DNA of 64,000 nt, taken from assembly GCA_965199675.1 (NCBI GenBank), contig CBDATI010000044.1:2793-66792 (forward strand), given 5' to 3'. The translations under genes were made by a program, and so were the position numbers. The stretch is from Vicinamibacterales bacterium. Lineage in GTDB: Bacteria > Acidobacteriota > Vicinamibacteria > Vicinamibacterales > UBA8438. Numbering within the stretch: the first letter of the stretch is position 1; each line of letters opens with the position of its first letter. The notes below the pieces were generated by a model. The model had not been told where the DNA came from, ran no database searches, and saw only the letters and a list, made by a program, of their open reading frames with translations. Positions 1-64,000 of this stretch are shown in pieces.

Positions 1-201
1 CTGATACCGCTTCGCGTGGCTGCCGTCTCGCTGCAGGTTGACGCGGACGGCGACACCCGGCCGACTGAACAGATGATGGCTCCCACGGGTGCGTTCCCTG
101 AATCCCACGGACAACAACAGGCCCCGCAGGTCCTCGAAGCGGACGCTCGCGTCTGATCCGCCGCAGAGCACCATCTTCAGGGTCCGGTCCCGCCGCGTCA
201 T
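1..201 (-). CDS. hicA: HicA-family toxin (runs off the window edge)
   Basis: Not in the ORF track; hand translation from ATG at 201 gives MTRRDRTLKMVLCGGSDASVRFEDLRGLLLSVGFRERTRGSHHLFSRPGVAVRVNLQRDGSHAKRYQ with the HicA GSH motif. Confidence 0.75.
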   Translation of the reverse strand, partial: MTRRDRTLKMVLCGGSDASVRFEDLRGLLLSVGFRERTRGSHHLFSRPGVAVRVNLQRDGSHAKRYQ

Positions 202-240
202 CGGTTCAGCATCCCCCGGCCGACCGCGCGCCCAACCGCC

Positions 241-936
241 CTACAAGCTCCGGACATCGGTGATGCCCCGTTGCTGCAGAATCGCCGCCATGTTCGTCTT
301 GGCGACATCGTCGACGAACCCGCAATCCTTGAAGACGACCCATGTGTCCTCTGCCGCACCGAGCTCTTCGCGCCACGCGACGATGCCCGCAGCGAGTATC
401 TCCACCGCGTCGAGGTCGAGTCCATCGGCGAGACAGACGAACAACGCACCGGCGCCGACGGTGTGAACCGTCCTGCTCGCAATGGTCCGGGTCTCGATGG
501 GCACGCAGAGATCGAGACCGAGCTTTAGAAGCAGTTCGTACAGGACGTCCTGCTCCATGCGTCCGGGCGTCAGATAGTCCGCGTGTTCCAACAGACTGCC
601 TTCGAGATCGTCCGCATTCGGGTCCCAGGCGCCGATGTTGGAGGTGTCGAGCTTGAAGACCCAGAAGCCGAGATCCCCTCCCGCGGCGATGGGCGGCGCG
701 GTGGCAGGGCGCGGTCGGTTACCGTCATCCGACGCACCGCTGCGCACCTGCCTCGCTGCTCGCCGCAGCCGTTCCTTGGTCAATTCAGCGATACTGCGTG
801 GCCTGCCGATCTCGTCGCAGAAGTCCGCGGCTACCTTCTGGTCCTTGTTTTTCGCGTCGAGAGGTTCGGGTAGCTGAACGAGAACACAGTGACGCGTGCC
901 GCCGTCGGCCGCGTTCTGAGCCATAACCGCATGCCC
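241..936 (-). pseudogene. mod: Type III restriction-modification methyltransferase (Mod), C-terminal part only
   Basis: GHAVMAQNAADGGTRHCVLVQLPE, FKLDTSNI and DVLYELLLKLGLDL resemble Mod C-termini. The FxGSGTT motif expected just before GHAVM and the catalytic DPPY region are absent, replaced by IS-like sequence at about 937. Confidence 0.75.
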
Positions 937-937
937 C

Positions 938-1162
938 CGCACCCTCCTCGCCGACCTCGGCACCCTGACTGCCAACACCATGCAGGTTGCCGAAGGCGCC
1001 AACTCCTTCACGCTGCACACCCAGCCCACACCGATCCAGCAGCGCTGCTTCGAGTTGCTCGGGAGCACCCCCCGAATGTAGCCAGAAGCGATACCCCACA
1101 AATCTCGCAAATGAAGCAAATTCAGGAACTTACGCGCGATCACCACCGAAACTTCCGACTAG
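938..1162 (+). mobile_element. IS1634-family remnant (transposase C-terminus plus right end)
   Basis: 938-1081 reads RTLLADLGTLTANTMQVAEGANSFTLHTQPTPIQQRCFELLGSTPRM*, like IS1634 transposase tails, followed by a terminus-like GAAACTTCCGACTAG ending at 1162. Confidence 0.6.
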
Positions 1163-1215
1163 ACCTCACAACGCCGGCCCAAGTCCCAAGACCGAGGACA
1201 TGAACAACAACCGAC

Positions 1216-2854
1216 CTACGGCGAGTCCACATTTGGCATCTGGATCTGCAGCCCCTCCGAATCGTTGAACGGAACCCCCGCAGTCTCGCAGGCCGTCTGG
1301 AGCGCCTTCAGCTTTTGCGTATTCGGCAGATGACACAGTAGCCAGTAGCCACGTGGCAGTTCTACGGCGCTCTTCAGCATCTCAGCATTAGCCGAAAGAG
1401 CCCCCCGACGTTTCGCGAGAACGCGGTTCCGAGGTCCAACGAGCAGAGGAAGCACCCGGTCTGCGAACGTCGCGTCGCGTTCGATGAGCGCTCGGAAAAC
1501 CGCAACGAACGCCTCTTTCGCAGTCCGAGTCGAGTACTGTCTCCCGAACAGAGAGTACTCGACCTTCCGACCTCGAGTACCTGGTTCGGCCTCCTTCGTG
1601 CCTTTGTCGAAAGACGAGACGGCAGCCTGTTCCGGCGAAGAGTCCGCATTTGGCATCCGGATCTGCAGCCCTTCCGGGTCGTTGAACGGAACCCCCGCAG
1701 CCTTGCAGGCCGTCTGGAGCGCCTCCAACTTCTCTGAATTCAGGAGGTTAGCCATCAGCCAGTAGCCACCTGGAAGCTCCCTTGCACCCCTCAACATGGA
1801 AGCACTCGCCGAGAGCTCCTCCCGACGTTTCGCAAGGCGCCTGTTCCGGGGGCCAGACAGGAGAGGAATCGCCCGGTCTGCGAACTTCGGGTCACTTTCG
1901 ATGAACGCCCGAAAGATCGCATAGTACGCCTCGATCGCAGTCCGAGTCGAGTAATGGTTCCCGAACAGAGTGTACTCGACGACGTTCCGACCTCGAGGAC
2001 CGCCCTCGGGCTGATTCGTCCCGCTGTCGGGCGCAGGACCGACAACCTGTTCCGACGGCGCCTGTTCCACCTCATCCCGCGACGGCGCCAACTTCAGGCG
2101 GGCGTTGACGCGCTGCGACAGGAACTGGCGCATCGCCTTGCGTGTCGCGCGCTTGAACGCATCCCGAACCGGGCTCGTCTCCGCGCCCCTGTAGATCTGC
2201 GTCTCGAAGTGCGTGACCAGCGTGTCAGAGGGTTCCGCGAACTCCTTCTCGAGCAGCGCCATGACCTGGCTCTTGTACTTCAGGTCCCCTCGCCGAGTTC
2301 AACACCTTGCTGCGGTTGAACTCCACCTTCGTGAACTGCCTGACATCGTCCGGATCGATGGAGTCCGCATCGAGCATGTTGAGCTCGAGGAACGGCGTAA
2401 GATCCATCACATTCGGTGCATCGATGTCCGAGAAGAACCGATACGTGGCGCCATCGGTCAGGACGCTGATACGCGCACTCGTGACGCTGAAGTAGCGGTA
2501 GAGCTGGTCCGCGTGCTCCTTCGACAGGTCCACGCCGTAGCGCTTGCACTCGAAGAGCATGATGGGCTTGTCGTCGACGAGAATCGCGTAGTCGGCCTTC
2601 TCGCCCTTCTTCCTGCCGACGTCGGCGGTGTACTCGGGAACGACCTGATGCGGGTCGAACACGTTGAACCCGAGCACGTGAGAGATGAACGGCAGAACCA
2701 GTGCGGTCTTCGTCGCCTCCTCCGTGGCGACGGTTCCGACACTCCTATTGATACGCCGCGAGACCTCGCGGATCCGATCCGCCAGGTCCATCCCTGCAAG
2801 TGAGTCCATCAGAGCCGGCCTCTCAACATGAGCGGGTTCGAACCGATACGACAC
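1216..2854 (-). pseudogene. HsdR N-terminal-type PD-(D/E)XK nuclease with two tandem SeqA-like C-terminal domains, split by a +1 frameshift
   Basis: ORF 2225-2854 has TEEATKTALVLPFI, VVPEYTADVG, ADYAI and LFECK. Removing one C from the C4 run at 2286-2289 gives LNSARDLKYKSQVMALLEKEF, joining ORF 1216-2262, which has two roughly 115-aa repeats. True start probably MDLADRI. Confidence 0.75.
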
Positions 2855-3170
2855 AAGTTTACCGGGTTGCGACCGGTCAGCGGCGCACAGCGACGAGCAA
2901 GGGAGGATGGCCCTGCGCGAGTGCCGCCACGAATCTGCGCCCCCAGAGCGGGCGACGCCTCGGGGCGTCTGATCGGCCGGTCGCCAGTGGGGCCTGGGCA
3001 GGGCCGACGTGGGCGCGGAAACGGACGCGCAGCGGCCGGTCGCCGTCCGCCGCTCGAAGACGGATCAGTAGCGTCGGGGGCACGCTCTACCTCGGGACGC
3101 CGACCATGCCGCCTCGACGCCGCCATTGCTGCCGCAAGAACATCAACGCAACACCTACACCTGCGACTAA

Positions 3171-4670
3171 CAGCCCGTGGACGAAGTCGGTTCGCTGAGC
3201 GGGCCTGTTCAAGCAGCTTGGGGACGAGCGGCTGAGCCCCAGGGGGCGACCGGAGCCCATTTGGCCCTCCAGAGGCCGTTCAGACGCCCCCAGAGGCCCA
3301 TGAGGCGTTCGATCAGCCCGAGAATCGCCGAAAGAGCCCGCCCCTGCAGGCTCCGGGGCGTACCGACGCCCGTCAGGCGGCGCAGCAACAGACCCAGGTT
3401 GCAGCCCGCCGCCTGGACCAGCACCCGCTTGCGGACATTCTCATGGCCGCGCACCCACACCCGACGCAGACCCCCGGTCTCATACTGGTGAGCGAAAGGC
3501 CGCTCCACCAGTTCCCCCCGGCAGCGTTGGAGACGACGGCCCCGGTCCCCGCGAATACGCCGACGATTCCCATACAGCGCCGACTGCGCAGCACGCTTCT
3601 CCGGCGGCGTCTCACCCGTCTTCTTGTCCTGCCAGACGCGCCGACCACGCGCCGGCTCCGCGATGTAGCTGCGTACACCAAGGTCGTCGAGCGCCACCAG
3701 CGTCGCGTCGCTGTGATACCCCTTGTCGGCCACCACCTCTTCGACGCCCTCACCGTCAGGCTGAACCGCCTCCACCTGCTCCGCCGCCTTCGTCAGCGTC
3801 TCCGGCAGCGTCGCCGTATCACCCTCCGACGCGTCCTGAACCGTCACCGACAGGAGCGCTCCCGTCTCCAGGTCGACACCGTGCTCCGCCTTGTGGGCCA
3901 GATGCGTCCGACCGTCCTTCATCTTCGCGATCTTCGCGTCCGGGTCCTGCGGAGACGTCCACTCTTCATTCGACGTCTTCCGGCCCTTCCGCGAACGGTC
4001 GAAACGCGCCAACTCCGCCCGCGTCGGCGTCGCAATGCCAGATGCCTCCGCCAGCCCCCGCACGAACGCGTCGTACGAGTCCCCCGTATCCCGACGCTCG
4101 ATGCTCCGCATCGCCGCGTTCGCTTCCAGCGTCGTCGCGTCCACCCCGATCGTCTTCCCCTTCACCAGACCCGCTTCCGACAACCGCTCCAGCACCCACG
4201 TGAACACCGCCGCGTGCGTCTCCACGTCGATCAGACGCCGAGTCCGTGACAGCGTCGAGTGGTTCGGCGTCGCCTCCGTCACGTCCAGATCCAGGAAAGC
4301 CCGCAGGCTCAGCGAATCCGCGACCCGCCACGCAATCGCGCGCTCCGATGACAGACCCTCGAAATACCCGATGAACAGAAGCCGGAAATACCGCCCGGGT
4401 CGCAGACTCGGACGACCCATTCGCTCCGCGTAGAAGACCGCACACAACCCCTCCACGAAAGCGTCGAACCTGGATTTCTCCAGAATCCGATTCAGCCGCT
4501 CGAAGAAGGGATGCCCCGCACTCTTGGGAAGGTCCTCTGCCGTCACCCACATCGGTGGCGCCGGTCGAGCCGCCGGCCTCTTGCCCATCGCCATGCTGTG
4601 AAGTCTACGACACTACAACCACTCAGATCGACCCGATCGGCCCGAATTTGCCGACTTTTTCCACGGGCTG
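3171..4670 (-). mobile_element. Complete IS1182-family insertion sequence, 1500 bp
   Basis: Terminal inverted repeats CAGCCCGTGGACGAAGTCGG (3171) and CCGACTTTTTCCACGGGCTG (ends 4670); CTAA direct repeat at 3167-3170 and 4671-4674; single transposase ORF. Confidence 0.9.
3209..4594 (-). CDS. IS1182-family DDE transposase
   Basis: GRPSLRPGRYFRLLFIGYFEGLSSERAIAWRVADSLSLRAFL (DUF772-like), IGVDATTLEAN, VADKGYHS, ELVERPFAH. Confidence 0.88.
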   Translation of the reverse strand: MAMGKRPAARPAPPMWVTAEDLPKSAGHPFFERLNRILEKSRFDAFVEGLCAVFYAERMGRPSLRPGRYFRLLFIGYFEGLSSERAIAWRVADSLSLRAFLDLDVTEATPNHSTLSRTRRLIDVETHAAVFTWVLERLSEAGLVKGKTIGVDATTLEANAAMRSIERRDTGDSYDAFVRGLAEASGIATPTRAELARFDRSRKGRKTSNEEWTSPQDPDAKIAKMKDGRTHLAHKAEHGVDLETGALLSVTVQDASEGDTATLPETLTKAAEQVEAVQPDGEGVEEVVADKGYHSDATLVALDDLGVRSYIAEPARGRRVWQDKKTGETPPEKRAAQSALYGNRRRIRGDRGRRLQRCRGELVERPFAHQYETGGLRRVWVRGHENVRKRVLVQAAGCNLGLLLRRLTGVGTPRSLQGRALSAILGLIERLMGLWGRLNGLWRAKWAPVAPWGSAARPQAA

Positions 4671-4982
4671 CTAACTCCACACCAGCATGTTTAACATGCT
4701 CTATCGCCACAAGCGAGAGTACCGAGCCCACCACCAGCACATACCAAACCCCGTATTTGATGTAGTCCATGACAAGCTCGCCGACGGAGTGTATCTCGCC
4801 CATCGGTGCTTTTGCCTTGAGGCGCGTACCCGCACAAACGCCACACGGCCAAACAGGCTCCTGAACCCGGAGTATTGGATGCGCGGCAATTTGCGCCATC
4901 CTCACGCCTGTCAGGCGTTACCTCGCCGCCCTCGGTCCAAACGGTGTCTCACCGCGGGCTGCCGCGGCCGATCCCTTCTGCG

Positions 4983-5702
4983 TCAGGCGGGCAACGGCGG
5001 CATGCGCGGGCCCGGGGTGCTGAACGTCATCTCGGTGATCGCCTTGACGCTCCGGTTGCCGTACCGGAACGGCACGATCAGCCGCAGCGGCGCGCCGTGC
5101 CGCGGCGGGATCGGTTCGTCGTTCATCATCCACGCCAGCATCACCTGCGGGCGCCGGAGCGTCGTCATCGGCTCGTCCGCGTAGAACCGATCCGACCCGA
5201 CGAAACGGCAGTAGTGCACCCCGGGGATGACCCCGAGCAGGTCGGCGAAGTCGCTGAACCGGACGCCCGTCCACTTGACGATGCCGCGCGGGTTCGGCGC
5301 CCCGCACTGCAGCAGATACGTGCCGGAGACGACCGGCAACTGCTCGAGGTCCGAGAACCGCAACGTGCCCGAGAGCCGCGCCATGCCGCGCGTGTCGACC
5401 CGGATGGCCATGCGCCGGTAATCGAACTCGATCTGCGGGGTCTGCCGGCCCTGGGTGCGCCACATCAGAGGGTCGGTGATGGGTCCGGCCGCGCTCTCCG
5501 GATGCTCGGGGGCCGACCCGTCGGGCTCGAGCGGCAGCGGCGCAGGGAAGCCCTCGCGCAGCGGCCGTTCGACGAGCGTGTCCGGCCAGTCGTCCTGACC
5601 CTGCGCCAGGGCCGCGGCCGGCTCTGGCCGCAGCACGCCGAGAGAGAGGCCCGCGAGGGTGGAACCGGACAGGGAGAGGGCCTTGCGTCGCGATAGGGTC
5701 AT
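4983..5702 (-). CDS. Tat-exported molybdopterin oxidoreductase, MsrP/sulfite-oxidase-like
   Basis: SRRKALSL twin-arginine signal; LLQC Mo-ligand Cys, KWTGVRFSD, HGAPLRLIVPFRYGNRSVK. Confidence 0.8.
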   Translation of the reverse strand: MTLSRRKALSLSGSTLAGLSLGVLRPEPAAALAQGQDDWPDTLVERPLREGFPAPLPLEPDGSAPEHPESAAGPITDPLMWRTQGRQTPQIEFDYRRMAIRVDTRGMARLSGTLRFSDLEQLPVVSGTYLLQCGAPNPRGIVKWTGVRFSDFADLLGVIPGVHYCRFVGSDRFYADEPMTTLRRPQVMLAWMMNDEPIPPRHGAPLRLIVPFRYGNRSVKAITEMTFSTPGPRMPPLPA

Positions 5703-5826
5703 CGGTGCACCTCCGAAGGTTGCGGTATCGGGATCGCCGAGATTCTACCCGTTCTCGACCGCAGCCGGGCGCCCACGGGCGGACCGTCGGAGTTCCCGTC
5801 GGTTCAATCGCCTCCGCCGGTCGAGG

Positions 5827-6564
5827 TCACGCCCGCGCCGCCAGCCGTTCAGCCGCCTCACGCCGGGCGAACAGGACATCGGCGAGCATCGGCGTGCCGT
5901 GGCGGCACCCCAGGCGGACGTTGCCGCGATAGACGTAGCCGAGGTCGCGCAGGGCGGCGGCGATGTCCTCGAAGGTGGGAGCGGCGTCACCGGCCGCATT
6001 CGGGTAGAAAGCCGCCTCGACGATGACCGCGGCGGCGCGGCGCAGCGTCGCCTCGCCGCCGTGGATGACCTCCAGGTCGAGCCCTTCGGTGTCGAGCTTG
6101 ACGAGCACGTCCGGCTCGAAGCTGAGTTCTGCCGCCAGCCGGTCCAGGGTCTCGACCCGCACCGGAATCGGCTCGTACCGCTCGGCCTCGCCCGGCGCGG
6201 GCGTCGCGAGCGTCGACAGGATGTCGCTTTCCCGGTGCACGTACAGCGGCCGCTCGGACGGCGCGCGGGAGAGCGCCAGCTCGAACACCTGAACCGCGCC
6301 GCCCTGGGCCTCCGCCCAATGCTCGAGCCTGCGGCACAACCGGGGAATCGGCTCGACGCAGTAGACGCGGGCCTCGGGAAAGAGCCGCCGGAAGTGGCGC
6401 GCGGCCCTGCCCTTGTTGGCCCCGACGTCGATCACGGTGCGGACGTCGAGGTTGGTGACGCCCAGCAGCGTCTGCCGCTGCTGGATGTAGTCGGCGAGAT
6501 TCTTCAGGCCGAGCCCCTTGTGAAGGAACCGGAAGAACTGGCGGGACCCGAAGCTCACCGGCAT
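5827..6564 (-). CDS. FkbM-family SAM-dependent methyltransferase
   Basis: VIDVGANKG, VYCVEP, VETLD, LVKLDTEGLDLEVIHG. Confidence 0.85.
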   Translation of the reverse strand: MPVSFGSRQFFRFLHKGLGLKNLADYIQQRQTLLGVTNLDVRTVIDVGANKGRAARHFRRLFPEARVYCVEPIPRLCRRLEHWAEAQGGAVQVFELALSRAPSERPLYVHRESDILSTLATPAPGEAERYEPIPVRVETLDRLAAELSFEPDVLVKLDTEGLDLEVIHGGEATLRRAAAVIVEAAFYPNAAGDAAPTFEDIAAALRDLGYVYRGNVRLGCRHGTPMLADVLFARREAAERLAARA

Positions 6565-6807
6565 CGACGGCGATCATAGCCGGTCCGTAACGCACCGGGA
6601 GTCCGCCCCCTGCCACAGCGCCGACTCCTTGCCCGCTCATCGTCACCTTCGGCTCCGCCCCTTCCTGCGACGCAGACTCCTCGCCTTGGGGCTCGCCGAA
6701 CTCGGCTCGACCGGGTCCGCAAACGCGTGATATCTTCATCGGTTGGGAGCGACCCGATCGCACGGCCGCGCCCGCCTCGACCGACCAACCGACACCGGGA
6801 GACCGAC

Positions 6808-8442
6808 ATGCAACGGCTTGCCACCGCCATCACTCTGCTCACCGCCGCCGCGGGCGCGGCCGCCCAGCCCGCGGACGACGCGACGGGCGCATCACCATCC
6901 TTCTCGCCCGTCACCTGGGAGCGCCTGCTGAACGCGGCCGACGAGCCCGAGAACTGGCTGATGTACTCGGGCACCCTCGACGCCCAGCGCTACAGCCGGC
7001 TCGACGAGGTCCACAACCGCAACGTTGGCGAGCTCGAACTCAAGTGGGCCTACCAGATCCCCCAGCTCGATCGGGCCGAGACGTCGCCGCTGGTGGTCGA
7101 CGGCGTGATGTTCATCACCGAGGCGCCGAGCAACGTGGTCGCCGTCGACGCCGCGACCGGCCGGCAGTACTGGCGCTATGACCACCCCCTGCCCGACGAC
7201 CTGCGTATCTGCTGCGGGCGGAACAACCGCGGCGTGGCGATTCTCGGCGACACCCTCTTCATGAGCACCCTCGACGCCCACCTCGTCGCCATCGACGCGC
7301 GCACCGGCAACCTCGTGTGGGACCGTGAGGTCGCCGACCACCGCTCGGGCTACAGCAAGACCGCCGCGCCGCTCGTCGTCAAGGGCGAGGTCGTCACCGG
7401 CATCGCCGGCGGCGAGTTCGGCATCCGCGGCTTCGTCGACGCCTACGACGCCGCGACCGGCGACCTCACGTGGCGGGCGTGGACGATCCCCGGCCCCGAC
7501 CATCCCGACAACCAGACCTGGGCCGGCGAGTCGTGGCGCACCGGGGGCTCGGCGAGCTGGATCACCGGCGCCTACGACCCCGACCTCGATCTCGTCTACT
7601 GGGGCACGGGCAACCCGGGGCCGGACTGGAACGGGGACGTGCGGCTCGGCGACAACCTCTACTCCGATTCGGTGCTGGCCATCGACCACGAGACCGGCGG
7701 GCTCGACTGGTACTTCCAGTTCACGCCGCACGACGTGCACGACTGGGACGCCATCCAGGTACCGATTCTCGCCGACCTGACGATGGACGGTGAGGAGCGC
7801 AAGGTGATGATGTGGGCGAACCGCAACGCCTTCTTCTACACCCTCGACCGCGTGACCGGCGAGTTCCTCCTCGGGACGCCCTACGCCGAGCAGACCTGGG
7901 CGGTCGGGCTCGATTCGAACGGGCGGCCGATCCGCGTGCCCGACACCGCCCCCACCCCCGAAGGCACTCTCGTCTCGCCGCCCGTCGTCGGCGGCACCAA
8001 CTGGTTCTCGCCCGCCTACAGCCCGCGCACCGAGCTCTTCTACGTGCAGGCCTACGACGGCGAGGACATCTACTACAAGCGCGACGAGGAGTACGTCGAG
8101 GGCGACCGCTACACCGGCGGCGGGTTCCAGCGGCCCCTGCCGGTCGACAACTACCACAGCGCCATCCGCGCCATCGACCCGCGCACCGGCGACATCCGGT
8201 GGGAGTACGCCGTCCAGCCGCGGTCGACGGCCGGCGTGCTGGCGACGGCGGGTGACCTCGTGTTCAGCGGCAGCGTCGACGGCTACTTCTACGCCCTGGA
8301 CGCCTCGACCGGGCGCGAGCTGTGGCACGTCGCGGTCGGGGCCATGGTGCACGCCGCCCCCATGACCTACGCCGTCGACGGGCAGCAGTACGTGACCATT
8401 GCGGCCGGCAACGTGGTGTTCACCTTCGGGCTGCCCCAGTAG
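6808..8442 (+). CDS. Exported PQQ-dependent alcohol dehydrogenase (methanol/ethanol family)
   Basis: Signal peptide from ATG 6808; vicinal CC in ICCGRNNRG, GGEFGIRG, YWGTGNPGP, PHDVHDWDA, repeated Trp docking motifs. Confidence 0.9.
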   Translation: MQRLATAITLLTAAAGAAAQPADDATGASPSFSPVTWERLLNAADEPENWLMYSGTLDAQRYSRLDEVHNRNVGELELKWAYQIPQLDRAETSPLVVDGVMFITEAPSNVVAVDAATGRQYWRYDHPLPDDLRICCGRNNRGVAILGDTLFMSTLDAHLVAIDARTGNLVWDREVADHRSGYSKTAAPLVVKGEVVTGIAGGEFGIRGFVDAYDAATGDLTWRAWTIPGPDHPDNQTWAGESWRTGGSASWITGAYDPDLDLVYWGTGNPGPDWNGDVRLGDNLYSDSVLAIDHETGGLDWYFQFTPHDVHDWDAIQVPILADLTMDGEERKVMMWANRNAFFYTLDRVTGEFLLGTPYAEQTWAVGLDSNGRPIRVPDTAPTPEGTLVSPPVVGGTNWFSPAYSPRTELFYVQAYDGEDIYYKRDEEYVEGDRYTGGGFQRPLPVDNYHSAIRAIDPRTGDIRWEYAVQPRSTAGVLATAGDLVFSGSVDGYFYALDASTGRELWHVAVGAMVHAAPMTYAVDGQQYVTIAAGNVVFTFGLPQ

Positions 8443-8751
8443 TCGAAGTTCGCGTCGCCCGGTGCCCTGCATGCCCAGGGGGTCGGCGGACCGGCGCGGA
8501 CGAACAGGCGCCGCGGCGCAGAGCCCGGGACCTGAAGCATCAGCCCCGCGTGCTCGAAGAGCGAGGCAGAGTCGACGACCTCGCGCCCCGTCGACGAAGC
8601 GTCGAAGAACTCGCGCGCGACACCCGCGTCCCCCGGTCAGCTCGACCGCGCGGCGCGGGTGTCGGCCACGGGGCGGGCTGTGTCTTGACGGCGCCACGCT
8701 CTCCCCGCGCTCGACGCCGAGAAAGCCGGCAGAGCATGAGTGAGGACCGCA

Positions 8752-9588
8752 GTGCCAGAACTGCCGGAAGTCGAGCGGGGCCGCAGGCTCGCGGAGGCGG
8801 TGGCGGCGGGACGGCGCATCGAGGGGGTCTGGTGCGCCGATGACCGGCTCGTGTTCGACGGGGTCGCCCCAGACGACTGGCGGAATGCGCTCGAGGGGCG
8901 GCGGGTCGAGGCCGCGCAGCGCTGGGGAAAGCAGCTCTGGTTCGTCCTCGACCGACCGCCCCATCCCCTCTTCCACTTCGGGATGGCCGGCGGCTTCAAG
9001 ACCCCGGCGTCGACCCCGTTACAGCTCAAGTCGGGGCCGCGAGAGGACGCCGCGGTCTGGCCCCCGCGGTTCCTGAAGATCCGGATGCGCTTCGACGACA
9101 GCGGCGAGCTCGCCATGACCGACGGGCGCCGCCTCGGGCGCATCCTGCTGCGCGACGACCCGCAGGGCGAGCCCCCGGTGGCGACGCTCGGCTTCGACCC
9201 CCTCCTCGCGATGCCCCCGCCGAAGCGGTTCTCCGAGCTGATCCGCGCCCGCGGCGCCAACGTGAAGTCGCTGCTGCTCGACCAGTCGTTCGCAGCCGGG
9301 GTCGGCAACTGGATCGCGGACGAGGTGCTGTATCAGGCCGGCATCGACCCGCGGCGACACGCCAGCTCGCTGACCGACGCGGAAGCACGGCGGATGCGCG
9401 CCCGGCTCGCCGCCATCGTCAAGCGCGCGGTCGCCGCGAACGCCGACGACGCGCGCTATCCGCGCACCTGGCTCTTCCACCGGCGCTGGGGCAAGCGCGC
9501 CGACACGCGGACGGTACGGGGCGAGCGTATCGAACACCTGACCATCGGCGGGCGCACGACCGCGTGGGCCCCAGCCGCGCAGCACTGA
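8752..9588 (+). CDS. mutM: Fpg/Nei-family DNA glycosylase
   Basis: GTG start gives N-terminal PELPEVE; HFGMAG; H2TH motif GVGNWIADEVLYQAGIDP; no zinc-finger cysteines. Confidence 0.85.
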   Translation: MPELPEVERGRRLAEAVAAGRRIEGVWCADDRLVFDGVAPDDWRNALEGRRVEAAQRWGKQLWFVLDRPPHPLFHFGMAGGFKTPASTPLQLKSGPREDAAVWPPRFLKIRMRFDDSGELAMTDGRRLGRILLRDDPQGEPPVATLGFDPLLAMPPPKRFSELIRARGANVKSLLLDQSFAAGVGNWIADEVLYQAGIDPRRHASSLTDAEARRMRARLAAIVKRAVAANADDARYPRTWLFHRRWGKRADTRTVRGERIEHLTIGGRTTAWAPAAQH

Positions 9589-9959
9589 ACCCGAGCGGTC
9601 TCACGCGCGCAGCGACTCCGAGCCGGGGCAACCGCCGCGCCGCGCCAATCATCGAGCCCCTTCGCAGGAGGCGCCCGCGCGCGCAACAAACTCAGAAGGC
9701 CAATATGGCCAAGAGCCACGTCACGAGAGACGGTCGAAGGCAAGCGCCTGACTGGACATCGTCATGGGGACCTCCTCGACTCCCAGGCGGGTGCGTGTCG
9801 TTACCCTGCGCTTTGCCCGAGGCGAATCCGGGTTCTGTCGTCACGAACCGTCGAGCCGCCGAGGGACACCGGTTCTCGGGGGAGGTGGTCCGGGCCCGGA
9901 CGCCGTGGCTCACGTTGACTCGCTGCGCCCCCTTACGACCGACGGGGTAGAATGCCGCG

Positions 9960-10364
9960 ATGGCCTCGCGCCACGCCGACTGGCTCCGTCAGGCCGCGGC
10001 GGATCTTCATCTCGCCCGGCATGCAGCCGACGGCGCCGCCCACGACTGGGCGTGCTTCGCGGCGCAGCAGGCGGCGGAGAAGGCGCTCAAGGCCGTCCTC
10101 ATGAGCCGCGGCGCCGACGCCTGGGGCCACACCGTGACGGCGCTCCTCGGTGTCATCACGGGGGAAGACGGAGTCGCGGAAGACTTGGTGGTTTGCGCCA
10201 AGACGCTCGACAAGCACTACATTCCGACGCGCTACCCCAACGGCCTCGACGCCGGCGCGCCCGCGGACTTCTACACCGTCAAGGACTCGGACGATGCCAT
10301 CGCCTGCGCCGAACGACTCGTCGACTTCGCTCATCGTCAAGTCCAACAATCAAGCGACCGTTGA
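9960..10364 (+). CDS. HEPN domain protein
   Basis: WLRQAAADL, ACFAAQQAAEKALKA, WGH, LDKHYIPTRYPN. Confidence 0.85.
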   Translation: MASRHADWLRQAAADLHLARHAADGAAHDWACFAAQQAAEKALKAVLMSRGADAWGHTVTALLGVITGEDGVAEDLVVCAKTLDKHYIPTRYPNGLDAGAPADFYTVKDSDDAIACAERLVDFAHRQVQQSSDR

Positions 10365-10668
10365 GCGGGCGGTGCGCCACTGGGCGACGTGGATCGGCGC
10401 GACGCAGCCCAATGTGCGGCGCATCATCTGGTTCGGTTCGCGGGTCAACGGCATCCCGTCACCGGGTAGCGACGTCGATATCTGTCTCGTGCTCGATCGG
10501 TCGGAGAAGCCGTTTCGCGAGCGGGCCGGCGATTACCTGCCGCTGGGCTTTCCGGTCGGCATGGACCTGTTTCCCTACACCCGCGGAGAATTCGAACGGC
10601 TGGAGCGCGACCACCCGTCGTGGCGCCGGGCCATCGCGGCCGGCGTGGATCTGCTGTCCGATCGTTGA
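10294..10668 (+). CDS. Minimal nucleotidyltransferase (MNT), partner of the HEPN protein
   Basis: FGSRVNGIPSPGSDVD (GS-x10-DxD) and DLFPYTRGE; overlaps the HEPN 3' end; start uncertain. Confidence 0.8.
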   Translation: MPSPAPNDSSTSLIVKSNNQATVERAVRHWATWIGATQPNVRRIIWFGSRVNGIPSPGSDVDICLVLDRSEKPFRERAGDYLPLGFPVGMDLFPYTRGEFERLERDHPSWRRAIAAGVDLLSDR

Positions 10669-10833
10669 CGGGCGTCGCGACGACCCGCTGGCCGCGCCGG
10701 GGCATCGCGGCCGGCGTGAATCTGCCCGCCCGACTCGCACCGTTTCCCGCGCGTACCGACGAAGGGCCGAACAGTCGTGCCCGGCCCTCGCCGAAATGCC
10801 CGCGTCGCGAGCCGATGACCACCCGCGTGCTGC

Positions 10834-11847
10834 CTACTCCTCCTCGTTGGCCAGCTCCCGCGCGCGCTCGCCGCCGAGGATGTTGGTCATGCTGTAGTTA
10901 CCCTCGTGGCAGGCGTACTCGAAGAGGTACGGCAGCTCGTCGGCGGGGAACGTCGTGAACGGGAACTCGCCCGAGAAGCTCTGCGTCCAGTGGGTGGGAT
11001 CGTCGACCGTGAACTCGTAGTTCACGGTGCCGGGACCGGTCCGCGTGAAGCGCTCGGTGACGGTGATGGTGTCGTCGTCACGGCCGTTGGCCATGCGCAG
11101 CAGGACGGGGTCGCCGCCCACGGCTCCCGCGTTGGCCTCGGTGCGCCGCAGGTTGGTGGTCTCGACGACGAGGGTGTCGCCCTCCCAGCGCCCCCGCGGG
11201 TCGCCGTGCCATTGGCGGATGCTCGTCGGCACATGCGCGCGCCCGTCGATGGGGATGATCCGGAAGTCGTGGATCATCTCGACGTAGATGGCGACGTACC
11301 CGGGCGTCTGCATGATCATGAAGTTGTTGTTGTAGGCGCTCGGCAGCATCGGCGGACCCGCCGACCACACCAGGCAGCGGTCGTTCAGTTCGAGGTCTTC
11401 CCACGAATCGAACGGCCCCTCGACGGGAAAGGCCGCATCGTGCGCCATCTTCCGGTCGGCGGCGTCGGCGGTCCGCGCCGGCAGCCGGCCGTTCGACGGA
11501 TCCGAGATCAGGGACGTCCGGCCGGTCGGCCGTGTGCCCCCGTCCAGCCAGAAGTTGTTGTAGCCGCCGACGTTGCCCCCCGCCACGGTGCGGCGCGGCG
11601 GCGCCACCAGCAGCGCCTGGTTGCGGTCGACCCGCGCCTGCTCCTGGGCCGCCACCTCCTCGTCGGTGAGGAACGCCTTGTCGCCCAGCGCCTCGGGGCG
11701 CTCGAGTGGCGTGATCGTCTTGTTCGTATAGGTGCCCTGCAGGTCCGGATCGCCCCAGGGTGTCCGCGGTGCGTCCTGGGCGACAGCCGCCGCCGGTACG
11801 AGCAGGAGCGCGGCCAAGGCGACCGCGCCGAAGCGTGTTCGAGTCAT
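10834..11847 (-). CDS. Exported uncharacterised protein, 'PRTPWGDPDLQG...WEGDTLVVET...EYACHE' family (paralog 1)
   Basis: Signal peptide; motifs shared with 36564-37808 and 37805-38701. Confidence 0.8.
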   Translation of the reverse strand: MTRTRFGAVALAALLLVPAAAVAQDAPRTPWGDPDLQGTYTNKTITPLERPEALGDKAFLTDEEVAAQEQARVDRNQALLVAPPRRTVAGGNVGGYNNFWLDGGTRPTGRTSLISDPSNGRLPARTADAADRKMAHDAAFPVEGPFDSWEDLELNDRCLVWSAGPPMLPSAYNNNFMIMQTPGYVAIYVEMIHDFRIIPIDGRAHVPTSIRQWHGDPRGRWEGDTLVVETTNLRRTEANAGAVGGDPVLLRMANGRDDDTITVTERFTRTGPGTVNYEFTVDDPTHWTQSFSGEFPFTTFPADELPYLFEYACHEGNYSMTNILGGERARELANEEE

Positions 11848-12046
11848 CTCTACCTCCCCGTCTGGTTCCCGATCGCGCCTCCCCGGCGAGGCACTGTGTG
11901 ACCTTCAAACCAACGTATCGCCGCCCGCATCGCACACATGGCGACGCGCCCCACTCAACTCCGCGGCAAGGCGCAGAGTCCGCAGCCGACCGGGAACAAT
12001 GAGGCAGATTATACGCCCGGCGCACCCGAACGGCCGCACGCGTCGT

Positions 12047-13690
12047 TCATAGCCGTCCGTCGACCACGACGTCCAGCAGCGTGGGACCGGGATGCGCGAG
12101 CGCCTCCTCGAGAGCCGGTCCGACCTCCGCCGGCTCGACGACGCGCCGAGATCGGACGCCCATCGCGGCGGCCAACGCCGCGAAGTCGATGGGCGGGTCG
12201 TCGAAGTCCATACCGACGAAGCGCTCAACGCCATGTCCGGCCTGCACCCGCTGCTTGAGGATGCGGTAGCCGCGGTTGTTGGCGATGACCCAGACCATCG
12301 GCAGCCGCAGGTGGGCCGCCGTCCACAGGGCCTGGATGTTGTACAGGGCCGAGCCGTCCCCGATCACCGCCACCACCGGCCGGTCCGGCACCGCCAGCCT
12401 GATGCCCACCGCCCCGGCCACCGCGAACCCGATGCCGCCGCTGGCCAGCCCGTAGTAGCTGTGCTCGTCGCGATAGGGCCACAGCCGGGGCAGCGCCAGC
12501 GACGACGTCAGCGCCTCGTCCACCACCACCGCATCGGTCGGCAGCGTCTCGCTCAGCACCCGCATCAGGTGGTCGGGGTGGATGGGCGCCGCCGTGCACG
12601 GCTCCATCGCCCGCACGAAGGCCTCCCGGGCCGCCGACCAGTTTCCGCGCCGCAGCCGCTCGACGCGCCCCTGCGCCGCCTCGGCGTAGCCCTTCGACCG
12701 CCGGGCGCGCAGCCGCTCGTTGAGAGCGGCGAGGGTCTCGCGCACGTCCGCCTGCACCGCCAGCTCGGTCGGGTAGTTCTTGGCGAGATCGGCCGATCGC
12801 TCCCCCACCTGCACGACGGGCAGCCCGGGCGGCAGGGGCGCCGGCCCTGGCACGGACGTGCGGAGCACGTCGGTCCCGAGACAGAGCAGCAGGTCGAAGA
12901 CGCCGAGCCGGCGGGCAACGTCCTGCTGGTTGCGGGTCAACGCACCCAGGTAGCACGTGTGCCCGGACACGAACGGTGCGGCGCTGTGTATGGTGTCCTG
13001 ATAGACGCCGGCCCCGAGCCGCTCGGCCAGCTCGGCCGCCTGCGGCAGGGCCGAGCGGGCGCTGACCTCGTGTCCCACCACCATCACGGGGCGCCGGGCC
13101 GCGAGCAGGCGATCGGCCAGCGCATCGAGAACCGTGTCGGCGGGCCGCGTGCGGGCCTCGACCCGGTTGCGCCGGCCCAGGTCCAGCTCGATGTCGTCGG
13201 TCAGCACGTTGCCCGGTAGCGAAATGAAGACGGGCCCGGTCGGGGGTGCGAGCGCGATCTTGGCGGCTCGACGCACGATGCGGGGCAGATCCTCGAGTCG
13301 GGTAGCCTCCACCGCCCATTTGACATGGGGCCGCGCCATCGGCTCGAGCGGCGCATAGAGCATGGGCTCGGTCAGTCCGTGCCCGATGGAGTGCTGGCCG
13401 GCAGTGACAATCAGCGGCGACCCGATCCAGCTTGCGTTGAAGAGCGAACCGATGGCATTGCCGAGCCCCGGCGCGACGTGGAGGTTGCACGCGGCGAGCC
13501 GGCCGCTGGCGCGGGCGTAGCCGTCGGCCATGGCCACCACCGCCGCCTCCTGGGCCCCGAGCACGTAGTCGATCTGCGGAAAGTCGGGCAGCGCCGCCAT
13601 CAGCGGCAGCTCGGTGGTGCCGGGATTGCCGAAGAGGTGGGTCACCCCCTCGTCGACCAGCAGGGACAGCAACGCGTGGCTACCGAGCAT
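12047..13690 (-). CDS. Thiamine-diphosphate enzyme, benzoylformate decarboxylase-like
   Basis: LFGNPGTTELP, LHVAPGLGNA, GDGSALY...NNRGY TPP motif; start may lie further upstream (13780). Confidence 0.88.
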   Translation of the reverse strand: MLGSHALLSLLVDEGVTHLFGNPGTTELPLMAALPDFPQIDYVLGAQEAAVVAMADGYARASGRLAACNLHVAPGLGNAIGSLFNASWIGSPLIVTAGQHSIGHGLTEPMLYAPLEPMARPHVKWAVEATRLEDLPRIVRRAAKIALAPPTGPVFISLPGNVLTDDIELDLGRRNRVEARTRPADTVLDALADRLLAARRPVMVVGHEVSARSALPQAAELAERLGAGVYQDTIHSAAPFVSGHTCYLGALTRNQQDVARRLGVFDLLLCLGTDVLRTSVPGPAPLPPGLPVVQVGERSADLAKNYPTELAVQADVRETLAALNERLRARRSKGYAEAAQGRVERLRRGNWSAAREAFVRAMEPCTAAPIHPDHLMRVLSETLPTDAVVVDEALTSSLALPRLWPYRDEHSYYGLASGGIGFAVAGAVGIRLAVPDRPVVAVIGDGSALYNIQALWTAAHLRLPMVWVIANNRGYRILKQRVQAGHGVERFVGMDFDDPPIDFAALAAAMGVRSRRVVEPAEVGPALEEALAHPGPTLLDVVVDGRL

Positions 13691-13841
13691 GGTCGGCGAA
13701 GTGTTCGGCGGGTTGGCAGTCGCGGCGGCAGGGAAACCCCGGGGCAGGGCTCCGTGTCGAGCGGTTGAACCAGCGGCCAAACCGTACAGGCGGCTCGCGG
13801 AGAGGGCCCGTTCAGCCCCCCCGCGTCACCGGCCGCCGCAG

Positions 13842-16268
13842 CTAGACGTGGGCCATCAACCGGTCGTGGCCGGTCGGCGCCTGCTCGAGCTGGGTCAGGA
13901 CCATGTCCCGCGTCACCGGCGATCGGAACAGGTCGCCATGCCGGCCCAGCGCGTCGGCGATGGCGTTGACGACGGCGCCAGAGCCCGCGCCCTGCGCCGC
14001 TTCGCCGATGCCCTTGGCACCCAGCGGGTTGAACGGGTCGGGCAGGTCCGCCGCCCCCCACTTCATGGGCTGCTCATGGGGCACGTCGAGGATGCCCGGC
14101 GGGCGGTTCTGGTAGAAGCGCTTGGCCACCAGCAGCCCCCAGCGCCGGTCGAACACCCAGTTCTGGCTGAGGACGACCGAAAAGCCCTGAATGGCCCCGC
14201 CGAACACCTGGGCTCCGAAGGTGCGGGGATGGATGATGGTGCCGGCGTCGCACCCCGCGGCGTAGTCGACGAGGCGGATGTCTCCGGTCTCCACGTCCAC
14301 CTCGACCTCGGCGAATCCCGCCACGAACGACATCCGGCGCCCGCCCTCTTCGAAGTTGTCGCGGGCGACCCCCATCAGGCCCTGCCCGGCGAGAGCGGTG
14401 GCCGCGGCCGTCGTCATCCCGTTGATGTCTTCGGGCAGCTCGTGGCCGTCGTAGCGGCCGCCGATATCGATGGCCCGCTGCGCCACCCGCGCGAAGCTCA
14501 GGCCCACCGAGCGGTTGCCGGTGCGAAAGACGCGCTCGGCGCCGATGGTGTAGTCCTCGGGCACGCCCCCGAGGTCGCGGGCCGCGATCTCGCGCACCTT
14601 CTGCCGCGCGTCGAGCACCGCCGCCCAGCTCGCGCGGGTATGCGCGTGGGCGGTCGAGCTTCCCGCCTGCAGCGAGCTCCAGGGCAGGTGCCGGCTCGTG
14701 TCGCCCCACGCGACGTCGCACTTCTCCCAGGGCACGTCCATGCCCTCGGCGATGGGACGCATCATGTCGAAGGTCGACCCCGTGCCGAGGTTGCCGATGC
14801 CCGACTGGATGGCGATTCGCCCGTCGGGCCGGATGACGAACAGCCCGTCGACGCCGGAGGCGCCGGCCGCGAACGTGCTCAGCGCCACCCCGACTCCCGT
14901 CACCTTGGGACCGTTTCGCCGCCCGCTGCGCTGCACGCGCTCGCGCCAGTCGAAGAGCTCGGCGCCCTTGTCGATGGCCTCGCGCGCGAAGGCGCTCGAG
15001 ACGTGCCCCTGTTCGCCGTCCACACCCGGGGCGCCGAACTTCGCCTGCCCCTCGGGCGCGTTGACCTTCAGCACGTCGACCTGGTCGAGGTCCAGCGCTT
15101 TCGCCGCCTTCTGGATGATGGGCGACAGCATCGTCATCGACTGCTCGCCCCCGGGGGCGCGCTGAGCCGCGCGCGGCGGCGTGTTGGTGTAGACGCCGGT
15201 GCCGCGGATGCGCATGGCCACCGGCTGATAGGCGAGCGAGCCCATGACGCCCAGGTTCATGTGGTCGCCCGACCGCGCGTAGGGGCCGTTGTCGCCGATG
15301 GAGTGGATGTCGAGCGCGGTGATTCGCCCGTCGCTCCGCATGCCGAGCCGGATGCGGGCCTGAATGCCGGGGCGGGCCTTGCCGAACGCCGTCTCGTCGC
15401 GCCGCGTCACCCGCATCATGACCGGCTTGCCGATCTTCTTCGACAGCAGCATGGGAATCTGCGCCTGCACGTAGCCGGCCGCCTTGCTTCCGAAGCCGCC
15501 GCCGGTGAACTCGTTGACGAGCACCACGTTCGACGGATCGACGCCGGCCCAGCGCGCCATCGGCCCAACGCTGCGGTTGGTGCTCTGCACCGACGGGTAC
15601 ACGTAGACTTTCTGGCCCTCCCAATACGCCATCGTGGTGCGGCTCTCGAGGGGCTGGTGCGAGAGCGATTGATGGTACGAGTGCTCCTCGATGACGACGT
15701 CGGCCTCGGCGAACCCTGCCGCGAGGTCGCCGTACGACCACTCGTCGGTCGCCTCCGCGTCCATCGGAATCTCGCCGGGGGCGAGCCCCGCCATGTCCGC
15801 CTCGGTCCACTTGACCTCGGCGAGCTCGCGCCCCCTCATCGTGTTGCCGTCGGTCCGGGCGTTCGGCCCGCCCGGACGCAGGCTGTCGAGGGGGTCGAGC
15901 ACGAACGGCAGGGGATCGAGGTCGATGTCGATGAGCTCGATGGCGCGGGCCGCGGTCTCCTCGTCGACGGCGGCCACCGCGAGGATGGGCTCGCCCTCGT
16001 AGCGCGGCTCGCGGGTCAGGGCGGCCTCGTTCGGCGCGTCGACCTCGGGCAGGTCGTCGGCGGTCAGGATGCCCTCGACGCCGGGCAGGGCCTCGGCCGC
16101 GCTGCTGTCGATGGACACCACCCGCGCGTGCGGCATCGGGCTCACCAACAGCTTGCAGAAGACCATGCCCTCGGCCCGGTGGTCCTCGGCGTAGCGGGAA
16201 CGGCCGGTGACCTTCGCGTGAAGGTCCGGCAACCGATAGTTCTTTCCGAGCAGTCTGTAGTCAGCCAC
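13842..16268 (-). CDS. Xanthine dehydrogenase/aldehyde oxidase family molybdopterin-binding large subunit
   Basis: AKVTGRSRYAED, SPMPHARVVSID, GGGFGSK, RAPG, GAKGIGE; probable GTG start at 16268. Confidence 0.9.
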   Translation of the reverse strand: MADYRLLGKNYRLPDLHAKVTGRSRYAEDHRAEGMVFCKLLVSPMPHARVVSIDSSAAEALPGVEGILTADDLPEVDAPNEAALTREPRYEGEPILAVAAVDEETAARAIELIDIDLDPLPFVLDPLDSLRPGGPNARTDGNTMRGRELAEVKWTEADMAGLAPGEIPMDAEATDEWSYGDLAAGFAEADVVIEEHSYHQSLSHQPLESRTTMAYWEGQKVYVYPSVQSTNRSVGPMARWAGVDPSNVVLVNEFTGGGFGSKAAGYVQAQIPMLLSKKIGKPVMMRVTRRDETAFGKARPGIQARIRLGMRSDGRITALDIHSIGDNGPYARSGDHMNLGVMGSLAYQPVAMRIRGTGVYTNTPPRAAQRAPGGEQSMTMLSPIIQKAAKALDLDQVDVLKVNAPEGQAKFGAPGVDGEQGHVSSAFAREAIDKGAELFDWRERVQRSGRRNGPKVTGVGVALSTFAAGASGVDGLFVIRPDGRIAIQSGIGNLGTGSTFDMMRPIAEGMDVPWEKCDVAWGDTSRHLPWSSLQAGSSTAHAHTRASWAAVLDARQKVREIAARDLGGVPEDYTIGAERVFRTGNRSVGLSFARVAQRAIDIGGRYDGHELPEDINGMTTAAATALAGQGLMGVARDNFEEGGRRMSFVAGFAEVEVDVETGDIRLVDYAAGCDAGTIIHPRTFGAQVFGGAIQGFSVVLSQNWVFDRRWGLLVAKRFYQNRPPGILDVPHEQPMKWGAADLPDPFNPLGAKGIGEAAQGAGSGAVVNAIADALGRHGDLFRSPVTRDMVLTQLEQAPTGHDRLMAHV

Positions 16269-16464
16269 GTCATGCCCTCCCGAGCTCACCCTGCCTGCGT
16301 GGAGCGGCAGTCATCGGATTCTACCACCACCGGCGGCCACCGAACGCTCCGGCTCGCTCCGGCGCTGCGCTGAACGCCCTGACGTTGACGCTCTGCCCCC
16401 CTGAGAACGCTCTTGGCACTGTTATCATCCGCTCAGTGATCCCAGACGCCGTCAGGAGGTATCC

Positions 16465-17961
16465 ATGCGTAGAACGCTCCCGCTTCTCGTCGCCCTTGCG
16501 ACCCTGCCGACCGGTCCGGCCGCGGCCCAGGACATCGAGAGCGTCCTGCTGGCCGCAGGCGAGGCCATGGGCACCCCGAGCGCCATCCGGTACTCCGGGA
16601 CCGGCTGGGTCGCCAACGTCGGACAGAGCCACACCCCCGCCGACGACTGGCCGCGCTTCGAGGTGACCGCCTACACGCGCACCATCGACTACGACGCCAG
16701 GTCGTCCCGCGAGACCTACACGCGGCGCCAGGGGGACTACGCCGCCCGCGGCGGGGGCACGCCGCTCGTCGGCGAGCAGGAGCGGACGTTCCTCACGAGC
16801 GGCGAGCACGCCTGGACACGGCGCGGTTCCGACGCCGTGCCCCAGCCCGCCGCGGCCAGGGTCCGGCAGCTCGACATCTGGACGTCGCCCCATGGCTTCC
16901 TGAGAGCGGCCGCGGCCGCGGACGACGTCAGCGCCGTCAACGTGATGCTGGAGGGACGCGAGCTGACCATCGTGTCGTTCACGGCGATGGGCCACCGCCT
17001 CAACGGCACCATCAACGAGGACGATCTCGTCGAGCGCGTCCTCACGTGGGTCGCCAACCCCCTGTTCGGCGACATGATCTACGACCACCGCTACACCGGC
17101 TATCGGGATTTCGGCGGCGTGATGTTCCCGACCGTCATCCACTCGCACCAGGGCGATCCGCGGATCAACCCCGGCCACAACTCGATGGAGATCACGGTGA
17201 CGGAGGCGGAGGCCGACATCGACGTCGAGCCGCTGGCCGTCCCCGACAGCGTTCAGGACGCGACGGTCCCGCCTGTCGTCGTCCGCTCCACTCAAATGGC
17301 CTCCGGCGTCTGGCGCATATCCGGCGGCAGCCACCACAGCGTCGCCATCGAGTTCGCCGACTTCATCGCCGTCGTCGAGGCGCCGCAGAACGAGGCGCGG
17401 TCGCTCGCGGTCATCGCCGAGATCCGCCGGCGGGTCCCCGACAAGCCGATCCGCTACGTCGTCAACACCCATCACCACGCCGACCACGCCGGCGGTCTGC
17501 GCACCTACGTCGCCCAGAGCGCCACCGTCATCACCCACGAGGCCAACCACGCCTTCTATGACGACGTCGTGTTCCACCCCGGCACCCGCGCCCTCGCTCC
17601 CGATCTGCTTTCATCGCGCATGCCCTGGTTCGCCCCCAACCGCATTCCGTCCTACGAACTGGTGGGCGACGACGGGTACACCCTGACCGACGGCGAGCGC
17701 GTCGTGAACATCCACCCCGTGCTGCGGCTCGGACACGTCGGCACCATGCTCATCGTGCACCTGCCGGCCGAGCGCATCCTGATCAACGCCGACCTCTACT
17801 CGCCGCCCGCGCCGGGATCCGCCCCGCCCGCGGTCACCCCCAACATGCGCAGCCTCGCCCACAACATCGAGCAGCTCGGCCTCGATGTGGCGCGCCACGT
17901 CGGCGTCCACGGCCTCGTCGGCTCGCACGTGGACTTCCTGCGGCTGATCGAGGGCGAGTAG
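16465..17961 (+). CDS. Exported MBL-fold metallohydrolase
   Basis: Signal peptide; VNTHHHADHAGG, GHVGTM, LINADLY. Confidence 0.85.
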   Translation: MRRTLPLLVALATLPTGPAAAQDIESVLLAAGEAMGTPSAIRYSGTGWVANVGQSHTPADDWPRFEVTAYTRTIDYDARSSRETYTRRQGDYAARGGGTPLVGEQERTFLTSGEHAWTRRGSDAVPQPAAARVRQLDIWTSPHGFLRAAAAADDVSAVNVMLEGRELTIVSFTAMGHRLNGTINEDDLVERVLTWVANPLFGDMIYDHRYTGYRDFGGVMFPTVIHSHQGDPRINPGHNSMEITVTEAEADIDVEPLAVPDSVQDATVPPVVVRSTQMASGVWRISGGSHHSVAIEFADFIAVVEAPQNEARSLAVIAEIRRRVPDKPIRYVVNTHHHADHAGGLRTYVAQSATVITHEANHAFYDDVVFHPGTRALAPDLLSSRMPWFAPNRIPSYELVGDDGYTLTDGERVVNIHPVLRLGHVGTMLIVHLPAERILINADLYSPPAPGSAPPAVTPNMRSLAHNIEQLGLDVARHVGVHGLVGSHVDFLRLIEGE

Positions 17962-18025
17962 CTTGGGCGAGCAGGCCCAGGCGGTCGCACGTCGTTCGCC
18001 CCGAGCGCCGGAATCGAGCACAGGC

Positions 18026-18232
18026 ATGACCAGGGACCAGCACCTGGACCAGCACCTCGACCGGTTGGAGATCCGCGGATTCCGGGGCCTGTCGCAGCTC
18101 GATGTCGACGGGCTGGGCCGGTTCAACGTCCTGATCGGGGCGAACGACGTTGGCAAGACGTCGGTTCTCGCTATCGCTACGATTTACGCCCAGTTCGAAC
18201 ACTGCCTGCGGCACGGCATCGAGATCCGATGA
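18026..18232 (+). pseudogene. Internally deleted AAA_15/ABC-type ATPase
   Basis: LEIRGFRGL...FNVLIGANDVGKTSVL (Walker A) is joined directly to a C-terminus-like ...HGIEIR*; only 68 aa. Confidence 0.7.
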
Positions 18233-18452
18233 ACTGGACGTTGTTCGTCGAAGAGCCGTCCGACGCGGCGCTCGTCGATGGCTCTTGCAGCGCCTGCACA
18301 TCGACAGCGTCGAGGTCATGAAGATGGGAGGCGGCGTCTCGCACCTGCGTCATGTCGCCAATCAGGTCCACAGGCGCCACGATATGATGGCTACTGGGCA
18401 TCGGCGCCGCGCCAACCGACGGCGTCGCCACCCCGCGGGGCAGGACCCATGA
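18229..18452 (+). pseudogene. Frameshifted, truncated TOPRIM-like partner of the ATPase
   Basis: ATGA overlap with the ATPase stop; MNWTLFVEEPSDAALV then, after a 1-nt shift near 18277, WLLQRLHIDSVEVMKMGGGVSHL (acidic VE-x2-SD plus GG pattern). Confidence 0.45.
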
Positions 18453-19528
18453 CGCACTCCGGAACCGTACTCGCCCATGCTCCGGCGTCTGCGGCACGTA
18501 CAGCGACGAGATCGCCCAGCCGCGATGGCGCTGCGCCCGGGCGCAGCGACGCCGCCTGGTCGGCGCTCGACGCCGACGCGTTCCCCGGTTGCCGCGCGGT
18601 GAGCATGTCTGCCGAGGAGTACGAAGACTACGAAGGACGTGTCGAATGCTGGGACGCCGACACCGCGACGGCCATGGTGGTGTGCGAGCCGGTCGGGGTC
18701 TACCACGAGCACCCGGGCCAGCGCGTGACACAGATGGCGACGCTGATCGCACTGACGCGCGGCGCGCCCATCGAGACGTTCGGCTCGACCGACGTGATGC
18801 TGCGGGATGAACACGGCAGGCGGCGGCGCGTCCTCCAGGCCGACCAGACCGTCTATCTGCACGCAGAGCGAGACCACCCGCGCGGCGACTACATCGTGGT
18901 GGGCGAAGACGCCTTTCCGGACGTGATTCTGGAGGTGGATCACACCACCGACGTGCGGCGCCGCAAGCTGGCGCTGTACGAGTCGTGGGGGCTGCCCGAA
19001 GTGTGGGTGGAGGTGCCCGACGCACACTCGCCCAGCCGGGCGGCAAATCGCGAGTCGGGCCTGACCATCCATGTGCTGCACGCGGACGGCTCCTACCGCG
19101 AATCGGACGATAGCCGCGCGTTCCCCGGCTGGACGGCGTCTGAGATCCACCGCGCCTTGAACGAACCGGTGTTGTCGATCGAGACGATGGCGGTTCTCGA
19201 ACGGGTCGCCCGGGCGCTGCGAGAGCGGGACGACAACGGGGACGACACGAGAGAAGCCCCCTTCCTGCGTCGGATCCGTGCCGCGAGTCACGCCGAAGGC
19301 CGGGCGGAAGGTCACGCCGAAGGCCGGGCGGAAGGCCGCGCCGCGCAACGAACCCTGCTGTGCCGCCAGGCGGCGCGCCGCTTCGGCGCCGAGACCGCGG
19401 CCAGGCTGGCCGATCTGATCGCCCGCAAGGACGATCCGGCCCATCTCGCCGCGGTCGGCGAGTGGGTGGTCACCTGCGACTCGGGCCCGGAACTACTCGA
19501 GCGTTGCTCGCGCACACCTCCATCGTGA
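18449..19528 (+). CDS. Uma2-family PD-(D/E)XK endonuclease with Rpn-like C-terminal tail
   Basis: LQADQTVY, PDVILEVD, LYESWGLPEVW; tail HAEGRAEGHAEGRAEG and RQAARRFG; start uncertain. Confidence 0.8.
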   Translation: MTHSGTVLAHAPASAARTATRSPSRDGAAPGRSDAAWSALDADAFPGCRAVSMSAEEYEDYEGRVECWDADTATAMVVCEPVGVYHEHPGQRVTQMATLIALTRGAPIETFGSTDVMLRDEHGRRRRVLQADQTVYLHAERDHPRGDYIVVGEDAFPDVILEVDHTTDVRRRKLALYESWGLPEVWVEVPDAHSPSRAANRESGLTIHVLHADGSYRESDDSRAFPGWTASEIHRALNEPVLSIETMAVLERVARALRERDDNGDDTREAPFLRRIRAASHAEGRAEGHAEGRAEGRAAQRTLLCRQAARRFGAETAARLADLIARKDDPAHLAAVGEWVVTCDSGPELLERCSRTPPS

Positions 19529-19686
19529 GCACCCGGTCGGATCGGCTCCACGTGAACTCGACACGTCGTCCTGCGTGCAGAGCGCGGCGTCACGCATGGG
19601 CGCGAGGCCGATCTTGCGCATCGCGGTTGCTGCGGCCCCGGCGCTCCCGACGCCCCGAGGCCTACCGATCATGAATCGCGGCCCGG

Positions 19687-21657
19687 TCACGGCAGCGCGA
19701 AAGCAATCAGCTCGCCTTGGTGGGTCCCGCCGCCCACGGCCAGCACCAGATACTGCCGTCCGTTCAGCAGGTAGGTCATCGGCGAACCGGTCTGGGCGGC
19801 GGGCAGGTAGACCGCCCCCCGCTCCTCCCCCGTCGCCTTGTCGTAGGCGCGCAGCATGGCCCCGCGCACGCCGGACGGCGTGGTGAACGTCCCGCCCTCA
19901 CCGCTGATGACGAGAGTCTTCGTCGTCAGGGTGCCGATGCCGCCGGAGCTGCCGCCGGCGCCTCCGGTGCGGCCGGTGCGCGGAATGTCGAGGCCGCGCA
20001 GGGCGGGATGGTTGCGCACGAAGTCGGGGGTCTCGCCATGCGCGATCTGCCACACGATCTCCCCGGCGTTCAGATCGATGGCGGTGATGCGACCCCACGG
20101 CGGCTTCATCATCGGCAGGCCCCGCACGGTGGGCGGGCGCAGTCGGCCGCTGACGTAGTCCATGTCCGACCGGGCGGGATCGTTGACGAGGCCTATCGCC
20201 CGGTTGAGGGTGTGGGAGTACAGGTACAGCATGCCGGTCTCGGGATCGAACGAGCCGCCCGGCCAGTTGGCGCCGTTGGGCACGAACAGGGTCGCGAGCA
20301 GGCCGTCCTGCCCTCGCACGATGGGCGGCGTGAACACCGGCCCGGTGCGGTACCGCGACGCGATCTCGAGGGCCTCCGCGTGCAGCTCGGGGGTGAAGTC
20401 GATCAGCTCGTCGAGGGTGAACCCCTGCCGTTCGAACGGCAGCGGCTTCGTGGGGAACGGCTGGGTCGGCGCATACCACTCGCCCGGGACGTTCCCCGCC
20501 GGCACCGGCCGCTCCTCGATGGGCCAGACCGGCTCGCCGGTGACCCGGTCGAACACGTACACCCACCCCTGCTTGGTGGGCTGGGCCACCGCCGCAATCT
20601 CGCGTCCGTCGACGGTGATGTCGACGAGGATCGGCGGACACGGCACGTCGTAGTCCCAGATGGGGTGGTGCACGAACTGGAAGTGCCACAACCGCTCGCC
20701 GGTCTCGAGGTCGACGGCGACGAGGCTCTCCGCGAACAGGTTGTCGCCGGGCCGGTGGCCGCCGTAGTAGTCGCCGGTGGGGATCTCGATCGGGAGGTAG
20801 GCGATGCCGAGCGCCTCGTCGACGGTCAGGTTGGTCCAGATTCCGGTGTTCCCGGTGTAGACGGCCGAGTCGTTCAGCCACGTCTCGCGCCCGAACTGGC
20901 CGGGCCGGGGAATGGTGTGGAAGATCCACCGGCGCTCGCCGGTGCGGGCGTCGTAGCCGCGGATGTAGCCCTTGACGTTCTCACGGCTCGGCGGCGATCC
21001 GCCGGAGCGGTGGGAGGCCCCCACGATGACCACGTCGCGGGCGACGACGGGAGCGCTGTTCCACCCGATCTCGCCGGTCAGGGGATCGATGTACTGGTCG
21101 TTGTCACGCTTGAGGTCGACGATGCCGTCGACGCCGAAATCGGGCACGGGCCGCCCCGTCCGGGCGTCGAGTCCCACGAGCTGATAGCCGATGGTGACCA
21201 GGTAGATGCGCTCGTCGCCCGCGCCGTCGGTCCAGTACGCGACCCCGCGCCCCGACATGCGGCGGATGGCGTTGGTCCCCCGCTGCCCCTCGTCGAGCCG
21301 ATAGACCCACAGCAGCTCGCCGGTGGCCGCGTCCAGCGCCACGACGTTGCGGCGGCTGCCGGCGGTGGCGTAGAGCACACCGTCGACCATCAGGGGCGTG
21401 GCCTGGTAGTTGAAGTCGGGGAACGGCCCGAGGTTGGTGGTGCGGAACCGCCACTGCACCTCGAGGTCGTCGAAGTTGCCGCCGTCGATCTGGTCGAGCG
21501 GCGCGTACCGGGTGCTGCCGAGGTCGCCGCCGTAGGTCCGCCACTCTCCGTCGGCCGCCCCGTGCTGGGCGAAGCTCGTGGGCGCTCCCCCGAGCAGGAC
21601 CATCGCCGCCACCGCCGCAAGCGCCCCCGCGCCGCGCACATTCACCTGTCGTGACAT
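19687..21657 (-). CDS. Exported PQQ-dependent dehydrogenase, glucose-dehydrogenase-like
   Basis: WRTYGGDLGSTRYAPLDQI, QATPL, HHPIWDYDVP, KPPWGRITAIDL. Confidence 0.88.
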   Translation of the reverse strand: MSRQVNVRGAGALAAVAAMVLLGGAPTSFAQHGAADGEWRTYGGDLGSTRYAPLDQIDGGNFDDLEVQWRFRTTNLGPFPDFNYQATPLMVDGVLYATAGSRRNVVALDAATGELLWVYRLDEGQRGTNAIRRMSGRGVAYWTDGAGDERIYLVTIGYQLVGLDARTGRPVPDFGVDGIVDLKRDNDQYIDPLTGEIGWNSAPVVARDVVIVGASHRSGGSPPSRENVKGYIRGYDARTGERRWIFHTIPRPGQFGRETWLNDSAVYTGNTGIWTNLTVDEALGIAYLPIEIPTGDYYGGHRPGDNLFAESLVAVDLETGERLWHFQFVHHPIWDYDVPCPPILVDITVDGREIAAVAQPTKQGWVYVFDRVTGEPVWPIEERPVPAGNVPGEWYAPTQPFPTKPLPFERQGFTLDELIDFTPELHAEALEIASRYRTGPVFTPPIVRGQDGLLATLFVPNGANWPGGSFDPETGMLYLYSHTLNRAIGLVNDPARSDMDYVSGRLRPPTVRGLPMMKPPWGRITAIDLNAGEIVWQIAHGETPDFVRNHPALRGLDIPRTGRTGGAGGSSGGIGTLTTKTLVISGEGGTFTTPSGVRGAMLRAYDKATGEERGAVYLPAAQTGSPMTYLLNGRQYLVLAVGGGTHQGELIAFALP

Positions 21658-21787
21658 AGGTCGGTCTCCCCTCGCTCGGCGATCGTCACTTCTCCGCTGC
21701 TACCATCCCCATGCGGCCCGGTCCTGATCGAGTTCGGGCCGGTTCCGGCAGCGTCAGGTCTTCCACCAGGCGACCTCCCGCCTGAGT

Positions 21788-22231
21788 TCAGGGTCGCGCC
21801 AGCCGGTTGAATGCTCTGGCGACCTGCGGGTGGCCGGCTTCCGCCCTGTGAAAGGCGGCGACCAGCTCACGAAGCGTGTAGACCTCTTCAGCCCAGGCCA
21901 GGACGATCTGCGCGGGTTCCGCCTCCCGAGCCCACATGCGGATCAGGACTCGCTGGCGCGCCGTCGGCCGCTCGGCGCGGATCGCTTCGTAGAACTCCTC
22001 GCTCGTCGGTCGGACTACCCAGCCGCAGCAACTGCTGGCGATGCGGCTCCGGACCGTGGCGCTCCGCTCTCGGATTGCCTCGGGATCGTGGCCCGGCAGG
22101 TACTGCTTGCGGATCCTCTCGTCGGCGCGGCGCCGGCTGAAGGCCTCTGCCGGCGCCAGGACGTCGGGCTCCTCATCGCGGTGGATCGCCTTCGCGCGCC
22201 GACGCAGCACACGCCACTCGTCGAGCGTCAT
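21788..22231 (-). CDS. Hypothetical protein
   Basis: Open frame with GC3-rich codons from MTLDEW; no family recognised. Confidence 0.5.
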   Translation of the reverse strand: MTLDEWRVLRRRAKAIHRDEEPDVLAPAEAFSRRRADERIRKQYLPGHDPEAIRERSATVRSRIASSCCGWVVRPTSEEFYEAIRAERPTARQRVLIRMWAREAEPAQIVLAWAEEVYTLRELVAAFHRAEAGHPQVARAFNRLARP

Positions 22232-22311
22232 CGCAGTCTCGATCGCCGAACTCGCCCGCGACCGCCTCGCCGTGAGTCGGCAAGGGGAGCGCGGAGTGCT
22301 GCCAGGTCCCA

Positions 22312-22473
22312 TCAGCGGCTCCGCGACTCGCTCACCTTCCGGTTGAGCGCCTTGATCTTCTTGTCAGCCTCCACCTTCGTGTACCGCCGCTGGCACCACG
22401 TCTTGATGTGTGAGCCGTCGAACCCCTGGTCGTCGAGGGCATCGGCGACGGCGTCGTCATCCGCGGTACTCAC
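22312..22473 (-). CDS. Small hypothetical protein or gene fragment (53 aa)
   Basis: GTG-start MSTADDDAVADALDDQGFDGSHIKTWCQRRYTKVEADKKIKALNRKVSESRSR*, with host-like codon usage. Confidence 0.35.
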   Translation of the reverse strand: MSTADDDAVADALDDQGFDGSHIKTWCQRRYTKVEADKKIKALNRKVSESRSR

Positions 22474-22746
22474 GCCGAGGTGCGGATCCCTGCGGTCCGC
22501 AGCGCCCCGCAGGGCGCATCACATCCAGCCCGGGGCGATGTCGTCAGTTGCCGTCGGCGGCGTCCGGCCACCGCTGGCGACCGGTCGGCTTCCGCTTCCC
22601 GGCGCCTCCCGGTAGCCTACCGCAGCGGCGCCGCGACGGCACGTTGATTCCGCCACGCCGGTCCACTACGATAGAGTTCCAAGGCGGTCCGGCGCACCCG
22701 TGTCCGCCCCGACCCCACATCGCCGCCTCGTGAGGAGACCGACCTG

Positions 22747-24171
22747 ATGCCTGCATCGAGCTGCCGTTGGTTCGCGGCCGGCCTGACCGCCGCCGCCATC
22801 GCCCTGACCGCCGCGCCGGCCGCGGCCCAGACCAGCAGCGAGGCGGACGCCGTCACCTACCACCGGGACATCGCGCCCATCTTCGAGCGGAGCTGCCAGC
22901 ACTGCCACCGCCCCGAGTCGGTGGCGCCGATGTCGCTGCTGACCTACGAGGACGTGCGGCCCTGGGCGCGGTCCATCAAGTACCGCACCGGGCGGGTCGG
23001 CAAGCCGGACGTGATGCCGCCGTGGTACATCGAGAAGGATGTCGGCATCCAGGACTACAAGGGCGACATCTCGTTGAGCACCGACGAGATCGCGCTCGTC
23101 GCGGCGTGGGTCGACAGCGGCGCCCCGCGCGGCGAGCCCGTCGACCGTCCCGCCGTGACCCGCGTCGTCGACGCGTCGGGCTGGCAGATCGGCGAGCCGG
23201 ACCTCATCGTTCGGTCCCCGGAGGTCGAGGTTCCGGCGACAGCCCCCGACTGGTGGGGACCGATGGGCGAAACCGAGACCGGCCTCACCGAGGACCGCTA
23301 CGTCTCGGCCATCGAGATGCGCGAGTTGAGCACCTACGAGGGGCCGCCCGAGCGCGACACCATCGGTGGGCTCTACGTCATCCACCACCTCGTCATGCTG
23401 CCGGTCGGCCCGGACGGCAGGCCGGTCGACGAGGCCGGCTTCTGGCCGGTCCACGAAGTGGGCCGCAACCCCGACGTCTTCCACCCCGACGCCGGCAAAC
23501 TGCTGAAGGCGGGCTCGAAGGTCCTCTTCCCCTCCGCCCACCTGCACTCGAACGGACGCCACACCCGCGCGCAGCTCGAGATCGGGTTCAAGTTCCACCC
23601 CGAGGGGTACGAGCCATCGCGGACGGTGCAGATCATCGGTCCCGCCACCGTCGAGCTCGACATCCGGCCGATGGAGGCCAACCAGAAGTTCGAGGCGTTC
23701 AGCACCCTGATGGAGCACACCAAGATGATGGTGTACGAGCCGCACATGCACGCGGCGGGGGTGCGGATGTGCCTCGACGCGATCTGGCAGAACAACGTCG
23801 AGACCCTGAGCTGCGCTGGCTACAACCACAACTGGGTGCGGGTGTACACCTTCGAGGACGACGCGGCGCCGCTGCTGCCGCGGGGCACCATCCTCCGCAT
23901 CAGGGGCTACTTCGACAACACCCCGACCAACCCCAACGTCTCCGATCCGCGGAACTGGTCGGGCCTCGGCCACCGCTCGATCGACAACATGATGATCAAC
24001 ATCGGCCAAGCGGTGTCGCTGACCGACCAGGAGTTCGCGGACGAGATGGCGGCGCGGCGCGACCGCCTCGGGCTCGCCCCTGGAGAGACGGTCATCGGGT
24101 GCCCGCTGTGCGGCTACCCCGATCCGTCCGAGCTGGTGCCGGCCGGGGCCGCCGACACCGAGGGCCAGTAG
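22747..24171 (+). CDS. Exported c-type cytochrome fused to a copper type II (PHM/DBH-like) monooxygenase (copy 1)
   Basis: Signal peptide; CQHCH and MPPW; VIHHLV, AHLH, PHMH, DNMM. Confidence 0.8.
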   Translation: MPASSCRWFAAGLTAAAIALTAAPAAAQTSSEADAVTYHRDIAPIFERSCQHCHRPESVAPMSLLTYEDVRPWARSIKYRTGRVGKPDVMPPWYIEKDVGIQDYKGDISLSTDEIALVAAWVDSGAPRGEPVDRPAVTRVVDASGWQIGEPDLIVRSPEVEVPATAPDWWGPMGETETGLTEDRYVSAIEMRELSTYEGPPERDTIGGLYVIHHLVMLPVGPDGRPVDEAGFWPVHEVGRNPDVFHPDAGKLLKAGSKVLFPSAHLHSNGRHTRAQLEIGFKFHPEGYEPSRTVQIIGPATVELDIRPMEANQKFEAFSTLMEHTKMMVYEPHMHAAGVRMCLDAIWQNNVETLSCAGYNHNWVRVYTFEDDAAPLLPRGTILRIRGYFDNTPTNPNVSDPRNWSGLGHRSIDNMMINIGQAVSLTDQEFADEMAARRDRLGLAPGETVIGCPLCGYPDPSELVPAGAADTEGQ

Positions 24172-24173
24172 CC

Positions 24174-25124
24174 ATGGCGAGCACGACGCAGACGCAGAAG
24201 CCGCGGGGGGCGGGAGCGGCCGTCGGCTCCGTCGCCCTGCTGGCCGCGACCATCGTCGCCACCCCGGTCACGGTTTCTGCGCAGAATCCGGCCGAGGCCG
24301 AGGACCGGTCGGGGCGCGAGCTCAGCATCTCGCCCGCCTACGAAGGCTGGGAGAGGAACGACGACGGTTCGTTCAACCTGGTCTTCGGCTACATGAATCG
24401 AAGCTGGGACCCGGCCGAGATCCCCATCGGCCTCGACAACCGGATCGAGCCGGGCAACCCGGACCGCGGCCAGCCGACGCGATTCCAGCCGCGGCGGAAC
24501 CGGCACGTCTTCCGCATCCACGTCCCGGCCGACTTCGGCGATCAGGAGCTGGTGTGGACGCTCGTCCGCCGCGGCGAGATCGAGCGCGCCTACGCGACCC
24601 TGCATCCCGACTACTTCCTCGACGACATCGCGATCATGAACAACAACGGCGCCGGCGGGCCGGCCGGCGGCGCCTACAACATCTTCGGCAACCGGCGGCC
24701 GGAGCTGACAGTCGACGACCTGTCGGTGCGCCGCACCACCGTCGGCGACCCCGTCGTCCTGCAGGCGCGCGCCACCGATGACGGCGTCCCCAGAACACGG
24801 AACATGCCCGCCCCGCGCATCGGCGCCACCCGCATCGGCGCCGGCACCCCGAACAGCGCGAGCGGCCTGCGCGTGGCCTGGATCGTCTACCGCGGGCCGG
24901 GCGCGGTCACCTTCGACCCGCCGCAGTTCAAGGTCTGGGAGGACTATCGAGCCGGCGCCGACTCGCCGTGGGCGCCGGGCTGGAAGACGCCGGAGCCGCC
25001 CGAGGACGGGACGTGGGTCGTCGAGGCGACCTTCCACCGGCCCGGCCGCTACGTGCTGCGCGCTCTCGCCCACGACGGCGGCCTCTCGACGCACCAGGAC
25101 GTGACCGTGGCGGTCGGCCCGTAG
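24174..25124 (+). CDS. Exported partner protein with C-terminal Ig/PKD-like domain (copy 1)
   Basis: PAYEGWERNDDGSFNLVFGYMNR, DRGQPTRFQPRR, ATFHRPGRYVLRALAHDG; starts 2 nt after the upstream stop. Confidence 0.8.
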   Translation: MASTTQTQKPRGAGAAVGSVALLAATIVATPVTVSAQNPAEAEDRSGRELSISPAYEGWERNDDGSFNLVFGYMNRSWDPAEIPIGLDNRIEPGNPDRGQPTRFQPRRNRHVFRIHVPADFGDQELVWTLVRRGEIERAYATLHPDYFLDDIAIMNNNGAGGPAGGAYNIFGNRRPELTVDDLSVRRTTVGDPVVLQARATDDGVPRTRNMPAPRIGATRIGAGTPNSASGLRVAWIVYRGPGAVTFDPPQFKVWEDYRAGADSPWAPGWKTPEPPEDGTWVVEATFHRPGRYVLRALAHDGGLSTHQDVTVAVGP

Positions 25125-25455
25125 GGGCCGGGCAGCTTCTGTCAAACCGTCGCTCGAAAGCGCGGGAAATCCGACGGTGAACTGCAGCCGAAACATATTG
25201 GAGGCGTCACCGACCGCAGGAGCCCGTGTGGACAAGCGAGCGCGGAGTCGGCATCGAGGCCGTGAGCCAGCAGAAGCGCAGGGCGAAGCACTCTGACACG
25301 AGGGAGTACCGCAGCACCATCCGCACCGCCGATTCCCACCACCGCTACTGGTCAACATGAACAGACATGAACATGACCAGCAGACGGCTTCATTTCGATC
25401 GCCGATCCCTGACGAACCACAAACCCAGGCGCCGGCTGCCGGCACAACCCGCCCA

Positions 25456-26133
25456 TCAGAAGAACAGCAGCACGTCCTCTTCCACCTCGCCGATGACGAC
25501 GCTCGTATCGGTCACGTCGGTCACTCGGAAGCGGTAGAGGCCGCGCGGAGCGGGGCCGCCGAGGCGGCGGCCGTCGGCGGCCGCGAACGCGCTGTTGTGG
25601 CAGGGGCAGAGGTACACCGGGCTGTCCACCGGTCCGGTCTCGGCAATCACGTCGGGATGCAGATCGGCGGGATCGCCGACGAAGTCGACCTCGCACTGCT
25701 CGTGGGGACAGACCGCGCAGACGGCGCGGAAGCGATCGGGGGCGTCGTCGGCGTCCGAGATGCGCGTCACGAAACCGGTCACGCGGATCGGCCGATCGGG
25801 GTTCGCCGCCGTCGGCAGCGACACCGCGCGGGCCTGGAACCGCCGCGCGCGACCGGGGGCGGCGAGCACGCCACGCGGCACGAGCACCGGCCGGGGCAGC
25901 GGGTGGTAGCGCAGGAAACGCCGGCCCTGGGCGCGCAGGCGGCGGCCGACGCTGGCGAGGACGAGGGCGACGCTGCCGAGGAACGTCCGGCGGGCCAAGC
26001 GCTTGTCAGGCGCCTTCTTCGCGGGGTGCTGCGCAGGCGGTGCGGGGTGCTGCGCAGGCGGTTCACTCTCCCCGGCCCAGCGCGTGTGTTTGCCGGCCAA
26101 GCGAGCGTTCCCGCGACGTGCTCCCGAGATCAT
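25456..26133 (-). CDS. Rieske [2Fe-2S] protein with Tat-like signal
   Basis: RRTFLG; CPHEQC and CPCHNS boxes; ATGA overlap with the upstream diheme gene. Confidence 0.85.
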   Translation of the reverse strand: MISGARRGNARLAGKHTRWAGESEPPAQHPAPPAQHPAKKAPDKRLARRTFLGSVALVLASVGRRLRAQGRRFLRYHPLPRPVLVPRGVLAAPGRARRFQARAVSLPTAANPDRPIRVTGFVTRISDADDAPDRFRAVCAVCPHEQCEVDFVGDPADLHPDVIAETGPVDSPVYLCPCHNSAFAAADGRRLGGPAPRGLYRFRVTDVTDTSVVIGEVEEDVLLFF

Positions 26134-26936
26134 GGGGCGACCTGCCCCTGCACCCATGCGGCCAGCGCCTGCCACTCGTCGGCGTCCTGCGACTCCCAGT
26201 GCTTGCCGCCCGCGTGCCAGCGGCTGCCCCCGGCCTCCTCGACCAGCGGGTTCACCAGCAGCACGCTCGCCATCGGCGACCCCGGCACAACCAGCCGCTG
26301 CACCCGCTCGAAGTTGCGGAACGACTGCTCCTCGCCCCACGTCTCCCGGCCCGGCGGCAGCGGCTCCAGAAACGCGTTGCCGCCCCCCGTCGAGTGGCAG
26401 ACGACGCAGCGGGCGTTGCCGGGGCGGCGGTTCAGGAAGACCGGCTCCACGTGGTCGCGGTAGAAGCCGAAGTCGAGGGCGATCGAGGTCGAGTTGACCC
26501 AGCGCGCCAGCGCCTGCCACTCGTCGGCGTCCTGCGACTCCCAGTGCTTGCCGCCCGCGTGCCAGCGGCTGCCCCCGGCCTCCTCGGCTAGCGGGTTCAC
26601 CAGCAGCACGCTCGCCATCGGCGCCCCCGGCACAACCAGCCGCTGCACCCGCTCGAAGTTGCGGAACGACTGCTCCTCGTCCCACGTCTCCCGGCCCGGC
26701 GGCAGCGGCTCCAGAAACGCGTTGCCGCCCCCCGTCGAGTGGCAGACGACGCAGCGGGCATTGCCGGGGCGGCGATTCAGAAAGACCGGCTCCACCGTCT
26801 CGAGGTAGAGGTCGAAGTCGAGGCCGAGCAGCGTCTCGCCGGCGGCGGGCGGCTGCGCGGCAACCGGCGCCGGGGCCAGAGCGACGACAGCGGCAAGCAT
26901 GATGACGCCTGCCATGAAAGACGTCCGTGCGAACAT
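26130..26936 (-). CDS. Exported diheme c-type cytochrome made of two near-identical domains
   Basis: Signal peptide; ARCVVCHS occurs twice, 115 aa apart. Confidence 0.8.
   Translation of the reverse strand: MFARTSFMAGVIMLAAVVALAPAPVAAQPPAAGETLLGLDFDLYLETVEPVFLNRRPGNARCVVCHSTGGGNAFLEPLPPGRETWDEEQSFRNFERVQRLVVPGAPMASVLLVNPLAEEAGGSRWHAGGKHWESQDADEWQALARWVNSTSIALDFGFYRDHVEPVFLNRRPGNARCVVCHSTGGGNAFLEPLPPGRETWGEEQSFRNFERVQRLVVPGSPMASVLLVNPLVEEAGGSRWHAGGKHWESQDADEWQALAAWVQGQVAP
26161..26825. repeat. Intragenic tandem duplication, period 345 bp
   Basis: 26161-26450 versus 26506-26795 differ at about 7 positions by eye; similarity extends to about 26480 and 26825. Confidence 0.9.
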
Positions 26937-27160
26937 GACGCGAACTCTCCTTCCGAACACCACAGACCGGCGCGGGAGGGCGACGGCCGGAGCCTTGGAC
27001 CCGACCGGCGCCGGAAGCGACGGATCGAACCTCGAACGACCCGCCCCGGCGACGGGCCTCCAGCCAGACCCGGCCCTGTCGAGTCGCTTGCAACTACCCC
27101 GCCGTCAACGCCGGGCAGCCGGGCGGTGACGTTCCGCTTCGGCACCGTGGCCGAGGCTCG

Positions 27161-28243
27161 CTATTGTCCCACCGGCAGCCCCGGCAGCCGGGCGGTGATG
27201 TTCCGCTTCGGCACCTGTCCGACCTGGATCACCTCGACCTCCTCGCGCGCCGCGACGTCGACCACCGAGACGGTGTTCGAGTGCGCGTTGGCCACGTAGA
27301 GGTACTTGCTGTCGGGGGTGAACGTCAGCCAGTCGGGCACCACGCCCACCTTGACGCCGCCGAGGAACTCGAGGTCGGGCAGCGCGTAGGCGTAGACACT
27401 GCCGTTGATCTTGCTGGTCGACCAGATGGTCGCGCCGTCCGGCGTGATCTTGATGCCGTGGGCCGGCGCCCCCTGGATGCCGTAGGTGTTGCGCTCGGCC
27501 ACGGGGATGTCCGGCTGGACGATGCGGCGCACCTCGCGGCGCTTCTCCCAGTCGACCACCGCGAACCCGTGCAGGTTGGAGATCTGCACGTACATGTTCT
27601 TCGTCGACCCGTCGGGGTTGGTGTCGAAGGTGAACGGCCGCACGCCGCCCTCGAAGTGGAACGCGAAGACGGGCCGTTCGAGCTCGGTGTCGATGACCGT
27701 CGCGCTCGATCCGCCGATGGAGCCGGCGACGACGTACCGGCTGTCGGGGGTCATGAACGTGTTGTGCACGCCGCGCAGGATGCGGATGAAGTCGACATGC
27801 TCCTCGGTCACGGTGTCGATGATGTCGACGCCGCCCCCCACGCCCCGGATGGCCACGTAGAGCCGCTCGCCGTTCTCGTGGATGGCGACGTTGTTCGGCC
27901 GCCCGCTCAGGGGAATCGACTTGCGGACCTCGAGGGTCTTGGTGTCGACGATGTCGAGGGCGTGGGTCGACTCGTTGCTCAGATAGATGCGGCCGCCGTC
28001 GGGCGCCGCCGCCACGCCGTGGATGACTTCGACCCCGGTGATCTCGGCGACGATGTCGTTCGTCGCCGGATCGATGACGTGCACGTTGTCGCCGGCGGCG
28101 TTGGTCTGGACGATGTAGACGTCGTCGTCGTTCGCGACCGCCGCGGCGGGCGGCAGCAGGACGGCGGCGACGGCGAGAGCGGTCAGAACGCGCAGCGGGC
28201 GGACCGGGCGACGGCCACGCGCGCGCGGAGCGGCGGATGTCAT
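27161..28243 (-). CDS. Exported YVTN/YncE-like beta-propeller protein
   Basis: Signal peptide; repeated PDG...YV.N...VSVVD blades. Confidence 0.85.
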   Translation of the reverse strand: MTSAAPRARGRRPVRPLRVLTALAVAAVLLPPAAAVANDDDVYIVQTNAAGDNVHVIDPATNDIVAEITGVEVIHGVAAAPDGGRIYLSNESTHALDIVDTKTLEVRKSIPLSGRPNNVAIHENGERLYVAIRGVGGGVDIIDTVTEEHVDFIRILRGVHNTFMTPDSRYVVAGSIGGSSATVIDTELERPVFAFHFEGGVRPFTFDTNPDGSTKNMYVQISNLHGFAVVDWEKRREVRRIVQPDIPVAERNTYGIQGAPAHGIKITPDGATIWSTSKINGSVYAYALPDLEFLGGVKVGVVPDWLTFTPDSKYLYVANAHSNTVSVVDVAAREEVEVIQVGQVPKRNITARLPGLPVGQ

Positions 28244-28484
28244 GGGCGAGCCTCCTCGCAGGGACTCTAGCGCGCCGCCGCGTGAACCGTCAACCGCGGC
28301 AGCACCCGCCGGCCCCGCCCCTCGCGGGCGCGGCCGACGGTCCGGACGCGCCCGCCCCGAGCCCCTGGAGCAGCGCCCGTCGGTCCGGTCGGCGCCGAGC
28401 GCGCTCGAATGAAACGAGCGCTCGTGAGTGGTTCGACTGCGCCCGTTCGCCCGGCTGCATGCCCTTGCAGGAGTCGGCGTCGCT

Positions 28485-30593
28485 CTATGGCGCCGACGCC
28501 TGCCCCTGTCCCACCCGCCAGAGCAGGAAGCTGACGGTGTCGACCATCTCGTCGATCTGCTGGCTCACGGGCTGGCCGCCGGAGTGGCCGGCCTGGGTGT
28601 GGTAGCGGAGCAGGATGGGGTCGTCCGAGCCGTTCCTGGCCTGCATCAGGGCGGTCATCTTGCGTGCGTGCAGCGGCGCCACGCGCGTGTCGCCGTCGCC
28701 CGAAAGGTACAGTGTCGCCGGGTAGTCGCCGCCGTCGACGACGTTGTGGTACGGCGAGTACGCGTGAATGTAGGCGAACTGCTCGGGATCGTCGCTCGAC
28801 CCGTACTCGGGCACCCAGAAGCTGGCGACGAGGAACTGATGGTAGCGGACCATGTCGAGCAGCGGATAGGTGCAGACCACCGCCCCGAACAGGTCGGGCC
28901 GCTGGTTCGACACCGCCCCCACGAGGAGGCCGCCGTTGCTGCCGCCCCGTATCGCGAGGTGCTCGGGGCTGGTGTAGCCCTCCGCGACCAGATGCTCGGC
29001 CGCGGCGATGAAGTCGTCGAAGACGTTCTGCTTGCTCTCGAGCATGCCGGCCCGGTGCCACGCCTCGCCGAACTCCCCGCCCCCGCGCATGTTCGCCTGG
29101 ACGAAGACCCCCCCCGACTCGAGCCACGTCGTCGCGAGGGCCGAGAACCGCGGTGTCATGCTGTTGTTGAAGCCGCCGTAACCGGTCAGCAGGGTCGGGT
29201 TGCTTCCGTCGAGGGCGACGTCGGAGGGATGGACGATGAACATCGGGACTTCGGTCCCGTCCTTCGAGGCGAACCAGCGCTGGGTGACGGTATAGGCGGC
29301 GGAGTCGACGGGCAGTTCGGGTGCGCTCCACACGGACTGCTCGCCGGTCGCGAGGTCGTAGCGGTAGATGGTGCTCGGCACGTGGAACGTCTGGAACGTG
29401 AAGAAGGCCTCGTCGCTCGCCCAGCGGCCCGCGCCGCCGCCGACCGAGCCGAGGGTGTCGAACGCGATGTCGCGGACGTGGGTCCCGTCGAGCTCGTGGA
29501 CGGCGACCCGCGGCTGCACGTCCCGCAGGTACGAGACAGCCAGCTTCCCGCCGAGGGCGGCGACCCCTTCCACGACCACGCCGCTGCGCTCGGGGACCAC
29601 CTCGCGCCACCGTTCGAACCCGGGGTCCGCGGGGTCGGCAAGCACCACCCGCTTGTTCGGCGCGTCGAGATTGGTGACGATGACCAGTTCGTTCCCCGCG
29701 AACGAGGCCCACGACTCGGAGACTCCGTCGGCGACGGCGGTCACGAACGGCGAGTCGCGGCGGAGGTCCTTGACGTGGATCTCGGTTGGCCCCGACGAGC
29801 CCTCGATGACGTGCACGACCATCCAGCGTCCGTCGTCGGACACCACCGTGACGGGGATCTGGTGGCGCTCGTACCCCTCGCCGAAGAGCTGTACGTCGTC
29901 GGCCAACGGGGAGCCGAACGCGTGGAACATCACCCGCGGCGTCACGTCGCCGTAGCGCTCGTAATAGAGCCCGCGGCCATCCGCGGACAGGGTCACGCCG
30001 CCGTAGCGGGCGGCCGGCAACACGTCGTCGAGGTCCACGCCGGTGTCGACGTCGCGGACGCGGATGGAGACTTCGTCGACGCCCCCCTCGCGCACGGCGT
30101 AGGCCACCTGCGTCCCGTCGTCTGAGATGTCCCGCAGGGCCACGCTCGTGGAGTGGTCCGGGCTCATCGGGTGCGGGTCGATCAGCACGCGGTCCTCGCC
30201 GTCGAGCCCCTCGCGCACGTAGACCACCGACAGGTCCTGGTCGGCACGCCGCTTGCTGTAGAAGTAGCGCCCCGCGCGCTCGTTCGGCAGGCCGACCACG
30301 TCGCGCTGGAGCACCGATGCGGCCTGCGCCCGCAGATCCCCGCGGCCGGGCAGGGCGCCGAGCACCGCATCCGTATAGGCGTTCTGCGCGTCGATCCAGG
30401 CGCGCGTCGCCGGCGCCTCCTGGTCCTCCAGCCAGCGGTAGGGGTCGGGCACGTCCACGCCGTGCAGCGTGTCGACGACCTCCCGGACCTCGGTGGGCGG
30501 TGGGGGCGGCACGTCGATTCCCTGCCCCTCGGCGGCGCAGGCCGCCGTCAGCGCCGCCCCCGCAATACCCGCGATTCGTCGCGATTCGGTCAT
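28485..30593 (-). CDS. Prolyl oligopeptidase (S9A), probable lipoprotein
   Basis: DPYRWLED, GYGGF, GGSNGG (Ser), DTRV (Asp), AGH (His); LTAAC lipobox-like. Confidence 0.92.
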   Translation of the reverse strand: MTESRRIAGIAGAALTAACAAEGQGIDVPPPPPTEVREVVDTLHGVDVPDPYRWLEDQEAPATRAWIDAQNAYTDAVLGALPGRGDLRAQAASVLQRDVVGLPNERAGRYFYSKRRADQDLSVVYVREGLDGEDRVLIDPHPMSPDHSTSVALRDISDDGTQVAYAVREGGVDEVSIRVRDVDTGVDLDDVLPAARYGGVTLSADGRGLYYERYGDVTPRVMFHAFGSPLADDVQLFGEGYERHQIPVTVVSDDGRWMVVHVIEGSSGPTEIHVKDLRRDSPFVTAVADGVSESWASFAGNELVIVTNLDAPNKRVVLADPADPGFERWREVVPERSGVVVEGVAALGGKLAVSYLRDVQPRVAVHELDGTHVRDIAFDTLGSVGGGAGRWASDEAFFTFQTFHVPSTIYRYDLATGEQSVWSAPELPVDSAAYTVTQRWFASKDGTEVPMFIVHPSDVALDGSNPTLLTGYGGFNNSMTPRFSALATTWLESGGVFVQANMRGGGEFGEAWHRAGMLESKQNVFDDFIAAAEHLVAEGYTSPEHLAIRGGSNGGLLVGAVSNQRPDLFGAVVCTYPLLDMVRYHQFLVASFWVPEYGSSDDPEQFAYIHAYSPYHNVVDGGDYPATLYLSGDGDTRVAPLHARKMTALMQARNGSDDPILLRYHTQAGHSGGQPVSQQIDEMVDTVSFLLWRVGQGQASAP

Positions 30594-30665
30594 GGTCTCC
30601 TCCTCGACCCGAGGCATCGAGCCTCGCGCACGCGCCTTCCCCGATCGACCGGTCGACGCCACCGG

Positions 30666-31130
30666 CTACGCGTCCCCGACGGGCAACGCCGCCAGATCCA
30701 CCAGATCGAGCCCTCGAAACCGTCGGAAATCACGCAGGTTGCCCGTCACCAGCCGCGTCAGGCCATGCTCCTGCATCGTCGCAACGATGTTGGCGTCGTG
30801 AAGCTGCCTGCCCGAGCACGCCACGGTCCGCGCGATGTCCAGCAGCCGAACCGTCACGTTTCGGTTCTCGTCGACGACCGTGCTGCGTCCCGCGATCGCC
30901 TCGGCGTTACGCACCGCCTCCCGCGGCGGAAGACCCAGCCCGTTCGCAGCCACCGGCCGCGTGCAGACCGCGAGGAACTCGCGCACGACCTGACCACTCA
31001 CGTACAGGGCAACCCCCCGATTGGGCAGTACGTTCAGCACGTGGATCGCCTGCGCATGCAGACCGCGCGCGCGGTCCACGGCGCTCAGCAGCACGTTGGT
31101 GTCGCAGAACAGGCGATCACCCGCCGTCAT
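30666..31130 (-). CDS. vapC: PIN-domain toxin (VapC-like)
   Basis: LFCDTNVLL, QVVREF, LHDANIVATM, LVTGNLRDF. Confidence 0.88.
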   Translation of the reverse strand: MTAGDRLFCDTNVLLSAVDRARGLHAQAIHVLNVLPNRGVALYVSGQVVREFLAVCTRPVAANGLGLPPREAVRNAEAIAGRSTVVDENRNVTVRLLDIARTVACSGRQLHDANIVATMQEHGLTRLVTGNLRDFRRFRGLDLVDLAALPVGDA

Positions 31131-31347
31131 CGCCGTAGATGTCCTCGCGCGTCCACAGGCGTTCGCCTCCGATGTCGACGTGATGGAGCCGAATGGGCGG
31201 GTATCCTCCCTCCGGAGGCGCCGTCCGCGCCGCTTCCACCAGGATCTCCCGCACTTCGCCCTGCACCGATCGATGATGGGCCCGGGCTCTTCGCTTCAGC
31301 GCACTCATCGTCTGTTCGGACAGTTCGCGCACATGGATGCCAGGCAT
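31117..31347 (-). CDS. Ribbon-helix-helix antitoxin (FitA/VapB-like)
   Basis: MPGIHVRELSEQTMSALKRRARAHHRSVQGEVREIL; overlaps the PIN gene start. Confidence 0.82.
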   Translation of the reverse strand: MPGIHVRELSEQTMSALKRRARAHHRSVQGEVREILVEAARTAPPEGGYPPIRLHHVDIGGERLWTREDIYGDDGG

Positions 31348-31369
31348 GGTGTCATTATGACACCATGCC
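31343..31369. promoter_or_regulatory. Perfect 12-bp inverted repeat over the antitoxin -10 box and start codon (probable autorepression operator)
   Basis: GGCATGGTGTCA-TTA-TGACACCATGCC; on the minus strand CATAAT lies 6 nt before the ATG. Confidence 0.7.
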
Positions 31370-31550
31370 GAGTCGGGGGAACACGAAGCTCGGAAGGACC
31401 GGTCGAGACGAGTTCCAGTGCGCCCCGGGCGCGTGGACGCGGCCGCGCTCAGTCCGCCCGCGGCCGACGGTGGTACTTCAGCGCCCCGCCGCGCCCCGTC
31501 CGCCCATGGCCCCGCCGCCATCGTCGGCCCCGCCGCCATCGTCGGCGTCG

Positions 31551-32540
31551 TCAGTCTCCCGCCAGCCAGAACATGCACCCCGGACCCGAGTCGGCGCCGG
31601 TCGCCACCTCCGACACCACCTCCAGGGTCTCGAGGTCGATCACCGCCACGCGGTCGTCGCCCCGCAGCGCCGCGTACGCCACGGCGCCGTCGGGCCGCAC
31701 CAGCACCGCGTTGGGGGCGAGGTCGAGCCGTTCCATCTCGGTCCGTGACGCGGCGTCCATGACCACGACGCTCGTGGCCGAGTCCGAGATCAGCACCCGC
31801 GCGCCGTCGGGCGTGAACGCCAGCCGGTTCGGGTCCTGCAGACCCAGGTCGAGCCGCTCGGTGACCGTCTTGGCCGCCACGTCGACGATGGACACGCCGC
31901 CGTCGTTGCGGGTGGCCACCCACAGCTCCGCGCCGTCCGGCGAGACGTCGAGCCCCTCCGGGTACTCGCCGCCGGCGGGGATCGTGGTCACCCGCCAGTC
32001 GGGCGGACCGGCCGCCGCGCCCTCGACCACGCTCAAGGTGTCGGACTCGCGGTTCGCGGTGAAGATGGTGTCGCGGTCCCGACTCAGGACCATCATGTGG
32101 GCGCCGTCCTGACCGAGGCCGAGCAGCCAGTCGACCTCGTCGGCCTCGGGATCGTAGCGGCCGATGGCCTTGTAGCCCTCCACCGTGAAGTACAGCCGTC
32201 CGCCGGCGAAGCGGACATCGTGGGGCACACTGCCGCGCCCGATGTCGAGCCGGCGCACCTCCGTCAGCGTCTCCAGGTCGATCACCGAGATGCCGTCGCT
32301 CGGACTGGCCACGAACGCGAGCCTCCCGTCCGGCGTCGCGGTCACCTCGTGGGGGCCCGACACCGTGTCCACCTGGCCGAGCACCGTCCCCGCCGCCGGG
32401 TCCACGACGGCCAGCGCGCTGGCGTCACGCAGCAGCACCAGCAACCGCGCGTCCCCGGCGGACTGAGCCGCCGCGCCGCCAACCCCCGCCAGGAACGCGG
32501 CAACGCCGCACATCACCACCGCTTGTCTCGCTGCACGCAC
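31551..32540 (-). CDS. Exported YncE-like beta-propeller protein
   Basis: Signal peptide; repeated TPDG/SPDG blades. Confidence 0.82.
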   Translation of the reverse strand: MRAARQAVVMCGVAAFLAGVGGAAAQSAGDARLLVLLRDASALAVVDPAAGTVLGQVDTVSGPHEVTATPDGRLAFVASPSDGISVIDLETLTEVRRLDIGRGSVPHDVRFAGGRLYFTVEGYKAIGRYDPEADEVDWLLGLGQDGAHMMVLSRDRDTIFTANRESDTLSVVEGAAAGPPDWRVTTIPAGGEYPEGLDVSPDGAELWVATRNDGGVSIVDVAAKTVTERLDLGLQDPNRLAFTPDGARVLISDSATSVVVMDAASRTEMERLDLAPNAVLVRPDGAVAYAALRGDDRVAVIDLETLEVVSEVATGADSGPGCMFWLAGD

Positions 32541-33016
32541 CGATCACTCCTTTCCTCGACGCCCGCCGACACTCCGGTTCGCCGGAGCGTCGCGGGAACG
32601 ACCCGGTCTATTCCGCATCATGATCGTCCGTGGCGGCGGCGGCCGCAAGACTCGTCGCAGCAGCGGCGCGAACGCCGCCAGGCATCGTCTCGTCCCCCCG
32701 AACGACACGGCGTCTCCCGCGGCGCGAGCACCCGGCGTTCCCGGCATCGCCGCTCCTCGACCGCTATTCCCGGGCGGGCCGACGCGCGTCTCGGGCGCGC
32801 GGGGCGGCCATGACACGTCTCCTGCCGGCCTCCGAGCGCGACGGCGGCCCGGACGCCGCGAACGACACGGCGCCGCGACAACCCGCAGCCTGCCGGCGCT
32901 CCCGGCCCGAGCGCGACGGCGGCCCGGCGGCCCGGTCCTGTCGCCGCCGGGAGGATTCACGTAGAATCAGGGCCGGCGCGGGAGGAACCCACGCCGATGC
33001 AACCGAGGAGATCGAC

Positions 33017-33883
33017 ATGTGTGATGAGAGAACGACTGCCGACACCACCGAGTACCTGCGCGGGCAGAGCATGACCCGACGGCAGTTCGGCGCGGTATCG
33101 GCGGGTGCGGGGCTGGCCATGCTGCTGCCCCGGGCCGCCAACGCCCAGGCCGTGACCGAGGCGGAGATCGACGTCGAGACCCCCGACGGCGTGTGCGACA
33201 GCTACTTCGTGCACCCCGCCAGCGGGGCGCATCCCGGCGTCCTCATCTGGCCCGACGCTTTTGGCCTGAGGACCGCAAAGCGCCAGATGGCGAAGCGGCT
33301 CGCCGAGTCGGGCTACTCGGTGCTGGTCGTCAACCAGTACTACCGTTCGCAGCGGGCGCCGATCGTCGAGTCGAGGAACTTCGGCGAGGTGGCCGGCACT
33401 CTCCGGCCGCTGATGGGGACGCTGAGCCCCGAGACCCACGTGACCGACGCGAGAGCTTTCGTGAGCTTCCTCGACGGTCAGGCGTCGGTCGACAGCAACC
33501 GGAAGATGGGGACGATGGGCTACTGCATGGGCGGTCCCATCACCATGCGCACGGCGGCGGCGCTGCCTGACCGCATCGGCGCCGGCGCCTCGTTCCACGG
33601 CGGCGGCCTCGTCACCGACCAGCCCGACAGTCCGCACCTGCTCGTGCCGCAGATGACCGCGCACTATCTGTTCGCGATTGCCGAGAACGACGACGAGAAC
33701 GAGCCCGAGGCCAAGAACGTCCTGCGGGAGGCGTTCGCCGAAGCCGGCCTGCCGGCCGAGATCGAGGTGTACGAGGGCGCGCTGCACGGCTGGTGCCCGC
33801 CGGACACCACGGTCTACAACGAGGCACAGGCAGAACGGGCGTGGAGCCGCCTCCTCGCTCTGTTCGAACGCGCGCTCGCGTAG
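33017..33883 (+). CDS. Dienelactone hydrolase family protein, Tat-like signal
   Basis: TRRQFG; GYCMGG nucleophile elbow, SFHGG, HGW. Confidence 0.88.
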   Translation: MCDERTTADTTEYLRGQSMTRRQFGAVSAGAGLAMLLPRAANAQAVTEAEIDVETPDGVCDSYFVHPASGAHPGVLIWPDAFGLRTAKRQMAKRLAESGYSVLVVNQYYRSQRAPIVESRNFGEVAGTLRPLMGTLSPETHVTDARAFVSFLDGQASVDSNRKMGTMGYCMGGPITMRTAAALPDRIGAGASFHGGGLVTDQPDSPHLLVPQMTAHYLFAIAENDDENEPEAKNVLREAFAEAGLPAEIEVYEGALHGWCPPDTTVYNEAQAERAWSRLLALFERALA

Positions 33884-34326
33884 CCCGACGAGCCGTCGCC
33901 GGCGGCTCCGCGCACCACTCAGGGGTCTGCGCCACGCCTGCGGGGCGCAGGCCCCTGGCCACGGGCCAAACGGTCGTTCATCCCGAGGACGCCCGTCGCC
34001 GGCGGTCTTCGCTCGATGTGGAACCGAAACGCGGGGCCGACAAGTGGCCGGCGCCGTGCGCCCCCCCCGCCCGACGGACGGAACCGAGGGAAGGCGCACC
34101 TCCTGGTCTGGAACCCGGACTGGTCTGGAACCCGGAACGCGGGGCTGACGGTGACCGGTCCACCGCGCCCGCGGCCCCGGCAACCCACCGCCCCCCGGAG
34201 GAAGGCCGCCTCTGACCGCAACCCGCGCGGGAAGACGATGTCGGCGCGCCCGAGCGAACGGCTCACGAAGCCGGGCGCCGAGGGATGGATGCGCCCGACC
34301 GGCGACGGCGCAACGCCGCTACTCAG

Positions 34327-35379
34327 CTACTCCGGCCGGTGCGGCAGCAGCTCCCAGTACAGGTGGCCGCCCACGAGATCGCCGTCGTCGGTGGTGCGCG
34401 GCCGCCCCCCGAGCCGCAGGACGTCGCCCGCGAGGTGGTAGAGCCGTTCGGCGTCGGTCACCCCTTCGACGGGCCTCGTCCTTCCCTCCTGGTGGTGTAC
34501 GACGTACTGCGGATCCGCGTCCTCGTGAACGGTGAACCGCCCGAAGTACCCGCCGTACGTCCGGTAGGCGGCCATCGCCTCGGCCGGCGTGGGCGTCGCG
34601 TCCGCGTACGGCGTGCGCCCCTCGCGGGCCATCAGGTGCACCATCATGTGGCCGGTCGGCGTATAGATGATCCACGAGCCGGCGCGGCTGTCGTTCCGCT
34701 CCCCGCGCCAGAACTCACTGCCGCGATCCTCGTACCGGTCCGTGTAGAGGAGCTGGCGGAATCCGACGAAACGCTGCGCCTCGTCGGACAGCTCGGCGTC
34801 GGGCAGCCGCTCCCACACGACCTGGCGGTCGGCGTCGCCCTTCGTACCGTTGGCCGACGCCGGGGTGAGGATGAGCCGGTCGCCGTCGATGTCGTAGAAC
34901 CGCTTCGCGTCGACCTCGGCGCCGGGGTTCATCTGCCCGATCCGGTGGTGAATGAGGAATCTCCCCTCGTCGTCCTCGTCGACCCTGAATGGACCGAAGT
35001 ACGCCGTATAGCCTTCGAGCGCCCGCTGCGCCTCCTCCGGCGTCGGCGTACCGTCGGCGAACGGCTCCCGATCGAGCGGCATGACGTTGACCGCCATGTA
35101 CCCCGTGTCGCTGTAGGTGATGTACCCGAGCGAGTTGAAGTCCTCCATCGGGACCCACGCGCCGCTCTCGTCCTTGACGTTGCGCCCGACGAGCTGGTAC
35201 GTCCCGACAACGGGGCCGCGCGGCAGGCCGCTCCGCTCGGTCGCGTCCTCCGCCACCGCCACCGCGGCGGACGTGGCGCCGTCTTCCGCGGCCGGGACCG
35301 GCGGATCGGCGCAACCGCCGAACGCGAGGGGAAGGCACACGACGGCGGCGACGATCGGGGTGATGCTCCGGTTCCGCAT
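34327..35379 (-). CDS. Lipoprotein with two tandem lipocalin-like domains
   Basis: FGGC lipobox-like; two units with G(T/F)(Y/R)QL...G.I.Y...G.M...Y..YFG.F.V. Confidence 0.72.
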   Translation of the reverse strand: MRNRSITPIVAAVVCLPLAFGGCADPPVPAAEDGATSAAVAVAEDATERSGLPRGPVVGTYQLVGRNVKDESGAWVPMEDFNSLGYITYSDTGYMAVNVMPLDREPFADGTPTPEEAQRALEGYTAYFGPFRVDEDDEGRFLIHHRIGQMNPGAEVDAKRFYDIDGDRLILTPASANGTKGDADRQVVWERLPDAELSDEAQRFVGFRQLLYTDRYEDRGSEFWRGERNDSRAGSWIIYTPTGHMMVHLMAREGRTPYADATPTPAEAMAAYRTYGGYFGRFTVHEDADPQYVVHHQEGRTRPVEGVTDAERLYHLAGDVLRLGGRPRTTDDGDLVGGHLYWELLPHRPE

Positions 35380-35620
35380 GATGCTCCTCCTCCTTGCGCT
35401 CGGCTCAGGGGCGTCGAGTCGGCCGCCGGGCGCGACGACGTGACGACAGCCGCACAGAAGCCGTCCCGGCGTTCAGGTCGGCGCCGGCAGGGGTTAGCCC
35501 CCTGGCCGGAAGGGCGGCCCGGCCGCGATGGTATTCGCGAGCTACCGGGCGTCGCCCAGGCAGCTCGCTCGGCTCAGCCGGCCCCGGCCGAAGCCGCCGG
35601 GAGACGGCGGTCTCGTCCCT

Positions 35621-35995
35621 TCACCACGCCAGAGACAGCCCGCTCGCAGACGTGCTGACCTCCAGGTCCCGCCACGTCAGGGGCTCGACGAAAGCCGCCA
35701 CCCCGAGCACGGCGATCGCATAACCGACGACACCCTCGTCGAGCTCCCAGTTCTGCTTCGAGAAGCCCACCAGACCTCCGGCCGCCAGCAAGCCCGCGCC
35801 CAGCATGTACTGCCGCATGCGTTCGGTCCTGATCAGCCGCAGACGCTCCGGGTCGATCCGGTCTATCAGCAGGCCGCCGTCCGATTGCATCCGGGCGCCG
35901 GATTCCTCCAGGGCGGCCGGCGCCTGCGCCGCCGCCTGCGAGGCGCAGGCGCCGACGAGAATTGCCACCAGGCAAACCACGATTCCGTTACGCAT
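35621..35995 (-). CDS. Hypothetical membrane/exported protein
   Basis: Hydrophobic N-terminus (LVGAC) plus two hydrophobic segments; last gene of the minus-strand run. Confidence 0.5.
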   Translation of the reverse strand: MRNGIVVCLVAILVGACASQAAAQAPAALEESGARMQSDGGLLIDRIDPERLRLIRTERMRQYMLGAGLLAAGGLVGFSKQNWELDEGVVGYAIAVLGVAAFVEPLTWRDLEVSTSASGLSLAW

Positions 35996-36108
35996 TCCAG
36001 TCTCCCTCCTGAGGAAGAGCATTCTACCAGAGCCTCCCGGCGTCTGCGCCGACCCGCGGCGCAGCCTTGCCTGTCTCCCGGCGCCGTCGCGCCCCCGCGA
36101 CGCCCCGC

Positions 36109-36543
36109 CTACCGGGGCTCCGTCGGATCGCGGCCGTCGCGCGGAGCGCCCGTCCCCGACGAACCGAGGAACAGCTTGCTGCCGTCGGCGAAGGTCACGT
36201 CCCGGCCGTTGGCCTTGTTGGAGCCGTCCTTGGCCTGGAACCCCTCGACGAAGATCTCCGTGCCCGCCAGCAGCGAGCGGCGGTTGAAACCGCGCCGCAG
36301 CAGCGACGTGGGCGGCCCGCCCTCGATCATCCACCGCTCGGCGGAACCGTCCGGCTGCGCCACATCGATGTGAATCCAGGTGTGGGGATTCACCCACTCC
36401 ATCCTCACCACGGTCCCGGTCAGCTCGATCGGGGCGTCCGCGTCGAACTCCGCCGCGAACGCGTGGTGGGCCAGCGCCCGCCCCCCGGCGGCGGCGACGA
36501 GCCCCCCGAGAACAGCAATCGACACGACGGTTCGTGCTCGCAT
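36109..36543 (-). CDS. DUF6152-family exported protein
   Basis: ALA/HHAFAAEFD...GTVVRMEWVNPHTWI...WMIEGGPP...GF. Confidence 0.8.
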   Translation of the reverse strand: MRARTVVSIAVLGGLVAAAGGRALAHHAFAAEFDADAPIELTGTVVRMEWVNPHTWIHIDVAQPDGSAERWMIEGGPPTSLLRRGFNRRSLLAGTEIFVEGFQAKDGSNKANGRDVTFADGSKLFLGSSGTGAPRDGRDPTEPR

Positions 36544-36563
36544 CTCCGACCTCCTCCCGCCCT

Positions 36564-37808
36564 TCACTGACGGCCATCCTGCTGCCCGGCTTCCCACGCG
36601 TCGAGCAGCGCCCTCTTCTCGTCGAGCTCGCGACTGCGGATGGCCGCCTCGCGGGCCGCTTCGTCCAGCGCCCACGCCCGGTCGACCCGCGCCCCACGGA
36701 TGGCGTTCACCATGCCGTAGTTGTGCTCGTGGCACGCGTACTCGAACAGCCGGTCCTGGTTGCCCGCAGTCGCCCAGGCGTCGAGCGTGAAGTAGTTGAC
36801 GGTGGTGAAGGGCCGCACGAACACCGCCGGGTCCTCCACCGTGTAACGGTACTCGAGGGTCTCGGCGTCGAGGCGGCTGATGCGCTCGGTGAGACGCAGC
36901 GTCTCGCCGGTGCCCGGGTAGTAATGCACGTGGGCCGAGCCGCCGAACGGACCGCCGTGAGCCGGCACCACGGTGTTCACGGTGTTCTTGAAGTTGCCGG
37001 TCTCGACGACCAGCGTGTCGCCCTCCCAGCGGCCGGTCGAGTCGCCGTTCCACTGGCGGATGTCCGGCCCCAGGGGCCCCGGCGGGTCGTCGCCCTCGGT
37101 GCCGACGGGAATGATGCGGACGTAGCCGTAGGGCATCACGATGCTCACGTACCCGGGCGTCTGCACGATCTCCTTGAGCGGCTGCTGGCTGCTCCCCAGC
37201 ATCTCGCCGGGCAGGCCGTTCCGGGTGATGCACCGCTCGGACAGCCCGCGGTCCTCCCAGTCGTCGGCCTGGCTGCGCTCGCGCCTCGCCTCTTCGCGCG
37301 CCTCCCAGACGGCGAGGGCGTCGCGGGTCAGCGGCGGCATGCGCCCGTCGCTTGGATCGACGATCTGCGACGTGCGCAGGGAGATCGGAGGCGTGGTCGG
37401 GTCGGCGCTCCAGAACGCGTTGTACTCCGCGCCGGCGATGCGGTAGCCGGGCCGCCCGTCGTCGGGGGCGTCGGACCGCGCGTAGCGGGCCACGTCCTGC
37501 TGCACCAGCTCCTGCGCGACGGCGTCGTCGTCGTCATCGCTGACGACCCGGCGCAGCCCGAGGCGCTCGCGTTCGGCCGCCTCCTCCTCGGTCATGAACT
37601 CGCGCGTGCCGAACTCGGGCGGCCGCTCCATCGGCGTGTAGGTCCGGGTGTCCCACATGCCCTGCAGGTCCGGATCGCCCCACGGCGTCCGCGGCGCGGC
37701 GTACTCGGCCTGGCCGGGTTCCTGGGCCTGTCCCACCGCCGGCGCGGTTGCCCCCGCCGCGACCATCGCGATCGCCGCAGCCACGAGCGCGCATCCTCCA
37801 AGTCTCAC
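36564..37808 (-). CDS. Exported 'PRTPWGDPDLQG' family protein (paralog 2)
   Basis: GTG start overlapping the upstream TGA, with GGAGG upstream; PRTPWGDPDLQG, RWEGDTLVVET, EYACHEHNY. Confidence 0.82.
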   Translation of the reverse strand: MRLGGCALVAAAIAMVAAGATAPAVGQAQEPGQAEYAAPRTPWGDPDLQGMWDTRTYTPMERPPEFGTREFMTEEEAAERERLGLRRVVSDDDDDAVAQELVQQDVARYARSDAPDDGRPGYRIAGAEYNAFWSADPTTPPISLRTSQIVDPSDGRMPPLTRDALAVWEAREEARRERSQADDWEDRGLSERCITRNGLPGEMLGSSQQPLKEIVQTPGYVSIVMPYGYVRIIPVGTEGDDPPGPLGPDIRQWNGDSTGRWEGDTLVVETGNFKNTVNTVVPAHGGPFGGSAHVHYYPGTGETLRLTERISRLDAETLEYRYTVEDPAVFVRPFTTVNYFTLDAWATAGNQDRLFEYACHEHNYGMVNAIRGARVDRAWALDEAAREAAIRSRELDEKRALLDAWEAGQQDGRQ

Positions 37809-38701
37809 CGTCCACCTCCTTCCGGGTCGACGAGGCCCCCGTACACGTATTCCTCGGCGAGGTCCACGCACTTGAACTCGAGCAGCCGCAGGTCGTCCTC
37901 GATGCGGCGGTACAGCGGCAGGCGGATCGTCCAGTGGCGGGTGAAGACCTCGGGGTCGTCTATCGTCGCCTCGTACATCATGTGCCAGGGGCTGATGGGC
38001 GTGTACCGCTCCACGACCTCCATCGCCGCGCTGTGGTAGTTGCCGGCCCGGTCGAACCACGACAGATCGTTGAAGCCGCTCACCTCCACCACCAGCGTGT
38101 CCCCCTCCCAGCGCCCGTTCGACCAGCCCATCCAACTGTCGACCGGCGCCTCGCTGTCGCCGTTCAGGGGAATGGTGCGGCTGGCGCCCGCATACTGGTA
38201 GGCGATGATGACCTTCTCGGTGCTCTGGATGATCTGGAACGGGAACGGCATGTAGGTGGCCCGCGGCACCCCCGGCAGGTAGCACTTCGCCTCGGGGTCG
38301 CCGACCGTGTTGACGTTGTCGTGGTCGACCGCGAGCCGCCGCTCGAAGTTCTCCTGCTTGCGCGCGAGGGCCTCGGGCCGGTAGGGGATATCGTTGCCGA
38401 GGACCACGCCCCGCCCCGGCGGCTGCGCCCCCCAGACCCCGAGCAGCCGGGGGAACGGTCCCGCCTCGGCGCCGTGGTCCTGCAGGCTCCAGTTGGCGGT
38501 GGTGAACGCCTGCCAGATGCCGCTGATGTCGGGATGCTCCGTGCCCGGCAGTCGGGGCGCCGCGTACTCCGCTTCCGCGGTCTGGGCGAAGGCCGTCGAG
38601 GCCGACAGGCCCACCGTCGCCGTCACCACGACCGACGCCGCCGCGACCACCGACGCCGGAACCGACATGCGCCTGCGGACGACCCTGAACCGCGTGCCCA
38701 T
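37805..38701 (-). CDS. Exported protein of the same family (paralog 3)
   Basis: HPDISGIW, CYLPGVPR, WMGWSNGRWEGDTLVVEV, LEFKC; SD GAGGAGG. Confidence 0.82.
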   Translation of the reverse strand: MGTRFRVVRRRMSVPASVVAAASVVVTATVGLSASTAFAQTAEAEYAAPRLPGTEHPDISGIWQAFTTANWSLQDHGAEAGPFPRLLGVWGAQPPGRGVVLGNDIPYRPEALARKQENFERRLAVDHDNVNTVGDPEAKCYLPGVPRATYMPFPFQIIQSTEKVIIAYQYAGASRTIPLNGDSEAPVDSWMGWSNGRWEGDTLVVEVSGFNDLSWFDRAGNYHSAAMEVVERYTPISPWHMMYEATIDDPEVFTRHWTIRLPLYRRIEDDLRLLEFKCVDLAEEYVYGGLVDPEGGGR

Positions 38702-38975
38702 CACGACCTCCTCTCGACGCTGCGAGATCATGCCTCGGAGCAGAGCCCACTTATACACCGGACGCCCACCCTGTACGCCGTTTTTCGGGACGCCGGCGCT
38801 CGGGAGCTCCGCATCGTCCTTCAACCAGCCCGGTGACGATGCGCGACACCGGATCCGTCACCGGCGCCCTCACGTCCTCCGGCACATACGCGGCCTTGTC
38901 TCCAGTCGAACCGTTTGCCGGCTGCATCGGTAGCCATGCCGACTGAACGGTCTCGCGAACGCGGCGCCCGCGCCA

Positions 38976-39809
38976 TCAGTCGCGGGTGATCTTCCCGATG
39001 ATGTAGCCGCCGGACCGCTCGTCGAGGTCGAGCTGCACGTAGCCGCGAGCCTGCGCCTCCTCGAGGAGGTCGTTGAACGACCGGAATCCGTAGGCCGACT
39101 CGTTGAAGCCGGGACGCCGGCGCTTGAGGGTCTGCTTGATCATCGACCCCCACAGCTTGGCCTGGTCGCCGCGCTCGGTGTAGATGGCCTCGGCCGTCTG
39201 AATCACGAGGTCGATGGCGGGCTGCACCGGGTCGTCCTGCTTCGCCGGCGCGGCGGCGGCCTTCTTGTGCTTCTCGTCCGACGACTTCCCGGTCGACTTC
39301 CCCCGCCCCTTGCCGCGCGGGCGGCGGCGGGCGGGCGGGCTCTCCGCCACGAGGTCGTCGTAGAAGATGAACTCGTCGCAGTTGTTGACGAGCAGGTCCG
39401 AGGTGGCCTTCTTCACCCCGACGCCGATGACCGCCTTGGCGTTCTCGCGCAGCTTGCTGACGAGGGGAGAGAAGTCGGAGTCGCCGGAGATGATCACGAA
39501 CGAGTCGATGTGCTCTTTCGTGTAGCACAGGTCGAGGGCGTCGACGACCATGCGGATGTCGGCCGAGTTCTTGCCCGACTGCCGGGCGTGGGGGATCTCG
39601 ATGAGCTCGAACGCCGCCTCGTGCATGGGCGCCTTGAACTCCTTGTAGCGATCCCAGTCGCAGTACGCCTTCTTGGCGACGATGCTGCCCTTCAGCAGCA
39701 GCCGCTCGAGGACCGGTCGCACGTCGAACCGCTTGAGGTCGGCGTCGCGGACCCCGAGGGCCACGTTCTCGAAGTCGCAGAAGACCGCCAGATTGCCGTC
39801 ACCGTTCAA
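38976..39809 (-). CDS. NYN-domain protein with C-terminal OST-HTH/LOTUS domain
   Basis: AVFCDFEN, GKNSADIRMVVD, SGDSDFSPL; FNESAYGFRSFNDLL. Confidence 0.9.
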   Translation of the reverse strand: MNGDGNLAVFCDFENVALGVRDADLKRFDVRPVLERLLLKGSIVAKKAYCDWDRYKEFKAPMHEAAFELIEIPHARQSGKNSADIRMVVDALDLCYTKEHIDSFVIISGDSDFSPLVSKLRENAKAVIGVGVKKATSDLLVNNCDEFIFYDDLVAESPPARRRPRGKGRGKSTGKSSDEKHKKAAAAPAKQDDPVQPAIDLVIQTAEAIYTERGDQAKLWGSMIKQTLKRRRPGFNESAYGFRSFNDLLEEAQARGYVQLDLDERSGGYIIGKITRD

Positions 39810-39875
39810 CTGATGCCTCCGTCCCGATGACCCGGCGGCGGGAGAGTCGACCCTCCGCTCGGCAGGTCCCAGGGT

Positions 39876-39916
39876 AAAAAAACGAAAGCGGGCCCGGGGT
39901 TCGTCCCCGGACCCGC
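39876..39916 (-). terminator. Intrinsic terminator downstream of the PQQ gene at 40003-42072
   Basis: GC hairpin GCGGGCCCGGGG-TTCGT-CCCCGGACCCGC, followed on the minus strand by TTTCGTTTTTTT. Confidence 0.8.
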
Positions 39917-40002
39917 CCAGGTATCGAGCCGAAGGTCGGCGCGCCGCCGCCCCTCGGTCGGTCGTGACGCGACGCGGAGCCGGGCATGCCGGCTCCGGGC
40001 CG

Positions 40003-42072
40003 TCAGTGACCGTCGCCGGCCGGCAACCGCAGGGCCGCGAGCGACGCCGGGAAGACGCCGCCCTGCGCGATCTGCACGACGATGTACTGGTCGCCGTCGT
40101 GCTCGTAGGTCATCATGCCGTACTGGCCCGGCGCGGGCAGGTCGACGGTGCCGACGATTTCGCCCGTCGTCTTGTTGCGCGCATCGAGCACGGCCGGCCC
40201 GTTCATGCCCCGGGTGGTGAGCAGGAGGCTGCCGGTGACCATGGACACGGCCCGGCTGCCGCCGCCGACCCCGGTGAGGTCGATGCCCTGCAGGGCGGGG
40301 TGCCGCCGCATCCGCTCGGACGCCTCGCCCACCGGCTGCCACCACAGGTGCTCGCCGGTGTTCATGTCGATGGCGGTGATGCGGTTGTAGGGAGGCTTGT
40401 GCATCGGCAGCCCCTGGGGACCGCCCCAGCCGACGCCGCCGCCCTGCACCCAGTCGGACACCGTGGTGCCCGTCGTCCAGCAGTCGCCCTCGGACGACGT
40501 GCACGCGTGGGTGTCGCCGTCGGTGTTCGTGCCCGGCTGCACGAGCCGGCCCGAGCACTGCGGCCCCGACGGCTGGTAGAGGATGCCGGTGGTCGGGTCG
40601 AGGGCGGCCGGATTGGTGATGTTGAGCCCGCCGGAGCAGCCGATCCAGCCCTGGACCGGCTCGTTGTGGCCTTCCGGCAGGGGCGGCATGTAGGGTCCGC
40701 CAATCCGGAAGTTGCTCATGATCTCGAGCGCCTCGGCGCGCAGCTCGGGGGTGAAGTCGATGACGTTCTCCTCGGGCAGGCCGAGGGCCTCGAGGGGCGC
40801 GGGCCGGGTGGGGATGGGCTGGGTCGGCGAGAGCTGCTCGCCGGGCACCACCGAAGCCGGCACCTCGACCTCCTCGATCGGCCACACCGGCTCGCCGGTC
40901 TCGCGGTTGAACGCGAAGGTCAGGCCCTGCTTGGTGGTCTGGATGGCCATCGGCACGTCCTGGCCGTCGACGTTGACGTCCACGAGGATGGGCACGTTGG
41001 GCAGGTCGTAGTTCCAGATCGGGTGATGCACGGTCTGGAAGTGCCAAACCCGGTCACCAGTCTCGGCGTCGAGGGCGACGATGCTCGTCCCGAACAGGTT
41101 GTCCCCCGGCCTGAACCCGCCGTAGTAGTCGATGGTCGGCGCGTTCGTCGGAATGTAGACGATGCCCCGCTCGAGGTCAGCGGCGAGCGGCGCCCACGAC
41201 GACACGTCGCCGGTCCACCGCCATGCGTCGTTCTCCCAGGTGTCGAACCCGAACTCGCTCTCGGTCTGCGGAATGATGTTGAACTTCCACTTGAGCTGAC
41301 CGCTGCGGAGGTCGTAGCCGAGAATGTCGCCCGGCACGTTCTCGATGCGGCTCTGGCTGTACCCCTGCTCGTGCGAGTTGCCGACGACGATGGTGTCGTT
41401 GACCACGATGGGGGGCGACGAGTTGGTGATGTAGCCCAGGGTCGGGTCGAGCCCGCTGTAGGGGTCGTAGGGGTGGCCGAGGCCCGCCAGCAGATCGACG
41501 ACCCCCGTCTCCGGGAACCCGGGGACGTCCACCGGAGACCCGAACCCCTCGATGTGGTCGCCGGTCTTGGCGTCGAGCGCATGCAGGAAGAACGCCGGGG
41601 TCACGATGAAGATGACGCCCCGCCCGTCGACCTCGGCGTAGGCCACGCCCTTGCCGTAGGCGGCCCGCATCGACTGCTCCCACCGTTCGGTGTTCGGCTC
41701 GCGGTAGGTCCACAGCGTCTCGCCGGTGGCCGGGTCCATGGCCACCACCGTGCGCCGGTAGCCGGCCACGGTGTAGAGGACGCCGTCGATGTAGCTTGGC
41801 GTCGACCGCGACGCGTAGTTGGTGTGCGGGCTGTAGTTGTCGCCCCGCCACACCCACGCCACCTCGAGGTCCTCGAAGTTCCCGGCGTCGACCTGATCGA
41901 GCGGCGAGAACCGGGTACCCCAGGCGTCGCCGCTCTGGTACCACCATTCCCCGTGGGGCGTGCCCCGCTCCCGCTCCTGGGCGGCCGCGCCGGTGACGGC
42001 CAGGGCCACCGCCAGCAGGGTGATCCACGAGAGGCGTCCGGCGCCCCCGCGACGTCTTGCCTGTGCTCTCAT
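40003..42072 (-). CDS. Exported PQQ-binding dehydrogenase-like protein, glucose-dehydrogenase-like
   Basis: GDAWGTRFSPLDQV, STPSY, HHPIWNYDLP, KPPYNRITAIDM. Confidence 0.85.
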   Translation of the reverse strand: MRAQARRRGGAGRLSWITLLAVALAVTGAAAQERERGTPHGEWWYQSGDAWGTRFSPLDQVDAGNFEDLEVAWVWRGDNYSPHTNYASRSTPSYIDGVLYTVAGYRRTVVAMDPATGETLWTYREPNTERWEQSMRAAYGKGVAYAEVDGRGVIFIVTPAFFLHALDAKTGDHIEGFGSPVDVPGFPETGVVDLLAGLGHPYDPYSGLDPTLGYITNSSPPIVVNDTIVVGNSHEQGYSQSRIENVPGDILGYDLRSGQLKWKFNIIPQTESEFGFDTWENDAWRWTGDVSSWAPLAADLERGIVYIPTNAPTIDYYGGFRPGDNLFGTSIVALDAETGDRVWHFQTVHHPIWNYDLPNVPILVDVNVDGQDVPMAIQTTKQGLTFAFNRETGEPVWPIEEVEVPASVVPGEQLSPTQPIPTRPAPLEALGLPEENVIDFTPELRAEALEIMSNFRIGGPYMPPLPEGHNEPVQGWIGCSGGLNITNPAALDPTTGILYQPSGPQCSGRLVQPGTNTDGDTHACTSSEGDCWTTGTTVSDWVQGGGVGWGGPQGLPMHKPPYNRITAIDMNTGEHLWWQPVGEASERMRRHPALQGIDLTGVGGGSRAVSMVTGSLLLTTRGMNGPAVLDARNKTTGEIVGTVDLPAPGQYGMMTYEHDGDQYIVVQIAQGGVFPASLAALRLPAGDGH

Positions 42073-42247
42073 CCGTTCCCTCCGAACCTTGGTTGCCGGG
42101 GTTGCCGGCACGGGACATCGCCGCGGGGACGGACGGCCCGACCACCGCGGCCCCGGCCGGTGACGGCCGGACGCCCATACCGGGGTTACGAGCAAATCAA
42201 GATGATGATTATACCCACGTGGGCGCGCCCACGTTATCCTTGGCGGC

Positions 42248-42886
42248 ATGAAAATCCGCACGACTCTCTGGCGAGTCCTGCCCGCCGCCTGCCTCGTCGC
42301 GGCGGGGATTACCGCGGGACCGACCGCCGCCCAGGAGCGCCGCATGGCGAGCCCGCCCGGACGGTCGGCCACCCAGGTGGGGGGGACCTACGACGCGCGG
42401 GCCGGCAACGTGGGCGGCCGGTGGCTCGAGATCCGCTACGGCCGGCCCATCCGGCGGGGCCGCGACATCTTCGGACTCGACGACTACCGCGAGTTCCTGA
42501 ACGACGGCGCCGACGTGTGGCGGGCCGGGGCCAACCAGAGCACCCGCCTCATCACCGAGACGGAACTCGTGCTCGGGGACACGCCGATACCGCCCGGCGA
42601 GTACACCGTCTTCATCGATCTGCAGGCCGACCCCTGGGAGATCATCGTCTCGCGGTGGCCGGCCCAGGTCACCTACGACTTCGACAACCGCGACGCCCTG
42701 TGGGGGGCGTACGAGTACACGCCGGACCGCGACGTGGTGCGGGCCCCGATGATGGTCGAGACGCTCGACCACTCGTTCGATCAGCTCTCGTGGCAGTTCC
42801 TCGACGTGACGGCGGACGGCGCGACCCTCGCCCTCTTCTGGGAGCGGACCCGGGCCTCGGTGCGGTTCGCCTTCGGGCGGGAGTAG
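42248..42886 (+). CDS. DUF2911-family exported protein
   Basis: SPPG, IRYGRP..RGR.IFG, VWRAGANQST, IPPGEYTVF, LFWE. Confidence 0.8.
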   Translation: MKIRTTLWRVLPAACLVAAGITAGPTAAQERRMASPPGRSATQVGGTYDARAGNVGGRWLEIRYGRPIRRGRDIFGLDDYREFLNDGADVWRAGANQSTRLITETELVLGDTPIPPGEYTVFIDLQADPWEIIVSRWPAQVTYDFDNRDALWGAYEYTPDRDVVRAPMMVETLDHSFDQLSWQFLDVTADGATLALFWERTRASVRFAFGRE

Positions 42887-42970
42887 GCGGGCGACGCGCT
42901 CTCCGGCCGCCGGCCTGGTGATGGCCTGCGCCGCCGCGACAACCGGCGCTGCTCCATCCGTCCCCCGTTC

Positions 42971-44814
42971 TCAGCGTGGTGGGTCGTCGACCGCCGCCAG
43001 CAGGGCGCGGTAGCGCGCGTCCGCCTCCTCGACGCGGGGCTCGAGCAGGCGGCGCTGGCCGGGCCACATCTCCGACAGCAGGCTGCGCGTCTCCCACGGC
43101 TCGAGGTCGCGATTGGGGTCCACCGCCTCGGTCAGGAGTTCCTGCAGGCGCGCCCGTTGAAGGGCGACCAGCTCGGGGACGCGCTCGTCGCGGTAGAACG
43201 GGCGGCCTTCCACTATCACGTAGACGGGCGCGCTGTGGGCGACGGTCAGGTTGCCCGGCTCCTGCCGCTCGCCGACGCGCGGACGGCCAGCCACAGGCTG
43301 CGGTCGGCCATCACCGTGGTCCGGAGGCGGACGCGGTCGCGTCCGCGGGCCGGCTCGGCGGCCACCACCTCGCCGTGCACGACCAGCTCGAGCCGGTCGA
43401 GCTGGTCGAGATCGGGGTTGAGCGACGCCTCGGCGACCACCTCCACCGCGGCGCCCGGCTCGACGTGCAGCTCGTCGCCCAGGGTCCCGCCGTTGGCGCT
43501 CACCTCCAGCAGCGGACCGTTGGTGACGTAGACGCGGCCGGCGCGGAACGCATCGAACCAGGCGTCGACGCTGAAGGGGCCGTCGATCCGGGCGTAGCTG
43601 CGCACGACTCCCGGCAGGTCCATGTAGGGAAAGTCCGATCCGGCGGCGGGCAGCAGCTTGTAGCCGAGGTCGAGGAACCCGTACCAGAGGTCGGTGGGCA
43701 GCCGGCCCTGCTGGAGGACCTCGACGAAGTCGACGATGCCGAAGGGGACGTCGAGGGCGATGCCGCGACGGCCGTTGAACAGCTCGGCCTGGTGCGCGTA
43801 GCCGGACACACCCCCCTGCCGTCGCGACTCCTCGAAGACGCGGTGGTAGAGGAAGTAGCCCTCGGGGCCGACGTGCAGCGGGCGCTGCAGGTTGTGGTGG
43901 ATGGTGTGGCCGCGATGGACGGTGCGGGTCTCCCCGGGCCGGACTTCGACCACGGCGTGATGGACGTGGTACTCGATGCCGCGGGTGACGACGAGCTCGT
44001 AGGTCCCCGCGGGGACCCGCGCCTCGTACCCGCCGTGCACGTAGAACGCCTGCCGGTGCGGCGATGGCCAGTAGGTGCGGCGGGTGAGCGAGAGCCGCCG
44101 CACCTCGTCCGTGTAGCGGTGCACGAGGACCGCGTCGTCAGACGGCAGGGGCAACCGCCCCGACGCATCGTAGAGGCCGACCCGGGCGGGCACGGGACGC
44201 CCCGACGCGGCGTCGCTGACATCGAGGCGAACGCGGCCGAACGCGGTCGGCGTCTCGGTGGCGCCGCTGCGAACGACCTCGAGGTCGCACACGGCCAGCC
44301 CATCGCGGCTGCCGGCGGCGATGTCGATCCCCCGGGCGCCGTGGCCGGCGAGCCGGGCCCGGTCGAGGGTCAGGGTGACGCGCCGCAGGGCGCCTACCGC
44401 TTCCCCCGTTTCCGGCCGGACCTCGGCTCGGCCCAGGCCGTCGCCGCCGTTCCGGTCCCAGACGACGGTGAACGGCGTGGTGAGGGCCGGTGCGTAGGTC
44501 AGGGTGAGGGTGACCGGCTCGTCGACGTCGAACGCGTAGGCGTCGTCGACGTCGAAGCCGATCAGCCCGCCGACCACGCAACGCCGGCCGCCGACCGTGC
44601 GCGTCTCCACCTCGTCGCGGTAGGCGCCCAGGCCCAGCTCGGAGTAGCTCAGCCCGTAGGTGTGGGCGATGCGCGGCGGGGTCCAGTCGACCTCGACCAC
44701 GTAGCGGGCCTCGCTGCCGTGGGCTCGCACGCCGGGGGCCGCCGCAGTCATCAGGGCTGCGGCCGCGCACCCGATCGCGCACAGGGTCGGGAACCCGGGA
44801 GACGCAAGCTTCAT
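42971..44814 (-). pseudogene. CehA/McbA-like PHP metallohydrolase, frameshifted and probably internally deleted
   Basis: GVSGYAH, AAGSDFP; a 1-nt shift near 43278 joins ORF 43246-44814 to ...GERQEPGNLTVAHSAPVYV; no GDxHxH motif found. Confidence 0.65.
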
Positions 44815-44877
44815 CGTCGACTCGCCGCCGGAGAGCGGCCGGCGGGGTCCCGCCCGGCCGTCCCCCGTCGACGTCGT

Positions 44878-45831
44878 CTACCAGGGCATCTGCCGCCCGG
44901 TGTGGCGGCGGCCCGCATCGGCCGCCTCGGCCCCGGGGTTCGACCCGATGCGCACGCCCTCGTCGATCATCGCGATGATGTTGTCGGCGTTCATGCCGTT
45001 GAGGAACGGGATGCCCGCCGCCCTCGTCGCCGCGAACACCCGCGACCGCGCGTCGACGAGCACCTGCGGGTTCTCGGCCCGCGAGACGCCATAGGACATG
45101 CTCATGTCGCCCGGCCCCCACTCGGCGAAACCGACGCCCGGCACCGCGGTGCTCGCCTCGGCGTTCTGCAGGGCGTGCCGGTCCTCGATCTTCAGGCCGA
45201 CGAGCAGTTCGCCGGCCGGGTTGAGGGGCCACGCGTCGGCGAGCCGCTGGTACTCGGCGTTGGACACGCCCCAGATGCGGGCCGCGAAGCCCTGCCCCCC
45301 GCTGCCGCGCAGGCCCTCGTCGAGACCATCGGCCTTCTTGGCGTGGGGATAGCGGGCCGCCTCGACGAGGACCTTCACGACCTCGGGCGACCGCGCGTGG
45401 GCCAGCAGCACCCCGTGCACCCCCGAGCCGAGCAGGTGCTCGACCATCCAGTAGTTGGCCCACATGACCGTCTCGTTGACGCCGCCGAACGGCAGCACCG
45501 CGATGACCGTCGGGGTGCGGTGCCCGCTCTTCGTCGGCCCGCCGTCGACGAGCCCCTGCATGAACGCGCGCAGGTCGGTCATGTCGAACGGGCTGTGCTC
45601 GAGGTTGTAGGTGATGTAGTCGGCCCAGGTCTGGGCCAGCGCCTTGCCCTCCTCGTAGCCGCCCCCGTTGACCTGCGTGTAGTAGATCGGCTGGTCCTGC
45701 TCGAGCAGCTCGATCGCCTTGTTGATGCGCTTGGGGGTGTAATCGCTCGAGCCGCCGCCCGCTTCCTGGCCGCCGAGCGCGACCACGCCGACCGCCGCCA
45801 CCAGTGCGACCGCAGCAAGTCTCTTCAGCAT
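44878..45831 (-). CDS. HpcH/HpaI aldolase-family protein with signal peptide
   Basis: LEHSPFD, LKIED, WGPGDMSMSYG; N-terminus MLKRLAAVALVAAVGVVALG. Confidence 0.8.
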   Translation of the reverse strand: MLKRLAAVALVAAVGVVALGGQEAGGGSSDYTPKRINKAIELLEQDQPIYYTQVNGGGYEEGKALAQTWADYITYNLEHSPFDMTDLRAFMQGLVDGGPTKSGHRTPTVIAVLPFGGVNETVMWANYWMVEHLLGSGVHGVLLAHARSPEVVKVLVEAARYPHAKKADGLDEGLRGSGGQGFAARIWGVSNAEYQRLADAWPLNPAGELLVGLKIEDRHALQNAEASTAVPGVGFAEWGPGDMSMSYGVSRAENPQVLVDARSRVFAATRAAGIPFLNGMNADNIIAMIDEGVRIGSNPGAEAADAGRRHTGRQMPW

Positions 45832-45851
45832 GGGTTCCTCCTCGTCGCCGG

Positions 45852-46125
45852 TCATCGTCGCACAGCCCGGCGTCCACGTCGACCCGGACCGACGCCTCGA
45901 CGATCAGCCGTGGTCGAACGGTCCCCGCACAGCTCGCGCACGGCCTTGTGGTCGAAGCCTGGCGCGAAGTCCCGCCCGCCGACCAGCTCCAGGAGGTTCT
46001 TGCGCTTCCGGCGCTCGATCAGGTCGGCGAGCGCCGCGTGAACCACCTCTCGCTTCGTGCGCGCGCCGGGTCAGCGCCATCGCCTGTCGGACCAGGTCGT
46101 CATCGATGGCGATGTTCGTTTGCAT
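45852..46125 (-). pseudogene. VapB-family antitoxin, frameshifted; toxin absent or eroded
   Basis: MQTNIAIDDDLVRQAMALT, then removing one base of the G3 run at 46068-46070 gives GARTKREVVHAALADLIERRKRKNLLEL. Confidence 0.72.
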
Positions 46126-46265
46126 GGTGTTGTACCATACATCTCTCATGCGCCGTGCGGTCCCCGCACCCCCGGTTCCCGCGCCCGCCGCCCGCCGCCT
46201 CGATTCACGAGATTGACAAGCCCTCGACACGGGCGCATGATTGCTCTGATCAGGAGGACACCCCG

Positions 46266-47558
46266 ATGAACATCCGCGTCAGAACCCTCGGTTCCGGCTC
46301 GCTCGGCGTCGTCGTCGGCGCGTTGCTCGCGGTGGCGGCCCTGCCCGCCGGCGCGGCGGCGCAGGACCAGGAGGTCACGTTCACCCGCGACGTGATGCCG
46401 ATTCTCCAGGAGTCGTGTCAGAGCTGCCATCGGGAGGGCGACATCGCCCCGATGTCGCTGATGACCTACGAGGAGACCCGCCCGTGGGCGCGGTCGATCC
46501 GCGACAAGGTGGAGACCCGCACCATGCCGCCCTGGTACATCGACCCCAACGTGGGCGTCCAGGGCTTCAAGTACGACCGGTCGCTGAGTCAGGCGGAGAT
46601 CGACACCATCGTGGCCTGGGTCGACGCCGGCGCGCCGCGCGGCAACCCCGAGGATCTGCCGCCGCCGCGGCAGTTCGCCGACCGCGACATGTGGCACATC
46701 GGCGAGCCCGACTGGATCGTGCCGATTCCCGAGCCGTTCACGGTGCCGGCGGAGGGGGCCAACTGGTGGGGCGACCTGTTCTCACCGACCGGACTGACCG
46801 ACGACCGCTGGATCAAGGCGGTCGAGACCAAGCCGTCGGCCGAGGGCTTCCCCGTGGTGCACCACGCGGTGACCCGCGTACAGGACTCCGAGGAATCGGA
46901 CGAGGGCGACTTCCTGAACGAGTACGCCCAGGGGAAGAACGGCGACATCTTCCCGCCGGGGACGGGACGCCTCGTCAAGGCGAACTCGGTCATCCGCTTC
47001 AACATGCACTACGCGTCGGTGGGCCGCGAGATCACCGACCGCACCAGCGTCGGGCTGCAGTTCTACCCCGAGGGCGAGGAGCCCGAGAAGGAGCTGTTCT
47101 CCCGCGCTCTGGCCCAGAACTACGACCTCGACATCCCCGCGGGCGCGGACGAGGTGCGGCACGACAGCTACCACCCGTTCACCAACAACGTGCGGCTGAC
47201 CGGGTTCCAGCCCCACCTGCACAACCGCGGCAAGCGGCAGTGCATCGAGGCGATCCTTCCCGACGGGAACACCCAGACCATCAGTTGCGCCAACTGGGAC
47301 TTCGGCTGGCACATCGTCTACAACTACGCCGACGACTCGCAGCCGCTGCTGCCCAAGGGCTCGTTCCTGCACACCATCACCTGGCACGACAACTCGACCG
47401 GCAACCGCTGGAACCCCGACCCCGACAACTGGGCGGGCTTCGGCCAGCGGTCGAGCGACGACATGTCGTTCACGTGGACGAGCTACTACGAGCTCGACGA
47501 CGAGGAGTTCGCGGCGGCGGTGGCCGAGCGCGAGGCCATGAACGCCGACGACGACTAG
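46266..47558 (+). CDS. Exported c-type cytochrome fused to a copper type II monooxygenase (copy 2)
   Basis: SD AGGAGG; signal peptide; CQSCH and MPPW; VVHHAV, NMHY, PHLH, DDMS. Confidence 0.82.
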   Translation: MNIRVRTLGSGSLGVVVGALLAVAALPAGAAAQDQEVTFTRDVMPILQESCQSCHREGDIAPMSLMTYEETRPWARSIRDKVETRTMPPWYIDPNVGVQGFKYDRSLSQAEIDTIVAWVDAGAPRGNPEDLPPPRQFADRDMWHIGEPDWIVPIPEPFTVPAEGANWWGDLFSPTGLTDDRWIKAVETKPSAEGFPVVHHAVTRVQDSEESDEGDFLNEYAQGKNGDIFPPGTGRLVKANSVIRFNMHYASVGREITDRTSVGLQFYPEGEEPEKELFSRALAQNYDLDIPAGADEVRHDSYHPFTNNVRLTGFQPHLHNRGKRQCIEAILPDGNTQTISCANWDFGWHIVYNYADDSQPLLPKGSFLHTITWHDNSTGNRWNPDPDNWAGFGQRSSDDMSFTWTSYYELDDEEFAAAVAEREAMNADDD

Positions 47559-47658
47559 TCCCGGACGTCGCCGCCCTGCCGGGCGGCGGTGCCCGCCCGT
47601 CCAACCTCTGCAGGGGTCTGCGCCGTATCCGCGGCGCAGACCCCTGGAGTCAGAAGCG

Positions 47659-48570
47659 ATGACCATACGCACCCTTCAACGCGTCGCGATGGCGTGCGCG
47701 GCGGCGGCCCTGCTCGCGTCGGCCGCCCCACCCCTCGCGGATGCCCAGATCCGCTACGACCGGGGCCAGAACGTGGCTCCCGTCTTCGAAGGCTGGGAGC
47801 GCAACCCGGACGGCACCTTCAACATGGTGTTCGGGTACATGAACCGGAACTACCAGGAGATGCCGGAAGCGCCGGTCGGCGCCGCCAATTCGTTCGAGCC
47901 GGGCGCGGCCGACCGCGGCCAGCCGACGCGCTTCTACCCCCGGCGCCAGCAGTTCGTGTTCCGCGTGCAGGTGCCGGCCGACTGGGGCGAGCAGGATCTC
48001 GTGTGGACGCTGACCACCAACGGCCGCACCGACAAGGCGTTCGGCCGGCTCTGGCCGGCGTGGGAACTCGACGACGGCGTGATACGGGCCAACCGGGGCA
48101 TGGGGCTTCAGGGGGCCCCCGCCGACAACCAACCCCCGTCCATCGCCATCCCCGGCGGCGACGAGCTGACGGTGACCCTGCCCGACACGCTGACGATCAC
48201 CGCGGTGGTCGGCGACGACGGCATCCCGGGGCCCCGGCCGCGCCCCGCGTCCCGTGACGACGACCCGCAACGGGCGGCCCGTGACGCCGCCGATCGCGCC
48301 CGGCGGGCGAGCCGACCCCACCCCACGAACCAGGCCGTCGTGCAGGCGAGGGTCGCGGGCGAGACGGGCCTAGGCATCACCTGGATCCACTACCGGGGAC
48401 CGGGCCGCGTGCGCTTCGACCCGCAGACCGTCTCGGTCGAGGGCGGCCGGGGCGGCCAGGTCGAGACCACCGTCACGTTCACCGAACCCGGCGCCCACGT
48501 GCTGCGCGCCTACGCCGACGACTCGATCAACACCACGCCGATCGACGTCACGGTGACCGTGACGGAATAG
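47659..48570 (+). CDS. Exported partner protein with C-terminal Ig/PKD-like domain (copy 2)
   Basis: PVFEGWERNPDGTFNMVFGYMNR, DRGQPTRFYPRR, TFTEPGAHVLRAYADD. Confidence 0.82.
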   Translation: MTIRTLQRVAMACAAAALLASAAPPLADAQIRYDRGQNVAPVFEGWERNPDGTFNMVFGYMNRNYQEMPEAPVGAANSFEPGAADRGQPTRFYPRRQQFVFRVQVPADWGEQDLVWTLTTNGRTDKAFGRLWPAWELDDGVIRANRGMGLQGAPADNQPPSIAIPGGDELTVTLPDTLTITAVVGDDGIPGPRPRPASRDDDPQRAARDAADRARRASRPHPTNQAVVQARVAGETGLGITWIHYRGPGRVRFDPQTVSVEGGRGGQVETTVTFTEPGAHVLRAYADDSINTTPIDVTVTVTE

Positions 48571-48630
48571 CAGCCCGTCCGACCCCGGCTTGCCGGGCGC
48601 CGACGACCGGCGTCCGGCTGCCGGGGCGCC

Positions 48631-48783
48631 ATCAACCCCGACCTCGGATACTTCCAGCGCGTGACCGGCGCCGTGCACGCGTTCCAGCTCGCCTTCGACC
48701 TGCCGGGCGTCGAAGCGAACGCCTTCGACCACACGAGCCCCGTACGAGTCCCGGCCGTCACCTTCCTGTCGCAGCTCGTGTGA
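48631..48783 (+). pseudogene. Start-less C-terminal gene fragment, possibly from an AAA+/DUF4143-type ATPase
   Basis: INPDLGYFQRVTGAVHAFQLAFDLPGVEANAFDHTSPVRVPAVTFLSQLV* with strong host codon bias; family call from memory only. Confidence 0.4.
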
Positions 48784-48903
48784 CGGCCGCCTCCATCGCG
48801 CGGCGACGGCCGCGGTCCATCGGCCTGGGGATCGCGTGGGCCTGGATCCCGTCACCTGAGAGGCTGCGCCGGGCTGCCGACGATTGCCGCCGCGCGCCGG
48901 TCG

Positions 48904-49569
48904 TCAGCGGCCGTGCAGTTCGACGAGGCGGGCGCGGTCGCCGTCGGTCAGGGGCAGGAAGCCGGTGGCGTCGGGCTCGGCCGTCAGCGGCTGGCAGGGG
49001 CCGCACATGAGGGTGTGGGGCTCGGCGTTGTGGTCGAGCCCAAGGGCGTGGCCCAGCTCGTGGGCGACGACGTGCTTCGTCACCATGGGGTCGGTCCGGT
49101 ACGGCCCCCGGACTCGGCGGATGACCACGAGGTAGCGGGTCGGCGACACCCGGGGCAACGGCCACGTGAACGACAGGATGTCCTGCCGGGACAGAAGAAG
49201 GACGACGTCGGCGTCGAGTTCGATGAGTTCCGCCGGAGGCGGGGGCTCGGCGTCTCCGGCCGGCAGCCGGGTGGCGCGCTGGGCGACCTGCCGGGCATAG
49301 TTCTCGACGGCGCGTTCGACGGGCGATTCAGCGACCACGCGAGGTTCGGCGAACCGAGTGGCCACCCCCAGCTCGGCCAGACGGTCGTTCCAGAAGGCGA
49401 TGGCCTCTCGCGACGGCGCCAACCGGTCGTCCGCCGCGGACGGGACCAGGACGAGGACGGAGGGATTGCCCGCCGGTACCCCCGGCGACTCGGCGGCTGC
49501 CGCCGTCCCGGTCAGGCTCCAGCCCGCAAGCGCCGCCACCCCGAGCGCCGCGCGCAGGCCGACCGACAC
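48904..49569 (-). CDS. Exported matrixin-like zinc metalloprotease (metzincin)
   Basis: HELGHALGLDH plus Met-turn TLMC; signal peptide; start uncertain. Confidence 0.78.
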   Translation of the reverse strand: MSVGLRAALGVAALAGWSLTGTAAAAESPGVPAGNPSVLVLVPSAADDRLAPSREAIAFWNDRLAELGVATRFAEPRVVAESPVERAVENYARQVAQRATRLPAGDAEPPPPAELIELDADVVLLLSRQDILSFTWPLPRVSPTRYLVVIRRVRGPYRTDPMVTKHVVAHELGHALGLDHNAEPHTLMCGPCQPLTAEPDATGFLPLTDGDRARLVELHGR

Positions 49570-49796
49570 CGAGCACGATGGCCCGCCCGCCGTCGTCCGA
49601 CGGCTCCGCTGGGACCCCGGCCAACCCTGCAAGAGTCCGCGCTGTGCTACCGCGCAGACTCCTGGCCCGCCAATCACCGCCTGACGGCTCCGGCCCACGG
49701 CCCCGCCGTTTCCGCGGACCGACGCCGCGGACCGGGCCGGATTTCCGGCTGCGCCAGCGTCGCGAGCCGGCGACCCGCGGCCGTCGCGCCTCCCGC

Positions 49797-51134
49797 TCAC
49801 AGCTCGCTCAGGTGCTCGATGCGCCCGGTGCTGTCGCCGACCTGCTCGCGGTGCGAGCCGAGCTTGTCGAGCATGGTCACGAACAGGTTCGCCATCGGCG
49901 TCCGGTCGGGGTAACGCAGATGGCGCCCACCTCTGAGGGTCCCGCTGCCGCCGCCCGCGAGCACCGCCGGCAGGTCGTCGTGGGTGTGCGCGTTCGAGTC
50001 GCTGAGGCTGCTGCCGTAGAGGACCATCGCGTGGTCGAGCAGCGACCCGCCGCCATCGTCGGCGTCGCGGAGCTTCCCGAGCAGGTAGGCGAACATCGCG
50101 ACGTGGTGCTGGTCGATGAGCTGCAGGCGCGCCATGCGCTCGGGGTCGTTCTGGTGGTGCGACAGGCCATGGTGGGCGTCGGGCACGCCGATCGACCGGT
50201 AGGTCCGGTTGCCGCCCTCGCGGCTGTACATCAGGGTGACCACCCGGGTCAGGTCCGCCTGGAACGCGATGGCGATCAGGTCGGACATCGTGCGGACGTG
50301 CTCCTCGAAGGTCGGGGGCACCCCGTCGGGTCGGGCCAGGGCCGGCAGGTCCACATCGTCCCGCCGCTCGGTGTTCTGGATGCGGCGCTCGACCTCGCGC
50401 ACCGCGTCGAGGTAGTCGCCGAGCTTGCGGCGGTCGCCGGCGCCGAGGCCCGCCCGCAGCCGGCCCGCGTCCTCGCGGACGAAGTCGAGCAGGCTCCGGT
50501 TCTGCCGCGCCCGCACCGCCCGCACCGCGGGGTCGGTGGTGTCGCCGTCGCCGAACAACCGTTCGAACACGCGTCGCGGGTCGGTCTCGTAGGGCAGTGG
50601 GGTCGTGGGCGAGCTCCACGACACGGTGTTGCTGTAGGCGCAACTGTAGCCCGAATCGCAGCCCCCCACCATGCGCACGTCCTGCAACCCCAGCTCGAGC
50701 GAAGGCAGCGGCGTCGAACGGCCGATGTCCTGGGCCAGCATCTGGTCCACCGACATGCCGTTCCGGATGTCCGCTCCCTGCGTCTTCCTGGGGTGCACGC
50801 CGGTCAACCAGCTCGCGCCGGCCCGCGCGTGGTCGCCGGGACCATCCCCCAGCGCCTCGCCGTTGCGGTGGGCGAGGCCCGTGAGGATGAGGAGCCGCTC
50901 GCGGAACGGCTCGAGGGCATGCAGGGTCTTGGTGAAGGCGAACCCGCGCCCGGTCTCGGTCGGGGTCCAGTCGCTCATGATCACGCCGTTGGCGGTGTAG
51001 ATGAACGCCACCCGGGTGATCGGCGTGGGCGCGGACGCGAACGCCGGGGTCATCGCATCGAGGAACGGGAGGGCGACCGCGGTTCCCATGCCCCGCAGGA
51101 ACGTCCGACGCGGAAGGGCTCTGCCAGTGATCAT
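49797..51134 (-). CDS. DUF1552-family Tat protein
   Basis: RRTFLRG; GDHARAGASWLTG, CDSGYSCAYSNTVSW, HHGLSHH. Confidence 0.85.
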   Translation of the reverse strand: MITGRALPRRTFLRGMGTAVALPFLDAMTPAFASAPTPITRVAFIYTANGVIMSDWTPTETGRGFAFTKTLHALEPFRERLLILTGLAHRNGEALGDGPGDHARAGASWLTGVHPRKTQGADIRNGMSVDQMLAQDIGRSTPLPSLELGLQDVRMVGGCDSGYSCAYSNTVSWSSPTTPLPYETDPRRVFERLFGDGDTTDPAVRAVRARQNRSLLDFVREDAGRLRAGLGAGDRRKLGDYLDAVREVERRIQNTERRDDVDLPALARPDGVPPTFEEHVRTMSDLIAIAFQADLTRVVTLMYSREGGNRTYRSIGVPDAHHGLSHHQNDPERMARLQLIDQHHVAMFAYLLGKLRDADDGGGSLLDHAMVLYGSSLSDSNAHTHDDLPAVLAGGGSGTLRGGRHLRYPDRTPMANLFVTMLDKLGSHREQVGDSTGRIEHLSEL

Positions 51135-53671
51135 GGCTCCGGAATCCTCCTCATCGCGAATGGTACGCTATCGACCACGGCCGAGACCAGGGCCGAGAAC
51201 CGGTAACCTTCCGATTCCACCCGACGACGGATCTCACGCACCGCGGGCCGGTCGCGGGCTTCGAGGCCGCGGCCGATCGCATAGGTCAGCAGCTTCTCGG
51301 CCAACGCCTCCACGAACTCGCGGCGGCGGTCGAGCAGCATCGCCCGCAGCCCGTCCGCACCCGCAATCACCGTGCCGTCCGGCAGTTCCGCCGAGGCGTC
51401 CACCGCGCCCCCGTCGTCGGCGCGATAGGCGCCCACCGCGTCGAAGTTCTCGAGCGCGAACCCCAGCGGGTCGAGACGAGCATGGCAGACGGCGCAAGCG
51501 GGGTTGGCGCGATGCCGCTCGAGAGCCGCGCGCAGACCGCCGGCCGACGAGCCGACATCGGCCTCGAGCTCGGGCACGTCGGGGGGCGGTGGCGGCGGCG
51601 GCGCCCCCAGCAGGTTCTCGAGAATCCACTTGCCACGCAGCACCGGCGACGTGCGCGTCGGGTACGACGTCACCATCAGGACGCCGCCCTGAGTGAGGAT
51701 GCCGCCGCGGCCGGTGCCGGCGAGCGAGACGCGCCGGAAGTGGCCGCCCTCGACCCCGTCGATGCCGTAGAAGTCGGCCAGCCCCTCGTTGAGGAACGTG
51801 TAGTCGGCGCCCAACAGGTCCAGCACGCTGCGGTCGTCCCGGACGAGCTGCTCCAGGAAGAGCTGCGTCTCGCGCTGGAACGCGTGGCGGACGCCGTCGT
51901 CGAAGTGCGGAAAGCGCTCGGGGTCCGGGGTCCAGTCGGCGACGTTGCGCAGATGGAGCCACTGCCCCGCGAAGTTCTCGACAAGGGCCCGCGCCTTCGG
52001 GTCGGCGAGCATGCGGGCGATCTGCCGCGACAGTTCGTCCGGCGCCGCGAGCCGCCCCTGCTCGGCGGCCTGCAGCAGCGCCTCATCGGGAATGCTGCTC
52101 CAGAGGAAGAACGAGAGCCGGGAGGCGAGGTCGAGGTCAGCGAGGCGATAGACTTCGCCGGGCCGGGCGCCGGCCGGAGCGGCGGGCGCCCGGAAGAGAA
52201 AGCTCGGCGAGACGAGCACCCCGCTCAGGGCCATCTCGATGCCGTGGTCGAAGCTCCCTCCGTCGGCCCGCCCCATCGCGAAGAGACGCATGAGGGGATC
52301 GATGTCGGCGTCGGTGACGGGACGCCGGTACGCCCGCCGGGCCAGCGTGGTCAGGATGCGCCGCGCGCACGGCGCCTCGGGGTCGCCGGCGTCCGGACGA
52401 CAGACGAACAGGCGTCGCCGGCTCTCGGGGTCACCCGGCCCGGTCGCCTCGTAGGGGCCGCCGACGAGCACGTAGTCGACCGACACGCCGTTGGTCGTGC
52501 CTCCCCCGGCGCCCTCGCGCCGCGCGTACTCGGTCAGGAACCCCGCCGCGATCTCGTGCTCGCCAGCCGCGAGGGCCATCCGCATCTCGAAGATGCGGCT
52601 GCCCTGGTTCGCCTCCTCGGCGTCGAAGTCGGCGTCCAGCAGACCGACCCGGGCGCCGTCGATCCGCACGTCGAGCTTCGGGGGCGGCATGCCGGAGGCG
52701 CGCCGTCCCCGAACCCTCACCTGAATCGCGTACTCGGCGTCGAAGGGAAAGTGGTGACTGAACAGGATGCCGCCGCGGGTGTTGGGGGGCAGCCCGGCGA
52801 TCTCTCCGTCCCACGCCGGCCCGCCCGCGGGGCGGTAACGTTGCACGACGGGAACGGGAGCGCCGGTGCCGACCACGAGCCGGCTGATGCGCCGCGCCGC
52901 GGCGACGTACTTCTCGACGTGCAGCGGCGACACCGTCAGCACGTCGCCGATGTTGTCGAACCCGTAACCGGAGTCGTCGGCCGGCAGGTCCCGCGCGTGG
53001 TCGAGGTCGATCCCGAGGAGGTCGCGGACGGCATTGCGGTATTCGGCCCGGTTCAGCCGGTGGATGGCCGGCGAACCGGGATCGGGCCGCTCGGCGGCCG
53101 CCCGGTCGAGCCCCGACTCGAGCCACGCCACGAGCTGCTCTCGTTCGCCGTCGTCCGGGGCGGGCCGCCCGGCCGGGGGCATCTCGCCTGCGCGGAGCTT
53201 GTGCAGGACCTTCTCGAGGACCGGCGCCTGCTCCCCCACCGGGGCATCGGACACCCCGGCCAGGGTCAGGCCGGCGGTCCGGGTCCGGTCGTTGTGGCAC
53301 GCGAGGCAGTAGTGTTCGACGGTGGCCTCGAACAGGCCCGTCCCCGCCTGCGAGGTCCGCTCGCCAAACCGGACCGGCGGCGCGAGGGCGACCGCACCCG
53401 CGGACGGCGCGACGCGTTCGGGCGAGGCGGATTGACGGGCGAGGTTCCGCGCGACGGCGACGAGGTGCACGGTCGAGGGAGACAGCGACACGGCCCCGTC
53501 AGCCGCGTTCCGAACGGCGCCGGCACTCCCCCCGGGCGCGCTTTCCGGTGACACCGACTGACCGGCCGCACTTCCGGGGGCCGCCGCCCCAGACCCGAGC
53601 CCCAGCGCAACCGCGCAGGCCAAGCCGAGCAGCGATCCACGCGTCGAACGGCGAGTATCCTGGCGAGCCAC
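51131..53671 (-). CDS. DUF1592/1587/1588/1585/1595 multidomain cytochrome-like protein
   Basis: CLACH, HRLNRAEYRNAVRDL, ASRLSFFLWSSIPD, TSPVLRGKWIL, CAVCH...DPLGFALENFD; overlaps the DUF1552 start. Confidence 0.88.
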   Translation of the reverse strand: MARQDTRRSTRGSLLGLACAVALGLGSGAAAPGSAAGQSVSPESAPGGSAGAVRNAADGAVSLSPSTVHLVAVARNLARQSASPERVAPSAGAVALAPPVRFGERTSQAGTGLFEATVEHYCLACHNDRTRTAGLTLAGVSDAPVGEQAPVLEKVLHKLRAGEMPPAGRPAPDDGEREQLVAWLESGLDRAAAERPDPGSPAIHRLNRAEYRNAVRDLLGIDLDHARDLPADDSGYGFDNIGDVLTVSPLHVEKYVAAARRISRLVVGTGAPVPVVQRYRPAGGPAWDGEIAGLPPNTRGGILFSHHFPFDAEYAIQVRVRGRRASGMPPPKLDVRIDGARVGLLDADFDAEEANQGSRIFEMRMALAAGEHEIAAGFLTEYARREGAGGGTTNGVSVDYVLVGGPYEATGPGDPESRRRLFVCRPDAGDPEAPCARRILTTLARRAYRRPVTDADIDPLMRLFAMGRADGGSFDHGIEMALSGVLVSPSFLFRAPAAPAGARPGEVYRLADLDLASRLSFFLWSSIPDEALLQAAEQGRLAAPDELSRQIARMLADPKARALVENFAGQWLHLRNVADWTPDPERFPHFDDGVRHAFQRETQLFLEQLVRDDRSVLDLLGADYTFLNEGLADFYGIDGVEGGHFRRVSLAGTGRGGILTQGGVLMVTSYPTRTSPVLRGKWILENLLGAPPPPPPPDVPELEADVGSSAGGLRAALERHRANPACAVCHARLDPLGFALENFDAVGAYRADDGGAVDASAELPDGTVIAGADGLRAMLLDRRREFVEALAEKLLTYAIGRGLEARDRPAVREIRRRVESEGYRFSALVSAVVDSVPFAMRRIPEP

Positions 53672-53697
53672 GACACCGACAGTTTACCATTGGCGTC

Positions 53698-55017
53698 ATG
53701 AGCACCCTGCCGCGCCACGTCACGGGAACCGTGCTGCTCACCCTCGCGCTCTCGACGCTCCGGCCCGCCGCGGCGCAGGCACCGGACGCGGCGCCTGGCC
53801 TGTTCGACGCGGTGCAGCGCCTCGACCGCGACGCGGTGCACGCGCTGCTCGCGGACGGCGCGGACGTCAACGTGGTCCGGCCCGACGGTTCGACGCCGCT
53901 GTCGTGGGCCGCGTTCCGCGGCGACACCGACATCGCGGCCGCCCTGCTGGAGGCGGGGGCCGACGCCGACCCGGTGGACGAGAACGGCGAAACCCCGCTG
54001 CTCTTCGCCTGCGCCAATGGCAACCTCGCCCTCGCCCGCCTGCTCCTCGACGCCGGCGCTGACGTGGACGCCGCCCGGTGGAGCGGCGACACGGCGCTGC
54101 TGGCCGCGGTGCACGGCGGCGACGAGGCGCTCGTGCGGCTGCTGCTCGACCGGGGCGCCGACGTCAACGTGACCGAGTCGCGCATGGAACAGACGCCGCT
54201 GATGCGGGCCATCGCCGGCGAGCATCCGTCCATCGCCCGCCTCCTCATCGAGCGGGGCGCCGACGTCGACGCCGTGTCCCGCAACGGCTTCCGGCCCATC
54301 CTGTTCGCGGCTCAGCACGGGGATGCCGCGAGCGCGCGGGCGCTGATCGCGGCCGGGGCCGACCCCCACGCCGCCGCCCCCGACGGCAGCACCGCGTTCC
54401 TGCTGGCCATCTCCGCCGGCAGCGACGCCGTGACCCGTCTGATGCTCGACGAAGGCGCCGACGTCGAGGCCCGCGACCGCACCGGCAGCACGCCGCTGCA
54501 CGCGGCGGTTCGACAGGGCAACCTCGAGATGGTGCAGACGCTCGTCGCCCGCGGGGCCGACCTCGACGCCCGCACCGGACGGGCCGACGACTGGGCCGCG
54601 GTGGCCGCGCGCCGTACCGGCGGCCTCACGCCCTTCCTGACCGCCGCCCAGGCCGGCAACGTCGAGATGCTGCAGGCTCTGCTCGGTCTCGGGGCCGACC
54701 CCGCCGCGCGTTCGTACGACGGGTCGGGCGGCGTGCTCCTCGCCACCCGTAGCCGCAACATCGAGGCGGTGGAACTGACGGTCGCTCTGGGACTCGACGT
54801 GAACGCCCGCCCCGCTGGACGCCCCAGCGCCCTGCATGCCGCCATCCGCGCCGGCGAGGACGCCATCGTCGAGTACCTCGCCGCCCACGGCGCCGACTTC
54901 GACGCCCTGGACCACCACGGCCGGACGCCGCTCGAGGAGGCGGAGTTCGAGGCGCCCACCCACACCATCGAGCTCATGCGCCGGCTCGACGCCGAGCAAC
55001 GCCGCGAGGCCCCCTGA
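53698..55017 (+). CDS. Exported ankyrin-repeat protein
   Basis: Signal peptide; about ten G.TPL..A...G...LL..GADV repeats. Confidence 0.9.
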   Translation: MSTLPRHVTGTVLLTLALSTLRPAAAQAPDAAPGLFDAVQRLDRDAVHALLADGADVNVVRPDGSTPLSWAAFRGDTDIAAALLEAGADADPVDENGETPLLFACANGNLALARLLLDAGADVDAARWSGDTALLAAVHGGDEALVRLLLDRGADVNVTESRMEQTPLMRAIAGEHPSIARLLIERGADVDAVSRNGFRPILFAAQHGDAASARALIAAGADPHAAAPDGSTAFLLAISAGSDAVTRLMLDEGADVEARDRTGSTPLHAAVRQGNLEMVQTLVARGADLDARTGRADDWAAVAARRTGGLTPFLTAAQAGNVEMLQALLGLGADPAARSYDGSGGVLLATRSRNIEAVELTVALGLDVNARPAGRPSALHAAIRAGEDAIVEYLAAHGADFDALDHHGRTPLEEAEFEAPTHTIELMRRLDAEQRREAP

Positions 55018-55414
55018 CCGGCTGCCACCCTCGGCCGCGTCAGGGTCCCCGCCGCGCGGACGCCCGCCCCGCACCACCGACTTCGACACCCTGGATCACC
55101 CGGCCGGACGCCGCTCGAGGAGGCGGAGTTCGAGGCACCCACCCACACCATCGAGCTCATGCGCCGGCTCGACGCCGAGCAACGCCGCGAGGCCCCCTGA
55201 CCGGCTGCCACCCTCGGCCGCGTCAGGGTCCCCGCCGCGCGGACGCCCGCCCCGCACCACCGACTTCGACACCCTGGATCACCCGGCCGGACGCCGCTCG
55301 AGGAGGCGGAGTTCGAGGCGCCCACCCACACCCATCGAGCCGATGCGCCGGCTCGACGCCGAGCAACGCCGCGAGGCCCCCTGACCGGCTGCCACCCTCG
55401 GCCGCGTCAGGGTC
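54893..55414. repeat. Tandem repeat, about 183-bp unit, nearly three copies, covering the ankyrin 3' end and the intergenic region up to the MFS stop
   Basis: CCGGACGCCGCTCGAGGAGG at 54921, 55104 and 55287; copies 2 and 3 carry small indels. Confidence 0.92.
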
Positions 55415-56645
55415 GTTGCGGCGCCGGCGTCCCGTCGGGGCCGGTCGCGACCGGGCCCAGGGTCTCCGGCACCCGGCGCCACAGCACGCCGCCGCCGGCG
55501 GCCCCGATCAGCCAGGTCAGGGCCAGGGCGACCGGCAACGAGGCCGCGGCCGAGGTCAGCAACGGCCCCACGAGAACCCCGCAGTCGCCCACGAGGCGCC
55601 ACACCCCCAGAAAGCGGCTGCGTTCATCGGCGGGAGCGAGGTCCGCCCCCAGGGTCAGCAGGATGCCGCTGCCCAACCCGTTGCCGACCCCGGCCAGCAG
55701 CGCGACGGCAACGAACGTCGCGACCGAGCCGGTCAGAGGCAGCAGCCCCATCGCCGTCCCCAGGGTGACGATCGAGCCCATGCCAGCCACCTTGCGGCCC
55801 CAGCGGTCCATCACGAGACCCGCCACCGGCGCCATCGCCAGGTCGACCATCGCCGCGATGCTCACGATGAACCCCGTCGCCTCGGGGTCGATGCCGAGGT
55901 GGGCGCCCCAGAGCACCACCAGCAGGCGGCGCTGCTCGCGCACGAGCTGCATGCAGAAGGCGAAGACCCCGGCCCCCAGGAAGGTGCGGCGGTAGCGGCC
56001 CAGCATGCGCGGCGCCAACAGCAGCATGGCGGCGGCCGTGTCGCCCGGCGCCGCCCCCGCCTCGTCGCCTGCCGCACGCCCCTCAGGCGACGCCGGCGGC
56101 GCCACCCTGCGGATGAGCGACAGGGTCAGCACCGCGGCGACCGCGATGGCCAGGAACACGGCGCGAAAGCCAATCTGCTCCGCCGCCACGCCACCGAGCA
56201 GGGGACCGAGCAGCAGGCCCACGCGCTGCAGCGCGGCGAGACCGGCCATGGCCTTGCCCCGCTGGCGAGCGGGGACCTGTTCGGTGATGCAGGCCAGCCG
56301 GGCCAGCAGCCACGTGCCCGCGCCGGCGCCGAAGGCCAGCGTGGCGAGGGCGAGTACGACGGGCGATGCGGACTGCGCGATGACCACCGCCGCGGCCGCC
56401 ATCAGGCCGTTGCCCAGGAGCATGCCGGTCTTGTAGCCGTACCGTTCGATGACGAGGCTCGCCGGCACGTTCGCGACCACGCTGCCGAGGCCGCGCATGG
56501 CGAACACCAGCGCCGCCACCGACAGACCTTGCCCCAGATCGAGCACGTAGAGGGGCAGTACGACGAGCAGGGCCATCTGGGCCACCGCCATCAGGCCCGA
56601 CGGCAGATAGACGGAGAGCCCCAGGACCCGCCAGGGTGACTGCAT
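55407..56645 (-). CDS. MFS transporter
   Basis: Multiple TM segments; motif-A-like LVIERYGYK and LVMDRWGRK. Confidence 0.85.
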   Translation of the reverse strand: MQSPWRVLGLSVYLPSGLMAVAQMALLVVLPLYVLDLGQGLSVAALVFAMRGLGSVVANVPASLVIERYGYKTGMLLGNGLMAAAAVVIAQSASPVVLALATLAFGAGAGTWLLARLACITEQVPARQRGKAMAGLAALQRVGLLLGPLLGGVAAEQIGFRAVFLAIAVAAVLTLSLIRRVAPPASPEGRAAGDEAGAAPGDTAAAMLLLAPRMLGRYRRTFLGAGVFAFCMQLVREQRRLLVVLWGAHLGIDPEATGFIVSIAAMVDLAMAPVAGLVMDRWGRKVAGMGSIVTLGTAMGLLPLTGSVATFVAVALLAGVGNGLGSGILLTLGADLAPADERSRFLGVWRLVGDCGVLVGPLLTSAAASLPVALALTWLIGAAGGGVLWRRVPETLGPVATGPDGTPAPQRP

Positions 56646-56653
56646 CTGGAAGT

Positions 56654-56727
<74 letters not shown>

Positions 56728-56803
56728 GGCAGGGAGGAGGTCAACCGGCGTTACCGCCCGGCGGACCGCCGTGGCGATGCGGAGGCGCACCGCCCGAGAA
56801 GAA

Positions 56804-56878
56804 TGGAGCGGGAAACGGGATTCGAACCCGCGACTTCGACCTTGGCAAGGTCGCACTCTACCACTGAGTTATTCCCGC
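56804..56878 (-). tRNA. tRNA-Gly (GCC)
   Basis: GCGGGAATAACTCAGTGGTAGAGTGCGACCTTGCCAAGGTCGAAGTCGCGGGTTCGAATCCCGTTTCCCGCTCCA; encoded CCA. Confidence 0.96.
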
Positions 56879-56902
56879 CCGTCGCAGGCTGTTGCAGAGA
56901 AT

Positions 56903-56931
56903 AAGCTATCACAGGGCCGGGGCGGCATCAA
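56903..56931 (-). promoter_or_regulatory. Sigma70-type promoter for the tRNA pair
   Basis: TTGATG-17 nt-TAGCTT on the minus strand, 24 nt upstream of tRNA-Gly. Confidence 0.6.
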
Positions 56932-57302
56932 GACGGACACGCAGAGAAGGCATCCCTCACCACTTCGAGAATCGGCGGGCGGCCGGGACCGGCGGTGACC
57001 CCGACGACGTCGAAGCGGCATGGCGGCGCCGGTCCGCCGAGGCCGCTCAGATAGCTGCGCGCCATGTTGACGAGCCGCCGCTGCTTGGCCGCGTTCACCG
57101 CCGCCGTCGGCCCACCGAACGCGGCCGTGCGCCGCGCCTTGACCTCGACGAACACCAACGTCGGGCCATCGCGCGCGATGACGTCGATCTCGCCGTAGCG
57201 GGTGCGGAAGCGGCGAGCGAGGATGGCATACCCCCGCCGCCGCAGCTCGCGGCACGCGAGGTCCTCGCCGAGCCGGCCGAAGGACTGGCGGGCGCGAGTC
57301 AT
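56928..57302 (-). CDS. yraN: YraN-family protein
   Basis: GRLGEDLA, YGEIDVIA, LVFVEVKAR, CRFDVV. Confidence 0.9.
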   Translation of the reverse strand: MTRARQSFGRLGEDLACRELRRRGYAILARRFRTRYGEIDVIARDGPTLVFVEVKARRTAAFGGPTAAVNAAKQRRLVNMARSYLSGLGGPAPPCRFDVVGVTAGPGRPPILEVVRDAFSACPS

Positions 57303-57337
57303 CGTCCGCCGACAACTCGATGCAAAACCCGGACCAG

Positions 57338-58753
57338 CTATTGCCGCTGCCAACGTGTCCCCGTCGGCGTGTCCTCCAGTACGATGCCCCGGCCGGCGAG
57401 GTGGTCGCGGATGCCGTCGGCGGCGACGAAGTCGCGGCGCGCCCGGGCCGCCTTCCGCTCGGCAATCAACCGCTCGATCTCCTCGACCGGGACGTCGGCG
57501 AGCGTCTCCTCCGCCCGGCGCAGGGCGATGACCCCCAGCACCCGGTCGAAACCGTCGAAAGCGGCCATGGCGAGCCCCGCGTCGGGCTCGCCGAGCCCGC
57601 CGTCGTCGATCGCGGTGTTGAGATAGCGCACCAGCTCGAACATCACGCCGAGGCCGCCCGGCACGTTCATGTCGTCGGCCAGCCGGTCGTCGAAGTCGCG
57701 CCGCGCCGCCTCGACCCGCGCCGCCGCCGCGGGATGCGCGTCACCACCACGGATGGCTGCGAGCCGGGCGAGACACGCCATGACCCGCTTCAGCGCCTCC
57801 TCGGCCTGATCGAGCCCGCCCCACGTGAACCGCAGTTGCTTCCGGTAGTGGACCGACAGCAGCGCATAACGCAGGGCCGAGGCCCGGTATCCCCGCTCGA
57901 GCACGTCGGGCACCGTGAAGACGTTGCCCAGCGACTTCGACATCTTGGCGCCCTCATCGAGCAGCAGGTGCTCGACGTGGACCCAGAACCGCGAGAAGGG
58001 CTGGCGGGTGGCTCCTTCCGCCTGGGCGATCTCGTTCTCGTGATGCGGAAACACGAGGTCGACCCCCCCGGCGTGGATGTCGATGGGCGACCCGTCGAGG
58101 AGACGATGGGCCATCGCCGAGCACTCGATGTGCCACCCGGGACGCCCCGGGCCCACCCCGAAGTCCCACGTCGGCTCGTCCGGCCCGGTCGCCTTCCAGA
58201 GCACGAAGTCGCGCGCGTCGTCCTTGTCGTAACGATCCGAGTCGATGCGCGCCCCCGGCTTGATCCCATCGTGATCGAGCCTGGCCAGCTTGCCGTAATC
58301 GGGCAGGCTCGCGATGCGGAAGTAGACGGACCCGTCGCGCCGGTAGGTGTGCCCGTTGGCCTCCAGGGCCTGGATCATCTCGACCATCGAGCGCAGGTTC
58401 GCCTCTTCGGTCGCTCGGGGGTACGCCTCGACGGGCTCCAAACCCAGCGACGCGGAGTCCTCACGGAACGCGGCGATGAACCGGTCGGTGTACTCGCGCA
58501 GCGGCACCTGCGCGGTCCTCGACTCGACGATGGTCCGATCGTCCACGTCGGTGAAGTTCATCACCTGCCGGACGTCGAACCCGGCCACGTGCTTCAGCGT
58601 CCGCCGCAGCACATCGAGGGCCACGAAAGTGCGGAAGTTGCCGATGTGTCCGCGCGCGTAGACGGTGAGACCGCACGTGTACATGCGCACCGTCCCGCCG
58701 CGCGACGGCCTGAACGGCTCTTCCCGGCGTGTCAGGGTGTTGTATAGACGCAT
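57338..58753 (-). CDS. cysS: Cysteinyl-tRNA synthetase
   Basis: MRLYNTLTR, CGLTVY...HIGN, DFVLWK, GRPGWHIECSAM, KMSKSLGN. Confidence 0.96.
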   Translation of the reverse strand: MRLYNTLTRREEPFRPSRGGTVRMYTCGLTVYARGHIGNFRTFVALDVLRRTLKHVAGFDVRQVMNFTDVDDRTIVESRTAQVPLREYTDRFIAAFREDSASLGLEPVEAYPRATEEANLRSMVEMIQALEANGHTYRRDGSVYFRIASLPDYGKLARLDHDGIKPGARIDSDRYDKDDARDFVLWKATGPDEPTWDFGVGPGRPGWHIECSAMAHRLLDGSPIDIHAGGVDLVFPHHENEIAQAEGATRQPFSRFWVHVEHLLLDEGAKMSKSLGNVFTVPDVLERGYRASALRYALLSVHYRKQLRFTWGGLDQAEEALKRVMACLARLAAIRGGDAHPAAAARVEAARRDFDDRLADDMNVPGGLGVMFELVRYLNTAIDDGGLGEPDAGLAMAAFDGFDRVLGVIALRRAEETLADVPVEEIERLIAERKAARARRDFVAADGIRDHLAGRGIVLEDTPTGTRWQRQ

Positions 58754-58899
58754 CCGCCTCGGGCGCGGAAACCCCGGCCCGGCAACCGTCGCCCCGAGGC
58801 TCCGGTTCAGCCGACGTTCCGTGATTCTGCGCAGATTCGCGGCCCGGAGAGCGCCGCCGCGGCTCCGCTCCGGCCAATCCTGCAGGAGTCCGCACCGTT

Positions 58900-59364
58900 C
58901 TACGGCGCAGACTCCTGCGAAACCTCCGGCAGGGTCCTCGTCAACTCGCAGAAGTCGACCCCGTCGCCGGGTCCGCGCCCCAGGACGACCGTGCGCATCG
59001 AGCGCCGCAACTGCTCGATGGGCACGCCGTCGGGACCGGATCGGGACAGGAGCCGCTCGATGGCCGACGCGCCGGCGCGCGACCCGGAGGCGCCGAGGTA
59101 ACGGATGAGGACCCGCATGTTGCGCCCGCTCGCCGCCATGTGCAGCTCGACGTGCGTATAGGCGGCGCCGCCGGACTCGAACACCCTCAGCACCGCCTGC
59201 TCGATCGCGCCGACGACTTCGTCTCGATGCGGGATCCGGTAGCCGAGGTAGTCGGCCGTCTGCTCGGCGAGCTGACGTACCATCGGGAGGTACCGCGCCT
59301 CGCACGGCAACGTCACGTTCAGGCCGATGGACGTCGTCGAGTCCGGGCGCCCCGTGTCTCCCAT
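58900..59364 (-). CDS. Hypothetical protein, degenerate RsbW/anti-sigma HATPase-like
   Basis: LNVTLPCEARYLPMVRQLAEQTADYLGY resembles the RsbW N-terminus; the N-box Asn and D/G boxes are not evident. Confidence 0.5.
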   Translation of the reverse strand: MGDTGRPDSTTSIGLNVTLPCEARYLPMVRQLAEQTADYLGYRIPHRDEVVGAIEQAVLRVFESGGAAYTHVELHMAASGRNMRVLIRYLGASGSRAGASAIERLLSRSGPDGVPIEQLRRSMRTVVLGRGPGDGVDFCELTRTLPEVSQESAP

Positions 59365-59377
59365 GCCTGTGGCGATC

Positions 59378-60349
59378 TTACAGTGAAATCCGCCGGAACA
59401 GCCCGCGGGCCTCGTCGCAGTCGCGGGCGATCTGCGCCCGCAGGGCGTCGCGGTCGGGGAAGGCCCGCTCCTCGCGCAGCCGCTGAATGAACGCGACCCG
59501 GACATCGAGCCCGTAGAGGTCGCGGTCGACGTCGAACAGGTGCGATTCGACCACCGGCCCGTCCGGTGCGCCCCTGAACGTCGGCCGGACCCCGACGTTG
59601 GTCACGGCGGCGTGGATGTCTCCGTCGATCACCACCGCGGTGGCGTACACGCCGTTGGGGGGAAACAGGGTGTTCCCGGTCTCGAGGTTCGCGGTGGGAT
59701 AGCCGATGCTCCGACCGCGGCCGGCGCCCCGCGTGACGGTGCCCTCGAGCGCGTAGTGGTGTCCCAGCAGGGCGCCGGCCTCGTCGACCCGGCCCTCGGC
59801 GACCAGGCGCCGGACCCGCGTGCTGCTGACGACGAAGTCGCGGTAGCGCACCGGATCGATCTTCTCGGCCCGGAACCCGCAGCGGGCGCCCAGCGATCGC
59901 AACAGGGAGAAATTGCCGGCCCGATCGTGACCGAAGAGGAAGTTCGCCCCCACCCACACCTCGGCCACGTGCAGCCACTCCACCAGCACCGTGTGGACGA
60001 AGGTCTCCGGCGCCCAGCGCGACAGCTCGGGCGTGAAGCGCACCACCGCGATGCCTTCCATCCCCGCCTCGGCCAGGGCCGCGAGCTTCTGCGGACCGGT
60101 CATCAGCAGCGGCGGCGCCTTGCCGGGTCGGAGCACGCGGGACGGGTGGGGATCGAACGTGAGCGCGGCGGCGGTCGCCCCCTGCTCGTCGGCCCGGCGC
60201 CGCACGTGCTGGATGATCTTGGCGTGCCCGCGGTGGACGCCGTCGAAGTTGCCGAGAGCCAGCACCGGCCGGCGCCAGCCCGACGCGCCCCGGTCGTCCG
60301 GAAAGTGAATGATCCGCGCCCGGTCCCGCGGAGGAGTCTCGTACGGCAT
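59378..60349 (-). CDS. ribF: Bifunctional riboflavin kinase/FAD synthetase
   Basis: LGNFDGVHRGH, TFDPHP, VGANFLFG, VSSTRVR, IGYPTANL, NVGVRPT; start uncertain. Confidence 0.95.
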   Translation of the reverse strand: MPYETPPRDRARIIHFPDDRGASGWRRPVLALGNFDGVHRGHAKIIQHVRRRADEQGATAAALTFDPHPSRVLRPGKAPPLLMTGPQKLAALAEAGMEGIAVVRFTPELSRWAPETFVHTVLVEWLHVAEVWVGANFLFGHDRAGNFSLLRSLGARCGFRAEKIDPVRYRDFVVSSTRVRRLVAEGRVDEAGALLGHHYALEGTVTRGAGRGRSIGYPTANLETGNTLFPPNGVYATAVVIDGDIHAAVTNVGVRPTFRGAPDGPVVESHLFDVDRDLYGLDVRVAFIQRLREERAFPDRDALRAQIARDCDEARGLFRRISL

Positions 60350-60467
60350 CGGCCAGCCCGTGATCATACGCCAGTCGCCGGCGAGCCCTCGCCCGCCAAG
60401 CCCGCCAAATCGTCGCCTCCGGCGCCGCTCGGCGCCCAACCGACCCTCCCGCCGAGTCCACCCCGCT

Positions 60468-61247
60468 CTAAGGCGCAGACTCGCGCACGTCGATGACGAG
60501 CCCGTCGTGGGCCAGGGTCACGCCGGCCGGCAGGGTTGCGCAGGTCTCCGCGTGGGGCAGGTCGTGGCACATGTGGGTAAAGTAGGTCCTCTCGGCCCCG
60601 ATGCGCGCGGCCGTCTCCACCGCCTGGCTCAGCGTCAGGTGGGTCGGGTGGGGGCGGTGGCGGAGGGCGTCGAGCACCAGGACCGACAGGCCCTCGAGCA
60701 GCGGCCACGAGCCCTCCGGAATCTCGCTGCAGTCCGTCAGGTACGCGAAGTCGTCCACGCGGTAGCCGAGAACGGGACGCGTGCCGTGGAGGAGGGGGAC
60801 CGGAACGACCCGGGCCCGCCCCAGCGAGAAACGGCCCGTGACTTCCACCAGCCGGAGCTGGGGCAGCCCGCCGCCCCGGGGTGCGGCCGGGTCCCAGACG
60901 TAGGAGAAGACCCGGCGGAGGGCGGCGAGGGTCGAGGCGTCGCCCAGACAAGGAATCGTCGTCCCCTGGCGGAAGTTGAAGGGACGGACGTCGTCGAGGC
61001 CCATGATGTGGTCGGCGTGCTGGTGCGTGAACAGGATGACGTCGACGCCGGTGACGCCGAACGCCAACGCCTGGGAACGAAAGTCGGGCGTGGTGTCGAC
61101 GACGACGCGGGTCCGGTCGGCCAGCTCGAGATGGACCGACGGCCGCCAGCGGCGGTCTCGCGGATCGTCCGAGCGGCAGGTGGCGCAGTCGCAGCCGACC
61201 ACCGGCACGCCGGCCGAGGTCCCGGTTCCCAGGAACGTGACCCGCAT
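60468..61247 (-). CDS. MBL-fold hydrolase, PhnP-like
   Basis: FLGTGTSAGVP..GCDC..C, THQHADHIMGLDD, YLTDCS, THMCH. Confidence 0.88.
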   Translation of the reverse strand: MRVTFLGTGTSAGVPVVGCDCATCRSDDPRDRRWRPSVHLELADRTRVVVDTTPDFRSQALAFGVTGVDVILFTHQHADHIMGLDDVRPFNFRQGTTIPCLGDASTLAALRRVFSYVWDPAAPRGGGLPQLRLVEVTGRFSLGRARVVPVPLLHGTRPVLGYRVDDFAYLTDCSEIPEGSWPLLEGLSVLVLDALRHRPHPTHLTLSQAVETAARIGAERTYFTHMCHDLPHAETCATLPAGVTLAHDGLVIDVRESAP

Positions 61248-61251
61248 CGCG

Positions 61252-61536
61252 TCAGGAGGAGCTCCGTCGGTTCACCTCGCGACGGACTTCCGCGAAACGC
61301 CTCCGCAGCTCCTGCAGGATGCGGGTCAGGAAGCGCTCCTCGTCGGGGGTCAGGTTGCCGCGCGTCTTCTCCGCCAGCACCGCCATGAGATCGAGCATGT
61401 GGCCTGCCGCGTCCGGGTTGGGGAGGCGCTTGCGGCCCGTGGCGGGTTCGACGACATCGCCGAAGTGGATGGCGGCGGACGTCGCCAGCGACACGACGAG
61501 AGCATTGAAGGAGATCTCCGGCGGCGGGGTGGTCAT
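61252..61536 (-). CDS. DUF1844-family protein
   Basis: ISFNALVVSLATSA...LDLMAVLAEKTRGNLTPDE..FL..IL.ELR. Confidence 0.82.
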   Translation of the reverse strand: MTTPPPEISFNALVVSLATSAAIHFGDVVEPATGRKRLPNPDAAGHMLDLMAVLAEKTRGNLTPDEERFLTRILQELRRRFAEVRREVNRRSSS

Positions 61537-61696
61537 GGTCTTCTCGCAAGAGCCCTGCCGTCGTGAGACGGAGGACTCGCCGGCGCCTTCGCCGGTCTCG
61601 CCGCAGGCCCGGATTCCGAACACGGGCGGCGATGACGAGCGCGGTGAACGCCGCCGCCCGCACCGGCCACGTTGATCGTAGAGTAGAAGCAACGAT

Positions 61697-62770
61697 ATGA
61701 CCAAGGCACAGCCGTCCGACACCCCGCGCCGCGCTCGCCGGGCCTCATCCGCCAGCCCGGGCCGGAGCGACGAGATGGTCGCGGCGCAACCGGCCGACGC
61801 CCGACGAGGTCGCAACGCCGAGCGCGCGGCAGGAAGCAAAGATGCGGCCGGGGCGCCCGTCGCCCCACCCGCCGCCGCCGGCGCGGAGTTCGCGCGGCTC
61901 GTCGAGATCATGCAGACGCTGAGATCGCCCGGCGGCTGCGCCTGGGACCGCGAGCAGACGGTGGCCTCGCTCCGGCCGTTCGTGCTCGAGGAAGCCTACG
62001 AGGTGGTCGAGGCGATGGACCGCGACGACCGCGCCGCCCTGTGCGAGGAGCTCGGCGATCTTCTGCTCGAAGCGGTGTTCGTGGCTCAGATCTGCGCCGA
62101 GGAGGGAGACTTCACCATCGCCGACGCGGCCGAGGCGGTGACCGCCAAGCTCGTCCGGCGGCACCCGCACGTATTCGGCGACGGGGGCGCCGGTGACGCG
62201 ACCGCCTCCGGCGTCGGCCCCGCCGCGGCCGACGGCGACCAGGCGGCCGACGGCCCCGGCGGCCCGGCGCTCTCCGCCGCCGAGGTCAAGCGGCAGTGGG
62301 AGCGCATCAAGCGCGCGGAACGCGCGGGCGCGCCGGGTGGCCGCACCACCCTCCTCGACGGCATCCCCGAAGCGCTGCCGTCGCTGCTGCGGTCGTCGCG
62401 CATCGGCGCCCGCGCCGCCAACGTCGGCTTCGACTGGGACGAGGCAGAGCAGGTCGTCGACAAGGCCGACGAAGAGATCGCCGAGCTGCGCGAGGCCATC
62501 GCCGGGGGCGACCCCGCGCGCATCGAGGAAGAGATGGGCGACCTGCTCTTCACCATCGCCAACGCCGCCCGCAAGCTGCGCATCGATCCCGAGTCGGCCC
62601 TCCGGACCGCCAACGCCAAGTTCACCCGGCGCTTCCGGGCCGTCGAGCAGCGTCTCGAGGCTCGGGGCCGCGCGCTGCACGACGCCTCGCCCGACGAGCT
62701 CGAACGCGAATGGCAGTCGGTGAAGTCGCTGAACGCGAATCACCCGGAGAGAGAGAGCGCCGAACCCTGA
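61697..62770 (+). CDS. mazG: MazG nucleoside triphosphate pyrophosphohydrolase
   Basis: GCAWDREQT, EEAYEV, EELGDLL, KLVRRHPHVF, EEEMGDLLF; start may lie downstream. Confidence 0.93.
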   Translation: MTKAQPSDTPRRARRASSASPGRSDEMVAAQPADARRGRNAERAAGSKDAAGAPVAPPAAAGAEFARLVEIMQTLRSPGGCAWDREQTVASLRPFVLEEAYEVVEAMDRDDRAALCEELGDLLLEAVFVAQICAEEGDFTIADAAEAVTAKLVRRHPHVFGDGGAGDATASGVGPAAADGDQAADGPGGPALSAAEVKRQWERIKRAERAGAPGGRTTLLDGIPEALPSLLRSSRIGARAANVGFDWDEAEQVVDKADEEIAELREAIAGGDPARIEEEMGDLLFTIANAARKLRIDPESALRTANAKFTRRFRAVEQRLEARGRALHDASPDELEREWQSVKSLNANHPERESAEP

Positions 62771-62886
62771 GCAGCGCCGCGGCCGGCGTCCCGGAAACCG
62801 CCACACCCGATACACGCCCGTCTGGCAGCTCATCCGACGGGGAGGAGCTTCGCGGCCGGCGTCCCTGGGAACCGCCACCTCGACCC

Positions 62887-63477
62887 TCAAGACGAGAAGA
62901 CGTCGTCGAGCCGGAGTTCGAGACCGGGAAGCAGCGGCGAGCGGAGCGTCTGTTTCCGGTCGAGGGTGTGGATGGTTGCCACCGCGCCCGCTCGTTGGCG
63001 ATGGACCGCAACGGTCTCGGCCACCGGGTCGACCAGCCAGTACTCCGTCACGCCGCGTCTGCCGTAGAGTTCGCGCTTGTAGCCGCAGTCTCGATCGGCG
63101 GTGGAGGGCGACAGTATCTCGACCGCGAGATCGGGAGCCCCTTGCACGTTATCGCCGCCGCTCAGCAGATGCTCGCGTTCACGCGAGACGAACAGCAGGT
63201 CGGGCTGCACGACGTCGGTGTTGGACAGCACCACGTCGCAGGGTGCGAAGAAGAGCTCGCCGAGTGCGTGTTCGACGATGAAGTTGCCCAGTATTCGCCC
63301 CAGGTGCCACTGGACCCTCTGGTGCTTCAGATTGGGGGCGGGGACCATCACCAGATCACCGTCCAGCAGCTCGTAGCGTTCGTCGGGCGGCGTGGTGAGA
63401 TAGTCCTCGAAGGTGTACTTGACGGCGGGTTGCGTGGTGGCCACGTCGGTGCTGCTCCCGGTGCTCGGTAGACTCAT
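62887..63477 (-). CDS. Uma2-family endonuclease
   Basis: YELLDG, APNLKHQ, VQPDLLFV, GAPDLAVEILSPST, EYWLVDP. Confidence 0.9.
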   Translation of the reverse strand: MSLPSTGSSTDVATTQPAVKYTFEDYLTTPPDERYELLDGDLVMVPAPNLKHQRVQWHLGRILGNFIVEHALGELFFAPCDVVLSNTDVVQPDLLFVSREREHLLSGGDNVQGAPDLAVEILSPSTADRDCGYKRELYGRRGVTEYWLVDPVAETVAVHRQRAGAVATIHTLDRKQTLRSPLLPGLELRLDDVFSS

Positions 63478-63503
63478 CCTAACCCGCTTCGACCGGCCCG
63501 CGA

Positions 63504-63706
63504 AGCCTGCAGGGGCCGGCTTCTTCGGCGATTCCGAGACTGATCGGGGGGCTGATCGACCTCTGGGGGCATCTGATCCACCCCTGGCAGCATCTGACCG
63601 ACCTCTGGGTGGCCACATGCACACCGGCGGCGCCCGTCGGCTCAATCGCTCATCGTCCGGCTGCCTGAGCCGGCTGGCTCAGCGAACAGACTTCTTCCAC
63701 GGGCTG
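63504..63706 (+). mobile_element. Solitary diverged end of an IS1182-type element
   Basis: AGCCTGCAGGGGC...TTCGGCGATT...CCTCTGGGGGC...GCTCAGCGAACAGACTTCTTCCACGGGCTG aligns by eye to the reverse complement of about 3171-3355. Confidence 0.75.
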
Positions 63707-64000
63707 TCGATCCGGTTGAGCCGGGCACGCGGTTTCCATATGATGATCTCTGGGGAGATATGGTAGCGGAACGGTCACCGAGATCTTCCGCATTCACAAG
63801 AACGACCGATGGGCGCGAGCTCCACAAGATGCATGGCCGCGGTGTTCGCGGCCGCCGCCATCTCGATGCCGCCAGTTGCGTCCTGCAGAGCCGAGGGGCA
63901 GTCCGCGCGACCGCGTGTCGACTTCAACGAGTCGGCTGAACGGGCGCGAACCCTCCAACGGGACACCTCGCCGTTCTCGAGCCTGCGGAGCAAGCCATTC

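Follow-up and report, generated by a model that had tools for sequence, protein, structure and literature searches.

A two-domain beta-sandwich protein as the probable dedicated subunit of a bacterial cytochrome c-fused PHM/DBH-type monooxygenase

The animal enzymes PHM and DBH have long been in the textbooks, and we know of no case in which either of them has a separate protein subunit. Three described proteins serve as points of comparison for a small protein that accompanies a metalloenzyme. PAL has the fold of a six-bladed beta-propeller and a Zn-His site, the tyrosinase caddie is a transient helper in copper loading and export, and MbnP is a substrate of MbnH that afterwards binds copper. 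Here we describe a bacterial PHM/DBH-like enzyme whose gene stands next to that of a beta-sandwich protein, and compare this pair with those systems.

The pair occurs twice in the window, by which we mean the whole stretch of 64,000 nucleotides of Vicinamibacterales DNA that was analyzed, taken from a genome of 5.3 Mb with 71% G+C that is most closely related to Vicinamibacterales MAGs of the Acidobacteriota. In each of the two cassettes a gene for the enzyme is followed by a gene for the protein that we here call the partner (Table 1), and both partner reading frames proved to be open at exactly the positions given in the first-pass annotation, which had been made from the letters alone. Only 2 nt separate the TAG stop of the enzyme from the ATG of the partner in cassette 1, with GAGGG lying upstream. 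The longer spacer of cassette 2 is predicted to fold strongly (MFE −66.9 kcal/mol, z = −6.2); the possibility that its hairpins belong to a dispersed repeat element was checked and ruled out.

Table 1. Positions of the two enzyme-partner cassettes and their parts in the window
Feature	Position	Strand	Description	Basis
Enzyme 1 (P0003)	22747..24171	+	474 aa; signal peptide, CxxCH cytochrome c, PHM/DBH-fold core	
Partner 1 (P0001)	24174..25124	+	316 aa; signal peptide, pN, short helix linker, PKD-like pC	
Partner 1, predicted Sec signal peptide	24174..24281	+	residues 1-36; cleavage between VSA and QN	sequence
Partner 1, pN domain	24321..24608	+	residues ~50-145; conserved core with both shared motifs	AF2 strands 52-141
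Partner 1, pC domain	24699..25121	+	residues ~176-316; variable PKD-like sandwich with big loop insertions	AF2
Enzyme 2	46266..47558	+	430 aa; architecture as in enzyme 1	
Spacer between enzyme 2 and partner 2	47559..47658	+	100 nt; two strong hairpins, GGAG ~10 nt before the ATG	
Partner 2 (P0002)	47659..48570	+	303 aa; signal peptide 1-29, pN ~37-133, pC ~160-303	

The two partners are 38% identical over ~300 residues, which is their whole mature length (BLASTP, E = 2e-53). Two motifs that had been singled out as shared were found letter for letter in both translations, the first as PAYEGWERNDDGSFNLVFGYMNRS in P0001 and PVFEGWERNPDGTFNMVFGYMNRN in P0002, and the second as DRGQPTRFQPRRNRHVFRIHVPADFGDQELVWTL and DRGQPTRFYPRRQQFVFRVQVPADWGEQDLVWTL, respectively. 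This likeness is not a matter of chance, since the partners belong to a family of 2819 representatives at 50% clustering (E ≤ 1e-3). The database names found for homologues were all "hypothetical protein". Signal peptides had also been proposed for both partners, and indeed a basic n-region and an h-region of Ala, Leu and Val can be read in each sequence, together with cleavage sites (for P0002 predicted after residue 29, between ADA and Q). Consistent with this, most of residues 1-44 of P0001 have a pLDDT below 50 in the AlphaFold2 (AF2) model, with block means of 44-58. In scans of both partners against Pfam and NCBIfam the only match at E ≤ 1 was a PKD domain in P0002, which stayed below threshold, and PDB sequence and profile searches with the partner returned nothing meaningful, the best hit being a stretch of 60 residues in a GH97 beta-sandwich (E = 0.009). 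Full-text searches of the literature turned up no paper on the partner/enzyme family.

The neighboring enzyme has a haem site, with C50, C53 and H54 of the CxxCH motif and M90 all near-invariant, and a copper-ligand pattern of the form HH..H / HxH..M, made up of five invariant His residues (H213, H214, H265, H333, H335) and of M415, which is conserved at 90% or above. A Pfam scan of the enzyme did not recognize a PHM/DBH domain, and its sequence profile reaches DBH marginally (E = 0.016). When its AF2 model (pLDDT 84.5) was compared with the PDB by Foldseek, the 31 best matches were all DBH or PHM structures, with E values from 4.5e-10 to 1e-5 and DBH at the top. With a modelled two-domain PHM fold and the ligand sets of both copper sites, H,H,H for CuH and H,H,M for CuM, the enzyme falls among the PHM/DBH monooxygenases, and it is this predicted fold and ligand pattern that justify the label of "copper enzyme". 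At its C-terminus P0003 has an amphipathic helix (residues ~427-441) followed by a CPLC tail.

To model the partner, AF2 was fed an alignment of 74 sequences, drawn from the paralogues of the own genome, from other genomes' loci and from homologues in the databases. The resulting model of P0001 (mean pLDDT 88, pTM 0.82) is a rigid two-domain beta-sandwich, in which a disordered N-terminus is followed by a first sandwich domain (pN), a short helix-containing linker and a second sandwich domain (pC). The pC strands (residues 177-315) have a pLDDT above 95 in most blocks, and the insertion loops ~79-83. The first-pass annotation had seen a sandwich-like tail at the C-terminus; a sandwich is indeed predicted there, but it is one of two such domains rather than a tail alone. 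A structure-similarity search, one of the checks that the annotation had proposed, was run for this model with Foldseek against the PDB and retrieved only generic tandem-Ig proteins (titin Z1Z2, myomesin and sialidase linker domains) with a TM of ~0.2. Because these matches are generic and none is enzyme-like, the fold gives no functional or catalytic lead. A profile-profile comparison found partner and enzyme to be unrelated, which rules out that the partner is a duplicated domain of the enzyme.

Among the own-genome paralogues pN is better conserved than pC, with a mean identity of 50% versus 35%, and insertions in pC reach 46 alignment columns. The residues of the two shared motifs correspond to near-invariant pN columns of the 74-sequence alignment, namely P54, E57, G58, W59, N62, D64, G65, F71, G72, Y73, N75 and R76 in the first block, and D97, G99, Q100, P101, T102, F104, P106, R107, R108 and, further on, W128 in the second. 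His, Cys and Met are all absent from the 53 conserved columns of this alignment (9 invariant, 44 at 90% or above). CxxCH, which is present in the enzymes, occurs in neither P0001 nor P0002, so that the earlier remark on the lack of a haem or obvious copper motif is borne out and the two proteins do not qualify as c-type cytochromes. As a periplasmic copper chaperone of the PCuAC, CopC or caddie kind the partner would lack conserved His, Met or Cys ligands, and it has no Pfam or NCBIfam match to such proteins.

The two domains differ in their relatives. In its AF2 strands and tandem-Ig Foldseek matches, pC has the Ig-like beta-sandwich of PKD domains; in the Pfam PKD test P0002 scored 11.2 bits (E = 0.37), where 23.5 are required, and P0001 gave no match at E ≤ 1, and an HMM of pC matches 12 PKD repeats in P0388. 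No Pfam family was matched by pN, including in large surface proteins where its signature (DG-F...FGY-N-N / DRGQPT-F-PG) recurs in 5-7 tandem copies alongside DUF11 or SpaA-like domains and where no enzyme is present. Since the signature is found in these enzyme-free arrays, the shared motifs mark the fold and not necessarily an enzyme-binding surface; some positions, such as EGW and PRR, are specific to the partners as compared with the pN copies of the arrays. pN is thus an autonomous domain that is missing from Pfam, and its recognition as such is new here.

Partner and enzyme genes are closely linked. The own genome encodes ~17 partner paralogues and ~24-26 enzyme paralogues, and 15 of the 17 partner copies have an enzyme copy next to them in the same orientation. 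Elsewhere, the enzyme was directly upstream of the partner in 76 of 80 loci, which came from Vicinamibacterales, other Acidobacteriota, Gemmatimonadota, Longimicrobiales and two gammaproteobacterial MAGs, and in an independent metagenome set of 80 loci an adjacent enzyme gene was found in 67 of the 70 that could be assessed. We found no consistent third linked gene among 83 neighbor proteins from 26 diverse loci, which fell into 121 Pfam families seen at most three times each, and this absence of a conserved third gene beside the cassettes is a new observation. A YVTN propeller, a dihaem cytochrome and an S9 peptidase encoded near cassette 1 were considered as cassette members and rejected, as they do not recur at the other cassettes.

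The distribution of the partner, one half of the criterion that the annotation had set for its proposal of a partner of the copper enzyme, is clearly not independent of that of the enzyme. Among 251 Acidobacteriota genomes a full-length partner was found in 25 and the enzyme in 60, and all 25 partner-positive genomes have the enzyme; 35 of the 60 enzyme-positive genomes lack the partner, so that the fold of the enzyme is not generally dependent on it. The 121 Gemmatimonadota genomes gave the same nested picture, with the partner in 15, the enzyme in 21 and the enzyme in 15/15 of those with the partner. In this phylum 27 partner hits pair one-to-one by position with 27 enzyme hits that reach the C-terminal helix (alignments reaching at least position 422 of the 427 model positions, in hit lists that were not saturated), and 10 enzyme hits that end at position 413 or earlier have no partner. 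The one exception is an enzyme hit ending at position 421, which also has none.

The helix in question has the consensus L-(T/D)-D-E-E-(F/Y)-x4-A-x-R and is confidently modelled in P0003. In the own genome it is present in 14/14 intact partnered enzymes and absent from seven divergent solo enzymes, and two solo enzymes that keep it match two orphan partner genes in number and clade, giving totals of 17 partners and 17 helix-bearing enzymes. This one-to-one match of partners with helix-bearing enzymes is new here. The helix marks a partner-associated enzyme clade and is a candidate docking element, although the correlation may also reflect the shared ancestry of one clade.

Partners and enzymes have also diverged together. 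Their pairwise distances correlate with r = 0.94 over 103 pairs, a value that is inflated by the species history they share. Within the own genome, where only paralogy contributes, r is 0.68, a value reached in 0 of 2000 permutations. The cassettes, then, duplicate and diverge as units.

We then searched for natural fusions with the partner part of a 665-aa representative as query, limiting candidates to at least 366 aa, and assigned domains in the resulting 117 proteins with domain HMMs. The enzyme was by far the main fusion partner, in three topologies: pN-pC-cytochrome c-PHM (type A, 39 clusters), pN-cytochrome c-PHM-pC, in which the first pC strands give way to the entire enzyme (type B, 15 clusters), and cytochrome c-PHM-pN-pC (type C, 6 clusters, of which P0304 is a clear and P0362 a possible frameshift artefact). 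The remainder of the 117 proteins were partners alone or partners with other extensions. The fusions come from many independent samples and have a single N-terminal signal peptide and plain, clean linkers, two were verified as single open reading frames on contigs of 77 kb and 563 kb, and their domain order mirrors both gene orders found in the cassettes. Two candidates besides these were rejected: P0258, which like P0304 is a frameshift artefact, and an own-genome frame (C59:231743-234181), where the 3' end of the enzyme lies in another frame and the partner has retained a signal peptide of its own. Because Ig-like domains fuse promiscuously, fusions are weaker evidence for them than for enzymes. 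The insertion topology nevertheless places the enzyme inside the partner, and this requires that the two pack together.

At the other extreme, ~65 clusters of partners consist of pN only (131-211 aa). In two lineages such pN-only genes overlap the start codon of the enzyme by 4 bp, and the enzyme there has the helix. In forms of about 240-255 aa, pN is followed by a PKD domain that Pfam detects and that stands where pC would be, while P0296 (86 member sequences) has an extra C-terminal cytochrome c and P0333 is extended by FG-GAP/VCBS repeats. These pN-only, PKD-swapped, cytochrome-extended and repeat-extended forms point to pN as the constant part and pC as an exchangeable adaptor. The three fusion topologies and the pN-only minimal form are reported here for the first time.

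Adjacency, nested one-to-one distribution, co-divergence and fusions in three topologies together argue for a dedicated subunit or module. The genomic marks of such a subunit are all found, namely adjacency across distant taxa, a nested and one-to-one distribution, and natural fusions of the Rosetta stone kind. We consider it reasonably probable, from these sequence comparisons, that the partner is a secreted, cofactor-less and non-catalytic dedicated 1:1 subunit of one clade of cytochrome c-fused PHM/DBH-type monooxygenases, with pN docking and pC adapting. That partner and enzyme associate at all is likelier than this reading as a whole, and that the partner has a role in specificity, which is conjecture on our part, is less likely. 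The first-pass annotation had wavered between a small subunit, a substrate-presenting protein and a maturation factor; the evidence favors the first, leaves substrate presentation plausible and disfavors a general maturation factor.

Under the subunit reading, enzyme and partner would be exported separately by the Sec route, since each has its own signal peptide and the attachment of haem c requires export in the unfolded state, and would then assemble in the periplasm. There pN would act as a constant docking core, probably together with the C-terminal helix of the enzyme, whose presence correlates with that of the partner. The pC domain would be the adaptor, which is missing in some forms and in others is swapped for a plain PKD domain, has larger loops or is followed by a further cytochrome c, and it may tune substrate access or selection in each paralogous cassette.

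Among the alternatives, the partner could be an electron-transfer docking adaptor, which sits at the haem domain rather than on the substrate side and recruits or positions the external periplasmic donor of electrons (for example, a c-type cytochrome or PQQ dehydrogenase). The P0296 variant, in which the extra cytochrome c lies beside a complete haem-bearing enzyme encoded directly upstream, is in line with this, as is a partner subfamily with a conserved vicinal Cys-Cys-Trp motif, which includes 39/39 type A fusions. PQQ dehydrogenases also flank several cassettes and fusions, and lie within 5 kb of 7 of the 15 own-genome cassettes versus 3.5 expected (P ~0.03). However, this enrichment is weak and is absent from the cross-genome neighbor census, the partner with an extra cytochrome is a minority form, and P0001, P0002 and most of the family lack a conserved redox-capable residue. 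We regard the docking adaptor as unlikely.

A maturation or assembly factor resembling the caddie, which would help transiently in copper or haem loading or in folding and stay outside the working enzyme, seems improbable to us. The partner does share an operon with a copper enzyme, and caddie-type partners are a known precedent. But no His, Met or Cys that could hold copper is conserved in the partner, its 17 co-diverging copies, one for each paralogous enzyme, would be needless for a general chaperone, and permanent fusion in three topologies, including insertion, points to a lasting association. A Tat-hitchhiking role is inapplicable, as both proteins carry Sec signal peptides.

We give little credence, too, to the idea that the partner is a protein substrate or cofactor precursor after the manner of MbnP, with the enzyme hydroxylating a conserved pN residue (an invariant Trp, Tyr, Asn or Pro) to make the functional partner. 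One-to-one adjacency and co-divergence would fit an enzyme and its substrate as well, and pN has unusually many invariant polar and aromatic residues (W59, Y73, N89, Q100 and W128); as a variant of this alternative reading, a hydroxylated invariant aromatic residue of pN would be a new protein-derived cofactor. The invariant residues, however, recur in the tandem pN arrays with no enzyme in the same polypeptide and thus look structural, the C-termini of the partners lack the Gly extension typical of PHM substrates, and the insertion of the enzyme inside the partner fold suggests a structural unit. Finally, the absence of any functional link, with a common secreted Ig-like protein adjoining the enzyme gene by chance, would suit the abundance and promiscuity of Ig-like domains and the generic fold matches, but is very improbable given adjacency across three phyla, one-to-one copies, nested distribution, co-divergence and ~60 fusion clusters.

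The dedicated subunit reading has practical consequences. This bacterial PHM/DBH branch numbers thousands of members, a single genome may encode up to ~17 partnered copies, and the partner looks obligate yet lies outside described families; if it is a subunit, expression of the enzyme alone is likely to fail or to mislead. For structure determination and assay, single-chain constructs are already available in the natural fusions, and the pN-only form and the partner-specific enzyme helix offer direct handles on the putative interface. The analysis also defines pN as a new autonomous domain, which surface proteins carry in tandem arrays and which Pfam lacks. More tentatively, the pair might be the first case of a very large, unstudied class of periplasmic copper hydroxylases that are heterodimers and are connected by their fused cytochrome c to the respiratory chain, in which a cofactor-less Ig-like subunit sets the specificity of each cassette and 15-20 cassettes per genome form an oxidative toolkit comparable to that of the P450s.

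Several known systems resemble the pair in part. MbnP and MbnH likewise combine a periplasmic haem enzyme with an adjacent, co-distributed beta-sandwich partner, but have no homology to the pair described here. PKD and Ig-like domains (PF00801, PF22352) share the beta-sandwich of pC, and short members of the family carry a PKD domain in its place; unlike them, the pC domains of the window fall below the Pfam threshold and contain the long insertions, and pN has no counterpart in Pfam. The tyrosinase caddie (Streptomyces MelC1/ORF378) is likewise small, has its gene next to that of a copper oxidase and binds this oxidase, whereas our partner lacks conserved metal ligands, comes as one copy per paralogous enzyme and is fused to it in ~60 protein clusters.

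In animal PAM, PAL is the classical companion of the PHM catalytic core. The annotation had already judged that the partner does not resemble this lyase, and we agree: its model shows two Ig-like sandwiches and no propeller, and a conserved His triad, or indeed any conserved His, is lacking, so that a PAL-like function is disfavored by predicted fold and residues. The closest analogy is with the DOMON domain of DBH (PDB 4ZEL; PF03351). The partner differs from it in having no Pfam match at E ≤ 1, in its top 50 fold matches, which do not include 4ZEL, and in being usually a separate gene product of two domains that, when fused, can precede, follow or enclose the enzyme. Both, however, are non-catalytic beta-sandwiches beside a PHM/DBH two-copper core, in the partner's case within the same polypeptide in some bacteria. 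By this comparison, the partner would be an accessory beta-sandwich module of a PHM/DBH-type enzyme that is analogous, rather than homologous, to DOMON.

Domains resembling pN, the conserved domain of the secreted partner, are also found in large proteins of 690-1480 aa, each carrying five to seven tandem copies accompanied by DUF11 and SpaA-like domains. The DRGQPT-F-PG signature of the partner pN recurs in these tandem copies and, since no Pfam model covers the repeat, pN constitutes an undescribed autonomous domain. The partner itself can also be extended at its C-terminus, with variants (P0296, P0333 and P0287) carrying a cytochrome c domain plus ~170 aa, FG-GAP/VCBS repeats, or a 300-aa region of no known identity.

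The two cassettes in the window differ in how the enzyme and partner genes are joined. In cassette 1 the genes are separated by a gap of only 2 nt, whereas the spacer of cassette 2 is predicted to be highly structured (MFE -66.9 kcal/mol, z = -6.2), with neither of its hairpins followed by a T-run and no dispersed copies of the stems found in this genome. Because of this difference in spacing, the coupling of partner expression may differ between the two cassettes.

Two enzymes bearing the C-terminal amphipathic helix have no neighbouring partner in this genome, and two partner genes have no neighbouring enzyme. The clade assignments of these enzymes match those of the partners, suggesting two pairs that would act in trans. 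In this genome, an apparent enzyme-partner fusion (L090), one open frame of 812 aa, arises because the enzyme's final ~20 codons have left the reading frame. The cassette is thus not a fusion, and the frame reflects a pseudogene or else an error of assembly.

Genes for PQQ-dependent dehydrogenases adjoin a number of the cassettes and fusions, in genomes that are not related to one another. In this genome such a gene lies within 5 kb of 7 of the 15 cassettes, as compared to 3.5 expected (P ~0.03). This proximity may be a sign of a common redox context in the periplasm; alternatively, it could just mirror the large number of such genes in this genome.

Enzyme 1 and its orthologues end in a conserved G-C-P-L-C-G motif, C-terminal to the helix and seen as a terminal GCxxC in the enzyme alignment consensus; enzyme 2 lacks it. 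This motif may form a thiol-disulfide or metal site confined to the orthologue group. In one partner subfamily, a vicinal-cysteine insertion (consensus GNFGYHCCWTN) occupies the last loop of pC, the variable PKD-like domain. Absent from both window partners (P0001 and P0002), the insertion is enriched in cassettes ordered partner-then-enzyme and occurs in all 39 partner-first fusions (39/39). It is a candidate redox-active vicinal disulfide or metal site.

Coordinates of the features discussed
Feature	Location	Details
Enzyme 2-partner 2 spacer	window 47559-47658	two long perfect hairpins, ~47562-47595 and ~47608-47648
PQQ-dependent dehydrogenase genes	window 19687-21657; L101 28-2121; L105 4637-6865 and 10569-12734; L106 5859-7763	
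Tandem pN-like proteins		P0136, P0144, P0184, P0200, P0204, P0229, P0235, P0260
P0296	L101-L103 6001-7473	partner + cytochrome c domain + ~170 aa; 86 member sequences
Helix-bearing enzymes without adjoining partner	G000:C28:32583-33983; G000:C8:314826-316403	
Partners without adjoining enzyme	G000:C8:65894-66751 (L094); G000:C22:58391-59242	
L090 cassette	G000:C59:231743-234181	
Enzyme 1 Cys motif	window 24100-24111	P0003 residues 452-455
Vicinal-Cys partners	L093, G000:C8:121448-122179; L094, G000:C8:65894-66751	proteins P0301, P0305, P0341, P0346

Follow-up and report, generated by a model that had tools for sequence, protein, structure and literature searches.

A bc-type Rieske protein beside a haem-linked β-propeller: a conserved Vicinamibacterales gene trio that may encode a self-contained periplasmic redox complex

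What does a Rieske protein do when no cytochrome b accompanies it? To our knowledge, bc-type Rieske proteins are known almost only from Rieske/cytochrome b complexes and arsenite oxidase. The window analysed here, a stretch of 64,000 nucleotides from a Vicinamibacterales (Acidobacteriota) genome, carries one in a set of three genes on the minus strand (all positions are those of the whole window): a propeller gene (27161-28243, an open reading frame of 360 amino acids), a cytochrome gene (26130-26963, 277 amino acids) and the Rieske gene (25456-26133, 225 amino acids). A first-pass annotation had described three co-oriented exported genes forming a soluble periplasmic electron-transfer module. 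This description is borne out by three minus-strand reading frames with export signals, read by eye rather than by a predictor, and by the ATGA overlap of cytochrome and Rieske (ATG 26133-26131, TGA 26132-26130); a periplasmic electron-transfer module is also supported, one that lacks a membrane or quinone-binding partner. A sigma-70-like promoter match (TTGACG-18-TAGAGT, 28264..28293, minus strand) lies 20 nt upstream of the propeller start codon, and it is the sole one in 25200-28500, against 0.0 expected from shuffles, as a consensus match only. A direct repeat of 36 nt (27111-27146 and 27180-27215, span 27111..27215, minus strand, 94% identical; repeat family D3) repeats the codons of the last propeller strand (VPKRNxTARLPG) just past the stop codon and is probably the scar of a local duplication.

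The cofactor motifs of the Rieske protein are of the bc type. Pfam recognises it as PF00355 at 26.9 bits (cut-off 20.3), over a core of only 52 residues. CPHEQC provides the cluster ligands C142 and H144 and the cysteine C147, CPCHNS provides C176 and H179 and the cysteine C178, and C147 and C178 are the disulfide pair. The twin-arginine motif RRTFLG is the export signal. These motifs are all present as first described; both boxes and both disulfide cysteines are invariant in 23 Rieske homologs, and the twin-arginine signal is kept in orthologs. The spacer between the boxes is long (28 residues), and the C-terminal EVEEDVLLFF is nearly invariant in a tail that is specific to the family. Residues 1-45 are unconserved, homologs covering only the last 75-85% of the protein, and a perfect 21-nt tandem duplication (PPAQHPA twice; 26021..26062, minus strand, repeat family D6) falls in this stretch, ahead of the twin-arginine motif. 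Translation from the in-frame TTG at 25998 would begin with MARRTFLG, matching the called orthologs, and the annotated start is uncertain for these reasons.

A bc-type cluster with disulfide cysteines could mean that the Rieske serves the respiratory Rieske/cytochrome b complex as a spare or interchangeable subunit, with the other two genes as unrelated neighbours. The best named matches are indeed bc1 and b6f Rieske subunits, but all stay below their cut-offs (26.3 against 97.4 bits for TIGR01416, 21.7 against 154 for NF010001 and 18.6 against 275 for NF050121). The sole cytochrome b match of the genome (C57:100353-100775) is on another contig, where it adjoins a canonical Rieske with CTHLGC and CPCHGS boxes, to which the trio protein is 30% identical over only 80 residues. 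On both counts, the trio Rieske does not group with subunits of a bc complex encoded elsewhere. Its hydrophobic stretch of about 13 residues is too short for a membrane anchor, and its long insert between the boxes, its own C-terminal tail and its strict synteny with the cytochrome and the propeller make a spare subunit extremely improbable. No cytochrome b was found in the examined gene tables of trio loci, and none recurs across about 50 loci.

Other identities for the Rieske were considered and rejected. The genome has four Rieske domains, and that of the trio is the only one on its contig; hence no oxygenase alpha subunit is encoded nearby, as had been claimed, together with the lack of a neighbouring cytochrome b, from the start. 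A Rieske non-haem iron oxygenase is also rejected on the absence of a catalytic alpha domain, the 52-residue core and the disulfide-bearing boxes. The nearest solved structures are all remote: 9rk4_A, 9rk3_A, the b6f Rieske and the arsenite oxidase subunit AioB (8r3a_B), one of few solved relatives and of marginal similarity (E 0.002-0.3). AioB identity is rejected because no AioA molybdopterin subunit is adjacent and only the cytochrome and the propeller recur as neighbours. A xanthine-dehydrogenase-type molybdenum protein follows the trio in one lineage only.

The cytochrome had been called dihaem. It does have two CVVCH motifs (C71-H75 and C186-H190), and it is more exactly a tandem of two near-identical haem-c units (26152-26451 and 26497-26796, span 26152..26796, minus strand; repeat family D1) that lie 345 nt apart with 96% nucleotide identity over 300 nt. 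The N-terminus MFARTSFMAGVIMLAAVVALAPAPVAAQ reads by eye, with no predictor used, as an export signal, and the start is likely the ATG at 26936, behind the Shine-Dalgarno-like run GGAAGGAGAG. Each unit carries a family-wide H-x-G-G motif (H135, H250) and the alignment has no conserved Met, so that H135 and H250 are the likely sixth haem ligands. Units are 75-93% identical within a protein and 60-73% identical between distant orthologs, which argues for concerted evolution. A recent duplication as the origin of the dihaem form is rejected: most orthologs already have two units, orthology within the genus is positional, and the units are homogenised protein by protein across the family. Single-unit versions occur in several independent genomes.

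The haem domain is widespread and has no named relative. It is matched at E<=0.001 by 1072 cluster representatives (50% identity), and the cytochrome scores below the cut-off of every Pfam and NCBIfam family. Sequence, profile and fold searches of the PDB gave no match. Class I cytochrome c (PF13442, PF00034) is rejected, as the whole protein scores 22.7 bits against 27 and single units only 13-15 bits, and as there is no conserved Met beside the CxxCH. The unit may resemble the planctomycete-type cytochrome domain PSCyt1 (PF07635), but this relationship is rejected on the Pfam search, which gave no PF07635 match even at E<=10.

The same three genes are found together well beyond this genome. 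Synteny of the trio extends to about 50 Acidobacteriota loci, with Rieske identity down to 48%, and because the same genes co-occur there the grouping is far beyond chance. With the sole exception of L053, the cytochrome gene immediately precedes the Rieske gene and shares its strand. The propeller takes four arrangements: it precedes the other two genes on their strand in 31 loci, follows them in convergent orientation in about 14, follows them on their strand in three and is divergent in one. It is absent within 10 kb in three loci (L037, L042, L043), one of which has an intact copy at a distance of 1.09 Mb. Every family locus recovered comes from a metagenome-assembled genome, and the family is concentrated in Vicinamibacterales. 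Clustering of all open reading frames in 64 loci yielded only lineage-specific blocks and no fourth conserved gene. A literature search for this gene combination returned nothing relevant.

If the grouping is conserved, do the enzymes encoded beside it explain its function? The first-pass annotation had proposed the adjacent haem-copper enzyme, so that the module would be the dedicated electron donor of a haem-fused PHM-like copper monooxygenase and its partner (22747-25124). Such an enzyme requires an electron supply, the two gene sets converge 331 bp apart, the block is kept in the seven sister genomes (of 21) that have the trio, and two loci (L072, L074) have remote homologs of the pair at 3-4 kb from their trio. 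The distribution of the monooxygenase has already largely refuted this proposal. It has about 25 paralogs in the genome, and 18 of the 21 sister genomes carry an ortholog of at least 89% identity, although 11 of those 18 lack the trio; a dedicated link is therefore not supported. One sister genome (G014, locus L084) has even lost the trio, leaving a Rieske remnant, but has kept the monooxygenase. Outside the genus the neighbours differ, and of about 50 loci only 2 or 3 have the pair close to the trio, a frequency at chance level. A donor role for this enzyme is thus very unlikely.

The second proposed client, the PQQ dehydrogenases, fared somewhat better. Outside the genus, a PQQ dehydrogenase lies within 10 kb of the trio in only 3 of about 50 loci. 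Because the 5.3 Mb genome has roughly 80 such genes, this adjacency is at or below background, and a physical link is rejected. Judged from its gene neighbourhoods, the trio is autonomous and not an accessory of the enzymes encoded beside it. An indirect lead remains in a paralogous module, in which a propeller and a Rieske 43% identical to that of the trio are encoded 1-2 nt apart or overlapping. The operon of this pair, whose genes overlap or abut, also encodes a PQQ dehydrogenase and a class-I dihaem cytochrome c, the dehydrogenase being upstream, downstream or divergent depending on the locus (L090 included).

This module is an argument for a pure shuttle, in which the Rieske and the cytochrome would carry electrons from periplasmic PQQ dehydrogenases to the respiratory chain and the propeller would be a scaffold or adaptor. 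The heavy chain of methylamine dehydrogenase and the beta subunit of hydrazine synthase are cofactor-free models for such a scaffold. The best NCBIfam match of the propeller, at 96 bits, is TIGR03866, 'PQQ-dependent catabolism-associated beta-propeller'. The potentials of bc-type Rieske clusters, PQQ and c-type cytochromes are established, and by them the Rieske would fall between PQQ and c-type cytochromes. However, in addition to its background-level adjacency to PQQ dehydrogenases, the trio occurs in only a third of the sister genomes (7/21), and no dehydrogenase gene accompanies the haem-propeller fusions, which are encoded on their own. Nor is a scaffold expected to be the most conserved protein of its system or to keep a polar ring at its hub in all variants, as this propeller does. 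A pure shuttle is unlikely on this evidence.

These fusions, from other organisms, tie the propeller to the haem unit. The haem unit precedes the propeller in P0419, P0452, P0464 and P0496, and follows it in P0408 (58% identical to the trio propeller) and P0449; in P0366, two haem units precede it. These Rosetta-stone fusions, occurring in either order, argue for direct haem-propeller contact. A cytochrome-propeller pair that lacks a Rieske is present in the same genome (C8:301495-302975) and in 21 of 21 sister genomes, and a propeller-dihaem pair occurs in 11 sister genomes. By sequence, the trio appears to be the Rieske-bearing variant of a wider, undescribed propeller-centred family. TonB-type outer-membrane protein genes adjoin several of the variants.

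What is conserved at the centre of the system is the propeller rather than the two carriers, a point overlooked by the earlier reading. Its mean column identity is 69% across 37 orthologs, against 57% each for the cytochrome and the Rieske. It is of the YVTN/YncE type (Pfam and NCBIfam), and its export signal, a hydrophobic stretch ending in AVA/NDDD, was read by eye and not with a predictor. The AlphaFold2 model has seven blades and 28 strands (mean pLDDT 89.9). The top-face and hub residues H75, E91, N117, H160, N161, R202, H262, W305 and R347 are common to all propeller variants, and the hub ring has three His, Glu, two Arg, Asn and Trp, the exception being a fusion subgroup (P0445, P0495) without the His ring. 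In the model, they map to the starts of inner strands and to loops, all on one face. H225, K278, D304, H321 and K346 are invariant only in the Rieske-bearing trio form. Histidines also occupy equal blade positions in an unrelated second propeller of the window (31551-32540), and the His ring alone is weak evidence for this reason. Alternatively, the Rieske may dock at the hub through its acidic C-terminal tail.

Named propeller families were tried and rejected. TIGR03866 is the best-scoring family for every propeller variant (65-120 bits), but PedA2-type membership fails at 96 against 287.3 bits and no ABC transporter genes lie beside the trio. Hydrazine synthase beta (NF052340) is matched at 93 against 560 bits, and the Clade III lactonase-type nitrous-oxide reductase (NosZ, NF052460) at 54.1 against 700 bits, with the fusions and the paralog at 40-74 bits. 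The cytochrome cd1/NirN architecture, an eight-bladed d1 propeller with haem d1, is not that of the seven-bladed model, and the Pfam Cytochrom_D1 match (PF02239) is partial, spanning only about 80 residues. The best Foldseek matches are 1l0q, hydrazine synthase beta (5c2v_B), NirF and NirN. The closest solved structures, an S-layer YVTN domain and hydrazine synthase beta, carry no cofactor. Because the propeller is exported through Sec, any cofactor must be inserted in the periplasm.

A ring of His and Glu could also serve in the handling of metals or chelates. The hub would bind a metal ion or chelate, such as a ferric chelate or Cu(I), whose reduction or oxidation would fall to the haems and the Rieske. 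This reading likens the propeller to other periplasmic propellers, namely PedA2/LutB (lanthanide import operon), YncE and the zinc chaperone AztD, to all of whose models it is distantly similar. PedA2 is a YVTN propeller of unknown function whose operon is needed for lanthanide-dependent growth (PMC6839425). The scores are, however, far under the cut-offs (96 against 287 bits, and 20 against 400 for AztD), and clustering of the loci showed no transporter, copper or iron gene recurring beside the trio. The TonB-type genes near several variants would also fit, but such genes are very numerous in Acidobacteria and their adjacency means little. We regard metal handling as distinctly unlikely.

We propose that the trio encodes a propeller-centred, self-contained periplasmic redox complex or oxidoreductase, the Rieske-bearing variant of a haem-wired YVTN propeller family, and we hold this proposal at about an even chance. 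The working part would be the seven-bladed propeller, whose conserved ring would top the central channel, the usual site of the active site or cofactor of a propeller. The tandem c-haems, probably with bis-His ligation, and the Tat-exported Rieske with its bc-type, disulfide-bearing cluster would be the electron wires. Electrons would most likely flow from the propeller site through low-potential haems to a higher-potential Rieske cluster, and from there to a soluble acceptor or a terminal oxidase, as in the Rieske subunit of arsenite oxidase; the reverse flow, for reductive catalysis, could also occur. A guess at the hub is a redox-active metal on three His and one Glu, with Arg residues holding an anionic substrate. 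A bolder version, that the propeller family is a new class of periplasmic metalloenzyme with a metal at a three-His/one-Glu hub flanked by two Arg, fed by a haem-c domain of novel fold and, in two lineages, by a Rieske, is put forward tentatively and is more doubtful than probable. Candidates for its substrate would then be small inorganic anions and metal species.

The complex proposed here would be the third known use of a bc-type Rieske, after Rieske/cytochrome b complexes and arsenite oxidase, and a conserved partnership with a propeller would widen the known range of these proteins. A haem domain with 1072 representatives and neither a Pfam model nor a structural relative, together with a hub conserved over pairs, trios and fusions, makes up a sizeable periplasmic redox family of no known function. 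Vicinamibacterales are abundant in soil, groundwater and sponges and have unusually rich sets of periplasmic oxidative enzymes, and the substrate of the family could reveal an overlooked redox reaction in these habitats. The variants offer natural experiments, with or without a Rieske, with one, two or three haem units, and fused or split.

Known systems resemble parts of the trio. The Rieske proteins of bc1 and b6f complexes have equal cluster-binding boxes, disulfide cysteines and Tat export, whereas the trio Rieske lacks a cytochrome b partner and a long membrane anchor, differs in its spacer and acidic/aromatic C-terminal tail, and scores far below the cut-offs. Hydrazine synthase combines a seven-bladed YVTN propeller and a dihaem c subunit in one complex, and its beta subunit is the second-best match in fold and sequence. 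The trio, in contrast, falls well short of that family's cut-off, has no alpha subunit and an unrelated dihaem subunit, and its host is not an anammox bacterium. PedA2 is not known to pair with a Rieske or a dedicated cytochrome. PedA2/LutB-type propellers (TIGR03866) are likewise exported YVTN propellers tied to PQQ-dehydrogenase loci (PMC6839425); the trio propeller differs in its score below the cut-off and in having no ABC transporter alongside.

In the cytochrome cd1 nitrite reductase NirS and in NirN, a c-haem domain feeds a propeller whose His/Arg-lined hub holds the catalytic centre. The trio has fused haem-propeller relatives, and NirF and NirN are among the top fold matches. The trio propeller has seven blades and not eight, its haem fold is different and unmodelled, and no haem d1 genes were seen nearby. 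Arsenite oxidase (AioAB) differs in its partner, which is a molybdopterin/3Fe-4S subunit instead of a YVTN propeller, and no aioA-like gene is a conserved neighbour of the trio. Like the trio, AioAB has a Tat-exported bc-type Rieske outside a Rieske/cytochrome b complex, as the small partner of a periplasmic catalytic subunit. Its Rieske, AioB, hands electrons to c-type cytochromes, and a similar transfer is proposed for the trio.

A conserved, autonomous three-gene periplasmic redox module lies on the minus strand of the window, in a Vicinamibacterales (Acidobacteriota) metagenome-assembled genome. Its successive open reading frames encode a YVTN propeller (27161-28243, 360 aa), a cytochrome with two haem-c units (26130-26963, 277 aa) and a Rieske protein (25456-26133, 225 aa). 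The G+C content of the window is about 70%. The gene-level description in the first-pass annotation holds: the three genes are co-oriented with export signals, and the cytochrome stop and Rieske start overlap as ATGA. Alternatively, TTG 25998 may be the true start of the Rieske gene. Ahead of this codon are 45 residues, unconserved in homologs, that contain a 21-nt perfect tandem duplication (26021-26062, minus strand; PPAQHPA twice) ahead of the twin-arginine motif, a hint that the stretch may be an untranslated leader. A promoter-like match, by sequence only, precedes the propeller gene by 20 nt. The last beta-strand codons of the propeller are repeated just beyond its stop codon in a 36-nt direct repeat (27111-27146 and 27180-27215).

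The trio is kept as a unit while its neighbours change. Among 40 related genomes searched, 7 of the 21 from the same genus encode the Rieske protein, as do members of four further genera in the order. When one genome per species was scanned, 334 Rieske-relative stretches were obtained; the best, about 60, form the trio's Rieske family, and nearly all of these are labelled Vicinamibacterales or Acidobacteriota. The family is carried by 7 of 401 genomes in an even sample of the phylum, and all relatives found come from metagenome-assembled genomes. At a Rieske identity of 48-93%, every locus but one (L053) has the cytochrome gene directly ahead of the Rieske gene, in the same orientation. The adjacent propeller gene is upstream on the same strand in 31 loci, downstream and convergent in about 14, downstream on the same strand in 3, and divergent in 1. 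It is absent within 10 kb in three loci; for one of them, a copy with 89% identity is found at a distance of 1.09 Mb. In the gene tables of three distant genomes the trio recurs among entirely different neighbours, and clustering of all open reading frames of 64 loci revealed no fourth recurrent gene. Some sister genomes show decay of the trio. One (G014, locus L084) keeps only Rieske residues 164-217, beside the monooxygenase partner gene; in another (G011, locus L035) the cytochrome has a single unit and the first 120 residues of the propeller are missing.

The Rieske protein passes the Pfam Rieske cut-off (26.9 against 20.3 bits). CPHEQC and CPCHNS, with both disulfide cysteines, and RRTFLG are all present as first described, and the spacer between the cluster boxes is 28 residues. 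The twin-arginine motif is retained across the family, as is a short hydrophobic segment with A-Q-G after it; cleavage to a soluble protein is probable. Its C-terminal EVEEDVLLFF is almost invariant. A spare subunit of the bc complex would also carry a bc-type cluster; the window protein is 30% identical over 80 residues to the genome's bc-side Rieske. That protein, a canonical Rieske (CTHLGC/CPCHGS), is encoded on another contig, C57, beside the genome's sole cytochrome b, which bears out the reported lack of a cytochrome b near the trio. A spare-subunit role is extremely improbable.

The cytochrome has two CVVCH motifs and reached no family cut-off in Pfam or NCBIfam. Searches of the PDB by sequence and by profile gave no match, and a fold search with its model (pLDDT 74.8) gave none either (best E-value 5.9). 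CxxCH and H-x-G-G are kept in each haem unit throughout the family. No conserved Met was found in the haem-unit alignments, so bis-His ligation is likely. The two units within one protein are 75-93% identical, compared with 60-73% for orthologous units of distant genomes, which indicates that the units have been repeatedly homogenised. Positional orthology is still visible within the genus, and the window's two units share 96% DNA identity. A profile search against 1.84 billion representatives returned 1072 relatives, including one-, two- and three-unit proteins. Among them are a 399-aa protein with three haem units (P0364) and an 850-aa protein with several repeats (P0482), and copy number is thus very plastic in the family.

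The propeller has the highest mean column identity of the three proteins (69%, against 57% and 57%). Its Pfam matches are YNCE, Lactonase and Cytochrom_D1; in NCBIfam the top match is TIGR03866, "PQQ-dependent catabolism-associated beta-propeller", which scores 96 bits where the cut-off is 287. Its AlphaFold2 model, built with 37 orthologs, has seven blades (mean pLDDT 89.9), and the nearest solved relatives are an archaeal S-layer YVTN domain, hydrazine synthase beta, NirF and NirN. H75, E91, N117, H160, N161, R202, H262, W305 and R347 are fixed across all forms of the family; in the trio form H225, K278, D304, H321 and K346 are fixed as well. In our reading of the model's topology, the family-wide residues sit where the innermost strands begin and in a loop at the same face, and would form a ring round the mouth of the central channel. 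This is the usual cofactor or substrate site of propeller enzymes. Such a ring could also serve metal or chelate handling by the module, a role that we regard as quite unlikely.

The propeller is the centre of a wider family. Among the 1072 relatives of the cytochrome, at least eight fusions join a haem unit to a homologous propeller, at either end, and tie the haem domain to it; four fusion genes are solitary, without a Rieske gene. In a paralogous pair, type 2, the propeller gene precedes the Rieske gene with a gap of 1-2 nt or an overlap, and this tight operon coupling ties the Rieske protein to the propeller. Type 2 Rieske proteins are 43% identical to those of the trio and have a similar ending (E-I-E-D-V-A-L-Y); the propellers are 25-31% identical. 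In a tree, the propellers of the trio group together (support 100/99) with a propeller-haem fusion as their sister, and type 2 propellers form a separate clade. A second module in the same genome (contig C8, 301495-302975) consists of a one-unit cytochrome from the trio's haem family and then a propeller, without a Rieske gene; this propeller is 52% identical to that of the window and is present in 21 of 21 sister genomes. A third form, a propeller followed by a dihaem gene without a Rieske gene (such as L114, 6766-8786, in G001, and L115 in G014), occurs in 11 sister genomes, none with an intact trio. The distributions of this form and the trio are therefore complementary in the genus, which may reflect clade structure or functional replacement.

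The first-pass annotation proposed that the module possibly serves the adjacent heme-copper enzyme or the PQQ dehydrogenases. The former is a haem-fused PHM-like monooxygenase (22747-24171) with about 25 paralogs in the genome. Its ortholog, at least 89% identical, occurs in 18 of 21 sister genomes, 11 of which lack the trio, and it is kept in the genome (L084) where the trio was deleted down to a C-terminal Rieske remnant. The adjacency is thus a genus-level accident of position; that the trio is this enzyme's donor is very improbable. The monooxygenase and its partner gene (22747-25124) are hugely expanded, with 25 matches in the present genome and 18-30 per genome across the genus; the partner has about 15 copies.

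Service to PQQ dehydrogenases fares differently in the two forms. Downstream of the type 2 pair there is often a class-I dihaem cytochrome c gene and then a PQQ dehydrogenase gene, the start of the latter overlapping the stop of the former. Elsewhere in type 2 the dehydrogenase gene precedes the pair or diverges from it. Type 2 loci also contain cupin, MFS, IclR and TonB-type barrel genes. For the trio, PQQ genes lie within 10 kb in 3 of about 50 loci outside the genus, no more than chance. A pure shuttle for these dehydrogenases, with the propeller as scaffold, is unlikely. Predicted periplasmic quinoprotein dehydrogenases are extremely expanded here: the 5.3-Mb genome has 99 PF01011 matches, or roughly 80 genes since some give two, and the window has matches at about 6955-7872, 19750-21543 and 40081-41946. 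A second exported YVTN propeller (31551-32540, minus strand, 329 aa) has His at the inner-strand starts of three blades (PHEV, PHDV, AHMM) and no cytochrome or Rieske neighbour; it is kept near the trio within the genus only. Between it and a prolyl oligopeptidase gene (28485-30662), a 154-aa minus-strand frame (30666-31130, possibly together with the overlapping frame 31117-31923) reads by eye as a putative PIN-domain (VapC-like) protein that may have a small partner upstream; tblastn gave no match to it in the related loci searched.

The trio's cofactor motifs provide for a pair of c-haems and a single 2Fe-2S cluster of the bc type. The three proteins would form a periplasmic complex with the propeller hub as the reactive site, where three His and a Glu possibly hold a metal and two Arg an anion. 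Electrons would move among this hub, the haems (low potential) and the Rieske cluster (higher potential). Substrate oxidation is favoured, with the Rieske protein as the exit as in arsenite oxidase, and the opposite direction is also possible. We give a propeller-hub redox complex with this haem and Rieske path about an even chance of being correct.

Three known systems resemble parts of this design. Arsenite oxidase is similar in the role of its Rieske protein, cytochrome cd1/NirN in combining haem with a propeller, and hydrazine synthase in pairing a YVTN propeller with a dihaem subunit. Every test of membership of known families with a curated cut-off failed. The defining partners cytochrome b, AioA, an oxygenase domain and an ABC transporter are absent, and the trio belongs to none of the three systems. 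A literature search found no published account of the propeller, cytochrome and Rieske combination, and the function of PedA2, the nearest named propeller, is itself unknown (PMC6839425). The trio is an uncharacterised new variant among the haem- or Rieske-wired periplasmic oxidoreductases.

Follow-up and report, generated by a model that had tools for sequence, protein, structure and literature searches.

The 64,000-nucleotide stretch of DNA analysed here (the window) carries on its minus strand, from 36109 to 38701, three genes that form one operon. Gene A (P0001, 298 aa; 37805..38701), called from its open reading frame and ribosome-binding site, runs from an ATG at 38701 to a TGA at 37807-37805, gene B (P0002, 414 aa; 36564..37808) from a GTG at 37808 to a TGA at 36566-36564, and gene C (P0003, 144 aa; 36109..36543), the gene for a DUF6152 protein, from an ATG at 36543 to a TAG at 36111-36109. 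The stop of gene A and the start of gene B overlap in a GTGA, exactly 20 nt (agggcgggaggaggtcggag) separate the stop of gene B from the start of gene C, and Shine-Dalgarno sequences (AGGAGG or GGAGG) lie 5-8 nt 5' of all three starts; a terminator scan found no terminator inside the three-gene unit. Export signals are computed for all three products, and the original prediction of three tightly linked exported genes is borne out by the coordinates as read and by these predicted signals. Dozens of genomes show the genes in this order, far more than chance would allow. A PQQ dehydrogenase gene (PF01011, E 2e-159) lies 1.3 kb upstream of the operon and is followed by a strong terminator at 39918-39886 found in the same scan. 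When the neighbours of 114 related loci were clustered, PQQ dehydrogenases alone appeared at notable frequency; the minor clusters, each in at most 13 loci, comprise a cytochrome-c-motif protein (c3), an ABC ATPase, a TonB-receptor-like protein, an ankyrin protein and acyl-CoA-related enzymes, and several of the small clusters are antisense-frame artefacts of the GC3-based gene caller.

The product of gene C is a clear member of Pfam PF19649 (DUF6152), as had been proposed, with E 3.4e-31 and 107.7 bits, where the gathering threshold is 27, over profile positions 2-95 of 98; no second Pfam family was found on it, and the Pfam scan places it outside DUF4198, DUF6702 and the anglerases. PF19649 is a family without a known function or solved structure. 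Read from the sequence, the N-terminus is MRARTVVSIAVLGGLVAAAGGRALA|HHAFAAEFD, with the cut predicted after A23-L24-A25 so that H26 and H27 (codons at 36463..36468, minus strand) would be mature residues 1 and 2, and N52-P53-H54 (36382..36390, minus strand) follows; the predicted exposure of this His-His and the later NPH had both been pointed out beforehand. Conservation of the His-His across DUF6152 was one of the points on which that earlier proposal had said it would stand or fall, and the pair is invariant at the predicted cut in 143/143 aligned copies. All 143 have A, G, S or T at position −1, and this always-small residue fits cleavage by signal peptidase I. Within the N-P-H loop the asparagine is kept in 140/143 copies and the proline and histidine in 143/143 each, and W71 (142/143), E74 (137/143) and D34 (133/143) are the other conserved residues. 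Distant HHGW-type copies also keep the His-His; a sample of Gammaproteobacteria has DUF6152 in 4/201 genomes, with three such distant HHGW...NPH copies among them.

In the AF2 model of gene C (mean pLDDT 82.1, above 90 over residues 31-125) DUF6152 is an OB-fold, a five-strand barrel with one helix, in which N-P-H lies in the loop that joins strands 1 and 2; residues 21-30, which include the His-His tip, are modelled at a low confidence of about 67. In the PDB its structural matches are confined to OB-folds of a generic kind (SSB, PriB and the LysRS N-domain, E ~2e-3), and searches of PDB sequences with the single protein and with a profile from the DUF6152 alignment returned signal-peptide or chance matches only. 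The conserved C-terminal tail (LFLGSSGTGAPRDGRDPTEPR; 36112..36177, minus strand) is poorly modelled, with a pLDDT of about 50. Its GSSGTGAP is invariant among close homologues and is found in 7/14 of the DUF6152 paralogues of this genome, which are exactly those beside core-clade P1 barrel genes (the subfamily of gene A), and so the tail could possibly serve as a docking peptide for the P1 barrel.

Genes A and B are paralogues (BLASTP 2e-12) that share the motif AEYAAPR.P....PD(I/L).G.W and have hydrophobic signal-like N-termini, in agreement with the earlier assignment of the two large proteins to one family. Their further treatment as equivalents did not hold: gene A belongs to a small subfamily, P1, which is the dedicated partner of DUF6152, and gene B to a huge, expanded and mostly solitary subfamily, P2. 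A profile search for the family as a whole finds 16,923 representatives of clusters at 50% identity; the family is without a Pfam model, and this genome holds about 88 copies, some 76 of them P2. Gene A has no Pfam, NCBIfam or PHROG match, and Pfam and NCBIfam have nothing for it even at E ≤1; orthologues of gene B (55-91% identity) are named 'hypothetical protein' and are without a Pfam domain, and NCBIfam and PHROGs gave for all three proteins nothing but one sub-threshold Mfer763 match. A 72-sequence profile of the P1 barrel found only signal-peptide or chance matches among PDB sequences. In gene A a signal peptide at about residues 1-39 is followed by the N-terminal PD(I/L)xGxW motif, C140 and C278 (LEFKC); gene B has the PRTPWGDPDLQGMW motif, R192-C193 and E356-x-x-C359-H360-E361-x-N363. 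An RRR in gene A raised the idea of Tat export, which was set aside because its paralogues carry plain Sec-type signals.

The AF2 model of gene A (mean pLDDT 86.4) has an eight-strand barrel (155-159, 163-168, 174-179, 193-199, 202-208, 228-237, 240-248 and 257-265) followed by a C-terminal helix at 278-290, and the best Foldseek matches are CRBP1, FABP5 and CRABP2. These are weak matches (E 1.5e-3, target-normalised TM-score 0.5-0.58), and gene A is accordingly described here as encoding a predicted exported calycin-like (lipocalin/FABP-like) barrel. The likeness to lipocalins and to FABP, CRBP and CRABP lies in the antiparallel barrel of eight main strands with its C-terminal helix; the P1 model differs from the calycins in a 100-residue N-terminal elaboration, a conserved putative disulfide and an OB-fold partner, and no match to the Pfam lipocalin or FABP models is seen for P1 at the sequence level. 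An invariant G-x-W on its first strand may recall the SCR1 motif of lipocalins. Kinship of the barrel family with the adjoining Lipocalin_5 protein downstream was rejected (hhalign probability 0.2%). In the alignment of 72 gene A orthologues H76, Y107, R147, R175, E231, R232, Y243 and D249 are invariant polar residues of the barrel, C140 shows no exception and at least 90% retain C278, and in gene B both C193 and C359 (EYAC) are present in 65/65 paralogues of this genome, so that the predicted retention of a central and a C-terminal cysteine is confirmed. A part for these cysteines in a metal site was rejected, and they most likely form a structural disulfide (C140-C278 in gene A), since both persist in the most divergent fused members while neighbouring motif residues change.

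The link between DUF6152 and the barrel is well supported. Among 80 DUF6152 loci drawn from Acidobacteriota, Gemmatimonadota, Gamma- and Alphaproteobacteria, 76 have a barrel gene on the same strand within 2 kb (P1 in 69, P2 in 57), and the commonest order is P1-P2-DUF6152, as at 36109-38701; genomes with a single DUF6152 copy have this same three-gene order. Co-occurrence, which had been suggested as a check, is close to complete: across 151 genomes of the phylum 13 have both families, 1 has DUF6152 alone and 137 have neither (Fisher p 7e-18). All 13 P1-type barrels of this genome adjoin a DUF6152 gene. By contrast about 62/72 of the barrels in the P2 clade of the tree are without DUF6152 nearby, and so the barrel can evidently work without an adjacent DUF6152. 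The two domains are also found fused, and in 14/16 two-domain ORFs the order is signal peptide, His-His, DUF6152 and then barrel, so that the His-His stays at a free N-terminus. The two exceptions come from long-read MAGs, and in one of these (L061) the reading frame is plainly broken and a complete signal peptide lies internally. This genome has 14 copies of DUF6152, a relative has 30 and a Rhodospirillaceae MAG 61, mostly paired with barrels, which fits a set of substrate-specific modules.

The best reading of the conserved residues, as yet unproven, is that DUF6152 would form a metal site through its free N-terminus, and copper is only one candidate among the metals. Precedents for chelation of Cu, Ni, Co or Zn by a mature N-terminal histidine are LPMOs, CopC, YcnI, DUF4198, DUF6702 and the anglerases (PMC10952591, PMC8424229, PMC12537917, PMC12663993). 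The histidine brace has a Cu ion in T-shaped geometry, with His1 contributing its amino group and pi-N and a second histidine its tau-N. Like the histidine-brace proteins (LPMOs AA9-AA17, CopC, YcnI, X325/Bim1; PMC10952591), DUF6152 is exported, with a predicted His1 and with the invariant H54 as a candidate second ligand. Its modelled OB-fold is however not the immunoglobulin-like, cupredoxin-like or beta-sandwich fold of those proteins, and DUF6152 differs too in its two adjacent N-terminal histidines and its calycin-like barrel partner. The signal-strapping families (the Ni/Zn binders DUF4198, DUF6702 and the anglerases Ang-1 and Ang-2), which were DUFs until 2025, are secreted bacterial proteins whose mature His1 binds a transition metal, the logic proposed here for DUF6152; work of that year established binding of Ni, Co, Cu or Zn by such N-terminal-His periplasmic proteins (PMC12537917, PMC12663993). 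Theirs is a beta-sandwich or a distinct fold with permease or peptidase partners, in contrast to the OB-fold and barrel partner of DUF6152, and DUF6152 has 0 occurrences in the text of PMC12537917. The original prediction of DUF6152 as the barrel's partner in an undescribed system thus stands for the partnership, through the pairing, co-occurrence and fusions, and its novelty is supported by a literature search that found no DUF6152 paper and by the lack of a solved structure for either family in the PDB; membership of the LPMO or CopC families does not stand, because the predicted OB-fold differs from theirs.

Taking these features together, the account that we favour, with a probability of about 0.45, is that the three genes specify a periplasmic module whose core is a P1 barrel holding a ligand and an OB-fold DUF6152 protein chelating a metal through His26, a P2-type barrel (gene B) being inserted between the P1 and DUF6152 genes. 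Signal peptidase I would cut after Ala25 and make His26 residue 1, and its amino group and imidazole, with His27 and/or His54 (the candidate third ligand) and perhaps Glu74, could then chelate a transition-metal ion, in a centre that would be histidine-brace-like or another form of N-terminal-His chelate. The barrel would bind a small ligand, probably hydrophobic or amphipathic, and the C140-C278 disulfide would anchor the barrel's C-terminal helix on the N-terminal segment. DUF6152 may dock onto the barrel, possibly by its GSSGTGAP tail, and docking would bring the metal tip to the barrel mouth for ligand binding or for chemistry. Against this account speak the lack of any linkage seen in these loci to copper or nickel homeostasis genes (CopD, P-type ATPases, CopA-type oxidases), the many P2 barrels with no DUF6152 nearby, the low model confidence at the His-His tip and the weak fold matches to calycins. 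A bolder extension, which we hold to be speculative and rather unlikely, is that DUF6152 and the barrel make up a new two-part class of periplasmic metalloenzyme, in which a histidine-brace-like centre on an OB-fold, which is not known as a scaffold for such a centre, docks on the barrel and transforms (for example oxidises) a small hydrophobic molecule held by it.

The present results are compatible with a metal ion and with another ligand, and it is conceivable, if on balance improbable, that the His-His tip does not serve as a site for free metal and instead contacts the barrel ligand (as an axial ligand to a tetrapyrrole, for example), acts as a general acid/base or serves in docking. There are calycin-type barrels that take up haem or another tetrapyrrole, with haemophores and nitrobindins as examples of axial ligation, and the invariant polar residues of the P1 barrel are in keeping with such a part for the tip. 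However, the fusions keep the His-His at a free N-terminus, the hallmark of alpha-amino chelation and something an axial ligand would not need, and haem-uptake or haem-synthesis genes were not seen nearby. A small exported protein with an invariant predicted N-terminal His might also be a mere periplasmic metal chaperone or scavenger in the manner of CopC, YcnI, CusF or DUF4198, the barrels then being unrelated neighbours or simple carriers with no ligand chemistry; DUF4198, DUF6702 and YcnI are precedents for non-enzymatic binders. CusF, the single-copy Cu(I)/Ag(I) chaperone of the Cus system that partners CusCBA and has an internal site of His, two Met and Trp, demonstrates that a periplasmic OB-fold can carry metal, and DUF6152 resembles it as a small periplasmic protein of modelled OB-fold with a Trp near the putative site; no sequence similarity between the two was detected. 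We judge the chaperone role quite unlikely, since 14-61 copies per genome far exceed the needs of metal homeostasis, the near-obligate pairing with barrels extends in some genomes to fusion, and DUF6152 loci have no recurrent transporter or efflux partner nearby.

The PQQ dehydrogenase upstream raises a further account, in which the module would serve periplasmic PQQ dehydrogenases, the barrels moving hydrophobic substrates and DUF6152 acting as a small redox or metal carrier. PQQ dehydrogenases occur in 16/80 related loci, with 18/19 of them on the strand of the module, and the barrel genes of this genome are some 2-3 times as likely as random points to have a PQQ-type gene within 3 kb (17/76 for P2 against 9.3% at random, p 5e-4); PQQ_2 propellers make up 8/41 of the genes directly beside solitary P2 genes on the same strand. 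The link nonetheless holds in just a fifth of loci, the proximity is partly one of density because the genome has about 74 PQQ-type genes, the strong terminator separates the PQQ gene from the operon at this locus, and genomes with a single copy have the trio without a fixed PQQ neighbour, all of which makes a service to PQQ dehydrogenases very unlikely. Least credible is a structural or envelope-associated role with no ligand or metal, the His-His being kept for processing or folding: nothing positive speaks for it, the invariant H, H, N-P-H, W and E are of the kinds that usually make up binding sites, the modelled barrel is a ligand-binding fold, and the large sets of diverging paralogues fit varied specificities.

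Overall, both families are very large and experimentally untouched, and some bacteria spend dozens of genes on the pair. If the metal-binding module exists as proposed, the N-terminal-histidine metal chemistry of LPMOs, CopC and the signal-strapping families described in 2025 would gain an OB-fold scaffold, and a small-molecule-binding, sometimes fused barrel partner would be new as well. Should the metalloenzyme extension also be true, the 14-61 pairs per genome and the roughly 76 solitary barrels found here would constitute a catabolic toolkit diversified by substrate, carried by Acidobacteriota, Gemmatimonadota and Proteobacteria of soils and the sea. Proof of metal binding would supply an annotation for tens of thousands of proteins from environmental genomes that are now called hypothetical.

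The three-gene unit lies at 36109-38701 on the minus strand, as read directly from the window sequence, and re-reading the gene junctions showed its proposed coordinates and anatomy to be exact. Gene A (P0001, 298 aa; minus strand, ATG at 38701, TGA at 37807-37805) and gene B (P0002, 414 aa; minus strand, GTG at 37808, TGA at 36566-36564) share a GTGA overlap between the stop of A and the start of B, and gene C (P0003, 144 aa; minus strand, ATG at 36543, TAG at 36111-36109) follows B after exactly 20 nt. All three starts have an AGGAGG or GGAGG sequence just upstream, and a consensus scan found no terminator inside the unit and a single strong one at 39918-39886 (minus strand), after an upstream gene for a PQQ-dependent dehydrogenase (PF01011, E 2e-159; 40003-42072, minus strand). 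Between this gene and the operon (38976-39809, minus strand) lies the gene of a cytoplasmic NYN-domain protein that matches OST-HTH/LOTUS weakly and has no evident tie to the module. Downstream of gene C, the stretch 34327-35995 (minus strand) encodes a protein of 124 aa whose SPW-repeat match is weak and falls short of the cut-off, and a lipoprotein-like protein of 350 aa with two Lipocalin_5 domains (PF13924) and no detectable homology to the barrel family described below; the same order recurs in a relative (locus L004, 89% identity).

A and B are paralogous (E 2e-12) and neither has a Pfam, NCBIfam or PHROG match. The model of gene A, made from a 72-sequence alignment of its orthologues, is confident (pLDDT 86.4, pTM 0.80) and consists of eight main strands, preceded by an N-terminal elaboration and closed by a C-terminal helix. 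Its best PDB fold matches are the cellular retinol-, fatty-acid- and retinoic-acid-binding proteins (E 1.5e-3, target-normalised TM-score 0.5-0.58), and so the fold appears calycin-like, on weak scores; A and B are like calycins in fold only, and a profile search of PDB sequences with gene A returned nothing. On the first modelled strand residues 57-63 hold the invariant P57 and G61-x-W63 of a PDLxGxW motif, which we take to resemble the G-x-W signature of lipocalin SCR1. The most conserved feature of the barrels is a pair of cysteines, which bears out what had been said of the two large proteins: in the A alignment C140, in the N-terminal segment, is invariant and C278, at the start of the C-terminal helix, is present in at least 90% of orthologues, C193 and C359 occur in 65/65 B-type paralogues, and very divergent fused members retain both despite an altered surrounding motif. 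Most simply such a pair in an exported barrel would form a disulfide, and the cysteines of A and B are probably structural. The two proteins represent two subfamilies, P1-type (A) and P2-type (B), and an E-x-x-C-H-E-x-N motif is invariant in the B-type proteins and absent from the A-type. A further P2-type paralogue, at 37% identity to gene B across 381 residues, lies in the window at about 10459-11847 (minus strand), with a near-identical copy at the start of contig C59.

Gene C belongs to DUF6152 (PF19649; 107.7 bits in a Pfam scan, against a cut-off of 27), a name for which a literature search found no paper; PDB sequence and profile searches with gene C gave no match. The AlphaFold2 model, built from 20 sequences, has a mean pLDDT of 82.1 (above 90 over residues 31-125) and opens with a short helix and three strands, followed by a second helix and another two to three strands; its PDB fold matches are only generic OB-folds (SSB, PriB and the lysyl-tRNA synthetase N-domain, E about 2e-3). 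The poorly modelled C-terminal tail (36112-36177, minus strand) has a conserved LF(L/M)GSSGTGAP motif, and the GSSGTGAP tail occurs in 7 of the 14 DUF6152 paralogues of the genome. These seven are precisely the copies that adjoin core-clade P1 barrels, and the tail may serve as a docking peptide.

The gene C precursor begins MRARTVVSIAVLGGLVAAAGGRALA and continues, after the predicted cut, as HHAFAAEFD. Conservation of this tip was surveyed in 143 aligned DUF6152 domains, of which 14 from this genome and 29 from a Rhodospirillaceae MAG were found with the Pfam model and so are unbiased for His-His, while 100 from 80 loci were retrieved by patterns, one including His-His. H26, H27, P53 and H54 (precursor numbering) are each present in 143/143, N52 in 140, W71 in 142, E74 in 137 and D34 in 133, and the residue preceding His-His is always A, G, S or T. 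Three distant gammaproteobacterial copies, reading HHGW...NPH after an A at the cut, retain the same features. The His-His on which the original prediction turned is thus kept across DUF6152, at a predicted cleavage site. In the model H54 opens strand 2 and E74 closes strand 3, its antiparallel neighbour, so that the two would be expected at the same barrel end; pLDDT is about 67 at the N-terminal tip.

The pairing of DUF6152 with the barrels is close to certain. Of 80 public-genome loci (Vicinamibacterales, Bryobacterales, Holophagales, Gemmatimonadota, Porticoccaceae and other Gammaproteobacteria, and Rhodospirillaceae), 69 have a P1-type gene within 2 kb of DUF6152 and on its strand, 57 have a P2-type gene so placed and 76 have one or the other; P1-P2-DUF6152, identical to the window, is the commonest order and is also that of genomes in which DUF6152 is single-copy. 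Among 151 evenly sampled genomes of the phylum, 14 encode DUF6152 and 13 encode the barrel family; each of these 13 also has DUF6152 (Fisher's exact test, p 7e-18), and the one DUF6152-only genome has no more than a weak 38-bit match. When the 85 barrel paralogues of this genome are placed in a maximum-likelihood tree, P1 and P2 separate; 13/13 P1-type rows adjoin a DUF6152 gene against 10/72 scattered rows of the P2 clade, and so P1 is the dedicated partner, and the operon has acquired P2 genes from an expanded clade that is for the most part independent. DUF6152 and barrel domains are joined in sixteen open frames, in the order signal peptide, His-His, DUF6152, a 50-70-residue linker and barrel core in 14, the other two being from long-read MAGs. 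In one of these two, L061, clear frame breaks in the stretch and a complete signal peptide immediately ahead of His-His indicate that DUF6152 is in fact a gene of its own. The fusions suggest that the two proteins cooperate physically, and the DUF6152-first order leaves His-His at a free N-terminus, which would suit an alpha-amino group that serves as a ligand. Neighbourhood, co-occurrence and fusions together uphold the proposal that DUF6152 is a partner of the large proteins.

With the profile of A, 16,923 representatives of 50%-identity clusters are found at E up to 1e-3 and 9,272 at 1e-10. This 5.3-Mb genome has 14 DUF6152 genes, and overlap removal leaves it 12 P1-type and 76 P2-type barrels; 30 DUF6152 genes were counted in a relative, and the 3.5-Mb Rhodospirillaceae MAG (G002, loci L085-L104) has 61 matches, an extreme expansion. 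Many of the G002 copies are fused to or adjoin very divergent barrel domains. Outside the window, two divergent DUF6152 copies of genome G000 with the mature start HHSHGNY have no adjoining P1 barrel (C10:333503-333862, plus strand; C20:101234-101629, minus strand). Each adjoins a homologous exported protein, of 221 aa in C20, where it has no Pfam match, and called at up to 294 aa in C10, and the C20 copy is also near a c-type cytochrome (Cytochrome_CBB3 plus a cytochrome c' domain); the exported neighbour may represent another type of DUF6152 partner, one linked to redox chemistry.

Our overall reading, of a His26 metal site on a DUF6152 docked to a barrel, is given a probability of about 0.45. 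Sec export and cleavage would make His26 residue 1; a transition-metal ion would then be held by the amino group and the imidazole of His26 together with His27 and/or His54 and perhaps Glu74, and the OB-fold would dock on a ligand-holding barrel. Metal binding by DUF6152 is judged a little more likely than not, and a reaction on a ligand inside the barrel far less certain. N-terminal-His chelation is known from the histidine brace of LPMOs and CopC (PMC10952591), from YcnI (PMC8424229) and from the signal-strapping families of 2025, namely DUF4198 (Ni), DUF6702 and the anglerases (PMC12537917), with Zcp a DUF4198 zinc-capture protein (PMC12663993). These precedents bind different metals, and so copper, the metal originally proposed, is not privileged. 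The fold of gene C is not that of the LPMO, CopC or YcnI families, so it is not a member of them, nor does it belong to DUF4198, DUF6702 or the anglerases, although at the metal site it may work like these families. The nearest periplasmic OB-fold metal carrier is CusF, whose metal ligands are internal His/Met/Trp.

A pure metal chaperone is one rival reading, but the high copy number and obligate barrel partner count against a role in metal homeostasis and argue for substrate-specific modules. The His-His tip could instead have a non-metal role, for example as axial ligand to a bound tetrapyrrole, or the A-B-C module as a whole a structural one. That the module is accessory to PQQ dehydrogenases has a link behind it that is real but modest: one such gene lies 1.3 kb upstream of the operon, they occur in 16 of the 80 related loci (18/19 on the module strand), barrel genes are 2-3 times enriched over random near the about 74 PQQ-type propeller genes of this genome, and PQQ_2 propellers are 8/41 of the immediate same-strand neighbours of solitary P2 genes. 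Overall DUF6152 reads as a candidate N-terminal-histidine periplasmic metalloprotein, on a new scaffold, the OB-fold, and with a new partner, the barrel.
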